Assembly (NCBI RefSeq): GCF_000255295.1
Contig: NC_017030.1
Span: 6,166,328-6,230,327 of the forward strand
Length of the DNA stretch: 64,000 bases
Reading direction: 5' to 3'
Source: Corallococcus coralloides DSM 2259
Lineage (GTDB): Bacteria; Myxococcota; Myxococcia; Myxococcales; Myxococcaceae
Shown one piece after another: positions 1 through 64,000 of the stretch. A program made the translations under genes and the position numbers. Under the pieces are notes generated by a model. That model was not told the origin of the DNA. It was given only the letters and a program-made list of their open reading frames with translations, and searched no databases. How positions within the stretch are numbered: position 1 is the first letter of the stretch; the number at the start of each line of letters is the position of its first letter.

Positions 1-664
1 CGCGTCCGGCATGGAGGAGGTCAACGCGAACATCCGCGAGGTGGCGCGCAACGCGAGCTCCGCCGCCAAGGTGGCCGCGTCCGCGGTGAAGCTCGCGGAC
101 TCCACGTCCAACGTCGTCGGCAAGCTGGGGACGAGCAGCCAGGAGATTGGCAAGGTCATCAAGGTCATCACCTCCATCGCGCAGCAGACGAACCTGCTGG
201 CGCTCAACGCGACCATCGAAGCGGCCCGCGCCGGTGAGGCGGGCCGGGGCTTCGCGGTGGTGGCCAACGAGGTGAAGGAGCTGGCGCGCGAGACGGCCCG
301 CGCCACGGAGGACATCGGCCAGAAGATCGGCACCATCCAGGGCGACACCGAGGAGGTGGTCAACGCCATCCTGGAGATTGGCGCCACCATCAGCCGCATC
401 AACGAGCTGCAGACGTCCATCGCCTCCTCCGTGGAGGAGCAGACGGCCACCGCGGGGGAGATCCTCCGCAACGTGGGCGAGGCCGCCAAGGGCAGCCAGC
501 AGATCTCCGAGAACATGGCCGCCGTGGCGGAGGCCGCGCGCAGCACCACCGAGGGCGCGGGCAGCACGCAGCGCTCGGCGGTGGAGCTGGCCCACATGGC
601 GCAGTCGCTGCAACGGCTGGTCGTGCAGGTGGACACCTCCGACAAGCAGGCGCGGACGAAGTAG
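1..664 (+). CDS. Methyl-accepting chemotaxis protein, C-terminal signalling domain (5' truncated by window edge)
   Basis: The translation contains the canonical MCP signalling core, [35 protein letters not shown]. The ORF is open to the window start, and CheB/CheR lie downstream. Confidence 0.85.
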
Positions 665-864
665 CGCGGGTGGCGTCAGGCCCACGGAGCCACGACACGT
701 GCGCACCGGATTGAAGCAGTGGTGGGAGCTGGGCCAGGTGGCCCGTGCCTCCATGCAGGCGCGGACGAAGTAGCGCGGACGGCATCAGGCCCACGGAGCC
801 ACGACACGTGCGAACCGGATTGAAGCGGTGGTGGGAGCTGGGCCAGGTGGCCCGTGCCTCCACG
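647..864. repeat. 109-bp direct tandem duplication (2 copies, ~95% identical)
   Basis: The copies are 647-755 and 756-864. Each contains CAGGCGCGGACGAAGTAGCGCGG...GGTGGCCCGTGCCTCCA(T/C)G. Copy 1 includes the MCP stop codon. Confidence 0.8.
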
Positions 865-2337
865 CGCCTGCGGCGGGTGTCCCGGCCCCAGGACGCGGAG
901 CGAGCGCAGCGGGAGCTGACCGAGCGGCTGTTGGGTCTGCGCGGGCTGCCCCAGAAGGTGGGCCAGGTGCTCACGCTCGCGGAGCTGGGCGCGGACACGC
1001 CGGGGTTCGGTTCGCTCGCGGAGGCGCCCTCCCCGCTCGCGCCGGAGGCCGCGCTGACGGAGGTGTCCCGCCGGCTGGGCCGCCCGTGGCGGGAGGTGTT
1101 CCAGTCGCTGGAGGGCGTGGGCATCGCCGCGTCGCTGGGCCAGGTGCACCGAGGCGTGCTGCATGACGGGCGCGACGTAGCGGTGAAGCTGCGGCATCCG
1201 GGCATCGCGGAGGCCGTGCGGGATGATCTGCGCGCGCTGGGGTGGCTGGCCGCGCCGCTGGGAGGCTGGCGCGGGAAGTTGGATCTGTCCGCCTACCGCC
1301 ATGAGCTGGCCCGCATGCTCCAAGGCGAGCTGGACTATCGCCACGAGGCCCAGGCCCTGCGGGACGCGGGCACGCGCATGGCGGACGTGCCGGGCGTCGT
1401 CGTCCCCGCGCCAGTGGACGCGCTCACGCGGGAAGACCTGCTGGTGATGACCTGGGTGGAGGGCGTGTCGCTCGCGGATGGCTGGCGCTGGAGCGAAGCG
1501 GACCGCCGCGCGCTGTCCACGACACTGGTGCGGCTGTTCCTCCACGGCTGCTTCACGTGGGGAACGCTCCACGCGGATCCGCACCCGGGTAACTACCGCG
1601 TCTCGCGGGGGCCGGACGGGACGCCCGTGCTGGGCGTGCTCGACTTCGGCTGCGTGAAGCCCCTGCCTCCGGAGCTGTCCGTGGGTCTGGGACGGTTGGT
1701 CTCACTCCTCAAGGGTCCGAGCACGCCGCCGCGCACGGAGCAGCTCCTGTCCGCGTGGGTGATGCTGGGCTTCGCGCCGGAGCTGCTGGAGCCCATGGCG
1801 GAGGCGCTGCCCGCCGTCAGCCGCGTGCTGCTGGAGCCCTTCCTCCTGGACCGTCCCTTCCATGCGCGAAGCTGGCGGCTGGGCGAGCGGCTCACCGAGG
1901 CGCTGGGGCCGCACCGCTGGAACTTCCGCGCGGCCGGGCCCGCGGCGCTCCTGTTTGTCCTGCGCGCGTTCCACGGGCTGGTGCGCCACCTGGACGTGCT
2001 GGATGCGCCCATCGCCTGGGGGCCGCTTTGGGACGAGGCCCGCGCCCCGTCGCTGCCGCCTCCGCCTTCGCCACTGGAGCCGCGCGTGGAGGGCACCGCG
2101 CGCTACTTGAAGGTCCAGGTGACGGAAGGTGGGCACACGCGCGTCGCGCTGACCTTCCGCGCGGACGTGGCGGCGCACCTGGAGGACCTGCTGCCGGAGG
2201 ACCTGCCTCGCAAGCTGGCGGCGCGGGGCCTGGATGCGGCGGCCATGGGTATCGCGGCGGTCGCGGCGGGGCTGCGGCCGTCGGAGTTGTTCCACCTGGA
2301 CGAGGGCCCCCGGCGTGTCCGGGTCTGGCTCGAATGA
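745..2337 (+). CDS. ABC1/UbiB-family atypical protein kinase (start uncertain; GTG 745 or GTG near 877)
   Basis: Motifs are typical of the ABC1/AarF family: ELDYRHEAQALRD, MTWVEGVSL, and the catalytic-loop LHADPHPGN. The N-terminus overlaps a tandem duplication, so the true start is ambiguous. Confidence 0.7.
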   Translation: MPPCRRGRSSADGIRPTEPRHVRTGLKRWWELGQVARASTRLRRVSRPQDAERAQRELTERLLGLRGLPQKVGQVLTLAELGADTPGFGSLAEAPSPLAPEAALTEVSRRLGRPWREVFQSLEGVGIAASLGQVHRGVLHDGRDVAVKLRHPGIAEAVRDDLRALGWLAAPLGGWRGKLDLSAYRHELARMLQGELDYRHEAQALRDAGTRMADVPGVVVPAPVDALTREDLLVMTWVEGVSLADGWRWSEADRRALSTTLVRLFLHGCFTWGTLHADPHPGNYRVSRGPDGTPVLGVLDFGCVKPLPPELSVGLGRLVSLLKGPSTPPRTEQLLSAWVMLGFAPELLEPMAEALPAVSRVLLEPFLLDRPFHARSWRLGERLTEALGPHRWNFRAAGPAALLFVLRAFHGLVRHLDVLDAPIAWGPLWDEARAPSLPPPPSPLEPRVEGTARYLKVQVTEGGHTRVALTFRADVAAHLEDLLPEDLPRKLAARGLDAAAMGIAAVAAGLRPSELFHLDEGPRRVRVWLE

Positions 2338-2359
2338 CCTACGGACAAGGAGGTGACGG

Positions 2360-2695
2360 ATGGTCACCATCGGCATGAACTACGAAGTGCGTGAGGGCAA
2401 GGCGGAAGCCTTCGAGCGGAAGTTCGCGCTCGTGCTGGAGGCGATGCGCAAGCTGCCGACGCACGTGCACACGGAGCTGTTCAAGAGCGTGGGAGCGCCC
2501 GGGCGCTACCTCATCGTCTCCGAGTGGCACAGCCGCGAGGGCTTCGACGCCTTCATCGCGTCCGAGGCCTTCCACCGCGTGACGGACTGGGGCGCCAGCG
2601 CCATCCTCGCGAGCCGGCCGCGTCACGAGGTGTATGGGGAGAGGGCCTCCGGTGCCCCCATGGGCCGCTGCCCTGTCGCGCACGCGGTGCGGTGA
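2360..2695 (+). CDS. Antibiotic biosynthesis monooxygenase (ABM) domain protein
   Basis: The protein is about 100 aa with ABM-like features: YEVREGKAEAFERKF, and SEWHSREGFDAFIASEAFHRV. Confidence 0.6.
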   Translation: MVTIGMNYEVREGKAEAFERKFALVLEAMRKLPTHVHTELFKSVGAPGRYLIVSEWHSREGFDAFIASEAFHRVTDWGASAILASRPRHEVYGERASGAPMGRCPVAHAVR

Positions 2696-2706
2696 AGCGG
2701 GTGCGA

Positions 2707-3771
2707 ATGAACGCCATCCGGGTCCTGGTGGTGGACGACGCGGCCGTGGTGCGGCGCCAGGTGTCGCTGCTGCTGGGCGCGGCCCCGGGCCTGGAGGTCG
2801 TCGCCACCGCGCCCAATGGCCGCATCGCCCTGGCGAAGGTGGAGCAGTTCCAACCGGACGTCGTGCTGTTGGACCTGGAGATGCCGGAGCTGGACGGGCT
2901 GGAGACGCTGAAGCTCCTGCGCCAGCGTGACCCGGAGCTGCCCGTGGTGATGTTCAGCGCGCTCACCGAACGCGCGGGCGTGCTGACCCTGGAGGCGCTC
3001 GCGCTGGGGGCCCGCGACTACGTGACGAAGCCCACGTCCGTGGGAGGGATGAACATCACCGTGGAGGCCGTGCGGGATGAGCTGGTGCGCAAGCTCAAGG
3101 CGCTGAACGTGCGCACGCCGTCCGCTCCGCCTTCGCCGTCACCGGTGCCTCGCGAGCCCGTGGCCCGGCCGCGAATGCCCGCGCGGGTGGAGGCCATCGT
3201 CATCGGCGCGTCCACCGGCGGCCCGGGCGCGCTGGTGCGCCTGGTGTCCGCGCTCCCCGCGGACCTGCCGGTGCCGGTGCTCATCGTGCAGCACATGCCG
3301 CCCCTCTTCACCCGGCTGCTCGCGGAGCGGTTGCAGGGCGTGACACCGCTCACCGTGCGGGAAGCGGTGACGGGCGCCTCCGTGCAGGCGGGCGAGGTGT
3401 GGGTCGCCCCCGGCGACTTCCACCTGGCCGTGTGCCGGGATGCGACGGGCGTGCGGCTGCTCACACACCAGGGGCCGGCGGAGAACGCGTGCCGTCCGGC
3501 GGTGGACCTGCTCTTCCGCTCCGCGGCGGAGGTGTACGGCGCGGGGGTGCTGGCGGTGGTGCTCACCGGCATGGGCCAGGACGGGCTGCGCGGCTGCCGG
3601 CGGGTGAACGAGGCAGGCGGACAGGTGGTGGTACAGGACCAGGCCAGCTGCGTCGTCGGCAGCATGCCGGGCGCGGTGGAACAGGCGGGGCTGGCGGATG
3701 CCGTGATGCCCCTGGAGGCGCTGGCGTTGGAGCTGGCGCGGCGCGTGGATGCGCGCGGACGGAGGACCTGA
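2707..3771 (+). CDS. cheB: Chemotaxis response regulator protein-glutamate methylesterase CheB
   Basis: The N-terminal receiver matches VLVVDDAAVVR, LLDLEMPELDG and TKP. The C-terminal methylesterase matches VIGASTGGPGAL and LIVQHMPP. The start was chosen at MNAIRVLVVDD. Confidence 0.9.
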   Translation: MNAIRVLVVDDAAVVRRQVSLLLGAAPGLEVVATAPNGRIALAKVEQFQPDVVLLDLEMPELDGLETLKLLRQRDPELPVVMFSALTERAGVLTLEALALGARDYVTKPTSVGGMNITVEAVRDELVRKLKALNVRTPSAPPSPSPVPREPVARPRMPARVEAIVIGASTGGPGALVRLVSALPADLPVPVLIVQHMPPLFTRLLAERLQGVTPLTVREAVTGASVQAGEVWVAPGDFHLAVCRDATGVRLLTHQGPAENACRPAVDLLFRSAAEVYGAGVLAVVLTGMGQDGLRGCRRVNEAGGQVVVQDQASCVVGSMPGAVEQAGLADAVMPLEALALELARRVDARGRRT

Positions 3772-3773
3772 GC

Positions 3774-4664
3774 ATGTCCCTGCTTCCCGACGACTTCGCG
3801 TACCTGCGGCAGCGCGTGCTGCGCCGCTCCGGGCTCGTGCTGGAGCCCGACACGTACGCGCTGGTGGAGACGCGGCTCACGCCCCTCATGCGCGAGGAGC
3901 GGCTGCCGGACCTCTCCGCCCTGGTCGCGCGGTTGCGCTCGCAGCCAGCGGGCAGTCCGCTGCACCAGCGCCTGGCGGAAGCACTGGCCAACCACGAGAC
4001 CGCCTTCTTCCGCGACGCGCCCGTCTTCGAGGCCCTGCGCACCACGGTGCTCCCCACCCTGCTGGCGAAGCGCGTCCGCACGCGAACGCTGCGCATCTGG
4101 TGCGCGGCGTGCGCCTACGGTCAGGAGCCCTACAGCATCGCGATGACGCTGGCCGAGGCCGGGCTCCTCATCACCGGGTGGACGGTGCGCATCCTCGCCA
4201 CCGACTTCTCCTCCCGCGCCATCGTGCGCGCCTGCGAGGCCCGCTACGACGCGAAGGAGATCCACCGCGGCCTGACGCCCGAGCTGCGCCAGCGCTACTT
4301 CCACCAGGAGCGCGATGGGTGGCGATTGAGCGAACAGGTGCGCAAGCCGGTGGAGTTCCGGCCGCTCAACCTGATGGACGACTTCCCGCTCGAAGCGCCC
4401 GTGGACCTCGTCTTCCTGCGCAACGTGATGATCTACTGGGACGCGTCCACCCGGCGCGCGGTGCTCGCCCGCGTGCGGCGGATGCTCCACGCGGACGGCT
4501 ACCTGGTGCTGGGCGCCGCGGAGGCCTCGCCCCTGGGGGAGGACGGCTTCACGCGGCACCTGATTGGCCAGACGAGCTGGTACCGCCCCACGCCCGCCTC
4601 GACTGGCGCCGGCGCGCCCTTGGAGGACGCGCGGCGCGCTCCCCGCTCCGGCGCTACACCTTGA
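3774..4664 (+). CDS. cheR: Chemotaxis protein methyltransferase CheR
   Basis: CheR motifs are present: ETAFFRD, LRIWCAACAYGQEPYSIAMTL, and LRNVMIYWD. The ATG lies 2 nt after the cheB stop (TGAGCATG). Confidence 0.9.
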   Translation: MSLLPDDFAYLRQRVLRRSGLVLEPDTYALVETRLTPLMREERLPDLSALVARLRSQPAGSPLHQRLAEALANHETAFFRDAPVFEALRTTVLPTLLAKRVRTRTLRIWCAACAYGQEPYSIAMTLAEAGLLITGWTVRILATDFSSRAIVRACEARYDAKEIHRGLTPELRQRYFHQERDGWRLSEQVRKPVEFRPLNLMDDFPLEAPVDLVFLRNVMIYWDASTRRAVLARVRRMLHADGYLVLGAAEASPLGEDGFTRHLIGQTSWYRPTPASTGAGAPLEDARRAPRSGATP

Positions 4665-5574
4665 GGCGGATGGCGCCCGGCAGCAGCGTCATGGTGCAGG
4701 GCAGCCGGCCCGGCGTCTCGCCGTCCACGTCCAGGAACACGTCGCCCGTCAGCGGCTCCGCGTGGATCGTGCGGCAGCGCAGCCGCCGCGTGCCCTTCCA
4801 GGTGACGTGGTCGCCGTTGTAGACGCCCTTGGACTTGAGGACGAAGTCGGACAGGCCGTAGTTGGACCAGATGGTGACGTCGAAGAGGCCGTCGTGCGTC
4901 ACCGCCTCCGGCGCCACGAACATGCCGCTGCCGAAGTAGCGGCCGTTGGCCACGGCCACCGCGGTGACGCTCACCACCTCCGGCTCGCCGCCGTCCACCG
5001 TGAGGCGCACCTGCTGCTCCTGGTACTTGATGAGGCCCTTCACGGTGCCCCACATGAAGCTCAGGTTGCCGCCCAGCGCCTTGCTGCCCTGGTTCACCTC
5101 GCGGGCCACCACCGCGCTCACGCCGAACGAGGCGATGTTGGCGAAGAAGCGCGTGGCCGGGTTGCCGTCGTTGTCGGTGAACTCCAGCCGCCCCACGTCG
5201 AAGGGCTCGGTCTTCTCCGTGCGCAGCCGCTCCAGCGCGGACGTCAGCTCCAGGTCCCACCCGAAGGTGCGGCGGAAGTCGCCGCCCGTGCCTCGGGGCA
5301 ACAGGCCCAGCGTGGCCCGGGGGTTGATGACCTGTCCTTCGCGGAAGAAGCCGTTGGTGACCTCGTTGAGGGTGCCGTCGCCGCCCACCGCGACGATGCA
5401 CTCATAGCCATCATCGATGGCCTGCCGCGCCAGACGCGCCGCATCCATGCCGCCGCTGGTGAAGCCGTACCCGAAGTCACCGAGCACCTTGCCCACCTGC
5501 GCGGAGATCTCCACCCATCGCTTCCCCGTCTGCCCGTTGGCGCTGCGCGGGTTGACCACGAGGAACGTCTTCAT
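4654..5574 (-). CDS. Diacylglycerol kinase catalytic-domain family lipid kinase (YegS/BmrU-like)
   Basis: Motifs match the DAGK family: LVVNPRSANGQ, CIVAVGGDGTLNEV, and LGLLPRGTGGDF. Confidence 0.8.
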   Translation of the reverse strand: MKTFLVVNPRSANGQTGKRWVEISAQVGKVLGDFGYGFTSGGMDAARLARQAIDDGYECIVAVGGDGTLNEVTNGFFREGQVINPRATLGLLPRGTGGDFRRTFGWDLELTSALERLRTEKTEPFDVGRLEFTDNDGNPATRFFANIASFGVSAVVAREVNQGSKALGGNLSFMWGTVKGLIKYQEQQVRLTVDGGEPEVVSVTAVAVANGRYFGSGMFVAPEAVTHDGLFDVTIWSNYGLSDFVLKSKGVYNGDHVTWKGTRRLRCRTIHAEPLTGDVFLDVDGETPGRLPCTMTLLPGAIRLKV

Positions 5575-5730
5575 TCAGTGCCTTCTCCCTGCTGCCAGAA
5601 CGGCCTGTTTACGCAATTGTGAGCCAAGGCTCCACTCCGTGACCCACCGGAGGGCCTCATCTCCCGGGGTTTTTGTCACCCGGCCCATCCATGCTGGGCT
5701 TCCAGCCCCCCGTTTCGTCCCGGATCCCGA

Positions 5731-6408
5731 GTGAAAGCCCCGTCCCCCACCGAGCAGCTCACACCCCACCGGGAGGCCACGCGCGCCCTGGACTGGGCGC
5801 TGCCCTCGCTCCGGGCGGACCTGGCCGCGGCGGCGCGGCAGCCCTTCCGGGAGACAGGGGCCCAGGAGGACTTCCTGTACCGGCATGACGCACCGGCCCA
5901 TGAAGACCAGGGCCCGGCGCGGACGGAGCGCTTCGAGCGGGCCCTGGCCCGGGTGCGGCGGCTCGCGGACGCGGGCGAGCCGCTGACCTTCGCCCGGCTG
6001 GTGGAGGTCCAGTCGGAGCTCCTGGGCGGGCCCACGGGCTTCCGCACCGGGGACGCCTTCGCGTGGGGGGGCGCGCACCGCTATGCGCACGCGCCCGGCC
6101 TGGAGGCGGCCTTCCGCGACAAGGTGGAAGCGGACGCGCGGGAGGAGCGTCATCCAGTGGCGCATGCCACGCGGCTGTACCTGGACCTGTGCTTCTTCCA
6201 CCCCTTCCCGGACGGCAACGCCCGCGCGGCGCGGCTGTGGCTGGAATACATGCTGCGCCGGGGCCGGCTGCCCACGCCACCGCTGGCGCCCGTGGTGCTG
6301 TGGCCCAAGCGGCCGGGTGACGCGGTGAACTACACGCGGCTGGCAAGGCTGCTGGCCCGGACCATCGCGGGGCCGGACGCCCCGTGCCGCAACGAGGTGC
6401 CTGAATGA
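5731..6408 (+). CDS. Fic/Doc-family protein with variant Fic motif
   Basis: The motif HPFPDGNARAARL resembles the Fic consensus HPFx(D/E)GNGRxxR, but has Ala at the second Gly position. Confidence 0.8.
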   Translation: MKAPSPTEQLTPHREATRALDWALPSLRADLAAAARQPFRETGAQEDFLYRHDAPAHEDQGPARTERFERALARVRRLADAGEPLTFARLVEVQSELLGGPTGFRTGDAFAWGGAHRYAHAPGLEAAFRDKVEADAREERHPVAHATRLYLDLCFFHPFPDGNARAARLWLEYMLRRGRLPTPPLAPVVLWPKRPGDAVNYTRLARLLARTIAGPDAPCRNEVPE

Positions 6409-7070
6409 GCAGTGACGCTTCGGCTTTCACGTGGCGCCGCATCCGCGACAGCCTGGATGCCTACTCACCGCAATCGCTGGCGTCCCGGCTGCGGGAGGCC
6501 CTGGCCCCGCTGCGGACCGGAAGCATCCACACCAGCCGGCTCAAGCAGGCGCAGAACGTCGTGAAGGACCTGCTCCAGGCCGAGCTGGGGCCCTGGTACG
6601 TCGAGAGCGGCCTGCCCCTGGGCAATGAAATGCTGGGGGGCTATTGCTGGTGTCACTCGTTCTTCAACCAGAACCCGCCGCATCGGACGTGGGATGTGGA
6701 TGAGAACATCCAGCTCATGCTGGACGCGCTGGAGCGGATCCGTTCGTTCCTGTACGCGCTGGACGGCGTGTATCAGGCCTCGCGCCGTCAGCTTGAGGCG
6801 GCCGCTGACGACAAGGCTCTCCGGGCGAAGGCGCTCGCGGAAGGGCTGGTGCGGACCGTGGACCTGACGGCGGAGACGACGTCCTGCGAGGAGACCTGGT
6901 ACCAAATCGCGCAGGACGCGATGACGTGGTGCATCGAGGCGATGGGACTGCCCTTGTCGGAGGCCACGCTGGAGCAGTTGGACACCGCCTTCGTCTTCAC
7001 GTCCTGGATTGCGCCTCCCCCGGAGGCTCTCCGTGAGGCGGCGGCGCGGGTGGCGGAGGGGGCCGTATGA
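6405..7070 (+). CDS. Hypothetical protein, paralog A of a tandem pair (GGYCWCH motif family)
   Basis: It overlaps the Fic stop by ATGA. It shares a conserved core with the next gene, LGPWYxExGLxLGNExxGGYCWCHxFF, plus IQLxxDALER. Confidence 0.6.
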   Translation: MSSDASAFTWRRIRDSLDAYSPQSLASRLREALAPLRTGSIHTSRLKQAQNVVKDLLQAELGPWYVESGLPLGNEMLGGYCWCHSFFNQNPPHRTWDVDENIQLMLDALERIRSFLYALDGVYQASRRQLEAAADDKALRAKALAEGLVRTVDLTAETTSCEETWYQIAQDAMTWCIEAMGLPLSEATLEQLDTAFVFTSWIAPPPEALREAAARVAEGAV

Positions 7071-7762
7071 GCAGGTCGGCCCTGGGGCACTGGCTGCTCA
7101 TCCGCGACAGCCTGGAGGGGTATGACCCGGAGAAGCTCATCCGGATGCTGCGCGAATACCTGGCGCCGCGCGTCCCCCCGGGGACGCGCAAGCTCACGGA
7201 CGAGCAGCACGACACGATGGCGAAACACATCCAGCGGATGCTCAACCAGAACCTGGGGCCCTGGTACACGGAGACGGGGCTGTATCTGGGCAATGAGAGC
7301 TTCGGCGGCTACTGCTGGTGCCACCGTTTCTTCGGACAGAAGCCCACGCCGAACATGAGCGTGGAAGCCAACATCCAGCTCATCATCGACGCGCTGGAGC
7401 GGTCGCGCGAATGGCTGTTCAAGCTGGATGCCCACTTCCAGGCGCTGAAACGGGACCTGCCCTCCGGCCCGGACGACAATGACATCCGGATGCTGGCCCT
7501 GGCGGATGGAATCGTCACCACGATGAACCTCACCATGGAGGCCACGGGCTGCGAGGAGGCCTGGTACACCTTCGCGGACCAGGCGCTGTCCTGGATGTTC
7601 GACGCCATCGGGCTGCGTCCGGGCTATCAGGCCGGGAAGCTGATGCGGAAGCTGTTCGCCTTCGAGTCCTGGCACTCGCCTTCCGAGTGGGAGCTTCGCG
7701 CTTCATCGGAGAAGGTGGCGGCGGCCGTCGTGGAGGACGAGGGCCGCCGCCACACGCACTGA
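7067..7762 (+). CDS. Hypothetical protein, paralog B of a tandem pair (GGYCWCH motif family)
   Basis: It overlaps paralog A by ATGA and is clearly homologous to it along the full length. Examples are RDSLEGYDP, LGPWYTETGLYLGNESFGGYCWCHRFF, and EEAWY. Confidence 0.6.
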   Translation: MSRSALGHWLLIRDSLEGYDPEKLIRMLREYLAPRVPPGTRKLTDEQHDTMAKHIQRMLNQNLGPWYTETGLYLGNESFGGYCWCHRFFGQKPTPNMSVEANIQLIIDALERSREWLFKLDAHFQALKRDLPSGPDDNDIRMLALADGIVTTMNLTMEATGCEEAWYTFADQALSWMFDAIGLRPGYQAGKLMRKLFAFESWHSPSEWELRASSEKVAAAVVEDEGRRHTH

Positions 7763-7774
7763 CGCACGCCCGCC

Positions 7775-8446
7775 TCAGTGGATGGGTTTGCCGCGCGTCA
7801 TCCGGCGGGCCTGCTCGCGCGAGCCTCCCTTCACCTCGATGCGCTTGCCCTGGGGCAGCGCCTCCGGGAGCTTCAAGGAGATTTCCAGGACGCCGTTCTC
7901 GAAGTTCGCCTGGACCGACTCCGTGTCGATGCCTTCCGGAAGCGGAATGGCGCGGCGGAACAGCCCGGTGCTGCGCTCCAGGCTCCAGACGCCTTCGGCC
8001 TCCTCTTCCTCCTCCAGCTCGAAGGAGCGTTCGCCTTCGATGATGAGCAGGTCCGGCTGCAGCTCGACGTAGATGTCCTCCTGCTTCATTCCCGGCAGGT
8101 CGGCCTTCACGATGAGGTTTCCGTTTCGCTCCAGCACGTCCACCTGCGGTGACCAGAGGCCCTCGTCCAGCACGCCGCTGCCGCGGGCGGTGAGGCCCCG
8201 GCCTCCCATGCCGGTGAAGAGCTGGTCCATGTCCCCCAGCATCCGGCGCAGCAGTCCGAACGGGCTCAGGGGCGCTGCTTCCCTGCCGATGGCGGGGGCC
8301 TGGGACTCGCGGCGGCTCATGCCAGCGCCCGTCCTGGGCTCCTGTCCCTGCGAGGCGGCGCCCGGCGCGTCGGCCTGGGCGTTCTTCACGGCGGGCGAGG
8401 AGGAGGGCCCCCCCTGCGCGCCTGGGTTCCTGTTGTCGGTTGCCAT
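7775..8446 (-). CDS. Hsp20/alpha-crystallin family small heat-shock protein with long disordered N-terminus
   Basis: The alpha-crystallin domain matches DVLERNGNLIVKADLPGMKQEDI and ANFENGVLEISLKLP. The start was chosen at MATDNRN, which follows a GGAGGA ribosome-binding site. Confidence 0.8.
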   Translation of the reverse strand: MATDNRNPGAQGGPSSSPAVKNAQADAPGAASQGQEPRTGAGMSRRESQAPAIGREAAPLSPFGLLRRMLGDMDQLFTGMGGRGLTARGSGVLDEGLWSPQVDVLERNGNLIVKADLPGMKQEDIYVELQPDLLIIEGERSFELEEEEEAEGVWSLERSTGLFRRAIPLPEGIDTESVQANFENGVLEISLKLPEALPQGKRIEVKGGSREQARRMTRGKPIH

Positions 8447-8601
8447 GACGTCCTCCCCCGGTGGAGCCGGCTGGCGCCCGGCCGCCGGACCGCACCGGTC
8501 ACTCAAGCGGGGATGGAATCATCCCAACTCCAAACGTGGAGGCGCGCGGCGGGACCATCAAGGGTCCGGGGCCCCGCGGTCTGGCATTCACGGGAACCCC
8601 G

Positions 8602-9489
8602 CTACGCGAGCAGCGTGGCGTCCATCACGGTGAGCGCCACCCCGCCGACGCGAGCGCGCTCGATGTGGCCCGGCCGCCCGGTGACCTGGATGTCGATGCG
8701 GCCCGGCTTGCCGAGCGTGTCGCCCTGTTCGATGCGGCTCGACACCGTGCCGCCGTGCTCCGGGAGGCGAAGGCTCCCGTGCTCGGCGAGCCAGGCCGCG
8801 AGCGGGCCCGCGGCGGAGCCCGTCACGGGGTCCTCCAGGATGCCGAAGCCCGGGACGAAGTAGCGCGCCTGGGCCACGCTCCCCTCCTCCTTCGCTTGGC
8901 GGGTGAAGAGGTAGACGCCGCGCAAGCCGTGCGGCATCAGCAGCGCGTTCATCGCCGCGCCTCGCGGCGTCAGGGCCTCCAGGTCCGCGAGCCGCCGGAG
9001 GGGCACCACCAGCCGGTGCCCCTGGCGGATCACCGGCAGCGACGGATCCACCTGCGACGCGGTCCCGCCCAGCGTGGCCATCAGTGCGTCCAGGGCCACG
9101 GGGTTGGGCTGCGCGGGCGGCGGGGGCGTGGCGATCCACACCCGAGTCCCGTGCGTGCCCTGGGGCTCCAGCTCGATGCCGAACGTGCCGCCGGGGCACT
9201 CCAGCGTGTACGTCCCCGGGCTTCGCAGGAGCCCCTTCTCCGCGAGCAGGTGGAAGGTAGCCACCGTGGCGTGGCCGCAGAAGGGAATCTCATCCACGGG
9301 CGTGAAGTAGCGCAGGCGCACGGTGGTGTCGCCGGGCCGGGACAGCAGGAACGCGGTCTCCGACGCGCTGACCGCCGCGGCGGTCCGCTGCATCGTGGGG
9401 ACATCCAGCGCCGAGGCGTCGAGCACCACACCCGCGCGGTTTCCTGCACCGGCGGTGCGGGTGAAGGCATCGATGATGTGAACCTGCAT
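8602..9489 (-). CDS. PhzF-family phenazine-biosynthesis-like isomerase
   Basis: Motifs match the PhzF family: MQVHIIDAFT, GNRAGVVLD, and FCGHATVATFHLL. Confidence 0.8.
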   Translation of the reverse strand: MQVHIIDAFTRTAGAGNRAGVVLDASALDVPTMQRTAAAVSASETAFLLSRPGDTTVRLRYFTPVDEIPFCGHATVATFHLLAEKGLLRSPGTYTLECPGGTFGIELEPQGTHGTRVWIATPPPPAQPNPVALDALMATLGGTASQVDPSLPVIRQGHRLVVPLRRLADLEALTPRGAAMNALLMPHGLRGVYLFTRQAKEEGSVAQARYFVPGFGILEDPVTGSAAGPLAAWLAEHGSLRLPEHGGTVSSRIEQGDTLGKPGRIDIQVTGRPGHIERARVGGVALTVMDATLLA

Positions 9490-9632
9490 GGGCGGACTCC
9501 CGACGGGACAAGGGTCTGGGCAACGCCGCAGGCATGCTCCGCTCCACCGTTGGCGTCAAGCGCTGGACCGACGCACTGGAGCCCTCACATCAGGGTTGAA
9601 CAGGAGCGCGCAAGCAGGCACAGCAGTGGAGC

Positions 9633-10409
9633 ATGGGTTTCCTGAAGCAGGGTGGGTGGGTGGTGCTGGGGGTGTTGCTCCACGCGAGCGGCGCGGCGGC
9701 ACAAATCGTCAACGTGCAGGCGCTCTTCGACGAGAAGGCGGAGCCGGGGCCGGCCGCGGCCATCGAGCTGGGAGGCGACTGGCGCACGGGCAGCACGGAG
9801 CTGTTCTCCATCCGCGGCTCCCTGGTGGGCCAGCTGCGCTCCGACCGCGGCGTCTGGCTGGGCGTCATCCGCGGTGAATATTCGTTCGCCAGCGGTGAGC
9901 GCATCGTCAGCCAGGTGCTGGAGCACGTGCGCTACCGGCGACAGTTCACGGACATGGTGTCGGGCGAGGTCTTCACCCAGCACGAATACAACGAGTTCCG
10001 CCGGCTCCAGCTCCGGGCCCTGCTGGGCGCGGGTCCGCGCTTCATCCTGCTCAACGAGGAACGCCTGGGGTTCACCTTCGGGGTGGCGCTGATGATGGAG
10101 TACGAACGGTTGCGCAAGGACGGCGAGCCAGACGCGGGAGACCGCTACATGGACCCGCGAGTCTCCAGCTATCTACTGGCCCGGGTGAAGCTGATGGAGA
10201 ACATCAACCTCGTGGAGACGGTCTACTTCCAGCCGCGAGTCACCCGCCCCTCCGACCTGCGCGTGCTCAACGAGACGATCTTCGCGGTGACGCCCAATCC
10301 CCGCGTCACGGTGGGCATCGGCTTCAACCTCACCTACGACAGCGCACCGCCCGCGACGGTGCCGCCCCTGGACACGCAACTGCGCACCACGGTGGGCGTG
10401 AAATTCTGA
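9633..10409 (+). CDS. Secreted/outer-membrane protein, possibly DUF481 (YdiY-like) beta-barrel
   Basis: There is an N-terminal signal peptide, VVLGVLLHASGAAAQ, and the protein is about 258 aa. Alternating hydrophobic strands and a terminal F are typical of small outer-membrane beta-barrels. The family assignment is tentative. Confidence 0.45.
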   Translation: MGFLKQGGWVVLGVLLHASGAAAQIVNVQALFDEKAEPGPAAAIELGGDWRTGSTELFSIRGSLVGQLRSDRGVWLGVIRGEYSFASGERIVSQVLEHVRYRRQFTDMVSGEVFTQHEYNEFRRLQLRALLGAGPRFILLNEERLGFTFGVALMMEYERLRKDGEPDAGDRYMDPRVSSYLLARVKLMENINLVETVYFQPRVTRPSDLRVLNETIFAVTPNPRVTVGIGFNLTYDSAPPATVPPLDTQLRTTVGVKF

Positions 10410-10428
10410 GTGGGCGGCCAGAGGTTCG

Positions 10429-11706
10429 TCACAACAAACGTGTCATGGAGCACCAGAGGCGCACAGCCCATCGGCCCAAGCGGCTCAGTGCGCCGTGAAT
10501 CAGTCCGTCCTCCCCGCTCTCCGCGACGCGACCGTCTCCGCGGGAATCGTCGGGTAGCGACTCGGCCTGGAGGCCCCCCTCGGGAGAGGAAGCGCCCCAA
10601 CCTGACCGACGGTCGGATGAGTCGCTCAAGGCCGAGCCCGGCACCTCCCCCTCGGTCCACACCCCGCCTGGCTCGCCAGGATTGAGACTCGGAGCGGTAG
10701 GAAACAGCGCCCCGATGGCCGTCTCCATGGAGAGCACCGCCTCCTGGGAATGGGATTCAATCCCATGCGCGCCGGAGTCCCCAGCGGCAGGAGCAAGGCG
10801 GACGAGGCACGGTTCCTCCATGTGGGGACGCACCTCAAACGCCGTCTCCTGCACGGTGAATGGCGCACGGTCGCCAAGATCCGGCTCATTGACGCCAGGA
10901 CGTGCCCCCAGTGCCGTGTCTTGCGCGGGGGGTGATACTGGGACGCCACGGCATGCCTTCTGGGAGAGCGGGGCTTCGGGTGAAGCCTGCTCCTGGGGTG
11001 CGGGGGCAAAGGCGTTCAGCACGCGCTCGTCACATGCTTTCAGTAGCGCCGGCAACTCGTGCTGAAGCGCCTGCACGTCGCGCTCGTGCAGGATCGCCAT
11101 CACGCGGAAGGCCCACTCGCGCAGCGCCTCTCCGCCCATGAGCGGCAGCAGTTGGGCTGCGCCCCCCAGGAATGCCCGCTGCAGGGACTGAACGAGGAGC
11201 ACATGCCCGGGACGCTCCGCCACCCGCGCAGCCTGCCGCAGCAACTCGAACTCCACCTGCGCGCAGGTGGCCCCCGGCTCCCAGCGCGCCGCGTCCTGGA
11301 GCTGGAAGCACGTACTTCCCAGTCGGTCCAGGTCGAGGTGCGAGGCCCTCGCGCAGCAATCGGCCAGAAGCTCCAACAGCACCTGCCGTTTGAGGCTGAA
11401 GTAGCCCTCCAGGAGCCACCGGGCGTCCGGGTTGCTCGCGTCATGCAGCGCCAGGCCCAGGTTCTCCAGCGTCAGCGACACATCCAGCGCCACCGCGCGC
11501 GTCCTGCGTCCGGGGCGCTGCACCACCAGGCCCCTCGCCGCCAGCCGCCGCAGCGCCTCACGGATGGTGCCCCGGCATACCTCATAGCGACGCGCCAGCT
11601 TCGCTTCCGAGCCGAATTGCCCGCTCGGGTGCAGCCGCCCCAGCGCGATATCGCGCTCGATTTGCGCCTCCACATAGGCCACGAGTCCTCCCCGTCCCAT
11701 CCCCAT
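10429..11706 (-). CDS. GntR-family transcriptional regulator (winged HTH N-terminus; long low-complexity C-terminal extension, 3' end uncertain)
   Basis: The N-terminus, GSEAKLARRYEVCRGTIREALRRLAARGLV, is a GntR-type HTH. A helical FCD-like middle follows. The last roughly 180 aa are Pro/Gly/Ser-rich. Confidence 0.65.
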   Translation of the reverse strand: MGMGRGGLVAYVEAQIERDIALGRLHPSGQFGSEAKLARRYEVCRGTIREALRRLAARGLVVQRPGRRTRAVALDVSLTLENLGLALHDASNPDARWLLEGYFSLKRQVLLELLADCCARASHLDLDRLGSTCFQLQDAARWEPGATCAQVEFELLRQAARVAERPGHVLLVQSLQRAFLGGAAQLLPLMGGEALREWAFRVMAILHERDVQALQHELPALLKACDERVLNAFAPAPQEQASPEAPLSQKACRGVPVSPPAQDTALGARPGVNEPDLGDRAPFTVQETAFEVRPHMEEPCLVRLAPAAGDSGAHGIESHSQEAVLSMETAIGALFPTAPSLNPGEPGGVWTEGEVPGSALSDSSDRRSGWGASSPEGGLQAESLPDDSRGDGRVAESGEDGLIHGALSRLGRWAVRLWCSMTRLL

Positions 11707-11815
11707 TCCCCCTCCTCGTCACAGCATCGCCATCCAACCACAGGGGTCTGACATGGACGTGCGACCCCATTCTCATTGCCAGCCAGGAGGTCGCCCTCCG
11801 GGGCCGGACGGCGAG

Positions 11816-12026
11816 AAACTTGTCCGACAGTCAGACAGGTTTTCGCCACATGGAGCCCGCGAACTTGTCCGACTGTCGGACAGGTTTTAAGGCGACCGGG
11901 CCCCGGCGGGCACCTCTATCCCTGGCCTCGCCTGCGCGTCCGCGCATGCATGACGTCGCGTCCCCGCGAAGCAGCGCGGCCGTTGGGCTTCATGCGGGGA
12001 AGCTTGTCTGCCTGTCGGACAGGTTT
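11816..12026. promoter_or_regulatory. Three copies of a ~25-bp palindromic putative operator (cTTGTCCGAC-n-GTCGGACAGGTTT) in the GntR/proC divergent intergenic region
   Basis: The copies lie at about 11816-11843, 11861-11888 and 11999-12026. The middle copy, TGTCCGACTGTCGGACA, is a perfect palindrome. A GT-N-AC core is typical of GntR-family operators. Confidence 0.5.
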
Positions 12027-12197
12027 GGAATGTGCTGGCCCGGCGGGCGCCACGGCCGGTGGCGTCACCCTGGCATTTGTTGAGGCACACCCGCTCAGCC
12101 CGCCACTGTGCTCCACGGCGCGCGTCCTCGAGGGCAACACCCGAGCACGGATGCTGTTGGCAACTTCGGGTGGCCCGCATGAGGGTAGGCTTCAGCG

Positions 12198-13049
12198 ATG
12201 GCGTCCCATTCCATCCCCGGCCCGGTCGTCCTCCTGGGAGGCGGCAAGATCGCAGAAGCCCTCATCCAGGGACTGTTGCGGTCCGGCCATGTGCGTCCGT
12301 CGGACCTGCGCGTCACCGTGCGCCGGCCCGAACGTGGAGAGGAGCTGCGCTCCCGGCACGGCGTGCACGTCCTCATGGACAACGCGCAGGCAGTGCGGGG
12401 CGCGGGGGTGGTCCTGCTTGCGGTGCGGCAGGCGCAGCTGCGGGAGCTGATGGCGGTCATCTCCCCTGCCCTGGAACCGGGACAGACCGTGGTGTCGCTG
12501 TCCGCGGACGTGCGACTCGCGCAGTTGGAAGCGGCGTTGCCGTCCTGCGTCTCCGTCATCCGCGCCCTGCCCCATACGCCCGTGCGCGTGGGAGCGGGCG
12601 TAACGCCCCTGACGGCCGGGACCCGGGCGACGGAGGCCGCGAGGCAAGCCACCGAGTCCGTCTTCGCGGCGACGGGCCGGCCAATGTGGATGACCGAGGA
12701 AGCCCTCACGGTCTGCACGGGTGTGTGCGGCACGGGCCCCGCGTATGTCTTCCGCTTCGTGGAGACCCTGGCCCAGGCCGCGATGGCACACGGAATGGAG
12801 GCGGTGGAAGCGGCGGCGCTCGCCAGGGAAACGCTCATTGGCGCGGCGAAGCTGCTGGCCGAACCCGGTGCCACCACCCCTCGCCTCATCACGGAGATCG
12901 CGACCCCGGGAGGCATCACCGAGGCGGGGCTGAAGGCAATGGATGCCCACGGTCTGCCTCGCGTCGTGGGCGAAGCGGTCTCCGTCGCCATCCAGCGCAC
13001 CCGGGAGCGCGCGGACGCGAACGCCGCAGCCTACAACACTCCGAAGTGA
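12198..13049 (+). CDS. proC: Pyrroline-5-carboxylate reductase
   Basis: An N-terminal Rossmann fold is present, VVLLGGGKIAEAL. P5CR signatures are ALPHTPVRVGAGVT and TGVCGTGPAYVF. Confidence 0.9.
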   Translation: MASHSIPGPVVLLGGGKIAEALIQGLLRSGHVRPSDLRVTVRRPERGEELRSRHGVHVLMDNAQAVRGAGVVLLAVRQAQLRELMAVISPALEPGQTVVSLSADVRLAQLEAALPSCVSVIRALPHTPVRVGAGVTPLTAGTRATEAARQATESVFAATGRPMWMTEEALTVCTGVCGTGPAYVFRFVETLAQAAMAHGMEAVEAAALARETLIGAAKLLAEPGATTPRLITEIATPGGITEAGLKAMDAHGLPRVVGEAVSVAIQRTRERADANAAAYNTPK

Positions 13050-13714
13050 CGCTTGAGCCCCCGCTGGCCTCCAGGCGTGACGATGAGGCCGCGAGAGTCG
13101 CGCTGACGCTCCACCCATCCCAATGAGAACACCCGGGCCGCGAGCGCCGCGCCCAGCGCCCCCGCGAGGTGGTCTCGCCGCTCACTCCAGTCCAGGCACC
13201 GGTGGGCGAAGTGGCGCCGCTGCTCGCGGACGGACGCCAGGTCGATGCCGAAGTCCTGGAACCACGCCTCGCCGCTCGGGGTGAGCGCGAACGCGCGCTT
13301 GCGAAGGGACAGGTGCCCGGCCCGCAGGAGCGCGTCGGTGATGCCCATGCCCAACCTGCCCGCCAGATGGTCGTAACAGTAGCGTGCGGCCCTCAGGGGC
13401 TCCGGAGTCGCTGACACACGGGGTCCTCGGACCGCCACGGTCATCAGCGCTTCCACCATCCGCGCCACGGTGGGCGTGGCGATCCGGAACACCTTGTTGC
13501 GCCCCTGCCGGGTGGAGCGGACCAGCCGGGCCTGCTCCAACCGCTGGAGGTGCGCGGTCGCCGTCGCGGGGCTGACGCCCGTGCCGAACGCGAGTTCCTT
13601 CGCGACGAGCGCCCGGCCCTCCATCAGCAACTCCAGCATCCGGATCCGCGTGGCATCCCCCACGGCCGTGGCCAGCGTCGCGAGGTCCGGCCCTGCATTC
13701 ATCGTTCGTTCCAT
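13031..13714 (-). CDS. ArsR/SmtB-family HTH transcriptional regulator with C-terminal extension
   Basis: The HTH matches IRMLELLMEGRALVAKELAFGTGVSPATATAHLQRLEQARLV. The start was chosen at MERTMNAG. Its 3' end overlaps the proC 3' end by 19 bp in convergent orientation. Confidence 0.7.
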   Translation of the reverse strand: MERTMNAGPDLATLATAVGDATRIRMLELLMEGRALVAKELAFGTGVSPATATAHLQRLEQARLVRSTRQGRNKVFRIATPTVARMVEALMTVAVRGPRVSATPEPLRAARYCYDHLAGRLGMGITDALLRAGHLSLRKRAFALTPSGEAWFQDFGIDLASVREQRRHFAHRCLDWSERRDHLAGALGAALAARVFSLGWVERQRDSRGLIVTPGGQRGLKRHFGVL

Positions 13715-13777
13715 GACGAACCATTTCCTAGCACACGGACACGGCAACAGCAGCAGAGTGCCCGGCTGCGAGGACCG

Positions 13778-14899
13778 ATGACTCCACCGACCGACCCGTA
13801 TCAAGCCGTCACCCACCCCGACCCATACCCCTACTACGCGGAGCTTCGAGCCCGGGGCGGCCTGCACCGCGTCCCCGGCTTCGGGCCATGGATCGCGGCG
13901 GATGCGGCCACAGTCCGCGCGGTGCTCGCGAGCGAGCACTGCCGGGTCCGGCCACGGTCGGAGCCGGTGCCTCCGCATCTGGTGGGCACCGCCGCAGGGG
14001 CTCTCTTTGGACGGCTGGTGCGGATGAACGACGGAGGCCCCTACCCCGCCGTGAAACAGACACTTTCCAGTGCGCTGTCGTTGGCGCTCCGCGAGGTCGA
14101 AGCGGAGAGCCGCCGCCAGGCGGCATGGTTGTTCGCAACGCCCTCGCTGTCACGGCTGCCGGACGCCGCCCTCCAGCTTCCCGTGTTCGTGCTGGGGTCG
14201 CTGCTGGGCTTCCCGGAAGACACGCTGGAGGCGAGCGTGCGGGACGTGGATGCCTATGTCCGCTCGGTCGCCGGGCCCCCTGCTGGCAGCGAGGGTGCGG
14301 CGAGGCTGAACGAACGCGTGGCGGCCTGCTTCCAGTCCGCGGCGAGGACCGCGTTCACGGCCCGGTTGATGGAAGGCCACGGCGCGGAGGACCTGCGCCT
14401 TCCCAACACCGTGGGCCTGCTCACCCAGGCGTATGAAGCGACGGCCGGTCTGCTGGGCGCGACGCTGCGGGCCTTCGCTCGCATGCCCGAGCTGCGCGAA
14501 CAGCTCTCACGGGGCGGATGCACGATGGACGACGTGGTCCAGGAAGCGGCTCGTCACGATTCCCCGGTCCAGAACACGCGACGCTTCACCCATGCCGCCG
14601 CGCTCGTCGCGGGTCAGGCGCTGGAAGCCGGTGAGACCGTGGTCGTCGTGCTCGCCGCCGCGAATCGGGATCCGCTGGAGAATCCCCAGCCCGACGCCTT
14701 CCTTCCACGGCGCACGGGGCGCCAGACCTTCACCTTCGGCCTGGGCTTGCATGCCTGTCCCGGGCCCTCGCTCGCGACAACAATGGCCACGGCGGCGGCG
14801 GAGCGCGTGCTCGCGAGCGGCCTGGACCTGTCGCCGCTGTCGGGCCCCGTCACCTGGCGTGCTTCCACCAACACCCGCGTCCTGGGAGGACTGGAATGA
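13778..14899 (+). CDS. Cytochrome P450
   Basis: The heme-binding loop FGLGLHACPGPSLA matches FxxGxHxCxG. There is also an ExxR-like motif, EAARHDSP. The start is at MTPPTDPY. Confidence 0.85.
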   Translation: MTPPTDPYQAVTHPDPYPYYAELRARGGLHRVPGFGPWIAADAATVRAVLASEHCRVRPRSEPVPPHLVGTAAGALFGRLVRMNDGGPYPAVKQTLSSALSLALREVEAESRRQAAWLFATPSLSRLPDAALQLPVFVLGSLLGFPEDTLEASVRDVDAYVRSVAGPPAGSEGAARLNERVAACFQSAARTAFTARLMEGHGAEDLRLPNTVGLLTQAYEATAGLLGATLRAFARMPELREQLSRGGCTMDDVVQEAARHDSPVQNTRRFTHAAALVAGQALEAGETVVVVLAAANRDPLENPQPDAFLPRRTGRQTFTFGLGLHACPGPSLATTMATAAAERVLASGLDLSPLSGPVTWRASTNTRVLGGLE

Positions 14900-15240
14900 T
14901 TGCTGTCATCTTCGAGGTCTGGGCACACGAGTCGCATCGGCAGCGGTACCTGGATCTCGCGGCGGAGCTGAGGCCCCTGCTGGCGGACATCGACGGGTTC
15001 ATCTCCATCGAGCGGTTCCAGAGCCTCAGCGAACCGGGGAAGCTGCTGTCCCTGTCCTACTGGCGCGACGAAGCAGCGGTGGCGGAATGGCGGCGACTGG
15101 AGGCCCACCGTGAAGCCCAGCGCGAAGGCCGGGGAGGCGTGTTCAGCGACTACCGCCTGCGGGTGGCGCACGTGGTGAGGGATTACGGCTTGAAGGACCG
15201 GGCGGCCGTGCCCGCTGACAGTCGCACCGTGCACGGCTGA
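14896..15240 (+). CDS. ABM-family monooxygenase domain protein
   Basis: It overlaps the P450 stop by ATGA. ABM-like features are IAVIFEVWAHESHRQRY and SLSYWRDEAAVAEWRRLEAH. Confidence 0.65.
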   Translation: MIAVIFEVWAHESHRQRYLDLAAELRPLLADIDGFISIERFQSLSEPGKLLSLSYWRDEAAVAEWRRLEAHREAQREGRGGVFSDYRLRVAHVVRDYGLKDRAAVPADSRTVHG

Positions 15241-15323
15241 AGCGGCTGGCGCACGGCGGCTGTCTTCCCGCCCGTCCCTCCCATGCGGGCCATGACTCCC
15301 CCACCTTCTGTGGGGGGTGAACG

Positions 15324-15722
15324 ATGAAGCGAGGCCAATGGAGACGATGCTGGGGGCTGGCTGCCGCGCTGCTCGGGCTTCCGGCGGCGGCGCAACTGGA
15401 AGGCCCACCCGAGGGGAGTTCGCAATACTCCTGCTTCGAAGCGGCGCGCCAGGGCAGCTCGGTGAGTGAGACCATCGCGGCCCAGCTCTGCCAGGGTGCC
15501 CGTTCCGACACCCCGGCACAGTGCTTCCTCCGGGTGCAGGAGAAAGGCTTCCTCGCCGACCCGCAGGCGCTCCAGCTCTGCCAGTACGCCCAACCCTCGG
15601 ATGATCCCGCGTCCTGCTTCTTCAAGGCGCGGACATCCTCGTTCCTGGACGAGACACAGCTCCTGGAGCTCTGCCGCCCACCCATCGCGCAGATGCTGAA
15701 GATGTGTCCCTACGGGCCGTGA
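15324..15722 (+). CDS. Small secreted Cys-rich protein with three internal ~25-aa repeats
   Basis: A signal peptide is present, LAAALLGLPAAAQ. The QLCQ...DxPAxCF(L/F) motif repeats three times, and there are 8 Cys in 132 aa. Confidence 0.5.
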   Translation: MKRGQWRRCWGLAAALLGLPAAAQLEGPPEGSSQYSCFEAARQGSSVSETIAAQLCQGARSDTPAQCFLRVQEKGFLADPQALQLCQYAQPSDDPASCFFKARTSSFLDETQLLELCRPPIAQMLKMCPYGP

Positions 15723-15723
15723 G

Positions 15724-18408
15724 TCACCGGGCGCGGAGGAACGCCTTGACGCTCGGGGACTGGAGCTTCTGGGACTCGATGCACAGCCGGATGGACTCCA
15801 GGGCCCGGGTGAGCGCGCGTGGACCGCCTTCGATCTTGTCCACGCGGGGCGAGAGGAACGTCTCCACCTGCGCCAGGTGGATGTCATCGCAGAGGCTCCC
15901 CGTCTGACCAATCAGCCGGCCCAGCTCATCCGAGCGCAGCCGCTGCGTCAGCGCATCGAAGTGCGTCTGGTAGAAGTTCCACGCCAGCGACTGCGACTCC
16001 GGCGACATCAAAGCCATCCGGAGGATGACCTGCGAGTCCCGCACGTCGAAGTCCGGCGATACCACCAGCCCCAGCGCCCGCCACAGCAGGTCCGGGTTCC
16101 GGAAGTAGGCCAGCGACGTCAGCAGCCGGGACCGCTCGGTGCGGTCCTGTTCCTTCTTCGCCGCCTCCAGCAGCGCGTCGAACAGCGCCGCATCGCCGTG
16201 CGTCGCGGCTCGGGGCAGCGCGGCACTGAACGCCTCCGGATCCACCGACTTCCGGTCCGCCAGCCATGTGCGCACCAGGGGCAGCGATTCCTTCACCAGC
16301 CGAGGGTCATCGCCCAGACCGCCGGCCAGCCGGAGGAACAGGGAGCGCGAGTCCTTCACGGAGTCGTCCTCGCCCGGCTTCGGCCCCCAGCCCATGGCAT
16401 GTGCGCGCGCCGAGTAGAGCGACGCCACCCACGCGCGGAAGCGCTGACGCTCCTCGGGCGTGAGCTGATCCAGGCGCACGAGTTCCAGCAGCGAGGCGGC
16501 GCTCTGCACCACGAGCCGGTTCGGCGATTTCGCGGAGGCAGGCACCGCCTTCAGCGCCTCCCCCAGCGGCAGGTCGCCCCGGGTCACCGCCGCATCCACA
16601 TCCGCCCAGAGCGCCACCTGCTCCGCGGGAGTGAAGGCGGCGACCGGGGTCGCGAGTAGCTTCGTCAACTGCTCGCGGGTGTAGCCGCTGCGGTAGTAAC
16701 CCGTGCCGCCCGCGTTGAGCAGCACCCACGCCGGGCACTGCTTCGTGGGCAATGCGACCTCCGCCGAGGGCCCCTGCAACATCGAGCACACCCGCGACGA
16801 CTGCGTGCCCGTGCCCACGCGAAGACACACGGGCACCTGCCACTCCTGCCGCGAGTCCGCCTTGGAGCCCACGGGCAGGTAACGCTCCTGGGACAGCTTC
16901 ACGGACGGAGCGCCGCCCGCCGGGCACGACAGCTGCGCGGTGATCCGAGGCGCACCGGTCCGCTCGATGAACCCGCCGAAGGACTGCGCCACCTCCGGCC
17001 CCGCCGCCTGGGACAGGTCCGCGAGGAAGTCCTCCATCGTCGCGACCTTCCACTCGTGCTTGCGGACATAGCCCCGGAGGAAGTCGCGGAAGCGCTCCGG
17101 CCCCAGCCAGGCCTCGTACATGGCGATGACGGACGAGCCCTTGTCATACGTCGTCCCGTTGTCGAACGAGCCGACGATGTCGTCATTGCTCTCCACCGGC
17201 TTGCGCACGGGCAGCGCTGACGCCAATTCATCCGACGCCAGCGCGGAGCGGGTCGCGAACATGGCGCGCTCCTGCTGGTAGTCCCAGGACGGCTCCAGCC
17301 GGTCCACGGTCTGGCGGTCCAGCCAGGCAGTGAAGGACTCGTTCAGCCAGATGTCGTTCCACCAGGAGCAGGTGACGACGTCACCGAACCAGTAGTGGCC
17401 CAGCTCATGGTTGGCGATGACCGCGTACGACTTACGGCGGGCCAGCGTCTCCTCGCCGGGCGGAATGAGCGTGAGCGGCTGCCCGAGCGCGACGAGGCCC
17501 GGGTGCTCCATGGTGCCCCAGTACCGGGGCACGACCGCGACATCGAGCTTCTCGTACGGATACGGCTGGTCGAAGAAGTCCTCCAGGCCCTTCACGATGC
17601 GAGGCGTGATGCTCGCGGCGTAGCGAGTCTCCGCGCCCCGGCCCTTGGGGACGACGAAGCGCAGCGGCACGTTCGTGCGGCCCACGGTGCCGGCCTCCAC
17701 CACGTCGAACGGCCCCACCATGAAGGCCACGAGGTAGCTGGGCATCGGCTTGCTTTCGGCGAAGGTGACGCGCTCCAGGCCGTCCGCCAGAGGCTCGCGC
17801 GACACGGCGGGATGATTGGCCAGCGCCACGTGCCCGGCCTTCACGGTGAAGCGCAGGCGCCACGGCACCTTGAAGGTCGGCTCATCGAAGCACGGGAAGG
17901 CGCGGCGCGCGTCGATGGGCTCGAAGAACGTGTAGAGGTAGGGCTCACCGCCCTCCTCCACCCCGTAGAGGCCCTGGCTGCGCTCGCGGTCCACCTTGCC
18001 GGTGAAGTCGAGCAGGAGCTGCGCCTTGCCCACCGGCAGCGCTTCCGGAAGGAGCAATCCCAGACGTCCTTCCGGCGCGGTGACAGGCTTCGCATCGAAC
18101 GTGCGGCCCGCCACGGTGACGCGAGCCCGCGTCACGTCCACGTCCTGAGCATGCAGCCACACCTGGCGCACGGGCTCGCGGACCTCCACGTCGATCGTGA
18201 CGCTGCCCGGATACGTGTCCTCCGAGGGCACGAGCTTCAGGTCCAACGCGTAGTGCACGGGCCGCACGGTGTCCGGCAACCGCAGCGCGGGAGGCAGGGC
18301 CTCCGGCCACGAAACAGCGGGCGGAGCGGAAGCACTCGGTGCGACCTCCGGCGCATGGGCACAGCGGACGGTCAACACCACCAGGGCGAGGAGTGGGAGC
18401 AGTCGCAT
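15724..18408 (-). CDS. pepN: M1-family aminopeptidase N (secreted)
   Basis: The zinc site matches HELGHYWFGDVV...NESFTAWL, which is HExxH-x18-E. A GAMEN-like region is upstream. There is a signal peptide, MRLLPLLALVVLTVRCAHA. Confidence 0.9.
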   Translation of the reverse strand: MRLLPLLALVVLTVRCAHAPEVAPSASAPPAVSWPEALPPALRLPDTVRPVHYALDLKLVPSEDTYPGSVTIDVEVREPVRQVWLHAQDVDVTRARVTVAGRTFDAKPVTAPEGRLGLLLPEALPVGKAQLLLDFTGKVDRERSQGLYGVEEGGEPYLYTFFEPIDARRAFPCFDEPTFKVPWRLRFTVKAGHVALANHPAVSREPLADGLERVTFAESKPMPSYLVAFMVGPFDVVEAGTVGRTNVPLRFVVPKGRGAETRYAASITPRIVKGLEDFFDQPYPYEKLDVAVVPRYWGTMEHPGLVALGQPLTLIPPGEETLARRKSYAVIANHELGHYWFGDVVTCSWWNDIWLNESFTAWLDRQTVDRLEPSWDYQQERAMFATRSALASDELASALPVRKPVESNDDIVGSFDNGTTYDKGSSVIAMYEAWLGPERFRDFLRGYVRKHEWKVATMEDFLADLSQAAGPEVAQSFGGFIERTGAPRITAQLSCPAGGAPSVKLSQERYLPVGSKADSRQEWQVPVCLRVGTGTQSSRVCSMLQGPSAEVALPTKQCPAWVLLNAGGTGYYRSGYTREQLTKLLATPVAAFTPAEQVALWADVDAAVTRGDLPLGEALKAVPASAKSPNRLVVQSAASLLELVRLDQLTPEERQRFRAWVASLYSARAHAMGWGPKPGEDDSVKDSRSLFLRLAGGLGDDPRLVKESLPLVRTWLADRKSVDPEAFSAALPRAATHGDAALFDALLEAAKKEQDRTERSRLLTSLAYFRNPDLLWRALGLVVSPDFDVRDSQVILRMALMSPESQSLAWNFYQTHFDALTQRLRSDELGRLIGQTGSLCDDIHLAQVETFLSPRVDKIEGGPRALTRALESIRLCIESQKLQSPSVKAFLRAR

Positions 18409-18570
18409 GGGGGCGCAGCCTAGACCATGCGCGAGTCGTGCACCGTGCCTACGTCTCGACCCGCACCCACAGCAGTCTCGAGATGTCTCCAAGTCCGTGA
18501 ATCAGTGCTTCCAATCCCGGGAGCCGCTACGGTCGAGATCCCCCCGTTTCAGCTACAAGCCGAGGAAAAC

Positions 18571-19206
18571 ATGTTTCATCGCAGCAACGGCCTCCCCTCT
18601 CTCTTCGTGTCCTTGCTTTTCGTCGTGGGTTTCGCGTCGTCGGCCAGCGCTGACACCTACCAGACCTACGTGGTGCCCACGGTCAATGGCTTTCAGATTG
18701 GCACCATCCTTCCCAACCAGCCCACCGGGAACTTCAGCAGCGCCGCGGACACTGCCCGCCGCTTCTGTCAGGACCAGGGCCACACCGGCGCGCAAAGCTT
18801 CATCACCGCCATCCGCGGCTCCTCGTACACGTACATCATTGGCACGAATGGCGTGGGCCCCTGGAACACCACCGGCAACTCCAACGTGACCATGCTGGAG
18901 AGCATCACCTGCGTCACCTCCACTTCCACCTCCCCCTCGGACGTCACGTACACGACGCCGACGGTGAACGGCTTCCAGATCGGCACCATCCAGCCCAATC
19001 AACCCACCGGCAACTTCAGCACGCCGGGGGATACCGCCCGCCGCTTCTGCCAGGACCTGGGCCACGTCAACGTGCGCAGCATCACCACCTCCATCCGCGG
19101 CTCCGCCTACACGTACATCGTGGGCACGAACGGCGTGGGGAACTGGAACACCACCGGCAACGCCGACGTGACCATGCTCGAAACCGTCACCTGCATCACC
19201 TGGTAG
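18571..19206 (+). CDS. Secreted protein made of two tandem ~100-aa repeats (unknown domain, 2 Cys per repeat)
   Basis: There is a signal peptide, then two near-identical repeats of TVNGFQIGTIxPNQPTGNFSxxxDTARRFCQDxGH...IRGSxYTYIxGTNGVGxWNTTGNxxVTMLExxTCxT. Confidence 0.6.
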   Translation: MFHRSNGLPSLFVSLLFVVGFASSASADTYQTYVVPTVNGFQIGTILPNQPTGNFSSAADTARRFCQDQGHTGAQSFITAIRGSSYTYIIGTNGVGPWNTTGNSNVTMLESITCVTSTSTSPSDVTYTTPTVNGFQIGTIQPNQPTGNFSTPGDTARRFCQDLGHVNVRSITTSIRGSAYTYIVGTNGVGNWNTTGNADVTMLETVTCITW

Positions 19207-19366
19207 CCCCCGCATGGACGAGGGGAGCCCACGCGGCTCCCCTCCGCAGGGTATTCATAGACCCCGATCGGGTTTGGACAGACTCCCCAGAATCTCACAA
19301 CATGTCTGTCTTCATGTTTTCAACCTGATAGATCGCCCCTTCCTCTCGCTGCGCCAGGAAGGTGCG

Positions 19367-21712
19367 ATGCGTCGACAAGGCACACTGTCTCGGGTTTTGT
19401 TTTGCGCTTTAATCAGTGCTGTCATTTCTGTCACGGCTTGTGACCACGGCAGCGAACCGGAGCGGGAGACCGGCAACGTCCGGTTCGTCAGCGCGGTGCC
19501 CCAGGCGCTCGCGGGCGATGAGATCACCCGCGTGACCGTCACGCTGACGGCGTCCGGCGTGCCTTCCGCCACCACCGTGCTCACCAAGGGCACGGATGGA
19601 TGGAGCGGCACCATGTACCAGGTTCCCGCTGGCACCCAGCGCACCTTCACCGCGGAGGCCTTCGCCGCGGACGGGGCCCTGCGCTACCGGGGCGTGGCCT
19701 CGGACGTCACCATCACCGCGGGCGCCACCTCCATCGTGGCCATCACCCTCCAGGCGCTGGATGTCCCGGGCCCCTTCGACAACTCGGCCCCGTGCATCGA
19801 CTCGCTCGTGGCGTCCGCGAGCACCGTCCTCCCCGGGGGCACCATCTCCCTCCAGGCCACGGCGCATGATCCGGACGCGTCCGATTCCATCACGTACGCC
19901 TGGACGGCGGCGGAGGGCACCTTCGGCTCGCCCACGCTCACGTCGACGACCTGGACGGCCCCCTCGACCCCGGGCGTCTACGCGCTGACGCTGACCGTCA
20001 CCGACTCGCGCGGCGCCACGGCGACCATCCGCATCGACATCACCGTCATCTCCAAGGACGGCGGCACCACGGCCGGCACCGCGGAGGTGTCCGTCACGTT
20101 CAACATCTCCCCCGCCGTCACCCGCGTCACCGCGTCCCGCTCTCCCGTGCCCGTGGGCCAGAGCACCACCGTCACCGCGGACGTGACGGACCCGGACGGC
20201 GACGCGCTGACCTACCAGTGGGCCGCGTCCTGCGCGGGCACCTGGACGGATGACACCTCCAACATCGCCTCCTTCACCCCGACCGCCGTGCCCGCTGGCG
20301 ACGCGTGCGGCAACTGCGCGCTCACCGTCACCGTGAAGGACCCGAAGGGCGGACAGACGCAGGGCACCCTGCGCATCTGCGTGGGCGACGGCGCGAGCGC
20401 CAACGTTCCCCCGCGCATCGTCCTCGCGCACCAGAGCAGCGCGTCCGTGGTGGGCGACAACACCGTGACGTTCCGCGTCCTCGCCGAGGACGGCAACGGT
20501 GGCGCCCTCACCTTCAACTGGGCCTCGAGCACCGGCACGCTGGCGACGCCCGTGTCGGGCTTCACCTCCAGCGAGGTCTCCTGGAAGGCCCCCACCTGCG
20601 CGCCCACGGGCGGGAACGCGACCGTCACCGCCACCGTCACCAACGCGCAGGGCTTCTCCGCGTCCCAGGCCTTCACCGTGGCGGTGCAGAACGCCCCCGC
20701 GTGCACGCCGCCCACGACCGTGGCGCGCTGGGACCTCACGGCCAGCCTGACGCAGCGCCGCTTCGGCGCGAGCCTCATCACCCTGCCCTCCGGGAAGATC
20801 CTCGTCTTCGGCGGGACGGTGAGCTCCAACCCCATCCTGGGCACCGCGGAGCTCTACGATCCCGCGACGGCCACCTGGTCCTCCGCCGGCACGATGGGCA
20901 CCTCCCACTACAACCCCGCCGTGACGCTGCTGCCCTCCGGCAAGGTCATGGTCACGGGCGGCTTCGCGTCGTACCCGGCCACCACCCCGCTGCGCGCCGT
21001 GGAGTTCTACGACCCCGCCACCAACACCTGGACGGCCGGCCCTCAGATGGCCTATGCGCGAGGAGCCCACACCACGACCCTGCTGCCCTCCGGCAAGGTC
21101 CTGGCCGTCGGCGGCGTCAATTCCGGCGACAGCGTCAGCAACCGCGTCGTGGAGCTCTACGACCCCGCCACGAACAACTGGGTACCGGTCGCGAGCCCGA
21201 CTCACCCCCGGTCGAGCCACCGCGCGGTGCTGCTGCCCTCGGGAAAGGTGCTCGTCGTGGGCGGTAGCTTGCCGGCGGAGATCTACGATCCGTCCAACAA
21301 CACCTGGAGCATCGCCACCGGCCTGACGACGCGGACCTTCACGGATGCCTTCCTCCAGCCGTCTGGCAAGGTCGTCCTGGTAGACGGGACGCTGGTCGCG
21401 ACGTACGACCCGGTGCTCAACGTCCAGGCCACGCTGGGACACTTCACCTACGAGCGCGCCAACTCCTCCCTGGTCCAGCTGAACTCCGGCAAGCTGCTGC
21501 TCGCGGGCGGCAATTCCACGTTGGGCCTGACGACGGAGGTCTTCGACCTGGCGACGGGCACTTCCGCGTTCTCCACCAGCATGGCGTCCAACCGCTACTC
21601 CATGGCCGCCACCGTGCTGCCCAACGGCAAGGTGCTCTTCATCGGGGGCTATGACCGGGACACCCCCGGGAGCGTCAGCGCCGTGCTCGTCTACACGCCC
21701 GCGAGCCCCTGA
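19367..21712 (+). CDS. Lipoprotein with PKD/Ig-like repeats and C-terminal Kelch-type beta-propeller
   Basis: A lipobox is present, ISVTAC. PKD-like segments match ITYAWTAAEGTF...GVYALTLTVTDSRGATATIRIDITV. There are at least 5 Kelch-like blades, LLPSGKVxVxGG...ELYDPATNxW. Confidence 0.7.
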   Translation: MRRQGTLSRVLFCALISAVISVTACDHGSEPERETGNVRFVSAVPQALAGDEITRVTVTLTASGVPSATTVLTKGTDGWSGTMYQVPAGTQRTFTAEAFAADGALRYRGVASDVTITAGATSIVAITLQALDVPGPFDNSAPCIDSLVASASTVLPGGTISLQATAHDPDASDSITYAWTAAEGTFGSPTLTSTTWTAPSTPGVYALTLTVTDSRGATATIRIDITVISKDGGTTAGTAEVSVTFNISPAVTRVTASRSPVPVGQSTTVTADVTDPDGDALTYQWAASCAGTWTDDTSNIASFTPTAVPAGDACGNCALTVTVKDPKGGQTQGTLRICVGDGASANVPPRIVLAHQSSASVVGDNTVTFRVLAEDGNGGALTFNWASSTGTLATPVSGFTSSEVSWKAPTCAPTGGNATVTATVTNAQGFSASQAFTVAVQNAPACTPPTTVARWDLTASLTQRRFGASLITLPSGKILVFGGTVSSNPILGTAELYDPATATWSSAGTMGTSHYNPAVTLLPSGKVMVTGGFASYPATTPLRAVEFYDPATNTWTAGPQMAYARGAHTTTLLPSGKVLAVGGVNSGDSVSNRVVELYDPATNNWVPVASPTHPRSSHRAVLLPSGKVLVVGGSLPAEIYDPSNNTWSIATGLTTRTFTDAFLQPSGKVVLVDGTLVATYDPVLNVQATLGHFTYERANSSLVQLNSGKLLLAGGNSTLGLTTEVFDLATGTSAFSTSMASNRYSMAATVLPNGKVLFIGGYDRDTPGSVSAVLVYTPASP

Positions 21713-21810
21713 AGGCCGCCTGAAACTCCGCTGAAGCTCTGTCGACGAGCGGCCGGTCCCAGCCGGGTCCGGCCGCTCCGGGCATTGCGGCGCCCCGCGT
21801 TTGAGCGAGG

Positions 21811-22641
21811 ATGCGGCCCATGTCCAACCTCCAAGGCAAGACCCTCTTCATCACCGGCGCCAGCCGCGGCATCGGCAAGGCCATCGCGCTGCGCGCGGCC
21901 CGTGACGGCGCCAACATCGTCATCGCCGCGAAAACCACGGACCCGCACCCCAAGCTGCCCGGCACCATCTACACGGCGGCGAAGGAGATTGAAGAGGCCG
22001 GCGGCAAGGCGCTCCCCTGCGTGGTGGACATCCGCGACGAGGCGCAGATCCACGCCGCCGTCGCCAAGGCCGTGGAGACCTTCGGCGGCATCGACATCCT
22101 GGTGAACAACGCCAGCGCCATCAGCCTCACCGGCACGCTGGACACGCCGCTCAAGCGCTTCGACCTGATGCACGGCATCAACACGCGCGGCACCTTCGCG
22201 TGCTCGCAGGCGTGCATCCCGTACCTCAAGAAGTCCTCCAACCCGCACATCCTCAACAACTCGCCGCCGCTCAACATGGAGCCGCGCTGGTTCGGCCCGC
22301 ACGTGGCCTACACCATCGCCAAGTACGGCATGAGCCTGTGCGCGCTGGGCATGGCGGAGGAGCTCAAGGACGACGGCATCGCCGTCAATACGCTGTGGCC
22401 CCGCACCGTCATCGCCACCGCCGCCGTGCAGAACCTGCTGGGCGGTGACGACACCATCAAGGGCAGCCGCACGCCGGAGATCATGGCGGACGCCGCGTAC
22501 ACCATCCTCACCAAGCCCAGCCGCTCCTTCACCGGCAACTTCTGCATCGACGATGAAGTGCTGCGCGCCGCCGGCATCACCGACCTGGACAAGTACCAGT
22601 CCGTCCCCGGCGCGGAGCTGCTGCCCGACTTCTTCCTCTAG
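21811..22641 (+). CDS. SDR-family short-chain dehydrogenase/reductase
   Basis: The NAD(P)-binding motif is TLFITGASRGIGKAIA. NNAS is present, and the catalytic YxxxK is YTIAK. Confidence 0.85.
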   Translation: MRPMSNLQGKTLFITGASRGIGKAIALRAARDGANIVIAAKTTDPHPKLPGTIYTAAKEIEEAGGKALPCVVDIRDEAQIHAAVAKAVETFGGIDILVNNASAISLTGTLDTPLKRFDLMHGINTRGTFACSQACIPYLKKSSNPHILNNSPPLNMEPRWFGPHVAYTIAKYGMSLCALGMAEELKDDGIAVNTLWPRTVIATAAVQNLLGGDDTIKGSRTPEIMADAAYTILTKPSRSFTGNFCIDDEVLRAAGITDLDKYQSVPGAELLPDFFL

Positions 22642-22656
22642 CGCGCCTCAGGCCCC

Positions 22657-23577
22657 ATGCCCCCGCGCAAGCTCCAGCGACACCTGGTCTGGCTCGAGTC
22701 CTTCACCGCCGCCGTGGAGGCCGGCAGCATCGACGCCGCCGCGGAGCACCTGGGCGTCGCCCGCTCCGTCGTGAGCGAGCACATCCGCGCCCTGGAGGAA
22801 GCGCTCGCGGATGGCGCCGCCCTGCTGGAGCGGGGGCCGGGCCGGCGCCTGCAACTGTCCGCGCGCGGCGAGCGCCTCTACGCGGGCACCCAGACGCCGC
22901 TGCACCAGCTGGACGTGAAGCGGCTGATGGACCTGGCCCGCGTGGAGCCCACCCTGCGCCTGGGCCTCAACCCCACGCTGTCCATGTCGCTGCTGGGCGG
23001 CATCGCGCAGGACGCCGCCGCCACCGACCTCAAGCTGGTGGTGGGCTTCGGTGGCTCGCACGAGCTCATGCGGCAGGTGCAGACGCGGCAGCAGGACCTG
23101 GTGCTCGACTTCACCCCCCTGCCCCCGCACGAGGGCGTGGACACCGAGTCCCTGCTGCGCATGTCCTTCGTCGTCATCGCGGGGCCCGACTCCGCGCTCG
23201 CCCGGGCGCACCCCTCCCGCCGCTCGCTGGACGTGAAGGACCTCCAGGGCCAGCGCTTCGTGGACTGGCTGAGGGACGACCCCTACGGCGGCGCCAACAG
23301 CGCGCGCTTCGCCGAACACGGCGTGTCCGTCACCGAGGTCGGCCGCGTGGAGAGCTTCCTCCACCTCTACGAGCTGCTGCGCGCCTACAAGGCCTGCACC
23401 ATCGCCCCCGACGTGCGCCCCACCCAGCCGTTCCCGCCCGACCTGCACGTCTGGCCCCTGCGCGAGCAGGAGCCCCAGGTCGTGGAGGTGGTGGCGCTGT
23501 GGCCCTCCGGCGGCCTCAGCCCCGCGGTCCAGGCCATCCTTGACGGGGTGCGTCGCCGCCTGAACAAACGGCGATAA
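22657..23577 (+). CDS. LysR-family transcriptional regulator
   Basis: An N-terminal LysR HTH is present, LESFTAAVEAGSIDAAAEHLGVARSVVSEHIRALEE. A roughly 200-aa substrate-binding domain follows. Confidence 0.8.
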   Translation: MPPRKLQRHLVWLESFTAAVEAGSIDAAAEHLGVARSVVSEHIRALEEALADGAALLERGPGRRLQLSARGERLYAGTQTPLHQLDVKRLMDLARVEPTLRLGLNPTLSMSLLGGIAQDAAATDLKLVVGFGGSHELMRQVQTRQQDLVLDFTPLPPHEGVDTESLLRMSFVVIAGPDSALARAHPSRRSLDVKDLQGQRFVDWLRDDPYGGANSARFAEHGVSVTEVGRVESFLHLYELLRAYKACTIAPDVRPTQPFPPDLHVWPLREQEPQVVEVVALWPSGGLSPAVQAILDGVRRRLNKRR

Positions 23578-23670
23578 TCCGACGAAGACGTCGAATTCTG
23601 CCGGATTTCCGTCTTGCAGTGCGGTGCGTATTCTTCAGGAGTCCTGTTTCTCTTGAAGGAGCCGCCCGCG

Positions 23671-25266
23671 ATGACGCCCACGGAACGGACCATTGCCCGC
23701 CTTCCCGCCCACCTGCGCCGCTACGTGGTGAGCCAGGACTACGCGGCGTACACGCCCCGGGATCAGGCGGTGTGGCGGCACATCCTGGGGCAGCTGCGCG
23801 AGCACCTGAGCGACAAGGCCCACCCCGTCTACCTGGAGGGCCTGGAGGCCACGGGCATTGGCGCGGAGGCCATCCCCAGCCTGGACGAGATGAACGAGAA
23901 GCTGTCCAAGCTGGGCTGGGCCTGCGTGGCGGTGCGCGGCTTCATCCCGCCGGCCGTCTTCACGGAGCTGCAGGCGCTGGGCGTGCTGGCCATCGCGGCG
24001 GACATCCGCACGCACGAGCACATCCAGTACACGCCCGCGCCGGACATCGTCCATGAGAGCGCGGGCCACGCGCCCATCATCGCCAACGCGCGCTATGCCC
24101 AGTACCTCAAGGCCGTGGGGCTGGTGGGCTTCAAGGCCATCGCCAGCGTGGAAGACCAGGCCGTCTTCGAGGCCATCCGCAACCTCTCCGTGGTGAAGGA
24201 GGACCCCACCGCGACGGAAGAAGAAATCGCCCACGCCCAGGCCCGCCTGGAGGCCGCGAACGCCAGCCACCGCTACATCAGCGAGAGCACCCGCGCGAGC
24301 CGCCTGTACTGGTGGACCGCGGAGTACGGGCTGATTGGCGACCTGAAGCACCCGCGCATCTACGGCGCGGGCCTGCTGTCCAGCATCGGCGAGGCGCGGC
24401 ACTGCCTGACGTCCGCCGTGCACAAGCTGCCCCTGGGCGTGGCGTGCGCGGACACGGACTACGACATCACCCGCATGCAGCCGCAGCTCTTCGTGGCGCG
24501 CGACTTTGAACACCTCTTTGAAGTCCTGGCGGAGTTCGAGTCCACGCTCGCGTGGAAGCGCGGCGGGGACCACGGCCTGAACGAGGCGCTGCGCGCGCGC
24601 ACGGTGAACCACCTGGTGCTCGCGGACGGCCGCGAGGTGACGGGCAAGGTGGTGGAGCTGCTGCCCGCCGCGAAGGACGTGGCCCCGGGCCTGTCCACCG
24701 CGCTGGCCCGGCTGGAGGGCCCCATCCTCACGTCCGTGAACGGCCACGCCGTGGACAAGCCGTTCAGCGGCTCGGCGCTGGTCGCCTTTGGCCAGGGCAC
24801 CCTGCCGGAGCGCGGGAGCTTCCAGCTCACGCTCGACAGCGGGCTGGTGCTGGAGGGCTTCGCGGTGGGCGGCGGCGAGGTGATTGCCCTGCGCGGCACG
24901 CTGGCCGGCCAGGAGCTGACGCTCCCGTCCATGGCCCGCCTGTACCTGACGGAGCGGCTGCCGTCCGTGGCGGGCGGCCCCGCCGACCCGGGCACGTGGG
25001 ACGAGTGGTTCGGGGAGATGGACGCCTTCACCGCGGGCGACGGCGAGGCCCAGGCGCGCGAGCGCAAGGCGCAGGCCCTGCCCCCGTCGCTGGCCGCCCT
25101 CTACACGGAGGTGCGCCGCATCCGCGAGACGGGGCAGCTGGCCCCCGAGCGGCTGGAGCAGATCGCCCGGGCGAGCACCGACTTCCCGACCGACTGGCTC
25201 CTGCGCGCGGAGGTCGCGGAGCTGCGCGGCGAGGTGCCCGCGCGGCGCGAGGCGGCGCACGCTTAA
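23671..25266 (+). CDS. Biopterin-dependent aromatic amino acid hydroxylase-family protein with ~250-aa C-terminal extension
   Basis: The iron-binding region PDIVHESAGHAPIIANARYAQYLKAVG matches the AAAH consensus PDxxHExxGHxPxL...F. The protein is 531 aa, versus about 300 aa for bacterial PhhA. Confidence 0.6.
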   Translation: MTPTERTIARLPAHLRRYVVSQDYAAYTPRDQAVWRHILGQLREHLSDKAHPVYLEGLEATGIGAEAIPSLDEMNEKLSKLGWACVAVRGFIPPAVFTELQALGVLAIAADIRTHEHIQYTPAPDIVHESAGHAPIIANARYAQYLKAVGLVGFKAIASVEDQAVFEAIRNLSVVKEDPTATEEEIAHAQARLEAANASHRYISESTRASRLYWWTAEYGLIGDLKHPRIYGAGLLSSIGEARHCLTSAVHKLPLGVACADTDYDITRMQPQLFVARDFEHLFEVLAEFESTLAWKRGGDHGLNEALRARTVNHLVLADGREVTGKVVELLPAAKDVAPGLSTALARLEGPILTSVNGHAVDKPFSGSALVAFGQGTLPERGSFQLTLDSGLVLEGFAVGGGEVIALRGTLAGQELTLPSMARLYLTERLPSVAGGPADPGTWDEWFGEMDAFTAGDGEAQARERKAQALPPSLAALYTEVRRIRETGQLAPERLEQIARASTDFPTDWLLRAEVAELRGEVPARREAAHA

Positions 25267-25375
25267 GGGCCCGGCGCTTCGAATCACGGACGGCGGATGC
25301 GAAACGGCCCGGTCGACCTCCTCACGAGGTCGCCGGGCCGAATCACTTCCGGGGGGCGTCTTTTCCGCGCGGGGC

Positions 25376-33689: not shown

Positions 33690-34460
33690 ATGGCCATGCG
33701 TCTCCGGGCCTGCGGCGCCCTTTTGCTTCTGTTCGTCTTCTCGGCCTGCGCCACGACGGAGCCACGCCCCAGGGCGTCAGCGGCCCGCGGCACGAGGGCT
33801 GCCAACCTCCAACGAGCGGCGGCGCTTCCCTGGAGGGATGAGGGGAGGTGCGTTGTCCGCGAGGCATCCCAGCCTTGGCCCGTGCTGGTGGAGCGGTGCT
33901 ATCCGGCACTCGACCATGACCGGGTCGAGTTCCGAGACACCACGGGAAGCTGCACGGTCGCCTCCGCTGCCGCCGCTACGCTTGGACTCGGGTTCTGCGT
34001 GCTGGCGGCCCCTGAAATCGCGGTGGGAGCCGTCATCGTCCTGGGCGTGGTGGTGGTCGGTGTCGCCATCAAGGAGGCACTGGATGCGTATGAGCTCCGC
34101 CACCTCTACCCCGAGGAAGCAGGGACTTCACGAGGGACGAAGGTTGCGTCCCGAGATGCCGGAGCGAAGCCGAAGCCCAAGCTGGATCCGGAGCCAGCGG
34201 GCCAGGGCCGGCAGCCCCCGGTGCCACCTGTGCCCGTGGACCGGACGGGCCGCGCCAGTTGCGAGCCTGTTCCCGTGCCTCACGCGGGCAAGGACGACAT
34301 ACACAATGAGTGTGCCGACAAGGTTCCGCCCAACCGTTATCCCGGAATGGACGTGCTCGTTGGCGGTGTACGCTTCGATGCGTTGCAAGTCGGCGTGCGA
34401 AAACTGTGGGAGATCAAGACCCACCAATTCGATTCATATAACGCATTTGTCCAGAATTAG
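33690..34460 (+). CDS. Lipoprotein/TM polymorphic-toxin-like protein with PD-(D/E)xK-like C-terminal domain, interrupted by in-frame TAG (reading frame continues to 34619)
   Basis: A lipobox is present, FVFSAC, and there is a TM helix, LGLGFCVLAAPEIAVGAVIVLGVVVVGVAI. The C-terminal ...GMDVLVGGVRFDALQ...KLWEIKTHQF is D...ExK-like. The TAG at 34458-34460 is followed in the same frame by 52 sense codons. That continuation ends in TGA, which overlaps the ATG of the next gene. Confidence 0.5.
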   Translation: MAMRLRACGALLLLFVFSACATTEPRPRASAARGTRAANLQRAAALPWRDEGRCVVREASQPWPVLVERCYPALDHDRVEFRDTTGSCTVASAAAATLGLGFCVLAAPEIAVGAVIVLGVVVVGVAIKEALDAYELRHLYPEEAGTSRGTKVASRDAGAKPKPKLDPEPAGQGRQPPVPPVPVDRTGRASCEPVPVPHAGKDDIHNECADKVPPNRYPGMDVLVGGVRFDALQVGVRKLWEIKTHQFDSYNAFVQN

Positions 34461-34615
34461 GAGATTGCGAAAGAAGTGATCCAACTGAAGAAGGAGCGAG
34501 CTGCCGCAGCGGCATGTGGATATGACTTCATCGTGGGGGTGAGCACCCAAGCGCATAAAGACGCGCTACGCGAAGAAGCTCCCGCGATCGATGTCGTTGT
34601 TACGGGGTGTGCACG

Positions 34616-35377
34616 ATGACCAGGCGGAGAGCCCTTACCCTTATCGTCTACGCGCCTGCGCTCATGGGTAACAACAGCCGCACAGTCGCCGTCGTCCATG
34701 GGATGGAGAAAGCGTTCCCCGGCCTACGCCTGGAGTGGAAACTAGATGAAGGCGGGCGACCCATTGCATTGCCACAGCGCGATGCATGGCTCTTGGCGAG
34801 CAACAAGGACGGTGGATTCCCAATCGTGTGCAACGGCGATGAACGTTACCCCGTGACGGTCTGGGGAATGGAAAGCTCAGGCATCCTCAGCCCAGGCGGT
34901 CAGGCCCAGCTTGAAGTCCACGCAAAACTGCCCTTGGACGAGCCTGTAATCGCGGCAGCGGCGACTCTGCTTGAGGCCGTGGCGGAGGGGGCACGTTCAT
35001 TCTGGGGGCACGCGTCGCCGTACGGCTACGGCTCGGAAGTCGCGCAGCAGTTTCGCCGATCACCGGACGGACCTGAGCGTTCACCCCGTGGGCTTCCCAT
35101 GCTCAACCTTCCAGAGAAGCTCCCAGCGCCTGAGATTCCCTGTTTCCTCGGGTGGGTGAACTATTGGTCCGCGGCTGCCGCGGAGGTCATCGGGTTCCCG
35201 GATCCTGCTCGTGATGCCGAGCTACTCTCGCGGGCACGTCGCACTCCGTCAGGCGGGTGGATCGTGCAGCTCACGGAGACTCCGCTCGATTACGACAACC
35301 CCGTGCACTTGGACGCGCTCAAGCGGGCCTACGAACGCTTTCCAGCAATCGGCGGACGCTCAACGCCTTTGCCCTGA
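34616..35377 (+). CDS. Putative immunity protein (function unknown) coupled to upstream toxin-like gene
   Basis: Its ATG overlaps the TGA of the extended upstream reading frame by ATGA. It is a 253-aa protein with no signal peptide. The 34300-34700 region has locally lower GC. Confidence 0.4.
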   Translation: MTRRRALTLIVYAPALMGNNSRTVAVVHGMEKAFPGLRLEWKLDEGGRPIALPQRDAWLLASNKDGGFPIVCNGDERYPVTVWGMESSGILSPGGQAQLEVHAKLPLDEPVIAAAATLLEAVAEGARSFWGHASPYGYGSEVAQQFRRSPDGPERSPRGLPMLNLPEKLPAPEIPCFLGWVNYWSAAAAEVIGFPDPARDAELLSRARRTPSGGWIVQLTETPLDYDNPVHLDALKRAYERFPAIGGRSTPLP

Positions 35378-35436
35378 AACAGGACAGCCGCCCGACACCT
35401 CTCTGGCGCGGGCGGCTGTTCCATCCAGTCTCCTGC

Positions 35437-36126
35437 TCAGCCCCGGGCGGCGCGGGCGTCACGGCCCTTGGCGCGGGCGGCCTTGGAGAGCAGGTCACTC
35501 CCCTTCTCCTCGCCCTTCATCCACGCCTTCAGCGCGGGCACCACCTGCTTGCTCCAGGCGCGTCCGGCGCGCACGACCAGGAAGTCCTGCACCAGCGCAT
35601 CCACGATGGCGGAGAGCTGCTCGGTCAGCTCCAGACGCTCGGAGAGCTGATCATCCTCTTCCTCCGTCATGAGCGCGGGCAGCTTGGCGGCGCGGATGTC
35701 CAGGAACTCGGAATCCAGCGTGACTTCGTATTCGCGCTCGCCATGCGAGATGCGCAGCCGCGCCTGGGACACCAGCAGGCCCCGGTCCAGCGAGTGGCGC
35801 ACGTTCTCCGAGTACGGCGCCAGCGTGCCCTTGGCGCTCATCTCCGTGACGTCGCCGGCCACGCCGCGCAGCACCACCTTGCCCAGATAGAGGACGACGA
35901 CGCCCGCGCCGTCGTACTCGACCAGGGGGTCGCCCGACTCCGAGCGCCACAACAGCCACGTCATGAACTCGCGGCCCAGGTAGGCCCGGCCGCGCAAGAG
36001 CTGTTCGCGCGCCTTGCCCTTTTCGACTTCGGCCTCGTCCTTCTCCTCTTCCGTGGCGACACCATCGACTCCGACATCGCCCCGGGCGAACGCCGCCTCT
36101 TCCCTCGCCTGCTCACGCCTCGCCAT
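35437..36126 (-). CDS. Hypothetical acidic protein
   Basis: The ORF is long with consistent codon usage. The start was chosen at MARREQ, and it overlaps the upstream gene by 14 bp. I did not recognise a domain with confidence. Confidence 0.4.
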   Translation of the reverse strand: MARREQAREEAAFARGDVGVDGVATEEEKDEAEVEKGKAREQLLRGRAYLGREFMTWLLWRSESGDPLVEYDGAGVVVLYLGKVVLRGVAGDVTEMSAKGTLAPYSENVRHSLDRGLLVSQARLRISHGEREYEVTLDSEFLDIRAAKLPALMTEEEDDQLSERLELTEQLSAIVDALVQDFLVVRAGRAWSKQVVPALKAWMKGEEKGSDLLSKAARAKGRDARAARG

Positions 36127-36763
36127 GGGCGTCCTCCACCGAAGCCGTCGCCGGCAGGTCCATGCCAATGAGCTCCGCCGTGGGGCCCAGGGCCTTCTCG
36201 TCGATGCCCGCGCGCTGCGCCATGGACGCGGGCGTGATGCCAATCACCTTCACCGCGAGGGCGCCTTCCAGCGCCACGCAGATTTCATCCACTGTCTTGC
36301 GCGACGCGGCCCAGACCTGCACCGTGTGCGTCTTCAGGTTCCACGTCACGTCCAGCGTGCTGGTGCGCGGCACGGCGCGCTGACGCAACAGCTGCTTGAG
36401 CTCCGCGCGCTGCTTGTTCTTCTCCGCGCGCGCGGGCGGCCGGCCGTTCTCCTTGCCGAAGGCGGCGGCCCACTTGTCCAGCTCCGACTTCATCATCGAC
36501 GCGGGCACCTTCAGCGTGTCGATGCGGAACGCGAACAGGGCGTACTCGCCATAGAAGAGGTTGCCGGTGGCGAACTCGGAGGACTCCGGGTTCTCCAACT
36601 CGACAAACCCCGCGGCGCGCTCCTCCTCGGAGCGGCGGTCGATGGGCTCGAACGCATGGGACTTGAGTCCCTTGGTCATCCAGCGCTTGACGTCGGACGG
36701 CGCATCCTTGGCCGGCTCGGTCCGGAAGCGCGAAAAGGTCACGGCACCACGTAGGACAGGCAT
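36113..36763 (-). CDS. Hypothetical protein (only the 3' 651 nt of the long track ORF judged real)
   Basis: The C-terminal 216 aa, from MPVLRGAVTFSRFR, read as well-formed protein sequence. The upstream part of the ORF is antisense to the S13 peptidase gene and looks like a shadow frame. Confidence 0.4.
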   Translation of the reverse strand: MPVLRGAVTFSRFRTEPAKDAPSDVKRWMTKGLKSHAFEPIDRRSEEERAAGFVELENPESSEFATGNLFYGEYALFAFRIDTLKVPASMMKSELDKWAAAFGKENGRPPARAEKNKQRAELKQLLRQRAVPRTSTLDVTWNLKTHTVQVWAASRKTVDEICVALEGALAVKVIGITPASMAQRAGIDEKALGPTAELIGMDLPATASVEDAHGEA

Positions 36764-36953
36764 GGGGCGCGGCAGGATGGGGGTCCTGTGACGCCGCGTC
36801 AAGGCACTCGGTGTGGCTGGACGTGAAGCGCCGGGAATAGCCCGCGCCAGAGATCGTTTGCCCGGGCGCCGTCCAACCGTGCACGTCTCCGCCCCACCCC
36901 GCTGGCGGGAATCCATGACACTCCCAGGCACGCGACATACGGTGGCCGCCGCC

Positions 36954-38441
36954 ATGCGCCGCGCCCTCCTTTCCGCCAGCGTCGTTGCCCTCTTCCTGTC
37001 CGCCTGCACCCACACGGCCGCCACGCCGGACGGCGCCCCGCGCGACACCCTGCCCGGAGTCACCAGGGCCCTGCTGGAGACCCTGGAGGCGGACGGCGCG
37101 CTCGCGGGCGCGTACGTGGTGGACGCGCGCACCGGCGAGCCCCTCTTCACCCACCGCGAGAACGTGCGGCTGTTGCCCGCGTCCACCATGAAGGTGGTGT
37201 CCACGTCCGCCGTGCTGTCCGCGCTGGGAGCGGACTTCCGCTTCACCACCCCGGTCTTCCTGGAGGGCTCGCAGGCGGGAGGCCTGTTCCTGGGCGACGT
37301 GGTGGCGCAGGCGTCCGGGGACCCATCGCTGGGCTCGTGGCGCTTCCCGGAGACGGCGCTCGCGTGCGACCGCATCGCGGAGGCCTTCCAGGCGCGCGGC
37401 ATCCACCAGTGGCGCGGCAACGTGCGCATCTCCGGCACGGATGGCCTGGACGGCGGCATGGGCCCGGGCTGGGCCTGGGATGACGCGGCCTATGCCTACA
37501 GCGCGGCGCCCACGCCCTTCGTCTTCCGAGAGAACGTGGTGGACCTGGCGCTGGCGCGCGCCCCCGGCGCCACCTGCGCGGACGCGCCCTCCGTCCAGTG
37601 GACCCCCACCTTCGCCACGCTGTCCGCGGTGGTGAACGTGGACGTCAACGCGGAGCGCGCGAACCTGGCCTGCGTGCGCGGAGGCGGCGGAGTGCGCTGC
37701 ACGTGGCGCTCGCCCACGGGCGGTCCGTGCCCCCAGGCCGCCGCGGTGAAGCTTTCCGTGGACGCACCGGAAGCCCTCTTCGCCGCGTGCGTGGACGACG
37801 CGCTGGCGCGGCATGGCATCACACGGCTGCCGCTGTCCCTGGAGGCCCCCACCCCGCCCATGCCCCCCATGCCGTCCCCGCTGGTGGAGCTGACCAGCCC
37901 GCCCCTGTCGGAGCTGGTGCGCGTGACGAACAAGGAGAGCCTCAACCTGTACGCGGAGCGGCTGGGCATGCGCTTTGCCCGCGAGCGCACCGGCAACGAA
38001 GGCTACGCCGCGCTGCGCACGGCCCTGGTGGCGGAGCTGGCGCGCCGGGGCGTGCCCACCAAGGACCTGCGTCCCGTGGATGGCAGCGGCCTGTCCCGAT
38101 ACAACCTGGCGTCGCCCCGGGGCATGGCGCGCGTGCTGCTCACCAGCCTCCAGGAGCCGTATGGCGCCGCGCTGGTGGACAGCCTGCCGGTGCTGGGCGT
38201 GGACGGGACGCTGGCGGGGCGCAAGACGAAGCCGTCCACCGCGGGCCGCATCCGCGCGAAGACGGGCACGCTCACGGGACAGAAGTGCTTCGTGGGCGTG
38301 GCGGAGCGGCCGAACGACACGGAGCACCCGCGCGTCGTCTTCGCGCTGATGCTCGGCAACATGGACGAGGGCACGAAGCCCAACGCCAACGAGACCTTCG
38401 ACACCTTCTCCACCGCCCTGGTGGAGCTGCCCCTGCGATGA
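36954..38441 (+). CDS. dacB: D-alanyl-D-alanine carboxypeptidase/endopeptidase (PBP4, peptidase S13)
   Basis: A lipoprotein signal is present, ALFLSAC. The STMK active-site motif appears in PASTMKVVSTSAVL. Other S13 matches are DGSGLSRYN and KTGTLTG. Confidence 0.8.
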   Translation: MRRALLSASVVALFLSACTHTAATPDGAPRDTLPGVTRALLETLEADGALAGAYVVDARTGEPLFTHRENVRLLPASTMKVVSTSAVLSALGADFRFTTPVFLEGSQAGGLFLGDVVAQASGDPSLGSWRFPETALACDRIAEAFQARGIHQWRGNVRISGTDGLDGGMGPGWAWDDAAYAYSAAPTPFVFRENVVDLALARAPGATCADAPSVQWTPTFATLSAVVNVDVNAERANLACVRGGGGVRCTWRSPTGGPCPQAAAVKLSVDAPEALFAACVDDALARHGITRLPLSLEAPTPPMPPMPSPLVELTSPPLSELVRVTNKESLNLYAERLGMRFARERTGNEGYAALRTALVAELARRGVPTKDLRPVDGSGLSRYNLASPRGMARVLLTSLQEPYGAALVDSLPVLGVDGTLAGRKTKPSTAGRIRAKTGTLTGQKCFVGVAERPNDTEHPRVVFALMLGNMDEGTKPNANETFDTFSTALVELPLR

Positions 38442-38478
38442 GCATCCCGCAGGGAAACACCCGCATGCGAGGTGAACC

Positions 38479-40659
38479 ATGAAGTCCAGAATCGCAATGA
38501 CGACCGCGGCGCTGCTGTTGCCGCTCGTGTCCGGAGCCGCGGGGAAGGCGCCCGCGAAGCCCGCCGCCGCGGAGAAGCAGCCCGTGGAGACGACCTACCA
38601 CGGCACCGCCGTGGCGGACCCGTACCAGTGGATGGAGTCCGCGACGGATCCGAAGGTGCAGCAGTGGACCGACTCGCAGAACGCCTACACGCGCACGTAC
38701 CTGGACAAGCTGCCGGGCCGCGAGCCCCTGCGCCAGCGCATCACGGAGCTGCTGTCCTGGAAGTCGCCCTCCTACGGCGGCCTGGACGAACGGGGCGGCA
38801 CGCTGCTGGGGCTGAAGTTCCAGCCGCCCAAGCAGCAGCCCACGCTCATCGTGGTGGGCTCGCTGGACGACACGTCGAAGGAGCGCGTGCTGGTGGACCC
38901 CACGGTCGTGGACACGTCCGGCAAGACGACCATCGACTGGTTCCAGCTGTCGCACGACGGCAAGAAGGTCGCTGTCTCCATGTCCAAGGGCGGCACGGAG
39001 AGCGGTGACGTCAGCGTGTGGGACGTGGCCTCGGCGAAGGCGATGCCCAACGAGCTGGTCCCCCGCGTCAACGGCGGCACGGCGGGCGGCAGCCTCGCGT
39101 GGAACGCGAAGGGCACGGGCTTCTTCTACACGCGCTACCCGCGCGGCGAGGAGCGCCCGCCCGTGGACCGCGAGGTGTACCAGCAGGTGTACTTCCACAC
39201 GCTGGGCACGCCCACGGAGAAGGACACGTACGCGCTGGGCAAGGACTTCCCGCGCATCGCGATGACGGACCTGGAGTCCAGCGACGACGGCCAGTACACC
39301 TTCGCGCGCGTGGCCAACGGCGACGGCGGCGAGTTCGACCTGTACCTGCACGGCCCCAAGGGCACCTGGACGCAGGTGGCGAAGTACGCGGACAAGGTGG
39401 TGTCGGCGCGCTTCGGCAGCGACGGCGCGGCGTACCTGCTCAGTCGCAAGGATGCGTCGAAGGGCAAGGTGCTGCGCCTGCCGCTGGCCACGCCCACGCT
39501 GGACAAGGCGACCGTGGTCGTCCCCGAGGGCAAGGCGACGGTGCAGGCCGTGGTGCCCACGAAGAGCCGCCTGTACCTGCTGGAGCAGTTGGGCGGCCCG
39601 TCGCAGCTGCGCATGGTGGACCTGACGGGCAAGGAACTGGGGCTGGTGCCCACGCTGCCGGTGTCGGCGGTGGGCGGCCTGGTCCGCCAGGGCGCGGACG
39701 ACCTGCTGGTCGTCAACGGGAGCTTCACCCAGCCGGCCGCGTGGTTCCGCTACTCGGCGGCGGACAACAAGCTCACGAAGACGGCGCTGGCGCGCACGGC
39801 GCCCATCGACATGAGCGACGTGGAGGTGGTGCGCACGGAGGCCACGTCCAAGGACGGCACCAAGGTGCCGCTCACCATCCTGAAGAAGAAGGGCACGAAG
39901 CTGAACGGGAACAACCCCACGTGGCTCACCGGCTACGGCGGCTTCAACGTGTCCATCAACCCGGGCTACAGCGCGCTGACGGGCATGTGGCTGGAGCAGG
40001 GCGGCGTGTTCGCGGTGGCGAACCTGCGCGGCGGCTCGGAGTTCGGCGAGGAATGGCACAAGGGCGGCTCGCTCACGAACAAGCAGAACGTGTTCGACGA
40101 CTTCTACGCGTGCGCGAAGCTGCTCACGGACCAGAAGTACACGCAGCCGAAGAAGCTGGCCATCCAGGGCGGCAGCAACGGCGGACTGCTGATGGGCGCG
40201 GCGCTGACGCAGCACCCGGAGCAGTACGGCGCGGTGGTGGCGCGCGTGGGCATCTACGACATGCTGCGCACGGAGCTGACCCCCAACGGCCAGTTCAACG
40301 TGACCGAGTACGGCTCGGTGAAGGACCCGGAGCAGTTCAAGGCGCTGTATGCCTATTCGCCGGTGCACCGCGTGAAGGACGGGACGAAGTACCCGTCGGT
40401 GCTCTTCACCTCTGGCGCCAATGACCCGCGCGTGGATCCGTTCCACTCGCGCAAGATGGTGGCCCGGATGCAGGCGGCCACGGCGTCCCCCAAGCCCATC
40501 CTGCTGCGCGCCAACGCGGAGACAGGCCACGGCATGGGCACGCCGCTGTCCGCGCGCATCGAGGAGGAGGTGGACGTCTACTCCTTCGTCTTCAACGAGC
40601 TGGGCATGACGTACAAGCCCAACGCGACGAAGAAGGTCTCCGCGCCCGCGCCGCAGTAG
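38479..40659 (+). CDS. Prolyl oligopeptidase (S9A family)
   Basis: A signal peptide is present. The N-terminal beta-propeller region matches YHGTAVADPYQWME. The catalytic domain matches GGSNGGLLMGAAL (Ser nucleophile) and PSVLFTSGANDPRV...HGMG. Confidence 0.85.
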   Translation: MKSRIAMTTAALLLPLVSGAAGKAPAKPAAAEKQPVETTYHGTAVADPYQWMESATDPKVQQWTDSQNAYTRTYLDKLPGREPLRQRITELLSWKSPSYGGLDERGGTLLGLKFQPPKQQPTLIVVGSLDDTSKERVLVDPTVVDTSGKTTIDWFQLSHDGKKVAVSMSKGGTESGDVSVWDVASAKAMPNELVPRVNGGTAGGSLAWNAKGTGFFYTRYPRGEERPPVDREVYQQVYFHTLGTPTEKDTYALGKDFPRIAMTDLESSDDGQYTFARVANGDGGEFDLYLHGPKGTWTQVAKYADKVVSARFGSDGAAYLLSRKDASKGKVLRLPLATPTLDKATVVVPEGKATVQAVVPTKSRLYLLEQLGGPSQLRMVDLTGKELGLVPTLPVSAVGGLVRQGADDLLVVNGSFTQPAAWFRYSAADNKLTKTALARTAPIDMSDVEVVRTEATSKDGTKVPLTILKKKGTKLNGNNPTWLTGYGGFNVSINPGYSALTGMWLEQGGVFAVANLRGGSEFGEEWHKGGSLTNKQNVFDDFYACAKLLTDQKYTQPKKLAIQGGSNGGLLMGAALTQHPEQYGAVVARVGIYDMLRTELTPNGQFNVTEYGSVKDPEQFKALYAYSPVHRVKDGTKYPSVLFTSGANDPRVDPFHSRKMVARMQAATASPKPILLRANAETGHGMGTPLSARIEEEVDVYSFVFNELGMTYKPNATKKVSAPAPQ

Positions 40660-40749
40660 CCGGGCTTCTCCCTGCGCCCGTTTCCCAAGCATCAGGTGCT
40701 TGGGAGACGGGCGTTTCTTCTTCCGGATTTCGTGGCAGCCTGCCGCCCC

Positions 40750-41172
40750 ATGAGCCCGCTCATCCCCTACTTCATCCTTTCGCCCATCGTCGCGGGCGGC
40801 CTGGCCTGGTGGACGCTCACCCGTCTTGGAAAGAAGCGGAACGCACGCGCGAAGGGTTCGCTGGACGCGGTGGTGGCGAAGCTGCGGGGGCAGAAGGTGA
40901 TGGGCGCGGTGGACCTCGTCGTCCAGGACGTGTCCTGGTCCGGGGAGACGGAGCTGTCGCCGCAGAACTGCCGCATCCGCGTGGTGATGGGCGGCCAGGA
41001 TGCCGCGGCCATTCCCCCGCGCTTCGAGGTGGAGAGCGCACCGGGGGCACCCCGCCCGCCCGCGGACGTGCTCGCGGCGCTGCGCGTGCTGGATGCGCAG
41101 GCGACGGAGGCCTTGAAGGGCGGCGGCTGGAGCTGGCAGCGGCCCACGGTGAGCTTCGAGCCGGCGGCGTAG
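40750..41172 (+). CDS. Hypothetical membrane protein
   Basis: An N-terminal TM helix is present, LIPYFILSPIVAGGLAWWTL. I did not recognise a domain. Confidence 0.4.
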   Translation: MSPLIPYFILSPIVAGGLAWWTLTRLGKKRNARAKGSLDAVVAKLRGQKVMGAVDLVVQDVSWSGETELSPQNCRIRVVMGGQDAAAIPPRFEVESAPGAPRPPADVLAALRVLDAQATEALKGGGWSWQRPTVSFEPAA

Positions 41173-41228
41173 TCCCGCGAACGCAAGGCCAGGGATTCGG
41201 GTGACGGATCGAGGAGCGCGGTGCCACC

Positions 41229-42323
41229 ATGCGCCGCATGTCCTCGACCTTCCTCGACTCGCTCGACACGCCCGCTCCGCTCGTGGACCTGGACCGCGTG
41301 GAGCGGAACCTCCAGCGCGTCGCGACCTATGCCCGCGAGCATGGCCTGCGCTGGCGCCCCCATACGAAGACGCACAAGACGGCGGAGCTGGGCGCGATGC
41401 AGGTCGCTGCGGGAGCCTCTGGCGTCACGGTGGCCACCCTCCTGGAAGCCGAGGTCATGGCGGCCGTGTCCGACGACGTGCTGCTCGCATATCCGCCGGT
41501 GGGTGCGCGCAAGCTGGCCCGGCTGATGGCCCTGCCCTCGCGCGTGCGGCTCACCGTGGCGCTCGACTCCCTTGAGGTGCTGGAGGGGCTGGCGCGCGCG
41601 GCGCGGGATGCCGGGCGCACCGTGGGCGTGCTCGTGGAGGTGGACCTGGGCATGCGCCGCGTGGGACTGCGCTCGCCGGATGACGCCGTGGCCCTGGCGC
41701 GCTCGGCGGCTTCCACGTCCGGCGTGGAGTTTCGCGGACTGACGTTCTACGCGGGCCACATCCGCGTCCCCCAGGCGGAGCTGCCCGGCGTGATGCAGGC
41801 CCAGTCAGAAGCGGTCGCGACGTTCGTGGACGCCCTGCAGAGCGCGGGCCTGCCGCCGGAGGTAATCAGCGGCGGATCCACGCCGACGCTCTGGCAGTCC
41901 CATGCCGTCAAGGGTCTCACGGAGATCCGCCCCGGCCTCAACGTGCTCAACGACCGCAACGCCGCCGTCATTGGCGCCTGTGATTGGACGGAGTGCGCAT
42001 ACTCCGTGCTGGCCACGGTGGTGAGCACCGCGGTGCCAGGACAGGTGGTCATCGACGCGGGGGCCAAGGCGCTGGTCAAGGAGGAAGGGCTGGCGCCGGG
42101 CTATGGCGTCCTGCTGGACCGGCCGGAGGTCGTGGTGAAGAACCTGTCGGAGGAGCACGGCCTGCTGGACGTGTCCGGCACGACGTGGCGCCCGCGCATC
42201 GGCGAGCGGGTGCGCGTGGTGCCCAACCATGTCTGTGTTTCCGTTCCGCAGCATCCGCGACTGCACGTCGTGCGGGGTGACGTGAGTATGGCGACGTGGG
42301 AGGTCGCCGCTCGCGGCTGGTGA
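41229..42323 (+). CDS. PLP-dependent alanine-racemase-fold enzyme, D-serine deaminase/D-threonine aldolase-like
   Basis: PLP-lysine context is present, WRPHTKTHKTAELG. The architecture and length match the DSD1/D-TA family. Confidence 0.7.
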   Translation: MRRMSSTFLDSLDTPAPLVDLDRVERNLQRVATYAREHGLRWRPHTKTHKTAELGAMQVAAGASGVTVATLLEAEVMAAVSDDVLLAYPPVGARKLARLMALPSRVRLTVALDSLEVLEGLARAARDAGRTVGVLVEVDLGMRRVGLRSPDDAVALARSAASTSGVEFRGLTFYAGHIRVPQAELPGVMQAQSEAVATFVDALQSAGLPPEVISGGSTPTLWQSHAVKGLTEIRPGLNVLNDRNAAVIGACDWTECAYSVLATVVSTAVPGQVVIDAGAKALVKEEGLAPGYGVLLDRPEVVVKNLSEEHGLLDVSGTTWRPRIGERVRVVPNHVCVSVPQHPRLHVVRGDVSMATWEVAARGW

Positions 42324-42461
42324 CAGACACTCCTCGCCCCGCCGTGCCCCCTGGCCGTCAGCTTCTGGCTGCTCTGCTGCCACTGACAGGCAGCAACCCG
42401 GTCGCCCTCCCTTGTCTAGCATTGCGCCAATCGCCGGAAGGACTTCCGGCTGGGAGGCGGC

Positions 42462-43631
42462 ATGCACAAGGCAAAGGGCTTCTTCTTCACACTGGCCATC
42501 GCGGGACTGTCCCTGGGAGCACCCGCGGCGCTCGCTGAGAACAGGGAGTTGCTCGACGCGCGGCTCCAGCAAGCAAAGCCTGTCGAATGCGACGTCCAAT
42601 GCGGTGACGTCATCACCCAGCACACGAAGCTCAAGCATGACCTCTCCTGCCCGGGGACAGACGAGCCCGCGCTCCGCATCGAGGGGGAGGGCATCGTCCT
42701 GGACCTGGGCGGCCACACCGTCAGCCGCTCGAGCCCGGACCAGCGAGACACACTTGGCATCGTGGTCAGTACCAACAGCATGGTGCGCAACGGCACGATT
42801 CGCGGCTTCGGGATCGCTGTGGAGACCGTCGGCGCAGCCTATCTGCGGCTGCATGAACTCACGTTCGTGGACAACGGCGCCGCGGTCTACAACTTCCTTG
42901 GCAACTTCTTCCTCGTCACCCACTCCCGCTTCATTGGCAACAGCCTCGGGTTTGGAAGTGAAATCGACCAGGCCACGGGGACATTCGACGTGAGGTCGAG
43001 CCATTTCGAGAACAATGTCCTCGTGGTCTTCCTGGATGGCCACTCGGCCGACATCCTCGATTCGACCTTCGTGGCGAACGGGCTCGGCGTCTACTGCTTC
43101 GCCGGCGGTGCTCGCATCCGGTCGAGCACCTTCGCGAGGAACGAGGCCGTGGCCACCACGTCTCCGCTCATCGGGGGCCGTGACATCTGCGGCGCGCTCC
43201 GCTTCGAAGATTCACTCATCGCGGACAACGCGTCGTTCGCACCCGCGACGACACCTGTCTGGAATCTGATCCAGTTCGACATGATCAACAACCTGGTCGT
43301 GGGCAATGACAATGGCCTCGCGGCCACCGCGCGCACGGTCTATATCCAGGGCAACACCTTCTGGAACAACGCGGGCAGCGGGCTGACCCTGGGCAACTCC
43401 CCCCTCCAGTCCCTTCCGCTCACCGGCATCGTTCGCGCCAACCAGTTCCTGAGGAACGACGGTGATGGCCTGCGCGTCCTGCCGCTCAGCACTCCCACGG
43501 TGATTGGCAACCTGGCCCTGGACAACACGGGCTGGGGCATCCACGCGGTGGACGCCTTCGATGGGGGCGGCAACGTCGCGCGGAACAACGGCGCGGGCGA
43601 CTGCGAGGGCATCGTCTGCGCCCCGTACTGA
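42462..43631 (+). CDS. Secreted right-handed parallel beta-helix repeat protein
   Basis: A signal peptide is present. Many repeats fit the V(x)NGTIxGxGxGIxV and NNxxxGxxxG pattern. Confidence 0.65.
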   Translation: MHKAKGFFFTLAIAGLSLGAPAALAENRELLDARLQQAKPVECDVQCGDVITQHTKLKHDLSCPGTDEPALRIEGEGIVLDLGGHTVSRSSPDQRDTLGIVVSTNSMVRNGTIRGFGIAVETVGAAYLRLHELTFVDNGAAVYNFLGNFFLVTHSRFIGNSLGFGSEIDQATGTFDVRSSHFENNVLVVFLDGHSADILDSTFVANGLGVYCFAGGARIRSSTFARNEAVATTSPLIGGRDICGALRFEDSLIADNASFAPATTPVWNLIQFDMINNLVVGNDNGLAATARTVYIQGNTFWNNAGSGLTLGNSPLQSLPLTGIVRANQFLRNDGDGLRVLPLSTPTVIGNLALDNTGWGIHAVDAFDGGGNVARNNGAGDCEGIVCAPY

Positions 43632-43645
43632 CCCTGGCGCCCATC

Positions 43646-44641
43646 TCAGCCGATGCGCTTCAGCTCCTGCGTCAGCAGCTCCTCCAGGTGCCGGATGTTC
43701 TTGTAGACAAGGCACCGGTAGCTGGACACGTCGAAGCGCAACTCGCGCACGTCGCGCACCAGCAGCAGGGTGGGCTTGCCGCGTCCCCAGGCATAGCCCA
43801 CCTCCAGATAGACATTGGGATTCGCCAGCGACAGGTCCGCGATGACGACCTTCGCGGTGTCGATGCGGTCCCGGATGCGCTGGATGATGGGACCGTCGAA
43901 GACGGCCTGGTCCACCCGCTCGCACAGGAGGCCGGCCGCCTTCACGGGGTTCAGGATGCCGTAGTGGTAGGTGTCCTCCAGCTCCTGCGCGAAGGGCATC
44001 GCCACGAACGCATGGGGCTTCTCGTTGGAGTTCGCGCCCGCGGAGGCCATGGGCGGCGCCTGGACGAAGCGGGACGTCCGACGCACGCGGAAGCCCGTGG
44101 CCCCCAGCAGCGGCTCCACGCCCGGCGTGAGCCCCAGCCCCAGCGCCAACGCCTTGCGCAGCCGCTCCACGCGCTTGGGGTTCAGCTCCACCACCGTGAT
44201 GCGCTCCAGGTCGCGGGGGCCACTGCCCCGCTGGAACGCGTCCACGAAGCCGCCCACCAGGGCCAGCACGGCCTCGTCCTCGTCCAGGCCGTAGTTGGGG
44301 CCGTGCACGGTGCACGCGAGGTGACGCACCTCGTGCCGGGGCTCCAGCAGTTGGAGCGCGCGCACGGAGAACTGGCGGATCTCGTGGTAGCCGAACTGCC
44401 TCAGCCGCACCGTGCCCAGGAAGAGCACCCAGGGGGCGCCCAGGCTCCGGCGCGACTCGATGAAGCGGTGGTCCCCGGGGAGCAGGTCGAAAGCGTCCAT
44501 GCCCACGCCCGCCCCCTCCAGCCGGCGCGCCACCGCGCCGTCCGCCCCATGGAAGCCCTGCGCGTACTTCAGCAGCACGGCGTCCGCGGCCGTCTCTCCC
44601 ACATCCCCCAGGTCCACCACGACGTCCAGCGTGTCTCCCAT
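43646..44641 (-). CDS. Two-domain protein: unknown N-terminal domain + nucleoside 2-deoxyribosyltransferase-like (SLOG-superfamily) C-terminal domain
   Basis: The C-terminus, FVAMPF...AKVVIADLSLANPNVYLEVGYAWGRGKPTLLL, matches the NDT signature Dxx(T/N)xxExGxAxAxGKP. I could not assign the N-terminal roughly 200 aa. Confidence 0.5.
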   Translation of the reverse strand: MGDTLDVVVDLGDVGETAADAVLLKYAQGFHGADGAVARRLEGAGVGMDAFDLLPGDHRFIESRRSLGAPWVLFLGTVRLRQFGYHEIRQFSVRALQLLEPRHEVRHLACTVHGPNYGLDEDEAVLALVGGFVDAFQRGSGPRDLERITVVELNPKRVERLRKALALGLGLTPGVEPLLGATGFRVRRTSRFVQAPPMASAGANSNEKPHAFVAMPFAQELEDTYHYGILNPVKAAGLLCERVDQAVFDGPIIQRIRDRIDTAKVVIADLSLANPNVYLEVGYAWGRGKPTLLLVRDVRELRFDVSSYRCLVYKNIRHLEELLTQELKRIG

Positions 44642-44853
44642 GGGCCCGGGACTGTAGGGCGTCCTGGTCCGCCCACGCCATCCCGGCGTCCGTCCCGCCG
44701 CGTCAGGTAGGATGAACACAGACGTGGCGTACGCCCGTCAATCCCTGCTCAAAGACGCCTCCTGGCTGCCTGGCTGTCTTTCAGGCCGCCTCCACGCCGC
44801 CTGTGAAGCGCTTCACAGTTTCTGCCCGGGCGGGTCGGTAGCATTTGCGCACC

Positions 44854-45747
44854 ATGTCCCTGTTCGCGCGCCTGCAGGCCCTGCTGTCCGCCCACCCGTC
44901 CGCCCCGGCCGCCGCCGGACAGACGCCCGCGACTCACGCCGCGCCCTCGGCGGCGGCCGGTGCCCCGGCGGAGGCGGAAGGTGCCTCCGAGCAGCAGCCT
45001 GTCTGCACACGCTACCTGCCCGCGGGACAGGTGGTGGTGCGCGAGGGCGACCCGGGAAACTCGATGTTCGTGGTGCTGGAGGGCCGCGTCGCGGTGCTAC
45101 GCGGCGGCGACCACGGCGGCAACACGGAGGTCGGCCGTCTGGGGGCCGGCGAGTTCTTCGGGGAGCTGGCGCTGCTCACCGGCACGCAGCGCACCGCCAC
45201 CATCGTGACGGTGGAGGACGCCGTGCTGCTGGAGCTCACCCAGGCCGGCGTCCGGGAGCTGGGCAAGGACTACGGCGTGAAGGGGGAGCAGATGCAGGTC
45301 GCCGCCCGGGAGCGCCTGCTCGCGGACGCGCTGCGCAGCAACCCGCTCATCGCCGCCCTGCCCCCGGAGGTGCAGCACGACCTGGGAGATGCCTTCGTCC
45401 CCTGCACCGTCCCCGCCGGGGAGACGCTGCTCACCCGGGGCCAGCCGGGTGACGCGCTCTACGTCCTCATCCGGGGCCAGTGCGAGGTCTTCCACACGCA
45501 CAGCGACGGCCGCCAGTCCGCCTATCCCAAGCTGGAGGAAGGCGCCCTGTTCGGGGAGATCTCCCTGCTGCGCAGCCGGCTGGCCACCGCCACCGTGCGC
45601 ACCGTGACGCCCTGCACGCTCCTCAAGCTGGAGCGCGACGTGTTCAAGAAGGCCTTCCTGGGCCAGCCCGACCTGCGCGGCGCCCTGGTGCGCCTGGGCC
45701 TGGAGCGGCTCAAGCACACCATCGAAGTCATGGGCGAAGCGAAGTAG
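44854..45747 (+). CDS. Tandem cyclic-nucleotide-binding (cNMP) domain protein
   Basis: There are two CAP-family domains. The matches are GDPGNSMFVVLEGRVAV...GAGEFFGELALLTGTQRTATI, and GQPGDALYVLIRGQCEV...EGALFGEISLLRSRLATATV. Confidence 0.8.
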   Translation: MSLFARLQALLSAHPSAPAAAGQTPATHAAPSAAAGAPAEAEGASEQQPVCTRYLPAGQVVVREGDPGNSMFVVLEGRVAVLRGGDHGGNTEVGRLGAGEFFGELALLTGTQRTATIVTVEDAVLLELTQAGVRELGKDYGVKGEQMQVAARERLLADALRSNPLIAALPPEVQHDLGDAFVPCTVPAGETLLTRGQPGDALYVLIRGQCEVFHTHSDGRQSAYPKLEEGALFGEISLLRSRLATATVRTVTPCTLLKLERDVFKKAFLGQPDLRGALVRLGLERLKHTIEVMGEAK

Positions 45748-45920
45748 TCCGCCGTCCAGCGCCATTCGTCATTCTTCCCTCCGCGAGCGTCTGTTTTCAC
45801 CCGGAGGAAACCTTGCCATCCCAGACATGCAACAGCGCGGTGAAGACAGTTGTCTGTCCAACACCGCACGACTGGTATTGAGAATGCAATCACGCCATCC
45901 CGGAGCAACCGGGAGGCGTC

Positions 45921-46505
45921 ATGCAAGGCAGGGCTGTGCGTTGGGGATTGAGAAGTCTGGGGTGGCTGTCCGCGTTGGTGCTGTGCACGCATTGCGGCGA
46001 AGCGGTGGAGCAGGAGCAGTCAGGACCGGAGCCCGCGGCGAGGCAAACACCGCTGCAGGCAGCATGTCCCTCCGAGACCCTCTACGAGACGTTCGGGAGC
46101 GCGCGGGAGGGTGACGCGTACATGGACGCCGCCCGGCCGACCACGAACTTCGGCGACGCGCCGTTGCTGCTGGTGGATGGGTCGCCACAGCAGGCGTCCT
46201 ACGTGAAGTTCTCCGTGACGAACGACGACGCGTCCTTCCCCATCGTCGGAGCGCGGCTGCGCCTGGGCGTCGTGGATGGCAGCACGGATGGCCCCGCCGT
46301 CTACCGCACCAGCACCGGCTGGAACGAGGACACGCTCACCTGGAACACGCGGCCCGCGCCCTTGGGGGACCCGCTCGGAGACCTGGGCTCCGTGGAGAGC
46401 AACAGCTGGGTGGAGTACGACGTGAGCGCGGCGGTGCGGAGCTCGGGTGAGTACGCCTTCGCGCTGCTCCCCACCGGCGGCAACGGCGTGGACTTCGACA
46501 CGTGA
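45921..46505 (+). CDS. Secreted DNRLRE-domain protein
   Basis: A signal peptide is present. The DNRLRE-like pattern is DAYMDAARPTTNFGDAPLLLVDGSPQQASYVKF...ARLRL...TWNTRP. Confidence 0.6.
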   Translation: MQGRAVRWGLRSLGWLSALVLCTHCGEAVEQEQSGPEPAARQTPLQAACPSETLYETFGSAREGDAYMDAARPTTNFGDAPLLLVDGSPQQASYVKFSVTNDDASFPIVGARLRLGVVDGSTDGPAVYRTSTGWNEDTLTWNTRPAPLGDPLGDLGSVESNSWVEYDVSAAVRSSGEYAFALLPTGGNGVDFDT

Positions 46506-46735
46506 CGCATTTCGTGTCGCGATACGCGTCGAACGGAGCGCACCTGTGGTCGCGAGGCATGGACCCGAAGCTCGGCCCCGTCATGGCGGTCAACAGCGCG
46601 GGCGAGACGCTGATCGTCAACCAGCTCTCCCGGGAGGGCACGGTGGAGGGAACGGTCCATACGTCCCAGGGGAACGGCGACCTGCTGCTGCTGAAGCTCG
46701 CGCCGTAGTCCTCGTCCCGGATGAAGCCCTGGGGT

Positions 46736-47152
46736 CTACCGCAATGCCTTCCGGGCACCGGTGGACCACAGGGCCCAGGCCATCAGCACGGGCTGGAAGA
46801 ACAGCCGGACCAGGCGCTTGCGGTCCGTATCCAGGCCGAACGCGGAGAGGCGCTTGTCGTACTGGTGCAGGTTGCCGGGGAAGACAGCCGCGAAGAAGGC
46901 CGCCAGTCCCAACCCCAGGGGAATCCGGTGGCGCTTGTCGAAGAGCAGGGACAGCCCGAGGCCGATTTCGACCACGCCGGAGAGCAGGACGACGAGGTCC
47001 TTGTCCATGGGAACCCAGTCAGGCACCTGAGCCTGGAAGGGCCCTCGCGCGAAGGAGAGATGGCCCGTGCCGGCGCCGACCATGAACGAGCCCAACACCC
47101 CGCGCCCCACGTTCTGCAAAGGCGTTGTCCTGGCTTCTTGAAGCATGGCCAC
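46736..47152 (-). CDS. DoxX-like small integral membrane protein
   Basis: There are four predicted TM helices, and the motif LSGVVEIGLGLSLLF...LGLGLAAFFAAVFPGNL is DoxX/MauE-like. Confidence 0.5.
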   Translation of the reverse strand: MAMLQEARTTPLQNVGRGVLGSFMVGAGTGHLSFARGPFQAQVPDWVPMDKDLVVLLSGVVEIGLGLSLLFDKRHRIPLGLGLAAFFAAVFPGNLHQYDKRLSAFGLDTDRKRLVRLFFQPVLMAWALWSTGARKALR

Positions 47153-47261
47153 CTCCGCTCCCGTTCAATTCCAATCGTTGAAAGGTGAGGTGGCGGAGTG
47201 GAGGGTGCAAGATAGGACTGAGCCCGCCTTCACGCCAAGGGGACGGGCGAGTGGACACGCG

Positions 47262-47735
47262 TCATCGCCGCCGCGCGGCGTCCTCCAGGTACGCGCGAAC
47301 CACGGGCATGAGCGGCAAGCGCAGCGCGGTCTCCACGTCGATCCACCGGGCCCACACCACCTCGCGCTGGTCGAGCACGAGCCGAGGCTCTGAATCGAGC
47401 TCCAGTTCCACGAAGTGACACAGGTCCCGCTTGAACTCATCCGTGTGGCGCAGTTCGCACACGACGCTCAGCCTTGATGCCGGCACGTCCAGGCCCACCT
47501 CCTCGCGCAGCTCCCGCGCGCCTGTCTCTGCCGGAGACTCGCCTCGGTGCCGGCCTCCGCCCGGCAATGAGAAGGCCTGCTTGTACGAGTTCTGCAGCAG
47601 CAGCACCTCCCGCCCCCGCCACACCCCCACGAGCGTGCCCTCCGTGTGCGGACGGCGCACGAACCACCACGCGAGCGCCAGGTGATAGGCGCCACGGTAG
47701 GCCACGCGCATGAAGGGATCGATCGGGGTGCTCAT
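47262..47735 (-). CDS. NUDIX hydrolase
   Basis: The Nudix box is GGGRHRGESPAETGARELREEVGL, which fits Gx5Ex7REUxEExGU. The start was chosen at MSTPIDPF. Confidence 0.8.
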   Translation of the reverse strand: MSTPIDPFMRVAYRGAYHLALAWWFVRRPHTEGTLVGVWRGREVLLLQNSYKQAFSLPGGGRHRGESPAETGARELREEVGLDVPASRLSVVCELRHTDEFKRDLCHFVELELDSEPRLVLDQREVVWARWIDVETALRLPLMPVVRAYLEDAARRR

Positions 47736-47804
47736 GCCCCAGATGGTACCCGGCCAGGGCCTCCACACGGCATGACCCGGCGAACCCGTGTTAGCGTGAA
47801 AGCC

Positions 47805-48473
47805 ATGGGAAACGTCGGCCCAGTCGGCAACCGGAGTGTCGCGCTCCCTGTGTCCAACCCGGTGACGGAGGCCCGTCCAGCCGCGCGAGTCGCATCCACG
47901 GCTCCGGCCGAGCCCACACGGACGCCGCAGCAGGTGGCGCTGCAGCAGGATGGCTTCGAGGGACCGCGTGCACCGGCCCCGGTGAACCTGACGGGCGCGG
48001 GCGGTCCGGCGCAGCTGGGACAGCGCGAGCGGGCGCTGGAGGTGGTGCGGCAGTCCCCTCCGGGTTCGGTGGGCGCGGCCATCCGTCCGCTGCTGTCCGG
48101 CGCGATGCAGGCGATGGGCGCGGTGGGCTACGCGGCAGGTGCCGCCCCAGGCGCGGCGGCCCTGGCCGTGGAGGGCATGGGCACATCTCCGATGGCGCCC
48201 AACCTGCTCCAGCGGATGCAGGAACAGGCACGCTTGGGACAGGCCGCGGGGCGCGAGGCGGCGGCGGGCCAGGTGGGTGACTTCTACGAGGCGAACCGCG
48301 AGCTGCTCCACCGGCCCGCGACGCCCTCCAACATCTGGGAGTTCGCGATGCGCGAGACCGCGTTCTTCCGGCAGCAGCCGCTGGGGGTGAGCATGGCGGC
48401 GTCGATGATGAGCGGCGAGACCCGTGCGCACCTCATCACGGGCAGCGCGCTCCTGCAGCGCATCCTGCCGTAG
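47805..48473 (+). CDS. Hypothetical Ala/Gly-rich protein
   Basis: It is an ORF divergent from the NUDIX gene. There is no recognised domain. Confidence 0.35.
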   Translation: MGNVGPVGNRSVALPVSNPVTEARPAARVASTAPAEPTRTPQQVALQQDGFEGPRAPAPVNLTGAGGPAQLGQRERALEVVRQSPPGSVGAAIRPLLSGAMQAMGAVGYAAGAAPGAAALAVEGMGTSPMAPNLLQRMQEQARLGQAAGREAAAGQVGDFYEANRELLHRPATPSNIWEFAMRETAFFRQQPLGVSMAASMMSGETRAHLITGSALLQRILP

Positions 48474-48491
48474 CAGGCCGTCGCGACATGC

Positions 48492-49079
48492 TCAGCCGTG
48501 GATCAGCTCCCCGGCCTCCAGCATCGCGACGAACTTCTCCAACCGCCGCACGCGCGTCTCCGGCTTCTTCGCGTCGTGGAGCCGGAAGAGGATGGCGTAG
48601 CGGTTGGCCCCCTTGAGCGCGGCGAAGGCCTCCTTCGCCTTCGGGTTCTTCTCCAGCGCGAGCTTCAGGTCCTCCGGCACCTCCATGGTCCGCTGCCCCG
48701 CGTACGCCGCCTCCCAGCGGCCATCCGCGCGGGCGGACTCCACCTCGCGCAGGCCCGCGGGCTTCATGCGTCCGGAGGCGACCAGGGCCTCCACCTTGCC
48801 GCAGTTGATCTTCGACCACTTGCTGCGCGGCTTGCGCGGCGTGAAACGCTGGAGCCAGTACTCCGAGTCGAACGCGCCCTTCTGCCCGTCAATCCAGCCG
48901 TAGCAGAGCGCCACCTCCAGCGCCTGCGCATACGTCACGGACGGGATGCCAGACTCGAACTTGGCGAGCTTCACCCAGACGCCCGGCGAGTCGACGTGGT
49001 TCTTCTCCAGCCACTTCTCCCACGCCTTCTCCGACGCGAAGGGCACGACGGGGAGCTCCTGCTTCGCCTTCGCCTTCAT
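48492..49079 (-). CDS. YdeI/OmpD-associated family protein
   Basis: The family's C-terminal signature is AGELIHG. Start at MKAKAKQ. Confidence 0.6.
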   Translation of the reverse strand: MKAKAKQELPVVPFASEKAWEKWLEKNHVDSPGVWVKLAKFESGIPSVTYAQALEVALCYGWIDGQKGAFDSEYWLQRFTPRKPRSKWSKINCGKVEALVASGRMKPAGLREVESARADGRWEAAYAGQRTMEVPEDLKLALEKNPKAKEAFAALKGANRYAILFRLHDAKKPETRVRRLEKFVAMLEAGELIHG

Positions 49080-49170
49080 GCGGTGCAACGCCTTTCCCTG
49101 CCCCGCGCCTCGCGCCGGGTTCATGACACTCCCACTCTACTGGTGGAAGGCAGCCCGGGCGGAAGCGGTT

Positions 49171-49929
49171 ATGAAACAGACCATGGCCGACACCACCGAC
49201 ACCCGTCCGCCGAACGCCGTGCCGCCCTCGCTCGCCCGGGTGGCCTTCTACGCCGTGGCGGCCGGGCTCACCCCGCTCATCCCCGTCCCCTTCCTGGACG
49301 ACTACGCCCTGCGGCAGGTGCGCGAGCAGTCGGTGCGCGACCAGCTCAAGGCGAAGGGCCTGAAGGCGCCGGACAAGGCGGTGGCGGTGCTCGCCGGCTC
49401 ACACCACGCGCGCGGCCTGGGCGGACACCTGGTGTCCTATCTCAAGGCCCTGGCGCTCTTCCCTGTGCGCAAGGTCTTCCGCAAGGCCTTCTTCGTCCTC
49501 TGGGTGAAGGACTGCGTGGACCTGACGAGCGTGTGCCTGCACCACGGCTACCTGCTGCACCACGCGGTGGAGCGCGGCGACCTGGACGCGGCCTCGCTCC
49601 ACACAGATGCGGCCAGCGAGGTGCAGGCCGCCATCATCGCCGCCTGCGCGGAGATGGACGCCCGGCCCGTCAACCAGGCGCTGCGCCGCCTCTTCCGGAG
49701 CAGCCGGCTGCTGCTGGCCGAGGCCACGCGCATCTTCCTGGATCCGAAGCACGGCCCCCGCGTGCCCGACCCGAAGACCGAGAACGCGGAGGTGAGGTCG
49801 CTCACCGACCGGCTCCTCCAGGAGATGTGGGAGGAGCGCGGCTACTTCACCGCGCTGGAGGCCCACTACGACAAGCACCTGAAGCGCGGCGACACGCCCT
49901 CGGAGCCCCTGGCCGCGACAGGCACCTGA
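49171..49929 (+). CDS. Hypothetical protein
   Basis: The ORF is about 250 aa and starts at MKQTMADT. I did not recognise a domain. Confidence 0.4.
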   Translation: MKQTMADTTDTRPPNAVPPSLARVAFYAVAAGLTPLIPVPFLDDYALRQVREQSVRDQLKAKGLKAPDKAVAVLAGSHHARGLGGHLVSYLKALALFPVRKVFRKAFFVLWVKDCVDLTSVCLHHGYLLHHAVERGDLDAASLHTDAASEVQAAIIAACAEMDARPVNQALRRLFRSSRLLLAEATRIFLDPKHGPRVPDPKTENAEVRSLTDRLLQEMWEERGYFTALEAHYDKHLKRGDTPSEPLAATGT

Positions 49930-49938
49930 GGCCAGGCG

Positions 49939-50946
49939 CTACGGCACGGGCGCGGCGGCGGTCTCCAGCGGCGCGCGGATGCGGGCGGAGAAGTCGTCCC
50001 GCCCCTGCGCGGCCAGCGCTCGCGCGTTGATGTGGTAGCGCTGGCGGACCTGCTCCAGCGGCACGTCCGTGTCGATGATGCCCAGCTCGTACGCGAGCGC
50101 ATCCGAGAACGCCGGCATCAGCGTGCGGTGGTCATACGGCACGTTCTTCGTGGCCACCTTCTCGAAGTGGCGCACCAGGTTGGTGGTGCAGTTGCTGGTG
50201 AGCGTGTCGTAGAACTCCGGCTGCGTGTGCAGCCCGTTCATCCGCTGCACCATGTCCATGAAGAACGCGGTGATGCGCTCCTTCGACGCGTTCACCGGAT
50301 ACACATACACGTCGTCATGGCGGAAGTTGGAGCGCAGCTGCACCAGGTCCCGCTCGTCGCCCACGACGTAGGTGATTTCAAAGCGGCGGAACAGGCCCCC
50401 CAGCGCGGAGAAGGTCTCGCCCTGCTCGCGCCGCACCTCCACGGAGAACACCACGTGGCGGCCGTCCTGGAAGCCGAAGCTCACCATCGTGTGCGCGGCG
50501 CCATAGAAGCCGGAGAACGGCTCCACGATGAACGACGCGTCCGTGAGCGCGTCCGTGTCGTAGGTGGCCGTGTACCAGGCGGGGTCCCAGTCCGTGGTGC
50601 TGCGGTAGCGGAAGTCGCGCACGTCGTGCAGCGTCACCTTCGTCCCCGCCACCTCCGCCCACGGCGCCCTCGCCAGGTCCGGCGCCCAGTCCCGCGTGTT
50701 GGAGGGCTGGAACGTCCGCACCCATCCGTAGACGGACAGGCAGCCCAGCAGCATCACCGCCACGCCCCAGCGCCGTGAACGCCACCACCAGGCCGCCACC
50801 GCCAGGGCCACCAGGGCCACCGCCACGAGGCTCCGGGCCACGTGCGACCCCTCCGGCCCCGCCCCCGTCAGGGCCAGGGCCAGCGAGGCCCAGACGCCCC
50901 CCACAAGGAGCACGAGCCCCGACACGGCGTTCTTCCAGATGCGCAT
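49939..50946 (-). CDS. Membrane-anchored DUF4105-like protein
   Basis: Two N-terminal TM helices are followed by a domain with WYTATYDT...[21 protein letters not shown], which resembles the DUF4105 (Lnb-like) family. The assignment is tentative. Confidence 0.45.
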
Positions 50947-51134
50947 GCGGCCGAGTATCCGCGCCCCACGCCGCTCATGTCACGGACGCGGCTTCCGGGT
51001 GCAGCCCCGGCGGGCGGCCGGGCGCGGATCCGCCCTCCCAGGAAGGACCCGGATTTGTCGCAACCGCCTACCTTGACCGCTTTTCCCCGGGTGTGCGACG
51101 AAAGGGGGTCCCCAGCTTCCAGGAGTCACACCCC

Positions 51135-51362
51135 ATGAGCGACGAGCGCGAAGACACGACCGTTTACAAGGTCGTCGTCAATCACGAAGAGCAGTACTCC
51201 ATCTGGCCCGCGGACCGTGAGAACGCGCTGGGCTGGAAGGACGCCGGCAAGCAGGGCCTGAAGGCCGAGTGCCTGGAGTACATCAAGGAGGTCTGGACGG
51301 ACATGCGTCCCCTGAGCCTCCGCAAGAAGATGGAAGAGGACGCGGCCCGCAACAAGAACTGA
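51135..51362 (+). CDS. MbtH-like protein
   Basis: It is 75 aa and matches [50 protein letters not shown]. The MbtH signature is three invariant Trp plus SxWP. Confidence 0.8.
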
Positions 51363-51423
51363 AGGCCGCGTGCGCTTCCCACCGCGCCCTCCCCGCTTCA
51401 ACGGGGAGGGTGGGCCGGCCCCG

Positions 51424-52110
51424 CTAGAGGTCCGGCGGAGGCCTGACGCCCAGGTGGCAGGCGCGCAGGGCGAGCTGGGTGCGGTTCTCCGCGCCCAGCT
51501 TGCGGTAGAGCTGCGTGACGTGTGACTTCACCGTGCGCTCGGCGATTTGCAGGTGCGCGGCGATCTTCAGGTTGTCCGCTCCGCCCGCCACGTACTGCAG
51601 CACCTCGCGCTCGCGCTGCGTGAGCAGCAACAAGACGCTCGCCGTGGGTGACGTCACCGGCGGATGCTCGAAGTCGTTGCGCAACAGTTGCACCGGGAAG
51701 AGGCGCTCGCCCCGCACCAGCGACTGCACCGCGGAGGACACCGCGTTCACGCCCAACCCCGCGCGGAAGAGATACCCCGAAGCCCCTTCGTCGAAGCATT
51801 GGGAGATGACCTCCGGCGTGCTCACCGCGGACAGCAGCAGCATGCGCACCTCCAGCCGGCGCTTGCGGGCCTCACGCAGCAGGTTGAGCCCCTCTGTCAC
51901 GGAGCATCCGATGGCGGCTTCGCCGTCGCTCTCCACGTCCAGGATGGCCACCTGCGGTGGATCCGTACCGAGCCCGTCCAGGAAGCCGCGCACGTCGCGC
52001 GTCACCGAAGTGGAATGACCCTCACCCCGAAGCCCGTCGGACAAGCCCTGCCAGGCCGCCCACGGTCCTTCGAGAATCGAAATACGAACTGCCGATTGAT
52101 TCGCTGCCAT
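51424..52110 (-). CDS. LuxR/FixJ-family regulator (receiver-like N-domain + LuxR HTH)
   Basis: The C-terminal HTH is LTQREREVLQYVAGGADNLKIAAHLQIAERTVKSHVTQLYRKLG. A receiver-like N-domain is present, ILDVESDGE. The start was chosen at MAANQS. Confidence 0.7.
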   Translation of the reverse strand: MAANQSAVRISILEGPWAAWQGLSDGLRGEGHSTSVTRDVRGFLDGLGTDPPQVAILDVESDGEAAIGCSVTEGLNLLREARKRRLEVRMLLLSAVSTPEVISQCFDEGASGYLFRAGLGVNAVSSAVQSLVRGERLFPVQLLRNDFEHPPVTSPTASVLLLLTQREREVLQYVAGGADNLKIAAHLQIAERTVKSHVTQLYRKLGAENRTQLALRACHLGVRPPPDL

Positions 52111-52594
52111 GCGATGGCCCCCCAGCCGTCGTGGCGAATTGCTTTCAATGCTACCTGTCGACTTCAACCTGCCCCGGAGTCGGTGGAACCGCGGCGGAAC
52201 TTCCGCCTGTGCTGAGCGTGCGAGAACCGCGCTTCAACTCCATCCGGGGGTCCTGTCACTGCTGCCCTGCGAACTGCGCCTGCGACTGCCGAACTGGCCC
52301 GCCCGGGCCGAACCTCCTTTTTCGTTTCAAGCAAATCCAGCCAACCGAGACCCTAACATCATCCAAGGCCTCTTGCGAACGGCCCCGCGCAGGACTGTCA
52401 ATTGCGCATGGAACGCATGGAAATCCAGGGCCTCGTCCGTCAGGTCGTGATCGCTGTCGCCCCTGGGACATACGATCCGCGTCCAGATTCGGATGTTTTA
52501 CCCGGTGTTTCGTCCAATGCCCGAGGCGGGCGCCCGCATGCATGCGGATGGCGCGTCCTGGATGGCAAAGGCGTATGCTGTGCGTCCCGCGCGC

Positions 52595-53365
52595 ATGAGT
52601 CCCTCCGCCCCCGCACCCCATGTCGACGTCGCCACGCCCGAGCGGGTGGCCCTGTCCCTGCCCGTGGCCGGCATCGGCTACCGCTGTCTTGCGTGGCTGG
52701 TGGACGCGAGCCTGCTGTTCTTCTTCTGGGTGGCGCTCTACTTCGTCATCACCCTGCTCGTCTCCGACGTGCTGGGGGCATTCCAGGCGCTGTCGGGGCT
52801 CACGCAGACACTGCTCGCGGTGGGCCTCTTCGCCACGCAATGGCTGTACTGGACGGTGGCGGAGGTCTTCTTCCATGGACAGACACCCGGCAAGCGCGCG
52901 CTGCGCATCCGGGTGGTGCGCGAGGATGGCTCACCGGTGGGCTTCTTCGAGAGCGCGGTGAGAAACCTGTGTCGCGCGGTGGACTTCCTGCCGGTGCTCT
53001 ACGCCACCGGTTGCATCACCATGCTGCTGGACTCACGCCACCGCCGGTTGGGCGACATGCTCGCGGGCACCGTGCTGGTGCGTGAGGAGGCCATCGACCT
53101 GGACAAGTACACGCAGGCGCCCCCGGTGGACGCGCCGGCCACGGACGCGAGCGTGCAGCGGCCCCTGACCGCGGAGGACGTGGAGCTGGTGCTGGCGTTC
53201 CTCGCGCGCGCGCCCGGCCTGGAGCCGGAGGTGCGGCGGCGGCTGGGCATGCGGCTGGTGGACCGCGTGGGCGCGTCCCTGACGGACGACGAGCGCACGC
53301 GGGTGCTCCAGTCGCCGGAGGCCATGGAGGCCTTCCTGCGCACGCGCGCGAAGGCGGTCCACTGA
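52595..53365 (+). CDS. RDD-family membrane protein
   Basis: It has the RDD pattern, RCLAWLVDASLLFF...GQTPGKRALRIRVVREDG...RRLGDMLAGTVLV. Confidence 0.6.
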   Translation: MSPSAPAPHVDVATPERVALSLPVAGIGYRCLAWLVDASLLFFFWVALYFVITLLVSDVLGAFQALSGLTQTLLAVGLFATQWLYWTVAEVFFHGQTPGKRALRIRVVREDGSPVGFFESAVRNLCRAVDFLPVLYATGCITMLLDSRHRRLGDMLAGTVLVREEAIDLDKYTQAPPVDAPATDASVQRPLTAEDVELVLAFLARAPGLEPEVRRRLGMRLVDRVGASLTDDERTRVLQSPEAMEAFLRTRAKAVH

Positions 53366-53366
53366 C

Positions 53367-54377
53367 ATGGCCGCGCCCCTGCCCACGTTCGTCACGCGGC
53401 GCCGGCCGGACTGGGACGCGCTCCAGGCCCTGCTGACGCGCCAGCGCGCGGGCCGCTTGAGCCTGGCGGAGCTGCGCACGCTGGACACGCTGTACCGGCG
53501 CGCGGCCGCGGACCTGGCGCAGGCGCAGACGTTCTATCCGGGCACGGACGCGCACCGCTTCCTCAACCAGCTGTGCGCGCAGGCGTATGGCGCCATCTAC
53601 CAGCCGCCGCGCGAGCGCTGGGCCTCCACGCGCGACTTCTTCCGCCGGGACTTCCCCGCCACCCTGCGCCGCGAGGCGCGCTTCGTGGGCGTGAGCGCGG
53701 GCCTGCTGGTGCTGGGGCTGCTGTTGGGCGCGCTGGTGGTGACGCTGGAGCCGCGCGGCGCGGAGCTGCTGGTGCCGGAGGGCGTGCGGCGCTACGTGGC
53801 ACAGGGACGCATGTGGACGGACGATCTGCTGTCCGTGGCGCCGCCCAATGCAGTGGCCTCCGGCATCGCGACCAACAACCTCACGGTCACGCTGTTCGCG
53901 TTCGCGTCCGGCATCCTGTTGGGCATCGGGCCCATCTTCACGCTCGTGAACAACGGCGTGCTCATTGGGGCCGTGGGAGCGCTGTGCTTCCGCGAGGGCA
54001 TGACGGCGGGCTTCCTGGACTTCATCGCCGCGCACGGACCCGTGGAGCTGTCCATCATCGTCATCGCGGGCGGCGCGGGGCTGATGGTGGGCCAGGCGCT
54101 CATCGACCCGGGTGAGCTGCCGCGCGCGCAGGCGCTCCAGGCGCGCGGGCGTGAAGCCGTGAAGCTGGTGGTGGGCTGCGCGCCCTTCCTCGCCGGCATC
54201 GGCTTCGTGGAGGGCTTCATCTCCCCGGGCCACCTGTTCCCCACCTGGGCCAAGGTGGGGCTGGGCCTGTCACTGGGAGTCCTCTTCTGGTTCTACCTGC
54301 TGCGCGCGGGCAGGACGGACGCGGGCGTGGCGCGCGTGGACGTGCCGGACGCCATGGCCTCCAGCCGCTTGCGCTGA
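53367..54377 (+). CDS. Stage II sporulation protein M-like (SpoIIM/DUF95) membrane protein
   Basis: The topology is multi-TM. The NNLTVTLFAFASGILLGIGPIFTLVNNGVLIGAV motif is characteristic of the SpoIIM family. Confidence 0.6.
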   Translation: MAAPLPTFVTRRRPDWDALQALLTRQRAGRLSLAELRTLDTLYRRAAADLAQAQTFYPGTDAHRFLNQLCAQAYGAIYQPPRERWASTRDFFRRDFPATLRREARFVGVSAGLLVLGLLLGALVVTLEPRGAELLVPEGVRRYVAQGRMWTDDLLSVAPPNAVASGIATNNLTVTLFAFASGILLGIGPIFTLVNNGVLIGAVGALCFREGMTAGFLDFIAAHGPVELSIIVIAGGAGLMVGQALIDPGELPRAQALQARGREAVKLVVGCAPFLAGIGFVEGFISPGHLFPTWAKVGLGLSLGVLFWFYLLRAGRTDAGVARVDVPDAMASSRLR

Positions 54378-54808
54378 CGGTGCTTGAGGATGCGCTCGTA
54401 GGCGTCGTTGACCTCGCGCATCTGCTCCGCGGAGCCGCCCCGGTCCGGGTGCCGCTCCAGGGCCAGCGCGTGGAAGCGCGCGCGAATCACGTCCGGCGTA
54501 TCCAACGGCGACACGCCCAGGGTCTGGTACGGGCACTGCTCCTGGACGGCGGAGAGCCACTTGTCCAGCCGGTCCTTCACCTCCACGAAGCGCGCATCCG
54601 CGTCCGAGGTGTCCTTCACCGGGTGCGTGCGCATCTTCGCGTCCGCGCGGAAGACCTCGCTGTAGGTGCTGGACACCCAGCGGTGGCACGAACCACACCG
54701 GTAGTACTTCACCCGGGTTCCGGGCTGGAGTGTCATCATCACGCCGCAGTGGGTGCACTCCACCGTGACGTTCTCCAGTGTCTGCCAGCTCGCGACCGCC
54801 GCACCCAT
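54293..54808 (-). CDS. J-domain (DnaJ-like) protein with N-terminal zinc ribbon
   Basis: A J domain is present, PYQTLGVSPLDTPDVIRARFHALALERHPDRGG, with the HPD motif. The N-terminus has CTHCG...CGSC. The 3' end overlaps the SpoIIM-like ORF by 85 bp. Confidence 0.6.
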   Translation of the reverse strand: MGAAVASWQTLENVTVECTHCGVMMTLQPGTRVKYYRCGSCHRWVSSTYSEVFRADAKMRTHPVKDTSDADARFVEVKDRLDKWLSAVQEQCPYQTLGVSPLDTPDVIRARFHALALERHPDRGGSAEQMREVNDAYERILKHRQRKRLEAMASGTSTRATPASVLPARSR

Positions 54809-54953
54809 GGTGACTTCGTCCTCCGTTCGCAACACGCCTGTAGCACCGGCAAGCTCCCACAGCCGGCGATCCCGTCAAGAAAATGTCGCGAACGACCCGG
54901 GGGGGTGACCCGGCGCGCTGCCGGGCTTCCCGGGATTCGGGTAGAACGAGCCC

Positions 54954-55475
54954 ATGCGACCGCTCCTCGCCGCCGCCCTGCTCCTGACCGCCGCCGCGCA
55001 CGCCCAGGCCCCGTCGCGCGCCGCCCCCGCCCGGCCCCCGGTGGACACCGGAGCCGCCGGCGCCGCGGACCAGCCCCTGCTGAGGGGCCTGTTGTGGGCC
55101 GCGGAGCCCGCGCCGGAGGAGATCCGCACGCTCGCCATCGAGGACCTGGCGCTGCTGGGCGACCCGCGCGCCCTGGACCCGCTGGCCGCGTTCATCTGGG
55201 ACCCCAACCCGCGCATCCAGCAGGCCGCGTTGCGCGCGGTGGCGCTCTTCCAGCACCGCCGCGCCGAGGAAATCCTGGGCAACGTCGTGCGCCACCCGCG
55301 CCTGCCGGACACGCTGAAGATTCAAGCGCTGGGCGGTCTTCTGTATCAGCGCACCCCTACCGCCCGCCGCGTGGTGCAGGACGTGGCCGCGGACAGCCGC
55401 GTGGGCTACGCGGTGCAGAACGCCGCGCGCTCGGTGGCGTCGCAGTGGGAAGCCGCCCCGGCCGCAGCGCCCTGA
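54954..55475 (+). CDS. Secreted HEAT-repeat protein
   Basis: A signal peptide is present. Repeats fit the LGDPRAL(D)PL...DPNPRIQQAALRAV pattern. Confidence 0.55.
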   Translation: MRPLLAAALLLTAAAHAQAPSRAAPARPPVDTGAAGAADQPLLRGLLWAAEPAPEEIRTLAIEDLALLGDPRALDPLAAFIWDPNPRIQQAALRAVALFQHRRAEEILGNVVRHPRLPDTLKIQALGGLLYQRTPTARRVVQDVAADSRVGYAVQNAARSVASQWEAAPAAAP

Positions 55476-55570
55476 AACACGCCTGCCTGCCTGCTCTCCA
55501 GCCCTGACGCCACCCTGGCCCGCCGGGCCGATTCCTGGAGTGCGCGCGTGTATGGGTTAGACTGGGGCGC

Positions 55571-56098
55571 ATGAAGATCACCCCGCTCGACATCCGGCAG
55601 AAGCGCTTCGAGACGGTGATGCGCGGCTTCGCGCGTCCCGAAGTGGGCGCGTACCTGGAGCTGATCGCCGGCGAGTTCGAGGAGGTGGTGAAGGAGAACA
55701 TCGCGCTCAAGGAGGAGCTGAAGCGCACGCAGGCGCGGCTCGAGCAGCATCAGGAGCGCGAGCGCACCCTCCAGGAGACGATGGTCACCGCCCAGCGCAT
55801 CAGCGAGGACCTGAAGGACGCCGCGAAGAAGGAAGCGGAGATCATCATCGCGGACGCGGAGCACCAGGCGGAGAAGATCGTCCACGGCGCGCACCAGCGG
55901 CTGGTGCAGGTGGTGGAGGACATCAACGAGCTCAAGCGCCAGCGCACCCAGTTCGAGTCGCAGGTGCGCTCCGTGGTGGAGGCCCACCGCAAGCTGCTGG
56001 AGACGTTCGCCGCGCCCACCTTCGCGGACCGCGACTACGCGCGCGTGGAGGACAACGTCGCGTTCCTGTCGCAGAAGAAGGCCACCTCCAACGACTAG
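55571..56098 (+). CDS. divIVA: Cell-division protein DivIVA
   Basis: The N-terminus, MKITPLDIRQKRFETVMRGFARPEV, is followed by a coiled coil. The YggU-family gene sits downstream. Confidence 0.8.
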   Translation: MKITPLDIRQKRFETVMRGFARPEVGAYLELIAGEFEEVVKENIALKEELKRTQARLEQHQERERTLQETMVTAQRISEDLKDAAKKEAEIIIADAEHQAEKIVHGAHQRLVQVVEDINELKRQRTQFESQVRSVVEAHRKLLETFAAPTFADRDYARVEDNVAFLSQKKATSND

Positions 56099-56107
56099 CA
56101 CCCGCGC

Positions 56108-56407
56108 ATGCCCGCTCCCTGGCTCAAGGCCGTGCAGACAGGGGTGGAGCTGACGGTGCTCGTCCAGCCGCGCGCGTCCCGCACCAAGGTGGTGGGCGAG
56201 CATGACGGCCAGCTGAAGATCCAACTCGCCGCGCCGCCCGTGGATGGCGAAGCGAATGCGGCCCTGGTGGAATTCATCGCCAAAACGCTGGGCGTGCCGC
56301 GTCGCCAGGTGACACTCGTGGCGGGTGACACGTCGCGCCGTAAGCGATTGAGGGTGGAAGGGGTTGATGCGGCGGCGGCCGAGGCTGTTATCTCTGGTGG
56401 ACCGTGA
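56108..56407 (+). CDS. DUF167/YggU-family protein
   Basis: Matches are [38 protein letters not shown], and [13 protein letters not shown]. Confidence 0.75.
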
Positions 56408-57705
56408 GGCCACGCATGCTCCGCCTGTTCGCCTTCCTGATGATGCTGCTGGCCTCGCCGGGCGTGTTCGCGCAGGAGGCAGGTCCGCGGGGCATCCACG
56501 CCACGGAGGCCGTCGTCACGGACACCGCGCTCGTGCCCCACGCCCGCCCGGCCATCGTCGCGGGGGAGCTGAAGACGCAGCGCTTCGTCATCCTGCACAC
56601 CGCGAAGGCGGCGGGCGCGGCCCGGGCCCTGGCCGGGCAGATTGAAGGCGTGCGGGACGCCTTCGGCGCGATGCTCGGGCGCGACTGGCCGGGCACCACC
56701 GAAATCCGCCTGGGCGTGGGCCGCCAGGAGTTCGAGGCGCTGGCGCTCCCCGGTGGCAAGCCTCCGGGCTGGGCCGTGGCGCTCGCCTACCCCGGGCATC
56801 AGATCATCCTGCTAGACGCGCTCAGCCTGAGCGACTCCGAAGGGCCCACCACGCTGCGGCACGAGCTGGCGCACGTGGCGCTGGGCCAGCTGGCGAGGGA
56901 CTGGCCGCGCTGGTTCCAGGAAGGCGTGGCGCAGAACCTCACCGACGAGCGCTACTCCGTCGCCCACTACGGTGCCCTCTTCCGCGCGGTGACGCAGGAG
57001 CGCGTCTTCCACTTCGAGGACCTTGCCGACGACTGGCCGGACGTGCCCGCGGACGTCGAAATCGCCTACGCGCAGAGCGCCGCCTTCGTGGCCTTCCTCA
57101 CCGGCAAGCACGGCTCGCACGCCATGGGCCTGCTGGTGGACGGCGTGCGCGCGGGTGAGCCGTTCGAACAGGCCTTCGGCAAGGCCTTCCGCACGTCGCT
57201 GCTGCTGGAGGAGCAGGACTGGCGCGAGGGGCTTGCGGCCCGCTACGGCTGGCTGCCGCTCACCACCAGCTCCGCGCTCCTGTGGCTCACCGCCTCCGTG
57301 CTGTGCGTGGCCGCCTTCGTGCGCCGCATGCGCCAGAAGGCCGCGCGGATGACGGAGCTGGCCGCGGAGGACGCCGCCGAGGACGCCGCGCTGCGCCTGC
57401 TCGCCGCCGCCCGCGCCGCGGGGCCCGTCCCCGTGGACGGCTCGGAGCCGCTGTCCCCTGCCCTCCCCTGGCCGGAATGGCCGGGCGCCACCACGCCCGT
57501 GGCCCCACCCAATCCGTCCGCTCCCAGCCAGCCGGAGGCCCTGGAGGGTGCGCCGGAAGCGCTGGAGTCGGGCACGGGCCATCCGGAAGGCCCGGACGGT
57601 TCGGACCTGGACATGGACGACGAGGAGCCGGAGTCCGCCAGCGGCGAGTACGAGCTGGACGGCGAGGCCCCGTCGGGCCGCCCGCCCAAGCCGACGCTCC
57701 ACTGA
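56404..57705 (+). CDS. Secreted/membrane peptidase-MA-like (HExxH) domain protein with acidic C-terminal tail
   Basis: A signal peptide is present. The [12 protein letters not shown]...FQEGVAQ region is HExxH...E-like. A late TM helix follows, [15 protein letters not shown], and the C-terminus is Asp/Glu/Pro-rich. Confidence 0.55.
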
Positions 57706-57887
57706 GAGGCGCGGCGTGCCCAGGCAGGGAAGGTTCTTCCCCTGCTCCCCGCCTTTCAACATCCGCCCCGTAGGATTTACGTCCTCCGGCCGCCCTTCAG
57801 GGCACCCTCATTGCCCAAGTAGGCGGATTCATTGGGGACCAGCAACCGTCTGGCGTTGGCAAAGCCCTTGCTAAGCCTTCGTTCGCG

Positions 57888-58430
57888 ATGCGGACGACAA
57901 CGGACATGGCGGCGGAGCGGGGACGGAAGAAGGCCGGGGCGGCCCGGGTCTTCAGCAAGCAGCCGGAGCGCATCGCGGCCCTGTGGCGGCGGATGCGGCT
58001 GGCGGCGCACGAGGGCCAGGGCGTTCCGGGCCCCAGCCTGCTGGACGGACTGGTGGAGCCCTTCGTCCGGGAGCTGGGGCTGACGCTGGAGGGCGTGGAG
58101 ACCAGTCCCTGGAGCCGCACCCGCGCGGTGCTGCGCCTGGCGCCGGAGCGTGGCGCGCGGGCCCTGCACGACGAGTTCGCACTGCTGCGGCGGTGCCTGG
58201 TGGACGCCCTGGAAGTGCTGGGCGGTGGAGACACGGAGCGCCAGCGCATCAACCGCGCGATTGACGAGGCCGTGGACAGCGCGGTGGCGCTGCTCCAGCG
58301 GATGGCGGACCCGAAGGCGGATGGGCCCCGGGTGCCGTTCGGCGGTCTGGTGGTGGAGTACTTCGAGCGGCCGTCCCACGCGCGCCGGGCCCCCATGGGC
58401 CGCCGCGACGAGCGGTCCGCCATGCACTGA
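57888..58430 (+). CDS. Hypothetical protein
   Basis: It is a 180-aa ORF. I did not recognise a domain. Confidence 0.35.
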   Translation: MRTTTDMAAERGRKKAGAARVFSKQPERIAALWRRMRLAAHEGQGVPGPSLLDGLVEPFVRELGLTLEGVETSPWSRTRAVLRLAPERGARALHDEFALLRRCLVDALEVLGGGDTERQRINRAIDEAVDSAVALLQRMADPKADGPRVPFGGLVVEYFERPSHARRAPMGRRDERSAMH

Positions 58431-58716
58431 GTTTGAACAGGGATTCGACGGCGCGCGGGAGGCGCCAGGGTTTTGTTGCAAGGGTTTGCCGATCCGTCCG
58501 GCTTGACACTCCTCACTGAGGAAGGGTCCGGGGGCTGGCGGGAGGGAGCGCTGTCATGGATGGGGGTCCGTGACGCGCCTTGAGGGTGCGTGTTCCCGCT
58601 CGGGGGAGCGGTGAGCCGCACACAGTCGAACGCCGGAACGCGTGGATGGGGGTCCGCGCGCTCCGCCGGTCGGACGGATCGGCATGTTTTGTCGGGGGGA
58701 TTGGGGATGGGGCAGC

Positions 58717-58758
58717 GGGAGGGCGCCTACGGGGGTGGGCGCTCTCCCGCATTTTTTT
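58717..58758 (+). terminator. Rho-independent terminator (11-bp GC stem with one G-U, 9-nt loop, T7 tail)
   Basis: The sequence is GGGAGGGCGCC-tacgggggt-GGCGCTCTCCC-gca-TTTTTTT. The T-run is on the + strand, about 5 bp before the polA stop on the opposite strand. Confidence 0.65.
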
Positions 58759-58762
58759 GTGC

Positions 58763-61468
58763 TCAGTGCGCGTCCGCCCAGCTCTTCCCCGCGCCCACGT
58801 CCACCTTGAGCGGCACCTTCAGCTCGGCGACGGAGGCCATGCTCTTCACGGCCAGGGCCTTCACGGCTTCCACTTCCGCGTCCGGCGCCTCGAAGAGCAG
58901 TTCGTCGTGCACCTGGAGGAGCACGCGCGTCTTCAGCTTCTGCTCGCGGAGCGCGGCGTCCACGGCCAGCATGGCCTTCTTCATCAGGTCCGCGGCGGTG
59001 CCCTGGATGGGCATGTTGATGGCGGCGCGCTCCGCGGCCTGGGCCACCGCCCGGTTCTTGGAGAGCAGGTCCCCCATCAGGCGGCGGCGGCCGTAGAGCG
59101 TCTCCACGTAGCCCACCTTGCGCGCCTTCTCCACGGTGTCCTCCAGGTACTGGCGGATGCCCGCGTACCGGATGAAGTACCGCTCGATGACGTCGCGCGC
59201 GTTCTCCTGGGAGATGCCCAGGCGCGTGGACAGGCCGTGCGCGGACAGGCCGTACGCGATGCCGAAGTTCACCATCTTCGCCACGCGGCGCTGCTCGCGG
59301 TCCACGTCCTTCGGGTCCACGCCGAAGACTTCCGCCGCCGTGCGGCTGTGGATGTCCTCGTCGTTGCGGAAGGCGTCGATGAGGACCGGGTCCTCCGCGA
59401 TGTGCGCCAGGAGCCGCAATTCAATCTGCGAGTAGTCCGCGCTCACCAGCTGGTGCCCCGCGTCCGCCACGAAGGCGCGGCGGATTTCGCGCCCCAGCTC
59501 CGTGCGGACGGGGATGTTCTGCAGGTTCGGGTCGGACGAGGACAGCCGGCCCGTGGCGGTGGCCGCCTGGTGGTACGTGGTGTGGATGCGCCCGTCCTTC
59601 GCCACCAGCGTGGGCAGCGTGTCCAGGTAGGTGCTCTTGAGCTTGGACAGGCCCCGGTACTCGATGAGCGCGCGCGCGAGCACGCTGTTGTGCTCCTCCG
59701 CCAGCTTCTCCAGCACCTCCTGGTCCGTGGACGGGCCCGTCTTGCCGCGCTTGAGGATGGGCAGCTTCTGCTCCTCGTAGAGCACCTGCGCCAGCTGCGG
59801 GTTGGAGCCCAGGTTGAAGACGTGGCCCGCGGCCTGGTGGCACTCGGCCTCCTTCGCCTTCACCTCCACGTCCACGCGTTCGGAGGTGCGGCCCAGCTCC
59901 GCCACGTCCAGCTTCACGCCCTCTCGCTCCATGCGCGCGAGCACGGGCAACAGCGGCAGCTCCAGCGTGCGGGCCAGCTCCGCGAGCCCGCCCAGCTCCA
60001 GCTCCTTCCACAGCTCCGGCGCCATCCTGCGCGCCGCGTCCGCGCGCACCGCGTACGCCGCGGCCACCTCTTCCGGCCCGTGGTCCGCCAGCGGCCGCCC
60101 CTTCTTGCCGCCCACGGACGCGGGCAGCGCGGGCAGCTCCGAGCGCAGCCGCTCCCGCGCCAGGTCCTCCAGCGCGTGCTCCCGGCGCGACGGGTTGAGC
60201 AGGTAGCTGAGCAGCTCCACGTCGTCGTGCGCGCCCTCCAGCGTCAACCCTTCGTTGGCCAGCACCAGCGTGAGCGCCTTGAGGTCGTGTCCGCCCTTCT
60301 TCACCGCCGCGTCCGCGATGACGTCCTTCATCACCGCGGTGAAGGCCGCCACCGGCACCTGCGTGGCGCCCAGCTGCTGGTGCCTCAGCGGCACGTAGCG
60401 CGTGGAGCCGTCCGGCAGCGCCACGCCCAGGCCCACCAGCGGCGCCGCGAAGGGCATGCCCTCGAAGGCGGGCACCAGGGTGAGGGCCCCCGAGGCCTTC
60501 GCCGCGTCCGCCAGCGCCTTCAGCTCCGCCTCGGTGGTGACGAGCGAGGTGGTGGTCACGAGCGGCGCCACGTCCGGCCGGGCCGGGGCCTCCTCCGCGG
60601 GCAGGTCGCGCAGGAGCGCGAAGAACTCCAGCTCCGTGAACAAATCCCTCGCGCGCGTGGCGTCCGGAGCGCGGCGGATCAGGTCGTCCAGCTTCACGCC
60701 CAGGGGCAGCCCGGTGTTGAAGGTGACGAGCTGCTTGGCGCGCGTCAGGCTCTCGCGGTGGGACTCCAGCGCCGCGCGGATCTTCGGCTTCTTCACTTCC
60801 TCCACGCGCGCGAGCAGCGTCTCCACGTCGCCGAACTGGTGGAGCAGCTCCACCGCCGTCTTGTCGCCCACGCCGGGCACCTTGGCGACGTTGTCCACCG
60901 CGTCGCCCACCAGGGCCAGGAAGTCGCGCACCTGCCCGGGCAGGATGCCCATCTTCTCCTGCACGTCCGCGATGCCCATGCGCTTGTTCTTCGCGGGGTC
61001 GAAGAGGGTGATGTCCTCGTCGACGATCTGCATGAAGTCCTTGTCGCTGGTGACGACCAGGACCTGGAAGCCCTCCGCCTTGGCCTGCATCGCCAGCGTG
61101 CCGATGACGTCATCCGCCTCCCAGCCCTCCGCGTCCAGCGAGGGCAGGTTCAGCACGTCCCCCACCTTGCGGATGAGCGGGAACTGGGGCGTCAGGTCCT
61201 CCGGCGGGGCCTTGCGGTTCGCCTTGTACGTGGGGTCGATCTTCTGACGCTCCACGCGGCCGGACTTGTCGAACGCCAGCGCCACGTGCGTGGGCTTCAG
61301 CTCCTGCAGGGCCTTGAGCACCATGCGGGTGAAGCCCAGCACCGCGTTGGTCGGCACCCCCTTGCTCGTCGTGAGCGGGGGGATGGCGTGGTAGGCGCGG
61401 AAGATGAAGCCAGAGGCGTCGAAGAGCGCCAGGCGGCGCTCGGAGCGCGGGGGGCTGGTGTCGGCCAT
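58763..61468 (-). CDS. polA: DNA polymerase I
   Basis: It is 901 aa. The N-terminus, LFDASGFIFRAYHA, is the 5'-3' exonuclease. The central region is a 3'-5' exo-like domain. The C-terminal family A polymerase motifs are DYSQIELRLLAH, KMVNFGIAYG, and LQVHDELLFE. Confidence 0.95.
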   Translation of the reverse strand: MADTSPPRSERRLALFDASGFIFRAYHAIPPLTTSKGVPTNAVLGFTRMVLKALQELKPTHVALAFDKSGRVERQKIDPTYKANRKAPPEDLTPQFPLIRKVGDVLNLPSLDAEGWEADDVIGTLAMQAKAEGFQVLVVTSDKDFMQIVDEDITLFDPAKNKRMGIADVQEKMGILPGQVRDFLALVGDAVDNVAKVPGVGDKTAVELLHQFGDVETLLARVEEVKKPKIRAALESHRESLTRAKQLVTFNTGLPLGVKLDDLIRRAPDATRARDLFTELEFFALLRDLPAEEAPARPDVAPLVTTTSLVTTEAELKALADAAKASGALTLVPAFEGMPFAAPLVGLGVALPDGSTRYVPLRHQQLGATQVPVAAFTAVMKDVIADAAVKKGGHDLKALTLVLANEGLTLEGAHDDVELLSYLLNPSRREHALEDLARERLRSELPALPASVGGKKGRPLADHGPEEVAAAYAVRADAARRMAPELWKELELGGLAELARTLELPLLPVLARMEREGVKLDVAELGRTSERVDVEVKAKEAECHQAAGHVFNLGSNPQLAQVLYEEQKLPILKRGKTGPSTDQEVLEKLAEEHNSVLARALIEYRGLSKLKSTYLDTLPTLVAKDGRIHTTYHQAATATGRLSSSDPNLQNIPVRTELGREIRRAFVADAGHQLVSADYSQIELRLLAHIAEDPVLIDAFRNDEDIHSRTAAEVFGVDPKDVDREQRRVAKMVNFGIAYGLSAHGLSTRLGISQENARDVIERYFIRYAGIRQYLEDTVEKARKVGYVETLYGRRRLMGDLLSKNRAVAQAAERAAINMPIQGTAADLMKKAMLAVDAALREQKLKTRVLLQVHDELLFEAPDAEVEAVKALAVKSMASVAELKVPLKVDVGAGKSWADAH

Positions 61469-61527
61469 CCCCCGTCCCTAGCGCGCCTACCGCTGTCTGT
61501 CCACGAAGCCCCGCACCAGAGCGCCGC

Positions 61528-63747
61528 TCAGCGGCACTTCATCTCGGCCTTCTTCGCGGCCATCTGCTCGGCGATGCCGTCACCCGGCACGGCGTAGTCC
61601 TCCACCGCCTGGAAGTCCGAGCAGCCGCCCACGGCGTTCAACGCGTTCTGCGCCTGCGTGGAGCAGAAGGCCACCACGCGGTTCAGGTTCGTGTTGCCCT
61701 TGTAGAAGTCGAAGCCCATCTTCCAGATGCGGCAGCCGCGGCGGCGATCCTCGCGGTCGGCGAAGTGCTTGCCACGCTGGTAGGCGGCGGTCGCCAGGTC
61801 CTGGAACATGTTCTTCCGGTAGAAGGACAGGTGCGACTCCGCCAGCTCCGCCATGATGCGCTTGTCCGTCGCCAGCGCTTCCTTGAACGGCGCCACCGCG
61901 CGCTCGGGGTCGTCGTTGGTGATCAAGCTCTGGCCCGTCTTGAAGAGCTGATCCACGTTGGACACGTCGCGGATGAGGTCGTCCGCCAGCTGGTGGAACT
62001 GCGCCTGGTCTTCCTTCGAGCGCAGCTTCTGCAGCGTCGCCATCGCCTCGCTGCCGCGGCCGGTCCAGTAGTCCATCATCGCCGCCTGGACGAGCTTCGG
62101 GGCGTAGCGCTTGGAGAACATGGCGCGCACCTCGCTGGCCTGATCCACGCCCAGCCCGTCCTCCTGGAGGATGTCCGAGACCGGGCACGTCCACGGCGCG
62201 GCGTCGCGCTCCACGCGCTTCCGGGCCACCAGGAACTTCACGAACATGGCGTCCTTGGGGCGCCACTCGTTCTTGCGCAGGCCGCCCTCCAGGCGGAGCG
62301 TCTGACCGATGGGCGGCTCCAGGTCCTCCTTGCTCTGCTTCTGGCACCACACTTCCATGTACTGCTGGCAGCGCTGGACCGCAGGGCCCCACTGCGAGTT
62401 GTTGAGGTAGCGATTGCAGTCGAACTTCGCGCGCTCCACGAACTGCTCGGCCGTCTCCTTCGCCTTGGAGCGGGCGCGGCGGAAGTACTCGCTCTCCTTC
62501 GGAATCTTGCGCAGGTACTCCAGGGCGTCCTTCTCGCGGTTGAGCTCGATGGACTTCTTCGCCGCCTCGAAGTTGTCGAAGGCCTCCTTCTCCAGCTTGA
62601 TGCGCCGCACGAGGGTGTTCGCCTCGGCGTTGATGGGGTCCATGTCCAGCGCCTGCTCGCACGCCTTTTCGGCGCGGCCCCAGTCGGGAGCCCCCGTCTC
62701 ATTGGAGGAGTAGGAGCGGCACTCGCTGAGGAACTCCTGCACCTGCTGCGCGGGATCCATCGGCGCGGCGGGCCCCGTCTTCTGAGCCTTCTGCGGCGCC
62801 CCGACGGAGGACTTCACCACCGCCGCCACTGCCAGCAGCGCGACCACGCCGCCCGCGATCACCAGCAGCTTGCGCTTCTTGTCCGCCTCGGGCGCTGCCC
62901 TGCCCCCACGACGGGGCGGCGCCGCGCCCGTGCCCGGACGGCGCGCGGGCGTGTCGGAGGCCTCGAAGGTCATCTCCACCACGCCGAACTGGAGGACGTC
63001 CCCGGGCTGCAGGTCGACGAACTCCTCGCCCAGCAATTCGCCGTTGAGCAGGGTGCCGTTGGCGCTGCCCAGGTCGCGCGCGAGCACGCCGGTGCCCTCG
63101 CGCTTCACCTCCGCGTGCTTCCGGCTCACGGAGTCGTCATCCAGGACGACCGCCGCCGGAGGCGCCCGGCCCACCAGCAACGTGCCGTTGATGGGATAGG
63201 ACTTGCCCGCCCACGGCCCCGTCATGCCCTTGAGCATCGGACCCGAAGTCGCGCCCGCCGCCGCGTCACCCGCCCCCGCCCGCGAGGGCGTGGCACGTGC
63301 GGGCCGCTTCGCCAGCGCGCCCTCGGGCTTCGCGGCCCCGTTCTGCGTGGCCTTGGCGCGGATGCTGGGCATGGCGCGCGTGCCCTTCACGGGCGCGTCG
63401 GAGAGCGTCGCGGGATCGCCGGGCGGAGGCGTCGCCGCGCGGCGGCCGCTGGTGCTCCGGGCACTGCCCTTGAGCTTCAGCTCGTAGTCGCCCAGCAGCA
63501 CCTGCGAGGCCGGCGTCAGCGCCGTGGGCCCCTCGATGCGCTCGCCGTCCACGAAGGTGCCGTTCTGGCTGCCTCCGTCCTCCACGTAGACGGTGCCGCC
63601 CTCCACGTAGACGCGCGCGTGCTGCCGCGACACGCCGCCTTCCGTGAGGACCAGGTCATTGCCCTGCTGGCGGCCGATCTTCAGCTCGCCCGCGATCTCG
63701 TGCTCGTGCTCAGTGCCGTCAGGGTGACGGACGACCAGGGTAGGCAT
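61528..63747 (-). CDS. FHA-domain protein (two FHA domains, TM segment, TPR-like C-terminal region)
   Basis: The first FHA domain matches IGRQQGNDLVL...VSRQHARV...DGGSQNGTFVDGERI. The second matches VGRAPPAAVVLDDDSVSRKHAEV...DLGSANGTLLNGE. There is a TM helix, LLVIAGGVVALLAVAAVV. Confidence 0.8.
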   Translation of the reverse strand: MPTLVVRHPDGTEHEHEIAGELKIGRQQGNDLVLTEGGVSRQHARVYVEGGTVYVEDGGSQNGTFVDGERIEGPTALTPASQVLLGDYELKLKGSARSTSGRRAATPPPGDPATLSDAPVKGTRAMPSIRAKATQNGAAKPEGALAKRPARATPSRAGAGDAAAGATSGPMLKGMTGPWAGKSYPINGTLLVGRAPPAAVVLDDDSVSRKHAEVKREGTGVLARDLGSANGTLLNGELLGEEFVDLQPGDVLQFGVVEMTFEASDTPARRPGTGAAPPRRGGRAAPEADKKRKLLVIAGGVVALLAVAAVVKSSVGAPQKAQKTGPAAPMDPAQQVQEFLSECRSYSSNETGAPDWGRAEKACEQALDMDPINAEANTLVRRIKLEKEAFDNFEAAKKSIELNREKDALEYLRKIPKESEYFRRARSKAKETAEQFVERAKFDCNRYLNNSQWGPAVQRCQQYMEVWCQKQSKEDLEPPIGQTLRLEGGLRKNEWRPKDAMFVKFLVARKRVERDAAPWTCPVSDILQEDGLGVDQASEVRAMFSKRYAPKLVQAAMMDYWTGRGSEAMATLQKLRSKEDQAQFHQLADDLIRDVSNVDQLFKTGQSLITNDDPERAVAPFKEALATDKRIMAELAESHLSFYRKNMFQDLATAAYQRGKHFADREDRRRGCRIWKMGFDFYKGNTNLNRVVAFCSTQAQNALNAVGGCSDFQAVEDYAVPGDGIAEQMAAKKAEMKCR

Positions 63748-63754
63748 GGGCGCG

Positions 63755-64000
63755 TCAGTCCTCGCGGAAGATGCTCATGTTCACGGGGATGCCCTTGCGC
63801 TGGAGCTCGTCGTAGAACTTCGGGACGAAGCCCGACGCGACGTAGCGTCCGCGGACCTTGTGGTCCTCCGTGAAGCCGTCCTGCTTGTAATAGAAGATGT
63901 CCTGCAGGGTCACGATGTCGACCTCCATGCCGGACACCTCGGTGATGAAGCAGATCTTGCGAGAGCCGTCGGAGAAGCGCGTCTGCTGCACGATGAGGTG
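63755..64000 (-). CDS. CpaF/TadA-type secretion ATPase, C-terminal fragment (5' end beyond window)
   Basis: The C-terminal motif, RKICFITEVSGMEVDIVTLQDIFYYKQDGFTEDHKVRGRYVASGFVPKFYDELQRKGI, is characteristic of CpaF-family ATPases. The gene is open to the window end. Confidence 0.65.
   Translation of the reverse strand, partial: HLIVQQTRFSDGSRKICFITEVSGMEVDIVTLQDIFYYKQDGFTEDHKVRGRYVASGFVPKFYDELQRKGIPVNMSIFRED

Follow-up and report, generated by a model that had tools for sequence, protein, structure and literature searches.

We analysed a 64,000-nt window of DNA from Corallococcus coralloides DSM 2259 (NC_017030.1, positions 6,166,328-6,230,327, forward strand), and all coordinates below are positions within this window. 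On the forward strand it carries a gene for a Fic protein (5731-6408, 225 aa, GTG start), followed by two partner paralogs, which we call parA (6405-7070, 221 aa) and parB (7067-7762, 231 aa). As the first-pass annotation had claimed, an ATGA overlap is read directly in the sequence at both junctions, at 6405-6408 between the Fic gene and parA and at 7067-7070 between parA and parB. The three genes form a single operon. Purifying selection acts on all of them, with dN/dS values against Corallococcus orthologs of 0.22-0.35 for the Fic gene, 0.25-0.58 for parA and 0.14-0.42 for parB.

The products of parA and parB are 44% identical over 216 residues (E=1e-60), which confirms that they are two paralogs of about 225 aa, as originally described. 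Neither had a significant match in Pfam, NCBIfam, PADLOC, PHROGs, PDB sequences or PDB folds, and we found no paper on the family in the literature. Since no family in the first four of these collections is matched, the earlier label "uncharacterised" is correct. A deep profile search assembled 217 cluster representatives, and the AlphaFold2 (AF2) model of ParA is all-alpha (pLDDT 86, pTM 0.86); this partner family is previously undescribed and all-helical. Homology between the partner and Fic at the sequence level was considered and rejected (hhalign Prob 0.2). Separately, weak fold echoes between the two were seen, below significance and unexplained.

Across Corallococcus, Pyxidicoccus and Hyalangium, the gene order DGK-Fic-partner-Hsp20 is stable on the chromosome, and no signs of mobile elements were found at these loci. 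Beyond Myxococcaceae, no conserved neighbours of the Fic-partner pair were found in the loci looked up, so that the Fic-partner module appears self-contained. An origin in a phage or defence island was rejected, given that the partner has no PADLOC or PHROGs match, is absent from viral contigs and lies in stable chromosomal synteny.

The two paralogs are not equivalent. Tblastn of 11 genome loci and a neighbour-joining tree identify parB as the ortholog of the sole partner present in Pyxidicoccus, Hyalangium and some Corallococcus, while parA has an in-frame deletion in its core in L006 and P0020 and a secondary deletion in L009. We conclude that parB is the conserved partner, while parA evolves faster and has undergone repeated loss; parA is probably a redundant, decaying duplicate.

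The Fic enzyme and its active site

The Fic protein matches the Pfam Fic profile PF02661 (E=7e-9, 36.9 bits against a cut-off of 24), which places it in the Fic/Fido superfamily, and among PDB sequences it matches NmFic and FICD (the latter by profile, E=2e-9). Its active-site motif, HPFPDGNARAAR (6199-6234, + strand, aa 157-168), contains every functional side chain of the consensus HxFx(D/E)GNGRxxR, namely the catalytic His, the Mg-binding Asp, the Asn and two Arg, and misses the strict consensus at one position, where Ala164 (codon GCC) replaces the second Gly. This reading, made directly from the sequence, agrees with the first-pass annotation. In our alignments (A2 and A5) the H, P, F, D, G, N, R and R of the motif are invariant and the Ala is near-invariant, GNAR being found in nearly all of 54 Fic homologs. 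A sequencing artefact is rejected because the motif is near-invariant across the clade; as judged from these alignments, GNAR is the normal variant and signature of the clade. Among natural fusions of the partner to Fic, described below, we counted 21 members with GNAR, three with GNGR and one with GNSR, and L022 has GNGR in its Fic motif.

It had been proposed that the Gly-to-Ala replacement redirects the enzyme to another chemistry, for example that of a kinase (Doc) or of a phosphocholine transferase (AnkX). The changed position is indeed Lys in Doc, with the motif HPFx(D/E)GN(G/K)R, and GNAR falls outside the five motif groups given in the literature (PMC4454073). However, Ala is small, close relatives with the same partner carry Gly or Ser there, and the catalytic His, Asp, Asn and both motif Arg residues are kept. 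Furthermore, in Fic enzymes the residue at this position gives its backbone amide, and no side chain, to the phosphate-binding nest (PMC3667792). Since all catalytic residues are retained and Gly, Ala and Ser interchange within the partner-linked clade, our data do not support a change of chemistry, which we regard as very improbable. The replacement would instead be a tolerated small-residue variation within the backbone-amide nest.

With the active site intact, transfer of AMP or another NMP is the most probable chemistry: the enzyme would move it from a nucleotide triphosphate onto a hydroxyl side chain of the target. We accordingly describe the gene as a predicted nucleotidyl (AMP) transferase of a GN[A/G/S]R clade. 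By analogy with known Fic structures, FRTGDAFAWGGAHRY (6040-6084, + strand, aa 104-118) is the predicted target-docking flap; R105, A109 and Y118 in this region are invariant in the alignments of the Fic clade, and the equivalent segment in the model of a fusion is a beta-hairpin (E310-312 and E317-319).

Closer to the N-terminus, T42-G-A-Q-E46-D47 (5854-5871, + strand) is a candidate inhibitory-helix motif of the class II type, which fits (S/T)xxxE(G/N) except for its final residue. T42xxxE46-D is kept only in a Myxococcaceae/Planctomycetota subclade, and the fusions and remaining subclades have D-G-H-x-x-F. The placement of T42xxxE46 on the inhibitory Glu of SoFic or FICD was tried and rejected, since the alignments either end before this segment or disagree, the SoFic register differing between two of them.

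Linkage and fusion of Fic and partner

When loci were looked up from the partner, the Fic clade was adjacent in 18/18 with readable context, as seen in 11/11 genome loci (tblastn), 3/3 metagenome loci chosen by a partner-only motif and 4/4 readable contigs. Starting from Fic, the partner was adjacent in 5/5 readable loci. P0090 (L020) and P0064 (L024) stand outside these counts, as their contigs end at the gene. The order of the two genes is variable, with the partner either upstream or downstream of Fic.

Natural fusions add to this picture. About 25 of the 150 representatives listed are partner-Fic fusions; the Fic motif was found in 25 fused members and the Pfam Fic domain in 22 of 30 long members of the partner family. 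In these proteins the partner is N-terminal and Fic C-terminal, and the partner profile aligns to the N-terminus of the fused Fic protein P0075 with high significance (hhalign, Prob 97.8, E=1e-12). The AF2 model of the fusion P0204 is a compact single unit (pLDDT 94.5 and pTM 0.85 over 419 aa), values that indicate a confident, fixed arrangement of the two domains. Its Fic half is nearest to class II Fic proteins, and the extra N-terminal helices before helix alpha-1 that are expected of the class II fold are present. The existence of natural fusions, together with a confident model, makes co-expression, mutagenesis and structural study straightforward.

The first-pass annotation had suggested from one locus that the paralogs are functionally coupled to Fic. 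We looked for the opposite, a partner family widespread without Fic neighbours, and the search came out negative; with adjacency in every readable locus and with fusions besides, the tie is much stronger than a single locus shows. Based on these findings, Fic and the partner, adjoining or fused wherever the context is readable, almost certainly act as one working unit.

One could imagine that the partner is itself an extremely diverged, dead Fido-fold protein, a pseudo-Fic that forms a heterodimer with the active enzyme. Every score that would relate the two falls below significance, with the hhalign comparison of the partner to the Fic profile at Prob 0.2, and the order of secondary-structure elements of the partner in the fusion model is not obviously that of a Fic core. 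We therefore consider this reading highly unlikely.

Conserved core and Cys/His cluster of the partner

Both paralogs contain the string LGPWYxExGLxLGNExxGGYCWCHxFF and the motif IQLxxDALER that had been reported as shared. The third motif reported, EEAWY, is found in ParB only, ParA having EETWY. Likewise, GGYCWCH is present in both, as GGYCWCHS in ParA (6636-6659, + strand, aa 78-85) and GGYCWCHR in ParB (7304-7327, + strand, aa 80-87), but the family alignment does not sustain the description "strictly conserved": this string is the Corallococcus/Pyxidicoccus flavour of a cluster that reads WCWCHS or WCCxxHS in the wider family and is missing from about 14% of members. In the Hyalangium ortholog, GGYVSSYFF stands at this position, without C-W-C-H.

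The universal core of the family, as defined by the alignment, is rather T-x-x-x-[D/E]-[A/S]-W-Y … F-x-S-W-x-x-P. Its first part corresponds to TSCEETWY in ParA (6879-6902, + strand, aa 159-166) and TGCEEAWY in ParB (7544-7567, + strand, aa 160-167), and its second part to FTSWIAP (6996-7016, + strand, aa 198-204) and FESWHSP (7661-7681, + strand, aa 199-205), respectively. In ParA numbering, [D/E]163 is found in 146 of 162 members, W165 in 159 and Y166 in 140 of the same 162, while F198 is found in 151/161, S200 in 155/161, W201 in 153/161 and P204 in 148/159.

Family-wide, and again in ParA numbering, C81 is present in 127 of 144 members and H84 in 121 of 149. Among 148 members, the cluster has exactly two Cys in 117, three in 10, none in 21 and a single one in no member; at least two Cys plus the His occur in 118, and the His is also missing in 17 of the 21 Cys-less members. 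The partner family thus has a co-conserved set of Cys/His ligands, present in about 86% of members, the others having lost it as a whole (analyses of 74 and 164 members). This all-or-none pattern fits a metal or disulfide unit that about 14% of members would be able to do without. The putative metal or redox role suggested at first for C-W-C-H is in keeping with such conservation.

The same residues raise the question of whether the partner is an enzyme, with a Cys/His/Asp triad or a metal site, that undoes the modification made by Fic or complements it, in a writer-eraser pair like DarT/DarG. Conserved polar residues do lie in loops (C81, H84, S85, T159, D163, Y166 and S200), and antagonistic enzymes are paired and fused elsewhere. 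On the other hand, the roughly 14% of members that lack both Cys and usually the His, among them the Hyalangium ortholog, are otherwise conserved and remain linked to Fic, which argues against a catalytic Cys/His, and among hydrolase folds none matched the structure of the partner. An enzymatic partner is very improbable in our view.

Somewhat less unlikely, although still doubtful, is that the partner recruits substrates or specifies the target as an adaptor domain and is no regulator. Accessory domains are common in Fic enzymes, such as the TPR of FICD, the ankyrin repeats of AnkX and the wHTH of SoFic, and a well-folded, often fused partner of 220 aa with conserved synteny in Myxococcaceae would fit an adaptor equally well. 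However, no known binding domain was detected at significant scores by sequence or by fold, a TetR_C signal appeared in only 2 of 74 members and is not recurrent at the sequence level, and neither the near-invariant acidic residue nor the all-or-none Cys2His unit is obviously needed by an adaptor.

A proposed regulatory subunit and its relation to known Fic systems

Considering all the above results, we best explain the partner as an obligate subunit of a distinct Fic clade, with a regulatory or an adaptor role. We think it probable that the operon encodes a member of this class-II-like clade, with the active-site motif HPFxDGN[A>G,S]RxxR, and the clade's obligate partner, which acts as a regulatory subunit. 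The partner would stay stably bound to the Fic domain instead of behaving as a free-standing enzyme; we favour a role in restraining or switching Fic activity. Control might be exerted through two elements that together would make up the conserved face, the loop-borne, near-invariant acidic motif T-x-x-x-[D/E]-[A/S]-W-Y and the loop with F-x-S-W-x-x-P. In most members, though not all, the Cys2-His cluster may tune this control as an accessory element that binds metal or is sensitive to redox state. Fic activity controlled by a partner has precedent in the class I antitoxins (PMC3667792) and in the Fic-1-AntF complex (PMC13327609).

In the models of ParA and of the fusion P0204, the T-x-x-x-[D/E] motif sits in an inter-helix loop, and Asp is more frequent than Glu at its acidic position. 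The loop-borne position, unlike that of the canonical inhibitory helix, whose motif lies in the first helix turn, counts against inhibition. Moreover, as the Corallococcus Fic protein has the candidate in-cis motif T42xxxE46, an inhibitory partner would be partly redundant.

Three classes, defined by the source of a single inhibitory helix, take in about 90% of the Fic proteins that have the canonical motif (PMC3667792). A more speculative reading, which we consider rather unlikely, is that the partner represents a fourth mode of Fic control, in which a dedicated sensor of about 220 aa is clamped on a class-II-like core and its all-or-none Cys2-His metal or disulfide unit provides a redox- or metal-gated switch between inactive and active, or AMPylating and de-AMPylating, states. 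If true, soil Myxococcota and Planctomycetota would possess a switch of protein modification that is gated by stress. To our knowledge, what relieves Fic inhibition in bacteria is mostly unknown, and the co-conserved Cys/His unit of the partner is a concrete candidate, open to experiment, for how a signal could control a Fic enzyme in bacteria. The findings also tie a whole Fic clade to a new and much larger partner domain, in trans or fused, and bring to light a protein family that had not been described, with about 217 clusters and a clear functional anchor.

Doc of phage P1 (Doc/Phd) and AnkX are, like the present protein, Fido enzymes substituted in the GNGR loop, Doc having its Lys at the very same position; both also depart from the consensus elsewhere in the motif, the last Arg being among the residues lost (PMC4454073). 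The Fic protein described here differs from them in keeping the full motif set, with one small residue in place of Gly.

By analogy only, the system recalls the zinc-binding anti-sigma (ZAS) factors such as RsrA, all-helical partners that hold an effector, the sigma factor, and have a Cys/His metal/redox switch, HxxxCxxC. Our partner is likewise all-helical with a Cys/His cluster, in which metal binding is putative; no homology to ZAS factors was detected, the cluster reads WCWCH or WCCxxH, and the protein bound would be a Fic enzyme.

The class I FicTA modules (VbhA/VbhT, EcFicA/EcFicT and Fic-1/AntF) share with our locus the tight coupling of a Fic gene with a partner gene and a conserved acidic motif in the partner that resembles the inhibitory one. 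They raise the possibility of a toxin-antitoxin system of this type, in which Fic would be a growth-arresting toxin, the partner an antitoxin that supplies an inhibitory acidic residue in trans, and the paralogs redundant. The tight overlap of two or three genes, the precedents of these three pairs (PMC3667792, PMC13327609), the likeness of T-x-x-x-[D/E] to (S/T)xxxE(G/N) and the presence of other toxin-antitoxin pairs nearby on some contigs (HEPN/MNT in L021, HipA in L012) are all consistent with it. We nevertheless judge it unlikely. The partner equals the supposed toxin in size and is confidently folded, whereas known class I antitoxins are small, single-helix proteins of roughly 60 aa. Class I antitoxin genes lie directly upstream of the Fic gene (PMC3667792); no small antitoxin gene was found in that position here, the partners being 221-231 aa and downstream. 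Across the family, the partner is multi-helical with a Cys2His cluster, is encoded upstream or downstream and is frequently fused to the N-terminus of Fic. It has no sequence similarity to antitoxins, no PADLOC or toxin-antitoxin family match and no representative in viral contigs, and the DGK-Fic-partner-Hsp20 synteny is stable on the chromosome without signs of mobile elements. Its motif also departs from (S/T)xxxE(G/N) in that the last residue is A/S instead of G/N, Asp outnumbers Glu and, in the AF2 models, the motif lies in a loop between helices.

In structure, the clade is closest to the class II Fic proteins (SoFic SO_4266, BT_2513, FICD/HYPE and M. marinum Fic). It differs from them in that the second Gly of the active-site motif is Ala in most members and Gly or Ser in few, and in that the canonical (S/T)xxxE(G/N) is not conserved across it. 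Finally, the known class II members lack what distinguishes this clade, a helical domain of about 220 aa that always lies beside the Fic enzyme or is fused to it.

Fic gene, its motif and the partner paralogs

The three-gene arrangement described in the first-pass annotation was borne out by the ORFs in the window, with coordinates and overlaps as claimed. A Fic gene (5731-6408, + strand, GTG start, 225 aa) is followed by two paralogs, parA (6405-7070, + strand, 221 aa, 100% identity to COCOR_04891 of Corallococcus coralloides DSM 2259) and parB (7067-7762, + strand, 231 aa), with ATGA overlaps at the Fic/parA (6405-6408) and parA/parB (7067-7070) junctions. The first protein of the operon exceeds the threshold of the Pfam Fic match and carries the motif HPFPDGNARAAR (nt 6199-6234, residues 157-168), and ParA and ParB are 44% identical (E=1e-60) and share the motifs that had been quoted for them. 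Compared with orthologs from other Corallococcus genomes, all three genes are under purifying selection. We found no further copy of the module within the window.

In a search of 5.8 billion proteins, the window Fic had 54 homologs, which come from Corallococcus, Pyxidicoccus, Hyalangium, other Myxococcota, Planctomycetota MAGs and metagenome sequences. Its active site is intact, and across the alignment of these homologs the motif's catalytic His, its Asp, its Asn and both its Arg do not vary. The Ala replacing the second Gly (GNAR) is near-invariant, which rules out a sequencing error and makes GNAR a signature of the clade. Gly (P0073, P0145, P0198 and the Fic of locus L022) or Ser (P0178) takes its place in close relatives that have the same partner, and the fused forms comprise 21 GNAR, 3 GNGR and 1 GNSR.

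It had been proposed that this replacement redirects the chemistry of the enzyme, which our analysis does not support. In Fic proteins the anion nest, where helix alpha-5 starts, binds the alpha- and beta-phosphates through four backbone amides, and the important side chains are those of His, D/E, Asn, R(1) and R(2) (PMC3667792). Doc has Lys at the variant position and lacks the last Arg (PMC4454073), whereas the window Fic has Ala and keeps both Arg. Since one small residue replaces another at a backbone-donor position and all functional side chains are kept, there is no reason to expect a Doc-type switch. GNAR belongs to none of the five groups in a survey of Fic/Doc motifs (PMC4454073); we therefore rate the variant as unusual, and probably benign.

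The paralogs had been described as an uncharacterised family, and indeed neither has a match in Pfam, NCBIfam, PADLOC or PHROGs, nor did we find a description of the family in the searchable literature. A word-indexed search returned only 24 close relatives, all from Myxococcaceae, and a full HMMER profile search of 1.84 billion cluster representatives returned 217 proteins at E<=1e-3, 70 of them at E<=1e-10. No Pfam family recurs (E<=0.1) among 74 diverse members, and the family profile has no match among PDB sequences (best E 0.028, to designed helical proteins). Four members of about 510 aa (P0118, P0119, P0129 and P0138) continue C-terminally for a further ~300 aa without a Pfam match; the one with readable contig context, the 529-aa P0118 (L021:424-2013), lies directly 3' of a Fic gene with the GNAR motif, which it overlaps. 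Other partners have an N-terminal extension: that of P0112, a TIGR02996-family protein according to one source, reads LVYADWLEERGED, and P0120, P0122 and the gene at L025:1678-2514 start similarly (ERLRELERRWR...).

Coupling of the partner to the Fic clade

Every genomic association test agreed with the proposed coupling of the paralogs to Fic. With a partner-only peptide pattern, Fic was found directly 5' of the partner in 11/11 genome loci, within a conserved arrangement of lipid-kinase(-), Fic, partner(s), Hsp20(-) and PhzF(-), and with a different partner-only pattern it was directly 3' of the partner, or fused to it, in 3/3 metagenome loci. Partner-first contig look-ups placed a Fic gene next to four diverse partners (P0159, P0093, P0088, P0118), usually overlapping, and look-ups starting from distant Fic homologs placed a partner next to five (P0059, P0058, P0052, P0067, P0062; hhalign or HMM E 1e-10 to 1e-60). 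These counts leave out L020 and L024, two loci whose contigs end at the gene. Rather than being widespread without Fic neighbours, the family has Fic adjacent or fused at every locus with readable context, and the partner is obligate to this Fic clade. None of its relatives was found in viral contigs.

The order is Fic-partner in Myxococcaceae, L021 and L022, and partner-Fic in L012, L014, L016, L018, L019, L023, L025 and the P0093 contig. Since the surroundings differ from locus to locus outside Myxococcaceae, the pair is a self-contained module. Furthermore, the two proteins occur as separate or fused modules: about 25 of the best 150 of the 217 family representatives combine both on one chain of 400-550 aa, in which an N-terminal partner domain is followed by a same-clade Fic domain (partner profile against the P0075 N-terminus, hhalign Prob 97.8, E=1.1e-12). 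A classical toxin-antitoxin system with a labile antitoxin fits poorly with such frequent fusions and variable gene order, with the partner's size and fold, and with its stable chromosomal synteny. P0204, a fusion in a Myxococcota MAG (419 residues, annotated just as 'Fic family protein'), was modelled by AlphaFold2 with a pLDDT of 94.5 and a pTM of 0.85; in a protein with two ~200-residue domains, this pTM suggests a fixed mutual arrangement in one compact unit. Partner and Fic are thus predicted to form one body.

Several neighbours deserve mention. A DAGK_cat/YegS_C lipid-kinase-like gene (4654-5574, - strand), divergent and upstream of the Fic gene, keeps its place in Corallococcus, Pyxidicoccus and Hyalangium (L001-L011, L015) but not outside Myxococcaceae, and a functional link to the module is possible. 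The Hsp20/alpha-crystallin gene converging on parB (7775-8506, - strand) keeps its synteny with the module in Corallococcus genomes; its product has a low-complexity N-terminal extension that is rich in Pro, Gly and Ala and unusually long (~120 aa). At L026, the locus of the modelled fusion (neighbour coordinates 12498-13260 and 7278-8817), an HTH/Peptidase_M78 and DUF3368 gene pair adjoins the fusion, and a gene for SelO (PF02696), another AMPylating enzyme family, lies about 5 kb 3' of it. A HEPN/MNT pair is found near the L021 module and a HipA pair near that of L012; no neighbour is conserved across loci. On the 5' side in the window, genes for CheB (response regulator and methylesterase) and CheR methyltransferase (2524-4664, + strand) are presumably part of one of the chemosensory clusters that are numerous in myxobacteria, and appear unrelated to our finding. 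The C-terminal ~350 aa of a GntR-family regulator (10429-11706, - strand) match no Pfam family.

Conserved core, Cys/His cluster and fate of parA

In 164 members aligned to the family HMM, the universal core of the partner is located in its C-terminal half: T159 (128/161), [D/E]163 (146/162), W165 (159/162), Y166 (140/162), W175 (145/162), G181 (133/161), F198 (151/161), S200 (155/161), W201 (153/161) and P204 (148/159), in parA numbering. Upstream of it, G62 and W64 are also conserved. Structure models place the core motifs in inter-helix loops. A short [S/D]-W-x-x-P motif is common to this core (S200-W201-x-x-P204; window 6996-7016) and the Fic N-terminus (D21-W22-A-L-P25, with P25 invariant; 5791-5805), and is the only stretch aligned by hhalign between the two profiles, non-significantly.

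Two versions of the Cys/His cluster exist, W-C-W-C-H-S (Corallococcus type) and W-C-C-x-x-H-S. Among the 148 members covering this region, 117 have exactly two Cys, 10 three, 21 none and not a single one has one; at least two Cys plus the His are present in 118, and the His is also gone in 17 of the 21 Cys-less members. Such an all-or-none pattern would be expected if these residues act together, as metal ligands or as a disulfide pair. The metal or redox role initially proposed thus fits the co-conservation, but 14% of members dispense with the cluster, which also makes it unlikely that the partner is an enzymatic 'eraser'. Since Cys-less members persist and stay Fic-linked, the Hyalangium ortholog among them, the cluster is accessory and not what the domain essentially does.

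Of the two copies, parB is the conserved one. The sole partner in Pyxidicoccus fallax (L011), C. praedator (L010) and Corallococcus sp. RDP092CA (L009) is its ortholog, a neighbour-joining tree that lacks support values places it with the partners of Pyxidicoccus and Hyalangium, and its dN/dS is lower than that of parA. ParA is evolving faster and undergoing loss: C. coralloides KYC2213 (L006:5001-5423) and strain AS-1-6 (P0020) lack about 70 internal codons, deleted in frame, and with them the whole C-terminal core. In RDP092CA, the first bases and last ~20 nt of parA remain at the Fic-parB junction (L009:4957-4980), a trace in the sequence of a near-complete secondary deletion.

Possible role of the partner and comparison with known Fic systems

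We favour a regulatory role, in which the partner would control Fic activity, because Fic enzymes generally have a restraining element, either in trans or in cis (PMC3667792), and because a partner-bound Fic can switch direction and become a deAMPylase (PMC13327609; FICD, PMC6826200). Moreover, the most conserved feature of the partner, T-x-x-x-[D/E]-[A/S]-W-Y, resembles the inhibitory motif (S/T)xxxE(G/N), although Asp is commoner than Glu, the next residue is Ala or Ser, and the motif lies in a loop and not in the first turn of a helix. The Corallococcus Fic has a T42-GAQ-E46-D of its own where the class II inhibitory helix would be expected; alignments to SoFic disagree on its register. This motif is limited to one subclade, and fusions and other subclades have D-G-H-x-x-F instead. 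An adaptor that recruits substrates to Fic would be almost as good an explanation. We give a low probability to a further reading, in which the partner would be a pseudo-Fic that has diverged very far: in both fold searches with the partner model, the top-ranked chains repeatedly include Fido folds (Doc, Bep8, VbhT, BepC), always below significance, but comparison of the partner and Fic profiles revealed no relationship.

The Fic protein belongs to the Fic superfamily and is structurally class-II-like, but the motif-based definitions of class I and class II do not fit it cleanly. As a lead on the control of bacterial Fic enzymes, the module is clean and experimentally tractable, and unsurprising in principle. 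Altogether, the system resembles a known theme, in which a Fic enzyme has a control or adaptor module of its own; judged against Pfam, NCBIfam, PADLOC, PHROGs, PDB and the searchable literature, what is new is the partner module itself, its Cys2His unit and the strict clade-specific coupling.

Follow-up and report, generated by a model that had tools for sequence, protein, structure and literature searches.

The three palindromes located between a GntR-family gene and proC in Corallococcus coralloides DSM 2259 probably constitute the 5′ flank of a dispersed GntR cassette of ~1.7 kb, and are probably bound by the regulators that this gene family encodes. According to this interpretation, a cassette for a FadR-subfamily GntR regulator would exist in many copies in Corallococcus and related myxobacteria, one of which would have been inserted between a DUF481 gene and proC. 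The evidence described here comprises the distribution of the repeat, its fixed association with a single gene family, an insertion polymorphism at the proC locus, and the fold of the encoded protein.

Three palindromes of 27 nt were read directly from the sequence of the window (the whole 64-kb stretch of DNA that was analyzed); their coordinates are given with those of the associated features in Table 1. Their number, and the perfect symmetry of the middle one, agree with the preliminary description of this DNA: the core of copy 2 (11866–11882) is a perfect 17-nt palindrome, TGTCCGAC-T-GTCGGACA. When the 64-kb window was searched with a 20-mer pattern allowing up to three mismatches, the three sites were recovered together with a degenerate one at 10601–10620, compared with 0.03 expected from shuffled sequences; a degenerate 17-mer pattern gave seven matches versus 0.71 expected, and none of 100 shuffles reached seven. 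Isolated half-sites showed no over-representation within the window. The 27-bp unit, AAACCTGTCCGAC-W-GTCGGACAGGTTT, is composed of two abutting 9-bp GT-N3-AC boxes, TGTCCGACA and WGTCGGACA, with the centre base common to both, and is thus of the operator type that had been recognized previously. The flanking genes also proved to be those initially named, a GntR-family gene and proC, divergently oriented across a gap of 491 bp, and, measured from the GntR start, the three sites are centred 123 (copy 1, at 11829), 168, and 307 nt upstream. A scan of 11600–12300 for consensus promoters and terminators found none, and the sole Rfam match in 10300–12400 (MIR439, E = 0.6) is attributable to chance.

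Table 1. Features of the GntR–proC region, in window coordinates.
Feature	Position	Strand	Remarks
GntR-family gene	10429–11706	minus	Pfam GntR, E = 6.4e-13
Constrained GntR part, aa 1–235	11002–11706	minus	wHTH and all-helical FadR-type C-terminal domain
Unconstrained ORF tail, aa 236–425	10429–11001	minus	Predicted disordered; repeat-derived
Degenerate fourth palindrome copy	10598–10624	none	7 mismatches; within GntR ORF tail
Second conserved box, CCATGTCAGACCCCTGTGGTTGGATGG	11730–11756	minus	24–50 nt upstream of GntR ATG
Larger imperfect inverted repeat	11787–11916	none	55-nt arms; encloses copies 1 and 2
Palindrome copy 1, AAACTTGTCCGACAGTCAGACAGGTTT	11816–11842	none	GntR-nearest; 2 mismatches versus 27-nt consensus
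Segment between centres of copies 1 and 2	11830–11873	none	Inverted in DSM 2259
Palindrome copy 2, GAACTTGTCCGACTGTCGGACAGGTTT	11861–11887	none	45 bp from copy 1
Palindrome copy 3, AAGCTTGTCTGCCTGTCGGACAGGTTT	12000–12026	none	139 bp from copy 2; 4 mismatches
Lineage-specific 1.77-kb insertion	10410–12182	none	Between DUF481 stop codon and last 15 bp before proC ATG
Pyrroline-5-carboxylate reductase (proC)	12198–13049	plus	TIGR00112, 198.8 bits versus cut-off 196.75

The larger inverted repeat that surrounds copies 1 and 2 is predicted to fold, as a single strand, into a ~140-nt hairpin (−93.8 kcal/mol, z = −9.6), in the manner of a REPIN-like doublet. Doublets of the same kind, with a spacing of 45–51 bp, were also found at the paralog loci L122, L124, L117, and L041, and a period of ~139–148 bp, comparable to the spacing between copies 2 and 3, occurs upstream of the paralogs at L122 and L123. 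The position of copy 1 is filled in all paralogs examined, and strain CA054B retains an intact core in copy 3. In DSM 2259, the 45-bp segment from the centre of copy 1 to that of copy 2 has the opposite orientation to its counterparts in CA054B (L001 2825–2895) and in the paralogs at L122, L124, and L117, which points to recombination or template switching between the palindrome arms.

The GntR-family ORF encodes two folded domains followed by an extended tail. Residues 1–235 have a GC3 of 0.8–0.97, with a dN/dS of 0.15–0.18 in both folded domains (DSM 2259 versus CA054B); the codon-position GC signal drops past residue ~240, and the dN/dS of the tail is 1.07 for the same pair of strains. Judged by codon-position GC, dN/dS, and predicted disorder, the tail is without protein-level constraint. 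The predicted structure consists of a winged helix-turn-helix (wHTH; residues 5–73), an all-helical domain (80–232), a region of very low confidence (244–402), and a terminal helix. The best structural matches were FadR, NanR, McbR, VanR, and PmiR, and profile matches among PDB entries were PdhR, FadR, and NanR; these matches identify the protein as a GntR regulator of the FadR subfamily that bears an unusual tail. Across 47 paralogs, the wHTH hardly varies; R45, T47, and R49 are invariant in the family and correspond to three DNA-contact residues of Escherichia coli FadR (PMC4259882). Between DSM 2259 and CA054B (L001 3001–4278), dS was 0.17–0.19 in the N-terminal domains, ~4 times that of the tail (0.04), and intergenic divergence between the two strains was 5%; the raised N-terminal dS might, for example, reflect gene conversion among paralogs.

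The copy of the palindrome within the tail is intact in most paralogs, where it reads NLSDCRTG when translated, such that the functional GntR gene in effect has the repeat on either side. In distant members of the family (from Stigmatella, Hyalangium, and metagenomes) the tail has one to five copies of the palindrome-encoded peptide N[LR]SxCxTGS, which indicates that the association between palindrome and gene family is old. Tandem repeats of 24–32 aa (72–96 nt) were observed in the ORF tails of many family members (P0010, P0012, P0015, P0120, P0141, and P0146), and the annotation of one Aggregicoccus member as “fibrillar collagen” is probably due to its repeat-derived tail.

The window’s GntR protein matches a C. 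coralloides DSM 2259 protein with 100% identity, and its gene belongs to a large family of paralogs. The best 120 protein matches were all from Corallococcus (49–92% identity), and at least seven paralog clusters are encoded on the same 10.08-Mb chromosome as the GntR gene of the window. When 50%-identity representatives were searched, and the search was then repeated starting from a Hyalangium member, the family extended to Hyalangium spp., Stigmatella aurantiaca, Aggregicoccus, and many soil metagenome contigs; in Stigmatella there are several 90%-identity clusters, with 6–10 members on one genome. The genes adjoining the paralogs are all different and unrelated. No family members were found in viral contigs, PADLOC gave no match, and matches to PHROGs were to generic wHTH families only. 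A phage origin of the repeat was also rejected, as the three viral matches have different flanks and look like chance.

The palindrome has a fixed position relative to this gene family. It lies ~139 nt upstream of the ATG in all 24 family copies examined: a family gene is present at 21 of the 120 listed loci selected by the motif, with the 27-mer beginning ~139 nt upstream of the ATG in each, and, because those 21 had been motif-selected, three further paralog loci (L122, L123, and L124) were taken by protein identity alone. All three of the latter have the proximal palindrome, accompanied by one to six more copies upstream at spacings of 45–51 or ~139–148 bp (L122 having seven copies), and a 3′-tail copy is present at two of them, as it is in most members of the family. 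The layout in the window, with a 45-bp doublet and a third copy 139 bp further out, matches the family pattern exactly. As a negative control, 80 unrelated loci (190 kb) with generic GntR wHTH genes, obtained from a metagenome scan with the family alignment, contained zero copies of the palindrome. In ~1 Mb of DNA flanking the repeats, no other gene family was found to recur specifically beside them; other recurrent neighbours were histidine kinases, Ser/Thr kinases, and large synthetases.

Alignment of the 24 upstream regions revealed that the palindrome and a second box are 90–100% conserved, compared with 50–70% for the intervening ~75 nt. The second box (family consensus CCATGTCAGACCCCTSTGGTTGGATGG) is present at GntR-family loci only, and may represent a promoter or leader element. 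Two other interpretations of the box were discarded: an upstream ATG as the true start codon, which is in frame in some paralogs but, in the window and its nearest relatives, is either out of frame or followed by a stop, and a sigma-70-like promoter on the opposite strand, the spacing of which varies among paralogs. In C. coralloides KYC2213, one locus (L083 7587–7800) has two palindromes, the second box, and a Shine-Dalgarno-like stretch with no GntR coding sequence after them, and looks like a truncated cassette. Solo arrays of the palindrome do not look like decayed GntR genes, given that no protein fragments were found outside of GntR loci.

Comparison of orthologous loci places the window cassette within a lineage-specific insertion. 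Homology to other species ends at 10407 and restarts at 12183, and homology among the paralog cassettes covers ~10445 to 12064–12076; these boundaries indicate that the long divergent region is the cassette’s own upstream flank. The DUF481–proC junction of C. praedator is 17 bp, with no palindrome and no GntR gene, and that of C. carmarthensis is 165 bp, with one solo variant element and no GntR gene; of the junctions compared, those of DSM 2259 and CA054B (the C. coralloides lineage) alone contain the full 1.77-kb GntR insertion. The orthologous junction is therefore seen without any insert, with a solo element, or with the full cassette. At this one polymorphic site there are possible target-site duplications of 3–4 bp (GAG, AGG), which are too short to judge, and no parent IS was seen for the repeat. 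The solo element of C. carmarthensis (L125 3880–3906) is the symmetric variant CAACTGGTCCGACTGTCGGACCGGTTC, in which the identical change in both arms preserves the palindrome. The DUF481 gene of C. praedator (L126 3463–3984) has a 222-bp internal deletion and was called as two fragments.

The proC gene of this locus is a lineage-restricted P5CR paralog and may not be the housekeeping proline gene: close P5CR homologs are few (14 at E ≤ 1e-60), and the gene resides in a conserved cluster (L125, L126, and L127) with PhzF-like, HSP20, DUF481, ArsR, P450, and ABM genes. The insertion severed proC from its former upstream partner, and proC transcription would therefore have to begin inside the inserted DNA. 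There would thus be room for a lineage-specific, by-product effect of the insertion on proC, and none for a conserved regulatory design; the link between the palindromes and proC appears to be incidental.

The repeat extends well beyond the GntR loci. An exact-match scan with YTGTCCGACNGTCGGACAR, using one genome per species, identified at least 120 loci, nearly all of them from Corallococcus among the matches listed; the scan demanded an exact core, which biases both copy numbers and core conservation. For this sequence, the chance expectation is estimated at ~1e-3 per genome. C. exercitus SDU142 has at least 34 eight-kb blocks with at least 50 perfect copies, spread over 0.9–9.0 Mb, and C. 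coralloides KYC2213 has at least 15 blocks; the repeat was also identified in several other Corallococcus species and at no fewer than 11 loci of one MAG. Among the matches listed, a few copies each come from Archangium, Vitiosangium, and Hyalangium; a handful of matches in Bacteroidales, Gemmatimonadaceae, and comparable groups are flanked by unrelated sequence and appear to be due to chance. In Archangium, Vitiosangium, and one MAG, solo copies occur in 8-kb blocks with no family gene, and the repeat may propagate independently of the GntR protein.

The outer AAC/GTT positions of the palindrome lay outside of the search pattern, yet are 92–96% conserved. Many solo copies are situated mid-way in an imperfect palindrome of ~70 bp, and a flanking box, CCSGGVGS, occurs 26–28 nt from the centre in ~35% of copies versus 3% of controls. 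Covariation was not detected beyond the 27-mer, as mirrored positions in an ungapped stack pair no better than in shuffled controls. Tandem arrays (L012, L036, L044, L057, L109, and L122) have periods of ~70, 83, 125, and 140 bp, and the spacers within one array are mutual copies. These are not CRISPR arrays: the array spacers copy one another, the period varies from 45 to 148 bp, and there is no Rfam/CRISPR match. The centre base showed regional clustering in incomplete samples of two genomes (loci from NZ_CP102577.1 and NZ_CP172866.1): in SDU142 it is mostly A at 0.9–3.7 Mb, T at 4.3–6.4 Mb, and A at 6.7–9.0 Mb, and in KYC2213 it changes from A in the first half to T in the other. Its orientation is unrelated to gene direction.

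The genomic context of copies at loci without a family gene, determined with a crude GC3-based gene caller such that gene calls are approximate, was 24 convergent, 10 divergent, and 46 tandem, compared with a background of 103, 96, and 266, respectively. This distribution of solo copies resembles that of REP elements. There was no bias of copies toward gene starts, and those in the 57–160-bp gaps between convergent genes cannot be promoter operators there. The motif, for which a genome search had initially been proposed in order to define a regulon, is present at a minimum of 120 loci, many of them between convergent genes, and is not confined to promoters. The 27-mer hairpin has a free energy of −17.8 kcal/mol, with short runs of A and T on its flanks, and might possibly act as a terminator; T runs of ≥4 nt accompany ~20% of copies, the run usually being just 2–3 nt.

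In our proposed mechanism, dimers of the cassette regulator and its paralogs, all having a nearly invariant wHTH, would bind the palindromes, and binding upstream of the conserved promoter-like box would lead to auto-regulation and cross-regulation of the GntR family. The 27-bp unit also occurs in extragenic DNA across the genome, singly and in tandem arrays, much as REP elements do, and the solo copies would provide additional binding sites and, at the ends of genes, stable hairpins. An influence on proC, if there is one, would follow only incidentally from the insertion that parted it from its former upstream gene. We infer binding of the palindrome by GntR proteins, and the direction of regulation, from sequence and predicted structure: the GT-N3-AC boxes, the GTCCGAC core common to this repeat and FadR sites, and the invariant R45, T47, and R49 all favour binding by the family’s proteins, and autoregulation by the adjacent GntR regulator is plausible. 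Three observations count against this mechanism: copies between convergent genes cannot be promoter operators, which would leave most copies with no evident regulatory function; solo copies occur in Archangium, Vitiosangium, and one MAG in blocks lacking a family gene; and the near-perfect identity of many copies is a feature to be expected of a mobile repeat in recent spread more than of transcription factor sites.

The principal competing explanation, to which we assign a distinctly lower probability, is that the palindrome is a selfish REP/MITE-like element mobilized by an enzyme supplied in trans and acting as a DNA or RNA hairpin, for instance as a terminator or mRNA stabilizer; the GntR gene would then be a mere passenger, or would have been co-amplified as a cassette bounded by such elements, and its product would not bind them. 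The dispersed extragenic copies with some excess between convergent genes, the arrays and the inverted doublet, the stable hairpin with A and T runs, the insertion polymorphism at one orthologous site, and the solo copies in genera with no family gene seen nearby are all consistent with such an element, as are the existence of a truncated cassette and a recent burst in Stigmatella that produced at least 10 near-identical GntR copies. However, the ~1 Mb of flanking DNA examined showed no recurrent transposase or RAYT-like gene, only about one-fifth of copies adjoin a T run of ≥4 nt, and this explanation accounts neither for the fixed position and perfect sequence of the palindrome upstream of paralogs that have only 50–70% protein identity, nor for boxes that match the class of protein encoded adjacently. 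A further possibility, which we regard as equally tentative, is a self-propagating module in which a gene for a FadR-type protein is flanked by arrays of its own site, analogous to REPIN/RAYT but with a transcription factor fold; in Corallococcus and related myxobacteria the gene would have multiplied to many copies, and the site to tens or hundreds per genome, and the protein would then recruit host recombination or replication to copy the elements, or would silence or organize them family-wide.

Binding of the palindromes by the GntR family as part of a dispersed cassette is also favoured over two explanations that we consider highly improbable. In the preliminary description, the three sites would serve cooperatively as a dedicated operator, from which the neighbouring GntR protein would control its own gene and proC, as an input into proline biosynthesis. 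The sites do lie in the divergent region and are conserved in CA054B, and a protein bound within the inserted DNA could affect proC; nevertheless, they occur upstream of every paralog examined whatever gene lies beyond, as well as at many other loci, and the P5CR paralog is restricted and, in a PhzF/P450/ABM cluster, is not evidently a housekeeping enzyme. Moreover, proC has no GntR neighbour in C. praedator or C. carmarthensis, where there is no element and one solo element, respectively, so that control of proC is not a conserved regulatory input, and the comparative data already largely refute the proC-operator reading. What survives of the operator proposal is a site fixed upstream of 24 of 24 GntR paralogs, albeit as a genus-wide repeat rather than a private triplicated operator; across orthologous gaps, the motif is absent from that of C. 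praedator and retained in that of CA054B. It is also very improbable that the palindromes are chromosome-wide architectural sites (compare Noc, SlmA, MatP, and ParB), bound by the GntR paralogs or another protein so as to organize or mark the nucleoid instead of regulating single genes. Tens of highly conserved palindromes over the whole chromosome, and the clustering of centre-base orientation by chromosomal region in an incomplete sample, would fit such a role, but, unlike known architectural sites, the palindromes are kept out of coding sequence, are locally arranged in tandem, and differ from species to species at an orthologous site.

The repeat has features in common with several known systems. 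As with the REP/BIME elements and REPINs of Enterobacteria and Pseudomonas, it is a many-copy extragenic palindrome, often at gene ends, that occurs singly, as inverted doublets, or in clusters; unlike REP elements, the palindrome is perfect and has no GTAG/CTAC head. The REPIN–RAYT system is similar in that one specific gene is flanked by the repeat, with its presence varying between relatives. RAYTs are typically single-copy (PMC3337134; bioRxiv 10.1101/2022.05.22.493013), whereas the partner here is a multi-copy FadR-type GntR wHTH regulator instead of a transposase of the HUH tyrosine class; within ~1 Mb of DNA around the repeats, no single-copy RAYT (Y1/HUH transposase) was found to be flanked by them. 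Bidirectional intrinsic terminators and paired uptake sequences likewise have a GC-rich hairpin with A/T runs and are frequent between convergent genes, but differ from the present case, in which one exact sequence is reused genome-wide and the T run is usually 2–3 nt. Rickettsia palindromic elements (RPEs) are palindromic repeats located inside ORFs and read through in frame; RPEs are found in diverse essential genes, unlike the in-frame copies described here, which are in the unconstrained tail of one family.

FadR, PdhR, NanR, and VanR share the fold of the GntR protein and have palindromic GT-N3-AC boxes upstream of their own genes, and E. coli FadR sites, e.g., fadL site 1, carry the GTCCGAC core that is also in the palindrome (PMC4259882). 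In contrast to operators of FadR-type regulators, the site here is 27 bp with two abutting boxes, is present in one to seven copies upstream plus a copy in the 3′ tail, and is dispersed genome-wide, including in promoterless places. In contrast to the regulators themselves, there are many paralogs with one common site, and no effector or target pathway is evident.

The searchable full-text literature, covering the sequence itself as well as work on GntR and REP in Corallococcus or myxobacteria, yielded no account of this repeat or of the amplification of the GntR family, and the combination of repeat and regulator family appears to have been previously unremarked. Motif-based regulon predictions in myxobacterial genomes should mask the 27-bp repeat, and some lineage-specific GntR regulators are mis-annotated as a result of translated, repeat-derived tails. 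If the GntR proteins bind the palindrome, this would constitute a repeat family with a multiplied partner of the transcription factor type, and a tractable case of a site and its binder spreading together and rewiring neighbouring genes; it would also account for much of the lineage-specific GntR complement of myxobacteria that is so far unannotated.

Follow-up and report, generated by a model that had tools for sequence, protein, structure and literature searches.

A probable disarmed copy of a two-gene polymorphic toxin–immunity module in Corallococcus coralloides DSM 2259, with a putative PD-(D/E)xK-fold toxin domain and a retained DUF5953 partner

The known systems closest to the locus reported here include toxin–immunity pairs of T6SS effectors and of myxobacterial lipoproteins. 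TseT–TsiT (PA3907–PA3908) from Pseudomonas aeruginosa and the Tse/Tsi pairs from Burkholderia gladioli are Tox-REase-5 nuclease effectors with Imm52 immunity proteins, and Tox-REase-5/Imm52 pairs with DNase activity have been reported (bioRxiv 10.1101/835710). TseV/TsiV and PA0822/PA0821 are VRR-Nuc PD-(D/E)xK T6SS effectors accompanied by DUF3396 immunity proteins, PA0821 being the immunity protein of its pair and the DUF3396 proteins TsiV1-4 giving immunity to PD-(D/E)xK T6SS effectors (PMC9635880). Meanwhile, SitA/SitI are myxobacterial lipoprotein toxins and their immunity proteins, where the toxin is delivered by outer membrane exchange (PMC5562445, PMC8546572), and the SitA families are defined by six escort domains of about 375 aa (PMC8546572).

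The locus of C. coralloides DSM 2259 lies in a window of 64,000 nucleotides (the whole stretch of DNA that was analysed; contig NC_017030.1, positions 6,166,328 to 6,230,327) and comprises COCOR_04914, a truncated toxin gene, and COCOR_04915, an immunity gene. It is read here, with a probability of about 80%, as a disarmed copy of a two-gene polymorphic toxin–immunity module formed by a PD-(D/E)xK toxin and a DUF5953 immunity protein. The ancestral toxin, of about 307 aa, would have carried a lipoprotein signal, a Cys-containing domain, a TM helix, a Pro-rich linker and, at its C-terminus, the DUF6310 domain; the product of the next gene, a cytoplasmic DUF5953 protein with an Imm52/DUF3396 fold, would bind and neutralise the nuclease domain; and one C-to-T change, from CAG to TAG at codon 257, would have disarmed the toxin in DSM 2259. 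The features of the locus, numbered within the window, are the following.

33644–33679, plus strand: terminator-like hairpin and T-run; stem at 33644–33669 with 11 pairs (8 GC), then TTTTCAATTG
33690–34460, plus strand: truncated toxin ORF COCOR_04914, 256 aa from ATG 33690 or 254 aa from ATG 33696, covering DUF6310 profile positions 2–74 only
33690–33749, plus strand: predicted lipoprotein signal peptide with lipobox FSAC; its Cys, at residue 20, is invariant
33750–33959, plus strand: small conserved N-terminal domain, residues 21–90, helical (pLDDT 80–90), with invariant Cys residues
33999–34070, plus strand: transmembrane segment predicted by Kyte-Doolittle, about residues 104–127, with an invariant Pro-Glu at its start
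34071–34250, plus strand: charged Pro-rich linker (KPKPKLDPEPAGQGRQPPVPPVP), pLDDT below 50
34251–34457, plus strand: N-terminal (putatively catalytic) half of DUF6310, helix 1 and strands 1–3, with D221, D230 and E241-x-K243
34458–34460, plus strand: premature TAG; CAG (Gln) in the syntenic ortholog and Gln, Arg or Lys in other relatives
34461–34619, plus strand: untranslated toxin remnant, 52 sense codons and TGA, DUF6310 profile positions 75–126 (helix 2, strand 4, helix 3, strand 5), with two of the four conserved Cys
34616–35377, plus strand: intact immunity gene COCOR_04915, 253 aa, DUF5953, predicted Imm52/DUF3396-like fold, no signal peptide; its ATG overlaps the ancestral toxin TGA
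35384–35419, strand not assigned: perfect 11-bp hairpin read from the sequence (ACAGCCGCCCG ... CGGGCGGCTGT), between the immunity gene and a convergent gene at 35437–36243 on the minus strand

The first hairpin stands just 5' of the toxin start, where it closes a preceding small ORF; strain B035 has the same hairpin ahead of each of its three tandem units, the hairpin accompanying the toxin unit in tandem copies. The second hairpin, left uncalled by the terminator scan because its loop has 14 nt, is likely to mark the end of the two-gene unit.

Regarding the upstream protein, the original prediction listed a lipobox, one TM helix, a Pro-rich linker and, in its FDALQ...WEIK segment, a D...ExK nuclease core, and all four were recovered, the lipoprotein character and the single TM helix as predicted features. 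A lipobox is found in 76 of 77 relatives, with Ala at position +2 in 73 of those 76, and the small domain that follows has L46/P47/W48, C54, C70 and C88 as invariant residues (window numbering). The Kyte-Doolittle 19-residue mean peaks at 2.72 over residues 109–127, and P106/E107 and G111 of the TM segment are invariant (P0001 numbering), while the Pro-rich linker varies more than any other part of the protein, with a mean pairwise distance of 0.45. The small N-terminal domain, the TM segment and the linker together make up a carrier module. Given a signal peptide and, after it, a single strongly hydrophobic helix, the nuclease domain is predicted to lie in the cytoplasm of the producer; an intracellular role agrees with this topology no less well than an exported toxin does, nor is any delivery gene conserved around the pair.

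The C-terminal domain was assigned by profile and by predicted structure. As encoded, the toxin matches Pfam DUF6310 (PF19829) with 118.4 bits over positions 2–74, and the score rises to 192.7 bits, end to end (positions 2–126 of 126), when the frame is joined across the TAG, the gathering score being 27 bits. Residues D221, D230 (in FDALQ), E241 and K243 (E241-I-K243, in WEIK) are invariant in relatives, the invariance of D230 and of E241-I-K243 being judged in alignments of 15 and 77 relatives. The AlphaFold model of this domain, with pLDDT of about 90, has an alpha-beta-beta-beta-alpha-beta order carrying D, D and ExK on strands 1–3; it presents the PD-(D/E)xK core fold, with D230 on predicted strand 2 and E241-x-K243 on strand 3. 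Moreover, the best matches of the AlphaFold models of DUF6310 and DUF5953 proteins are the two chains of one solved complex, TseT with TsiT from P. aeruginosa, at a Foldseek E-value of only 0.01 and a TM-score of about 0.49 for the toxin against TseT. Neither the window toxin nor ten distant DUF6310 proteins matched Tox-REase-5 (PF15648) in Pfam at E <= 1, and a profile search with DUF6310 against PDB sequences did not recover TseT; with no link to Tox-REase-5/Imm52 at the sequence level, the relationship therefore rests on predicted structures. These support DUF6310 as a nuclease-fold module of the PD-(D/E)xK type, with TseT, a T6SS effector of the Tox-REase-5 kind, as its nearest match, and the intact domain would accordingly be expected to act as a nuclease. 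Its four conserved Cys form two pairs; in distant homologs both members of a pair are either present or absent, and this joint loss suggests disulfides, hence an extracytoplasmic stage in the life of the protein. A search of the literature on DUF6310 or DUF5953 gave no papers, and an NCBIfam search gave nothing useful.

The downstream protein COCOR_04915 matches Pfam DUF5953 (PF19378) with 400.2 bits over positions 2–233 of 233 (gathering score 25 bits), and its model takes the same fold as the immunity proteins solved for PD-(D/E)xK effectors. No Pfam match of COCOR_04915 to Imm52 (PF15579) or DUF3396 was obtained at E <= 1; sub-threshold Imm52 matches occur in 6 of 63 DUF5953 relatives (best E 0.056), and a profile search of PDB sequences with DUF5953 did not find TsiT and returned a weak motif match to 4rho (E 0.39). 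As in TseT–TsiT, a small C-terminal toxin domain of predicted PD-(D/E)xK fold has its immunity gene directly downstream, and DUF6310 also occurs in a T6SS context, in a PAAR-like protein beside a VgrG-like gene. However, the window family falls outside PF15648 and PF15579 by sequence, its lipoprotein signal, TM helix and Pro-rich linker replace the PAAR/chaperone-dependent N-terminus, it has no adjacent T6SS genes, and it has the four conserved Cys in two co-varying pairs. Compared to TseV/TsiV, the toxin domain is nearer to TseT than to VRR-Nuc, the delivery module differs, and the immunity protein has 253 aa against 361 residues in the 7drg_B chain.

The toxin/immunity pairing that the original prediction proposed is supported across the family: the toxin/DUF5953 pair was present in all 80 genome loci fetched, an ATGA overlap joins the two genes in 80 of 89 pairs, and the TseT/TsiT fold matches and the modular toxin domain agree with it. 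The module is multi-copy in genomes of Myxococcaceae and Archangiaceae, where tandem arrays also occur. Around 79 loci no conserved third gene (secretion, chaperone, SitB-like) was found, the recurring neighbours being only kinase-like ORFs and one secreted-looking family, inconsistently. Toxin residues 249–309 are the most variable folded part (mean distance 0.41) and give the best correlation with immunity distance (r = 0.575). Compared with the three tandem copies of B035, only the C-terminal part of the toxin and the immunity gene are allele-specific, with 0.92–0.95 identity to one copy and 0.62–0.77 to the others, while the 5' two-thirds of the toxin is about equally similar to all three and the 5' regions are about 90% identical. 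The co-variation of toxin C-terminus and immunity gene could come in part from their physical linkage. As to the origin of the single pair of the window by recombination between tandem copies of the B035 type, the 5' similarity does not discriminate. The immunity gene of the first B035 pair, annotated as 90 aa and at first sight degraded, is intact in the DNA, and its short form is a gene-calling artefact.

DUF6310 takes the C-terminal position in the proteins examined, whose lengths run from 300 to 1130 aa. Its N-terminal partners include DUF4280 PAAR-like, eCIS_core, LysM, CBM_2 and Transglut_core domains and at least three lipoprotein carriers. The PAAR-like protein adjoins the VgrG-like gene mentioned above, and the eCIS_core protein again has a DUF5953 gene after it. 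Downstream of the PAAR-like protein lies a partial gene, for which partial sequence a DUF5953 match was not obtained. Most of the unrelated carriers that were read also have, ahead of DUF6310, a hydrophobic segment comparable to that of the window toxin, and in the proteins with PAAR-like, transglutaminase, LysM and CBM2 modules such a segment is usually followed by a Pro-rich linker. Conversely, the carrier of the window toxin is 60–68% identical in proteins where a Cys-rich C-terminus of about 60 aa replaces DUF6310, one of which is followed by an unrelated 162-aa gene. Swapped N-terminal modules, alternative C-terminal domains with their own downstream gene, and a co-varying immunity gene directly downstream are thus all present in the family, which is how polymorphic toxin systems were reportedly defined by Zhang et al. 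in 2012.

The resemblance to SitA/SitI extends to the myxobacterial hosts, an N-terminal lipobox (a type II signal, by sequence prediction) with a conserved carrier, a swappable C-terminal toxin with its immunity gene directly downstream, several paralogous loci per genome, and a variable toxin C-terminus that tracks the immunity allele, as seen in the window family. On the other hand, the carrier has about 185 aa against escort domains of about 375 aa, a comparison made by published description only (PMC8546572), and no sitB-like neighbour occurs in the 79 window-family loci. In addition, the predicted TM helix should anchor the protein to the inner membrane and thereby keep it from outer-membrane exchange.

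That helix also bears on the strongest competing explanation, according to which the pair would be an intracellular, membrane-anchored toxin–antitoxin, addiction or anti-phage abortive-infection pair and not an interbacterial weapon: the lipoprotein domain in the periplasm would detect a signal from the envelope, and DUF5953 would restrain the cytoplasmic nuclease until triggered. This is considered unlikely, though not negligible. The predicted topology does place the C-terminal domain in the cytoplasm alongside the signal-less DUF5953 protein, a conserved secretion or accessory gene is missing next to the pair across 79 loci, selfish addiction modules likewise typically come in many copies per genome and in tandem arrays, and it has been argued that Tox-REase-5/Imm52 pairs stem from TA systems (bioRxiv 10.1101/835710). 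However, DUF6310 is also fused to PAAR-like (by a VgrG-like gene), eCIS_core, LysM and CBM2 domains, which are export or injection contexts, and the carrier swaps its C-terminal domain together with the downstream gene, which is the behaviour of a polymorphic toxin. The co-kept Cys pairs suggest disulfides and an extracytoplasmic stage, PADLOC gave no match to known defence-system models, and the residue at +2 of the lipobox Cys is Ala, not Lys, where Lys at +2 is the inner-membrane retention signal in Myxococcus xanthus.

The reading of the DSM 2259 copy as disarmed depends on the stop codon. The toxin frame, which starts at ATG 33690 (ATG 33696 in GenBank), stops at TAG 34458–34460 and is then open for 52 sense codons (EIAKEVIQLKKERAAAAACGYDFIVGVSTQAHKDALREEAPAIDVVVTGCAR) up to TGA 34617–34619, overlapping ATG 34616–34618 of the next gene (gcacgATGAcc). 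Both the interrupted frame and the overlap had been described in the original prediction, and re-reading of the sequence agrees; the prediction took the TAG for a recent nonsense mutation, or else a read-through site, in a formerly longer toxin, and proposed to check for a sequencing error at 34458 and for an intact ORF in orthologs. A run of 52 open codons has a chance probability of about 0.10 at the local composition, i.e., not improbable, and the post-stop frame is regarded as real coding sequence because of its homology and not because of its open length. In strain B035, the syntenic ortholog has CAG at the position of the stop, without indels, and the post-stop codons differ from it by five synonymous and two conservative non-synonymous changes, with no further damage. 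The toxin has 973 relatives, about 1000, and those among the matches listed are of about 305 aa and intact; an in-frame stop occurs in 1 of 88 other copies, at a different place, the TAG being seen only in DSM 2259. An independent Logan assembly, built from run SRR29904087, agrees at 100% identity with window positions 34030–34720 (691 bases), TAG included. With the TAG in an independent assembly and CAG in B035, the stop is therefore a real and recent C-to-T nonsense mutation of Gln codon 257 (CAG to TAG), not an error or a recoding event, and the read-through proposed in the original prediction is not supported, the TAG being private to this strain.

A tolerated or functional TAG, by programmed read-through or by re-initiation at GTG 34476 to give a complementing 47-aa C-terminal peptide and restore the coupling, is accordingly very improbable. 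An AGGAG at 34459–34463, overlapping the TAG, does lie 12 nt before this GTG, and the resulting 47-codon ORF ends exactly at the ATGA junction; the post-stop frame is also undamaged, but this is equally expected after a very recent mutation. Moreover, B035 has CAG with the AGGAG already in place, the listed relatives are single ORFs of about 305 aa, the Val codon that would serve as GTG is not conserved in relatives, the 47-aa product is absent from the protein collection, and no suppressor tRNA, nor any other tRNA gene, was found within the window. Least probable of all is that the gene is really intact and its TAG arose in sequencing or assembly, e.g., from a collapsed paralog or an erroneous base call, since, although mis-assembly is conceivable in a multi-copy family with 5' regions so alike and short-read contigs break inside the gene (one ends near window position 34058), the SRR29904087 assembly spans the TAG without a difference, the GenBank genome has the same 254-aa product (AFE06094.1, COCOR_04914, an exact match), the COCOR_04915 immunity product is present on three Logan contigs, and the stop lies within the allele-specific region, where paralog collapse is unlikely.

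Returning to the disarmed module, the truncated product would retain the putatively catalytic D...D...ExK strands and lose helix 2, strand 4, helix 3 and strand 5. In the predicted structure, the truncation takes away half of the conserved core together with the hypervariable surface whose variation follows that of the immunity allele. The truncated toxin is therefore very probably inactive, although some residual activity is conceivable with the catalytic residues still present. With the immunity gene intact, the locus now pairs a disarmed toxin with an immunity gene that has been kept, is effectively an orphan and presumably continues to be expressed. Orphan immunity genes and degraded toxin genes are well known in polymorphic toxin loci (CDI, Rhs, T6SS), and the DSM 2259 locus is similar to them in having an inactivated toxin beside its intact cognate immunity gene. 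B035, a strain of the same species, has the intact allele, and the retained immunity would protect against it. Unlike the typical case in CDI and Rhs arrays, however, the inactivation is a single, very recent point mutation and not a 5'-truncated orphan cassette displaced by recombination.

The base composition of this region has a different explanation from the one first given. The AT-richness noted for 34300–34700 is real, as GC is 0.505–0.51 in 34300–34600 against 0.66–0.72 in the flanks. As evidence of a recent horizontal acquisition of this copy it was rejected, since the low GC is a property of the variable C-terminal subdomain of the whole family, the last 61 toxin codons having a mean GC of 0.545 against 0.686 in the flanks across 79 copies.

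The DSM 2259 pseudogene itself is ordinary, as a recently inactivated toxin with retained immunity is a familiar state. What is modestly new is the assignment of function at the family level, for two domains that are each found in about a thousand database proteins or more: DUF6310 is a candidate TseT-like PD-(D/E)xK toxin domain and DUF5953 its candidate Imm52/DUF3396-like partner. A broader reading, which is tentative and somewhat less likely to be right than wrong, would take the carrier as an undescribed myxobacterial polymorphic toxin family apart from SitA1-7, whose TM helix would serve to cross the nuclease over the inner membrane of the target, and DUF6310/DUF5953 as a new TseT/TsiT-like sequence clade forming an additional multi-copy barcode for self-identity or kin discrimination in Corallococcus, Myxococcus and Archangium, with the DSM 2259 copy caught between armed cassette and orphan immunity. 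The TM helix in the carrier raises the question of the route by which a membrane-anchored lipoprotein toxin would leave the producer and enter a neighbour. DSM 2259 (TAG) and B035 (CAG) form a natural strain pair for asking if retained immunity protects against armed kin. If confirmed, these assignments would mean that social myxobacteria hold a further multi-copy toxin–immunity repertoire beside SitA.

In the window, the locus is composed of the following features:

33690 to TAG 34458-34460, + strand: toxin ORF, start ATG 33690 (second ATG at 33696, giving MRLRAC...)
TAG to TGA 34617-34619, + strand: same frame past the stop, 52 sense codons
34616-35377, + strand: next ORF (COCOR_04915), whose ATG (34616-34618) overlaps that TGA

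The broken frame described by the original prediction was confirmed in the sequence, with its TAG, its 52 sense codons and the TGA/ATG overlap, as well as the Pro-rich linker and the FDALQ and WEIK motifs of the protein, together with a predicted lipobox (FSAC, Cys20) and a TM-like stretch, residues 109-127 being strongly hydrophobic (Kyte-Doolittle 19-residue mean up to 2.72). Finding 52 open codons is not improbable by chance alone (P about 0.10); it is homology, not open length, that identifies them as real coding sequence, as DUF6310 (Pfam) matches the encoded product over profile positions 2-74 (118 bits) and the joined frame over positions 2-126 of 126 (193 bits). The protein encoded downstream matches DUF5953 (Pfam) over the full length of the family, with 400 bits.

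A DUF6310 gene is directly followed by DUF5953 in 80 of the 80 loci fetched from species-representative genomes, which span Corallococcus, Myxococcus, Pyxidicoccus, Citreicoccus, Archangium, Cystobacter and Vitiosangium, and several of these loci carry two or three tandem pairs. The ATGA overlap, initially regarded as a toxin/immunity junction, recurs in 80 of their 89 pairs. No third gene consistently associated with the pair was found in the neighbourhoods of the family loci. Ser/Thr-kinase-like ORFs occur within 4 kb of pairs (51 instances, 25/79 loci, L001-L080), and a paralogous family of 289-aa secreted-looking proteins is located about 100 nt downstream of the pair in 8 of these fetched loci. 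Some RefSeq/UniRef DUF6310 entries of 245 aa (P0047, P0086, P0092, P0095, P0113, P0116 and P0119) begin at an internal start, MLVERCY..., and their start codons are probably mis-called, dropping the conserved lipobox and N-terminal domain.

Regarding the fold, residues 186-307 in the AlphaFold model of an intact ortholog form a C-terminal domain predicted with confidence (pLDDT about 90), with its elements ordered as helix, three strands, long helix, strand, helix and strand. The invariant D219, D228 and E239-x-K241 of the relative P0001 (D221, D230 and E241-x-K243 in the window) map to strands 1-3 of the model, and the predicted topology corresponds to a PD-(D/E)xK arrangement, in agreement with the nuclease core originally proposed. 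Judged from modelled structures, each gene product appears to match, independently of the other, a different chain of the same solved complex of toxin and immunity protein, TseT/TsiT from P. aeruginosa. Tox-REase-5 effectors with Imm52 partners, the group of TseT/TsiT, degrade DNA (bioRxiv 10.1101/835710). The sequence-level link to Tox-REase-5/Imm52 was absent or sub-threshold in Pfam, relatives and PDB-sequence profile searches; therefore, the pair is called TseT/TsiT-like in fold and organisation, and membership in PF15648 or PF15579 was rejected. The four conserved DUF6310 Cys (columns 7, 24, 92 and 123 of alignment A6) act as two pairs, Cys24 and Cys123 being both missing in the relatives P0393 and P0396, which retain Cys7 and Cys92, and this alignment pattern seems more consistent with a pair of disulfide bonds than with a metal site built from four Cys.

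Polymorphic toxins are defined by a constant carrier with swappable warhead-partner cassettes and by a warhead common to unrelated carriers. DUF6310 behaves as the toxin domain of such a system, because carrier and warhead swap both ways. A DUF6310-domain-only profile, searched against 1.84 billion representative proteins, gave 256 matches; the best 150 listed, which reach 1130 aa in length, have the domain at the C-terminal end or close to it. When 20 of the matches, mostly long proteins, were scanned with Pfam, DUF4280 (PAAR-like), eCIS_core, LysM, CBM_2 and Transglut_core emerged as N-terminal partners. The PAAR-like-DUF6310 gene directly follows a VgrG-like gene, DUF5953 is again found downstream of an eCIS_core-DUF6310 protein, and an unrelated small gene lies downstream of a transglutaminase-DUF6310 protein. 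Most long-carrier proteins possess a hydrophobic segment ahead of DUF6310, usually followed by a Pro-rich linker. Within a set of unrelated carriers (PAAR-like beside a VgrG-like gene, transglutaminase, CBM2 and LysM; locus L084 2-2235 and proteins P0393, P0313, P0328, P0396 and P0402), the TM-like segment stands directly before DUF6310, the linker being usual, which suggests a conserved membrane-translocation cassette travelling with the domain. The window carrier (lipobox, Cys domain, TM segment and linker) is also present, at 60-68% identity, in ~240-aa proteins bearing a ~60-aa Cys-rich domain in place of DUF6310. This 8-Cys C-terminal domain (WR..C..YV.C...GE..CQSC...C...G.WP....PCPGG), without a Pfam match, is a second kind of cargo borne by the carrier (P0452, P0466, P0467, P0439, P0443 and P0462; Hyalangium minutum locus L086, 4001-5199), and in H. 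minutum an unannotated 162-aa gene, different from DUF5953, begins 3 nt after the carrier/8-Cys gene.

The best-supported reading is that intact family members would be nuclease toxins, neutralised by the cognate cytoplasmic DUF5953 protein, with immunity retained in DSM 2259. An intracellular toxin-antitoxin or defence role is rather doubtful but stays alive because the predicted topology, a lipoprotein signal plus one TM helix, would anchor the protein in the inner membrane and leave the nuclease in the cytoplasm of the producing cell. Three features point toward export instead: Ala occupies position +2 after the lipobox Cys, each of the two Cys pairs is either retained or lost as a unit in distant homologs, which suggests disulfides, and the hydrophobic segment also stands ahead of DUF6310 in injection- or export-linked carriers.

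According to the nuclease-toxin reading, the DSM 2259 toxin would have been lost via a single nonsense mutation and the immunity gene kept. The database search gave 973 toxin relatives; those listed are ~305 aa and uninterrupted, save some with N-terminally shortened gene calls, and the aligned ones have Gln, Arg or Lys at the stop position. The closest, EJ065_4681 from C. coralloides B035 (93% identical), occupies the syntenic position, flanked by a major-vault-protein homolog and an rdgC-like gene, where B035 has three tandem toxin-immunity pairs versus one in the window. In the DNA alignment, the codon is CAG in B035 and TAG in the window, with zero indels across the gene. Past the stop, there are 5 synonymous and 2 conservative codon differences from B035, and 11 synonymous and 9 non-synonymous in the immunity gene; as the post-stop remnant is undecayed, the C-to-T mutation is recent. 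Orthologs thus bear out both the longer ancestral toxin and the recent nonsense mutation first proposed. All three B035 pairs (locus L081, 6266-11682) are intact, versus the one pair with a broken toxin at 33690-35377. The vault homolog in the window (30863-33139, - strand; 758 aa, Vault repeats and MVP_shoulder), a bacterial counterpart of the eukaryotic protein, is directly upstream of the toxin locus and also flanks the B035 array. Among the 89 family pairs, an in-frame stop interrupts just one further copy, and a few copies are incomplete or carry a frameshift close to the end; toxin inactivation occurs in the family but is uncommon.

In the AlphaFold model, the stop falls five residues into the long helix after the ExK strand, removing the long helix, strand 4, helix 3, strand 5 and two of the four conserved Cys. 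Helix 2 and strand 4 are required for the canonical core, so the truncated protein of 254 aa very probably lacks activity. A tolerated TAG, either as the read-through site previously offered as an alternative or in a split toxin, is quite unlikely. That the TAG is a sequencing or assembly artefact is very unlikely, as a Logan assembly of the separate run SRR29904087 is completely identical over 34030-34720, TAG included, which answers the call for resequencing; the 254-aa product is exactly AFE06094.1 (COCOR_04914, C. coralloides DSM 2259), and COCOR_04915 matches the downstream protein at 100% identity.

The segment lost through the stop is also the variable part: over 76 pairs, residues 249-309 have a mean distance of 0.41, compared to 0.205 in the catalytic half, and their divergence tracks immunity divergence best (r = 0.575 versus 0.05-0.35 elsewhere). 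The first ~700 bases of the window toxin are about 0.9 identical to all three B035 copies, while from about 34400 on copy 3 stays near 0.95 and the other two fall to 0.62-0.83. The AT-rich stretch reported at 34300-34700 is real, with a GC of about 0.51 over 34300-34600 versus 0.66-0.72 around; however, its attribution to horizontal acquisition did not stand, and low GC was ruled out as a mark of recent acquisition, being common to the variable subdomain in the whole family (0.545 versus 0.686 in flanks).

Upstream of the toxin, a 78-aa ORF (33383-33679, + strand) carries a hydrophobic stretch at its N-terminus, either a signal or a TM segment, and a tail with 6 Cys (..KICSASCKPCSVQAHCGQGEGSCGIWRCTNPM), with no Pfam match. 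It stops 70 nt ahead of the toxin, and a terminator-like hairpin comes next; the hairpin and the final ~10 codons of the ORF are repeated ahead of each of the three B035 units, and the ORF is also upstream in the family locus L001, so it may be part of the cassette in the window's sub-lineage. Most of the loci L002-L078, from several genera, carry the conserved motif GCTGGCATACTCC ~55-65 nt upstream of the toxin starts (e.g., L009 ~9935-9950), followed by an SD-like GGAGGA/AAGGA and the start codon, and the motif may serve as a shared promoter or regulatory element. It is absent from the window copy and the relatives nearest to that copy, whose upstream region is of the hairpin/CAATTGTTGCGAAGAG type instead.

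Among characterised systems, the nearest are TseT/TsiT and the Burkholderia Tse/Tsi pairs, alike in fold and gene order, TseV/TsiV, alike in immunity fold, and the SitA/SitI lipoprotein toxins, which share the myxobacterial host, lipobox, modular carrier and multi-copy loci. Compared to SitA as described in PMC8546572, the carrier of the window family is short and contains a predicted TM helix, and SitB is absent. The literature search returned no mention of DUF6310 or DUF5953. Taken alone, the locus is a recent pseudogene of an ordinary sort that has kept its immunity gene; what is modestly new is the proposed family-level functional assignment, together with the TM-containing lipoprotein carrier. 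In DSM 2259, COCOR_04915 would still protect against strains with an armed allele, such as B035.
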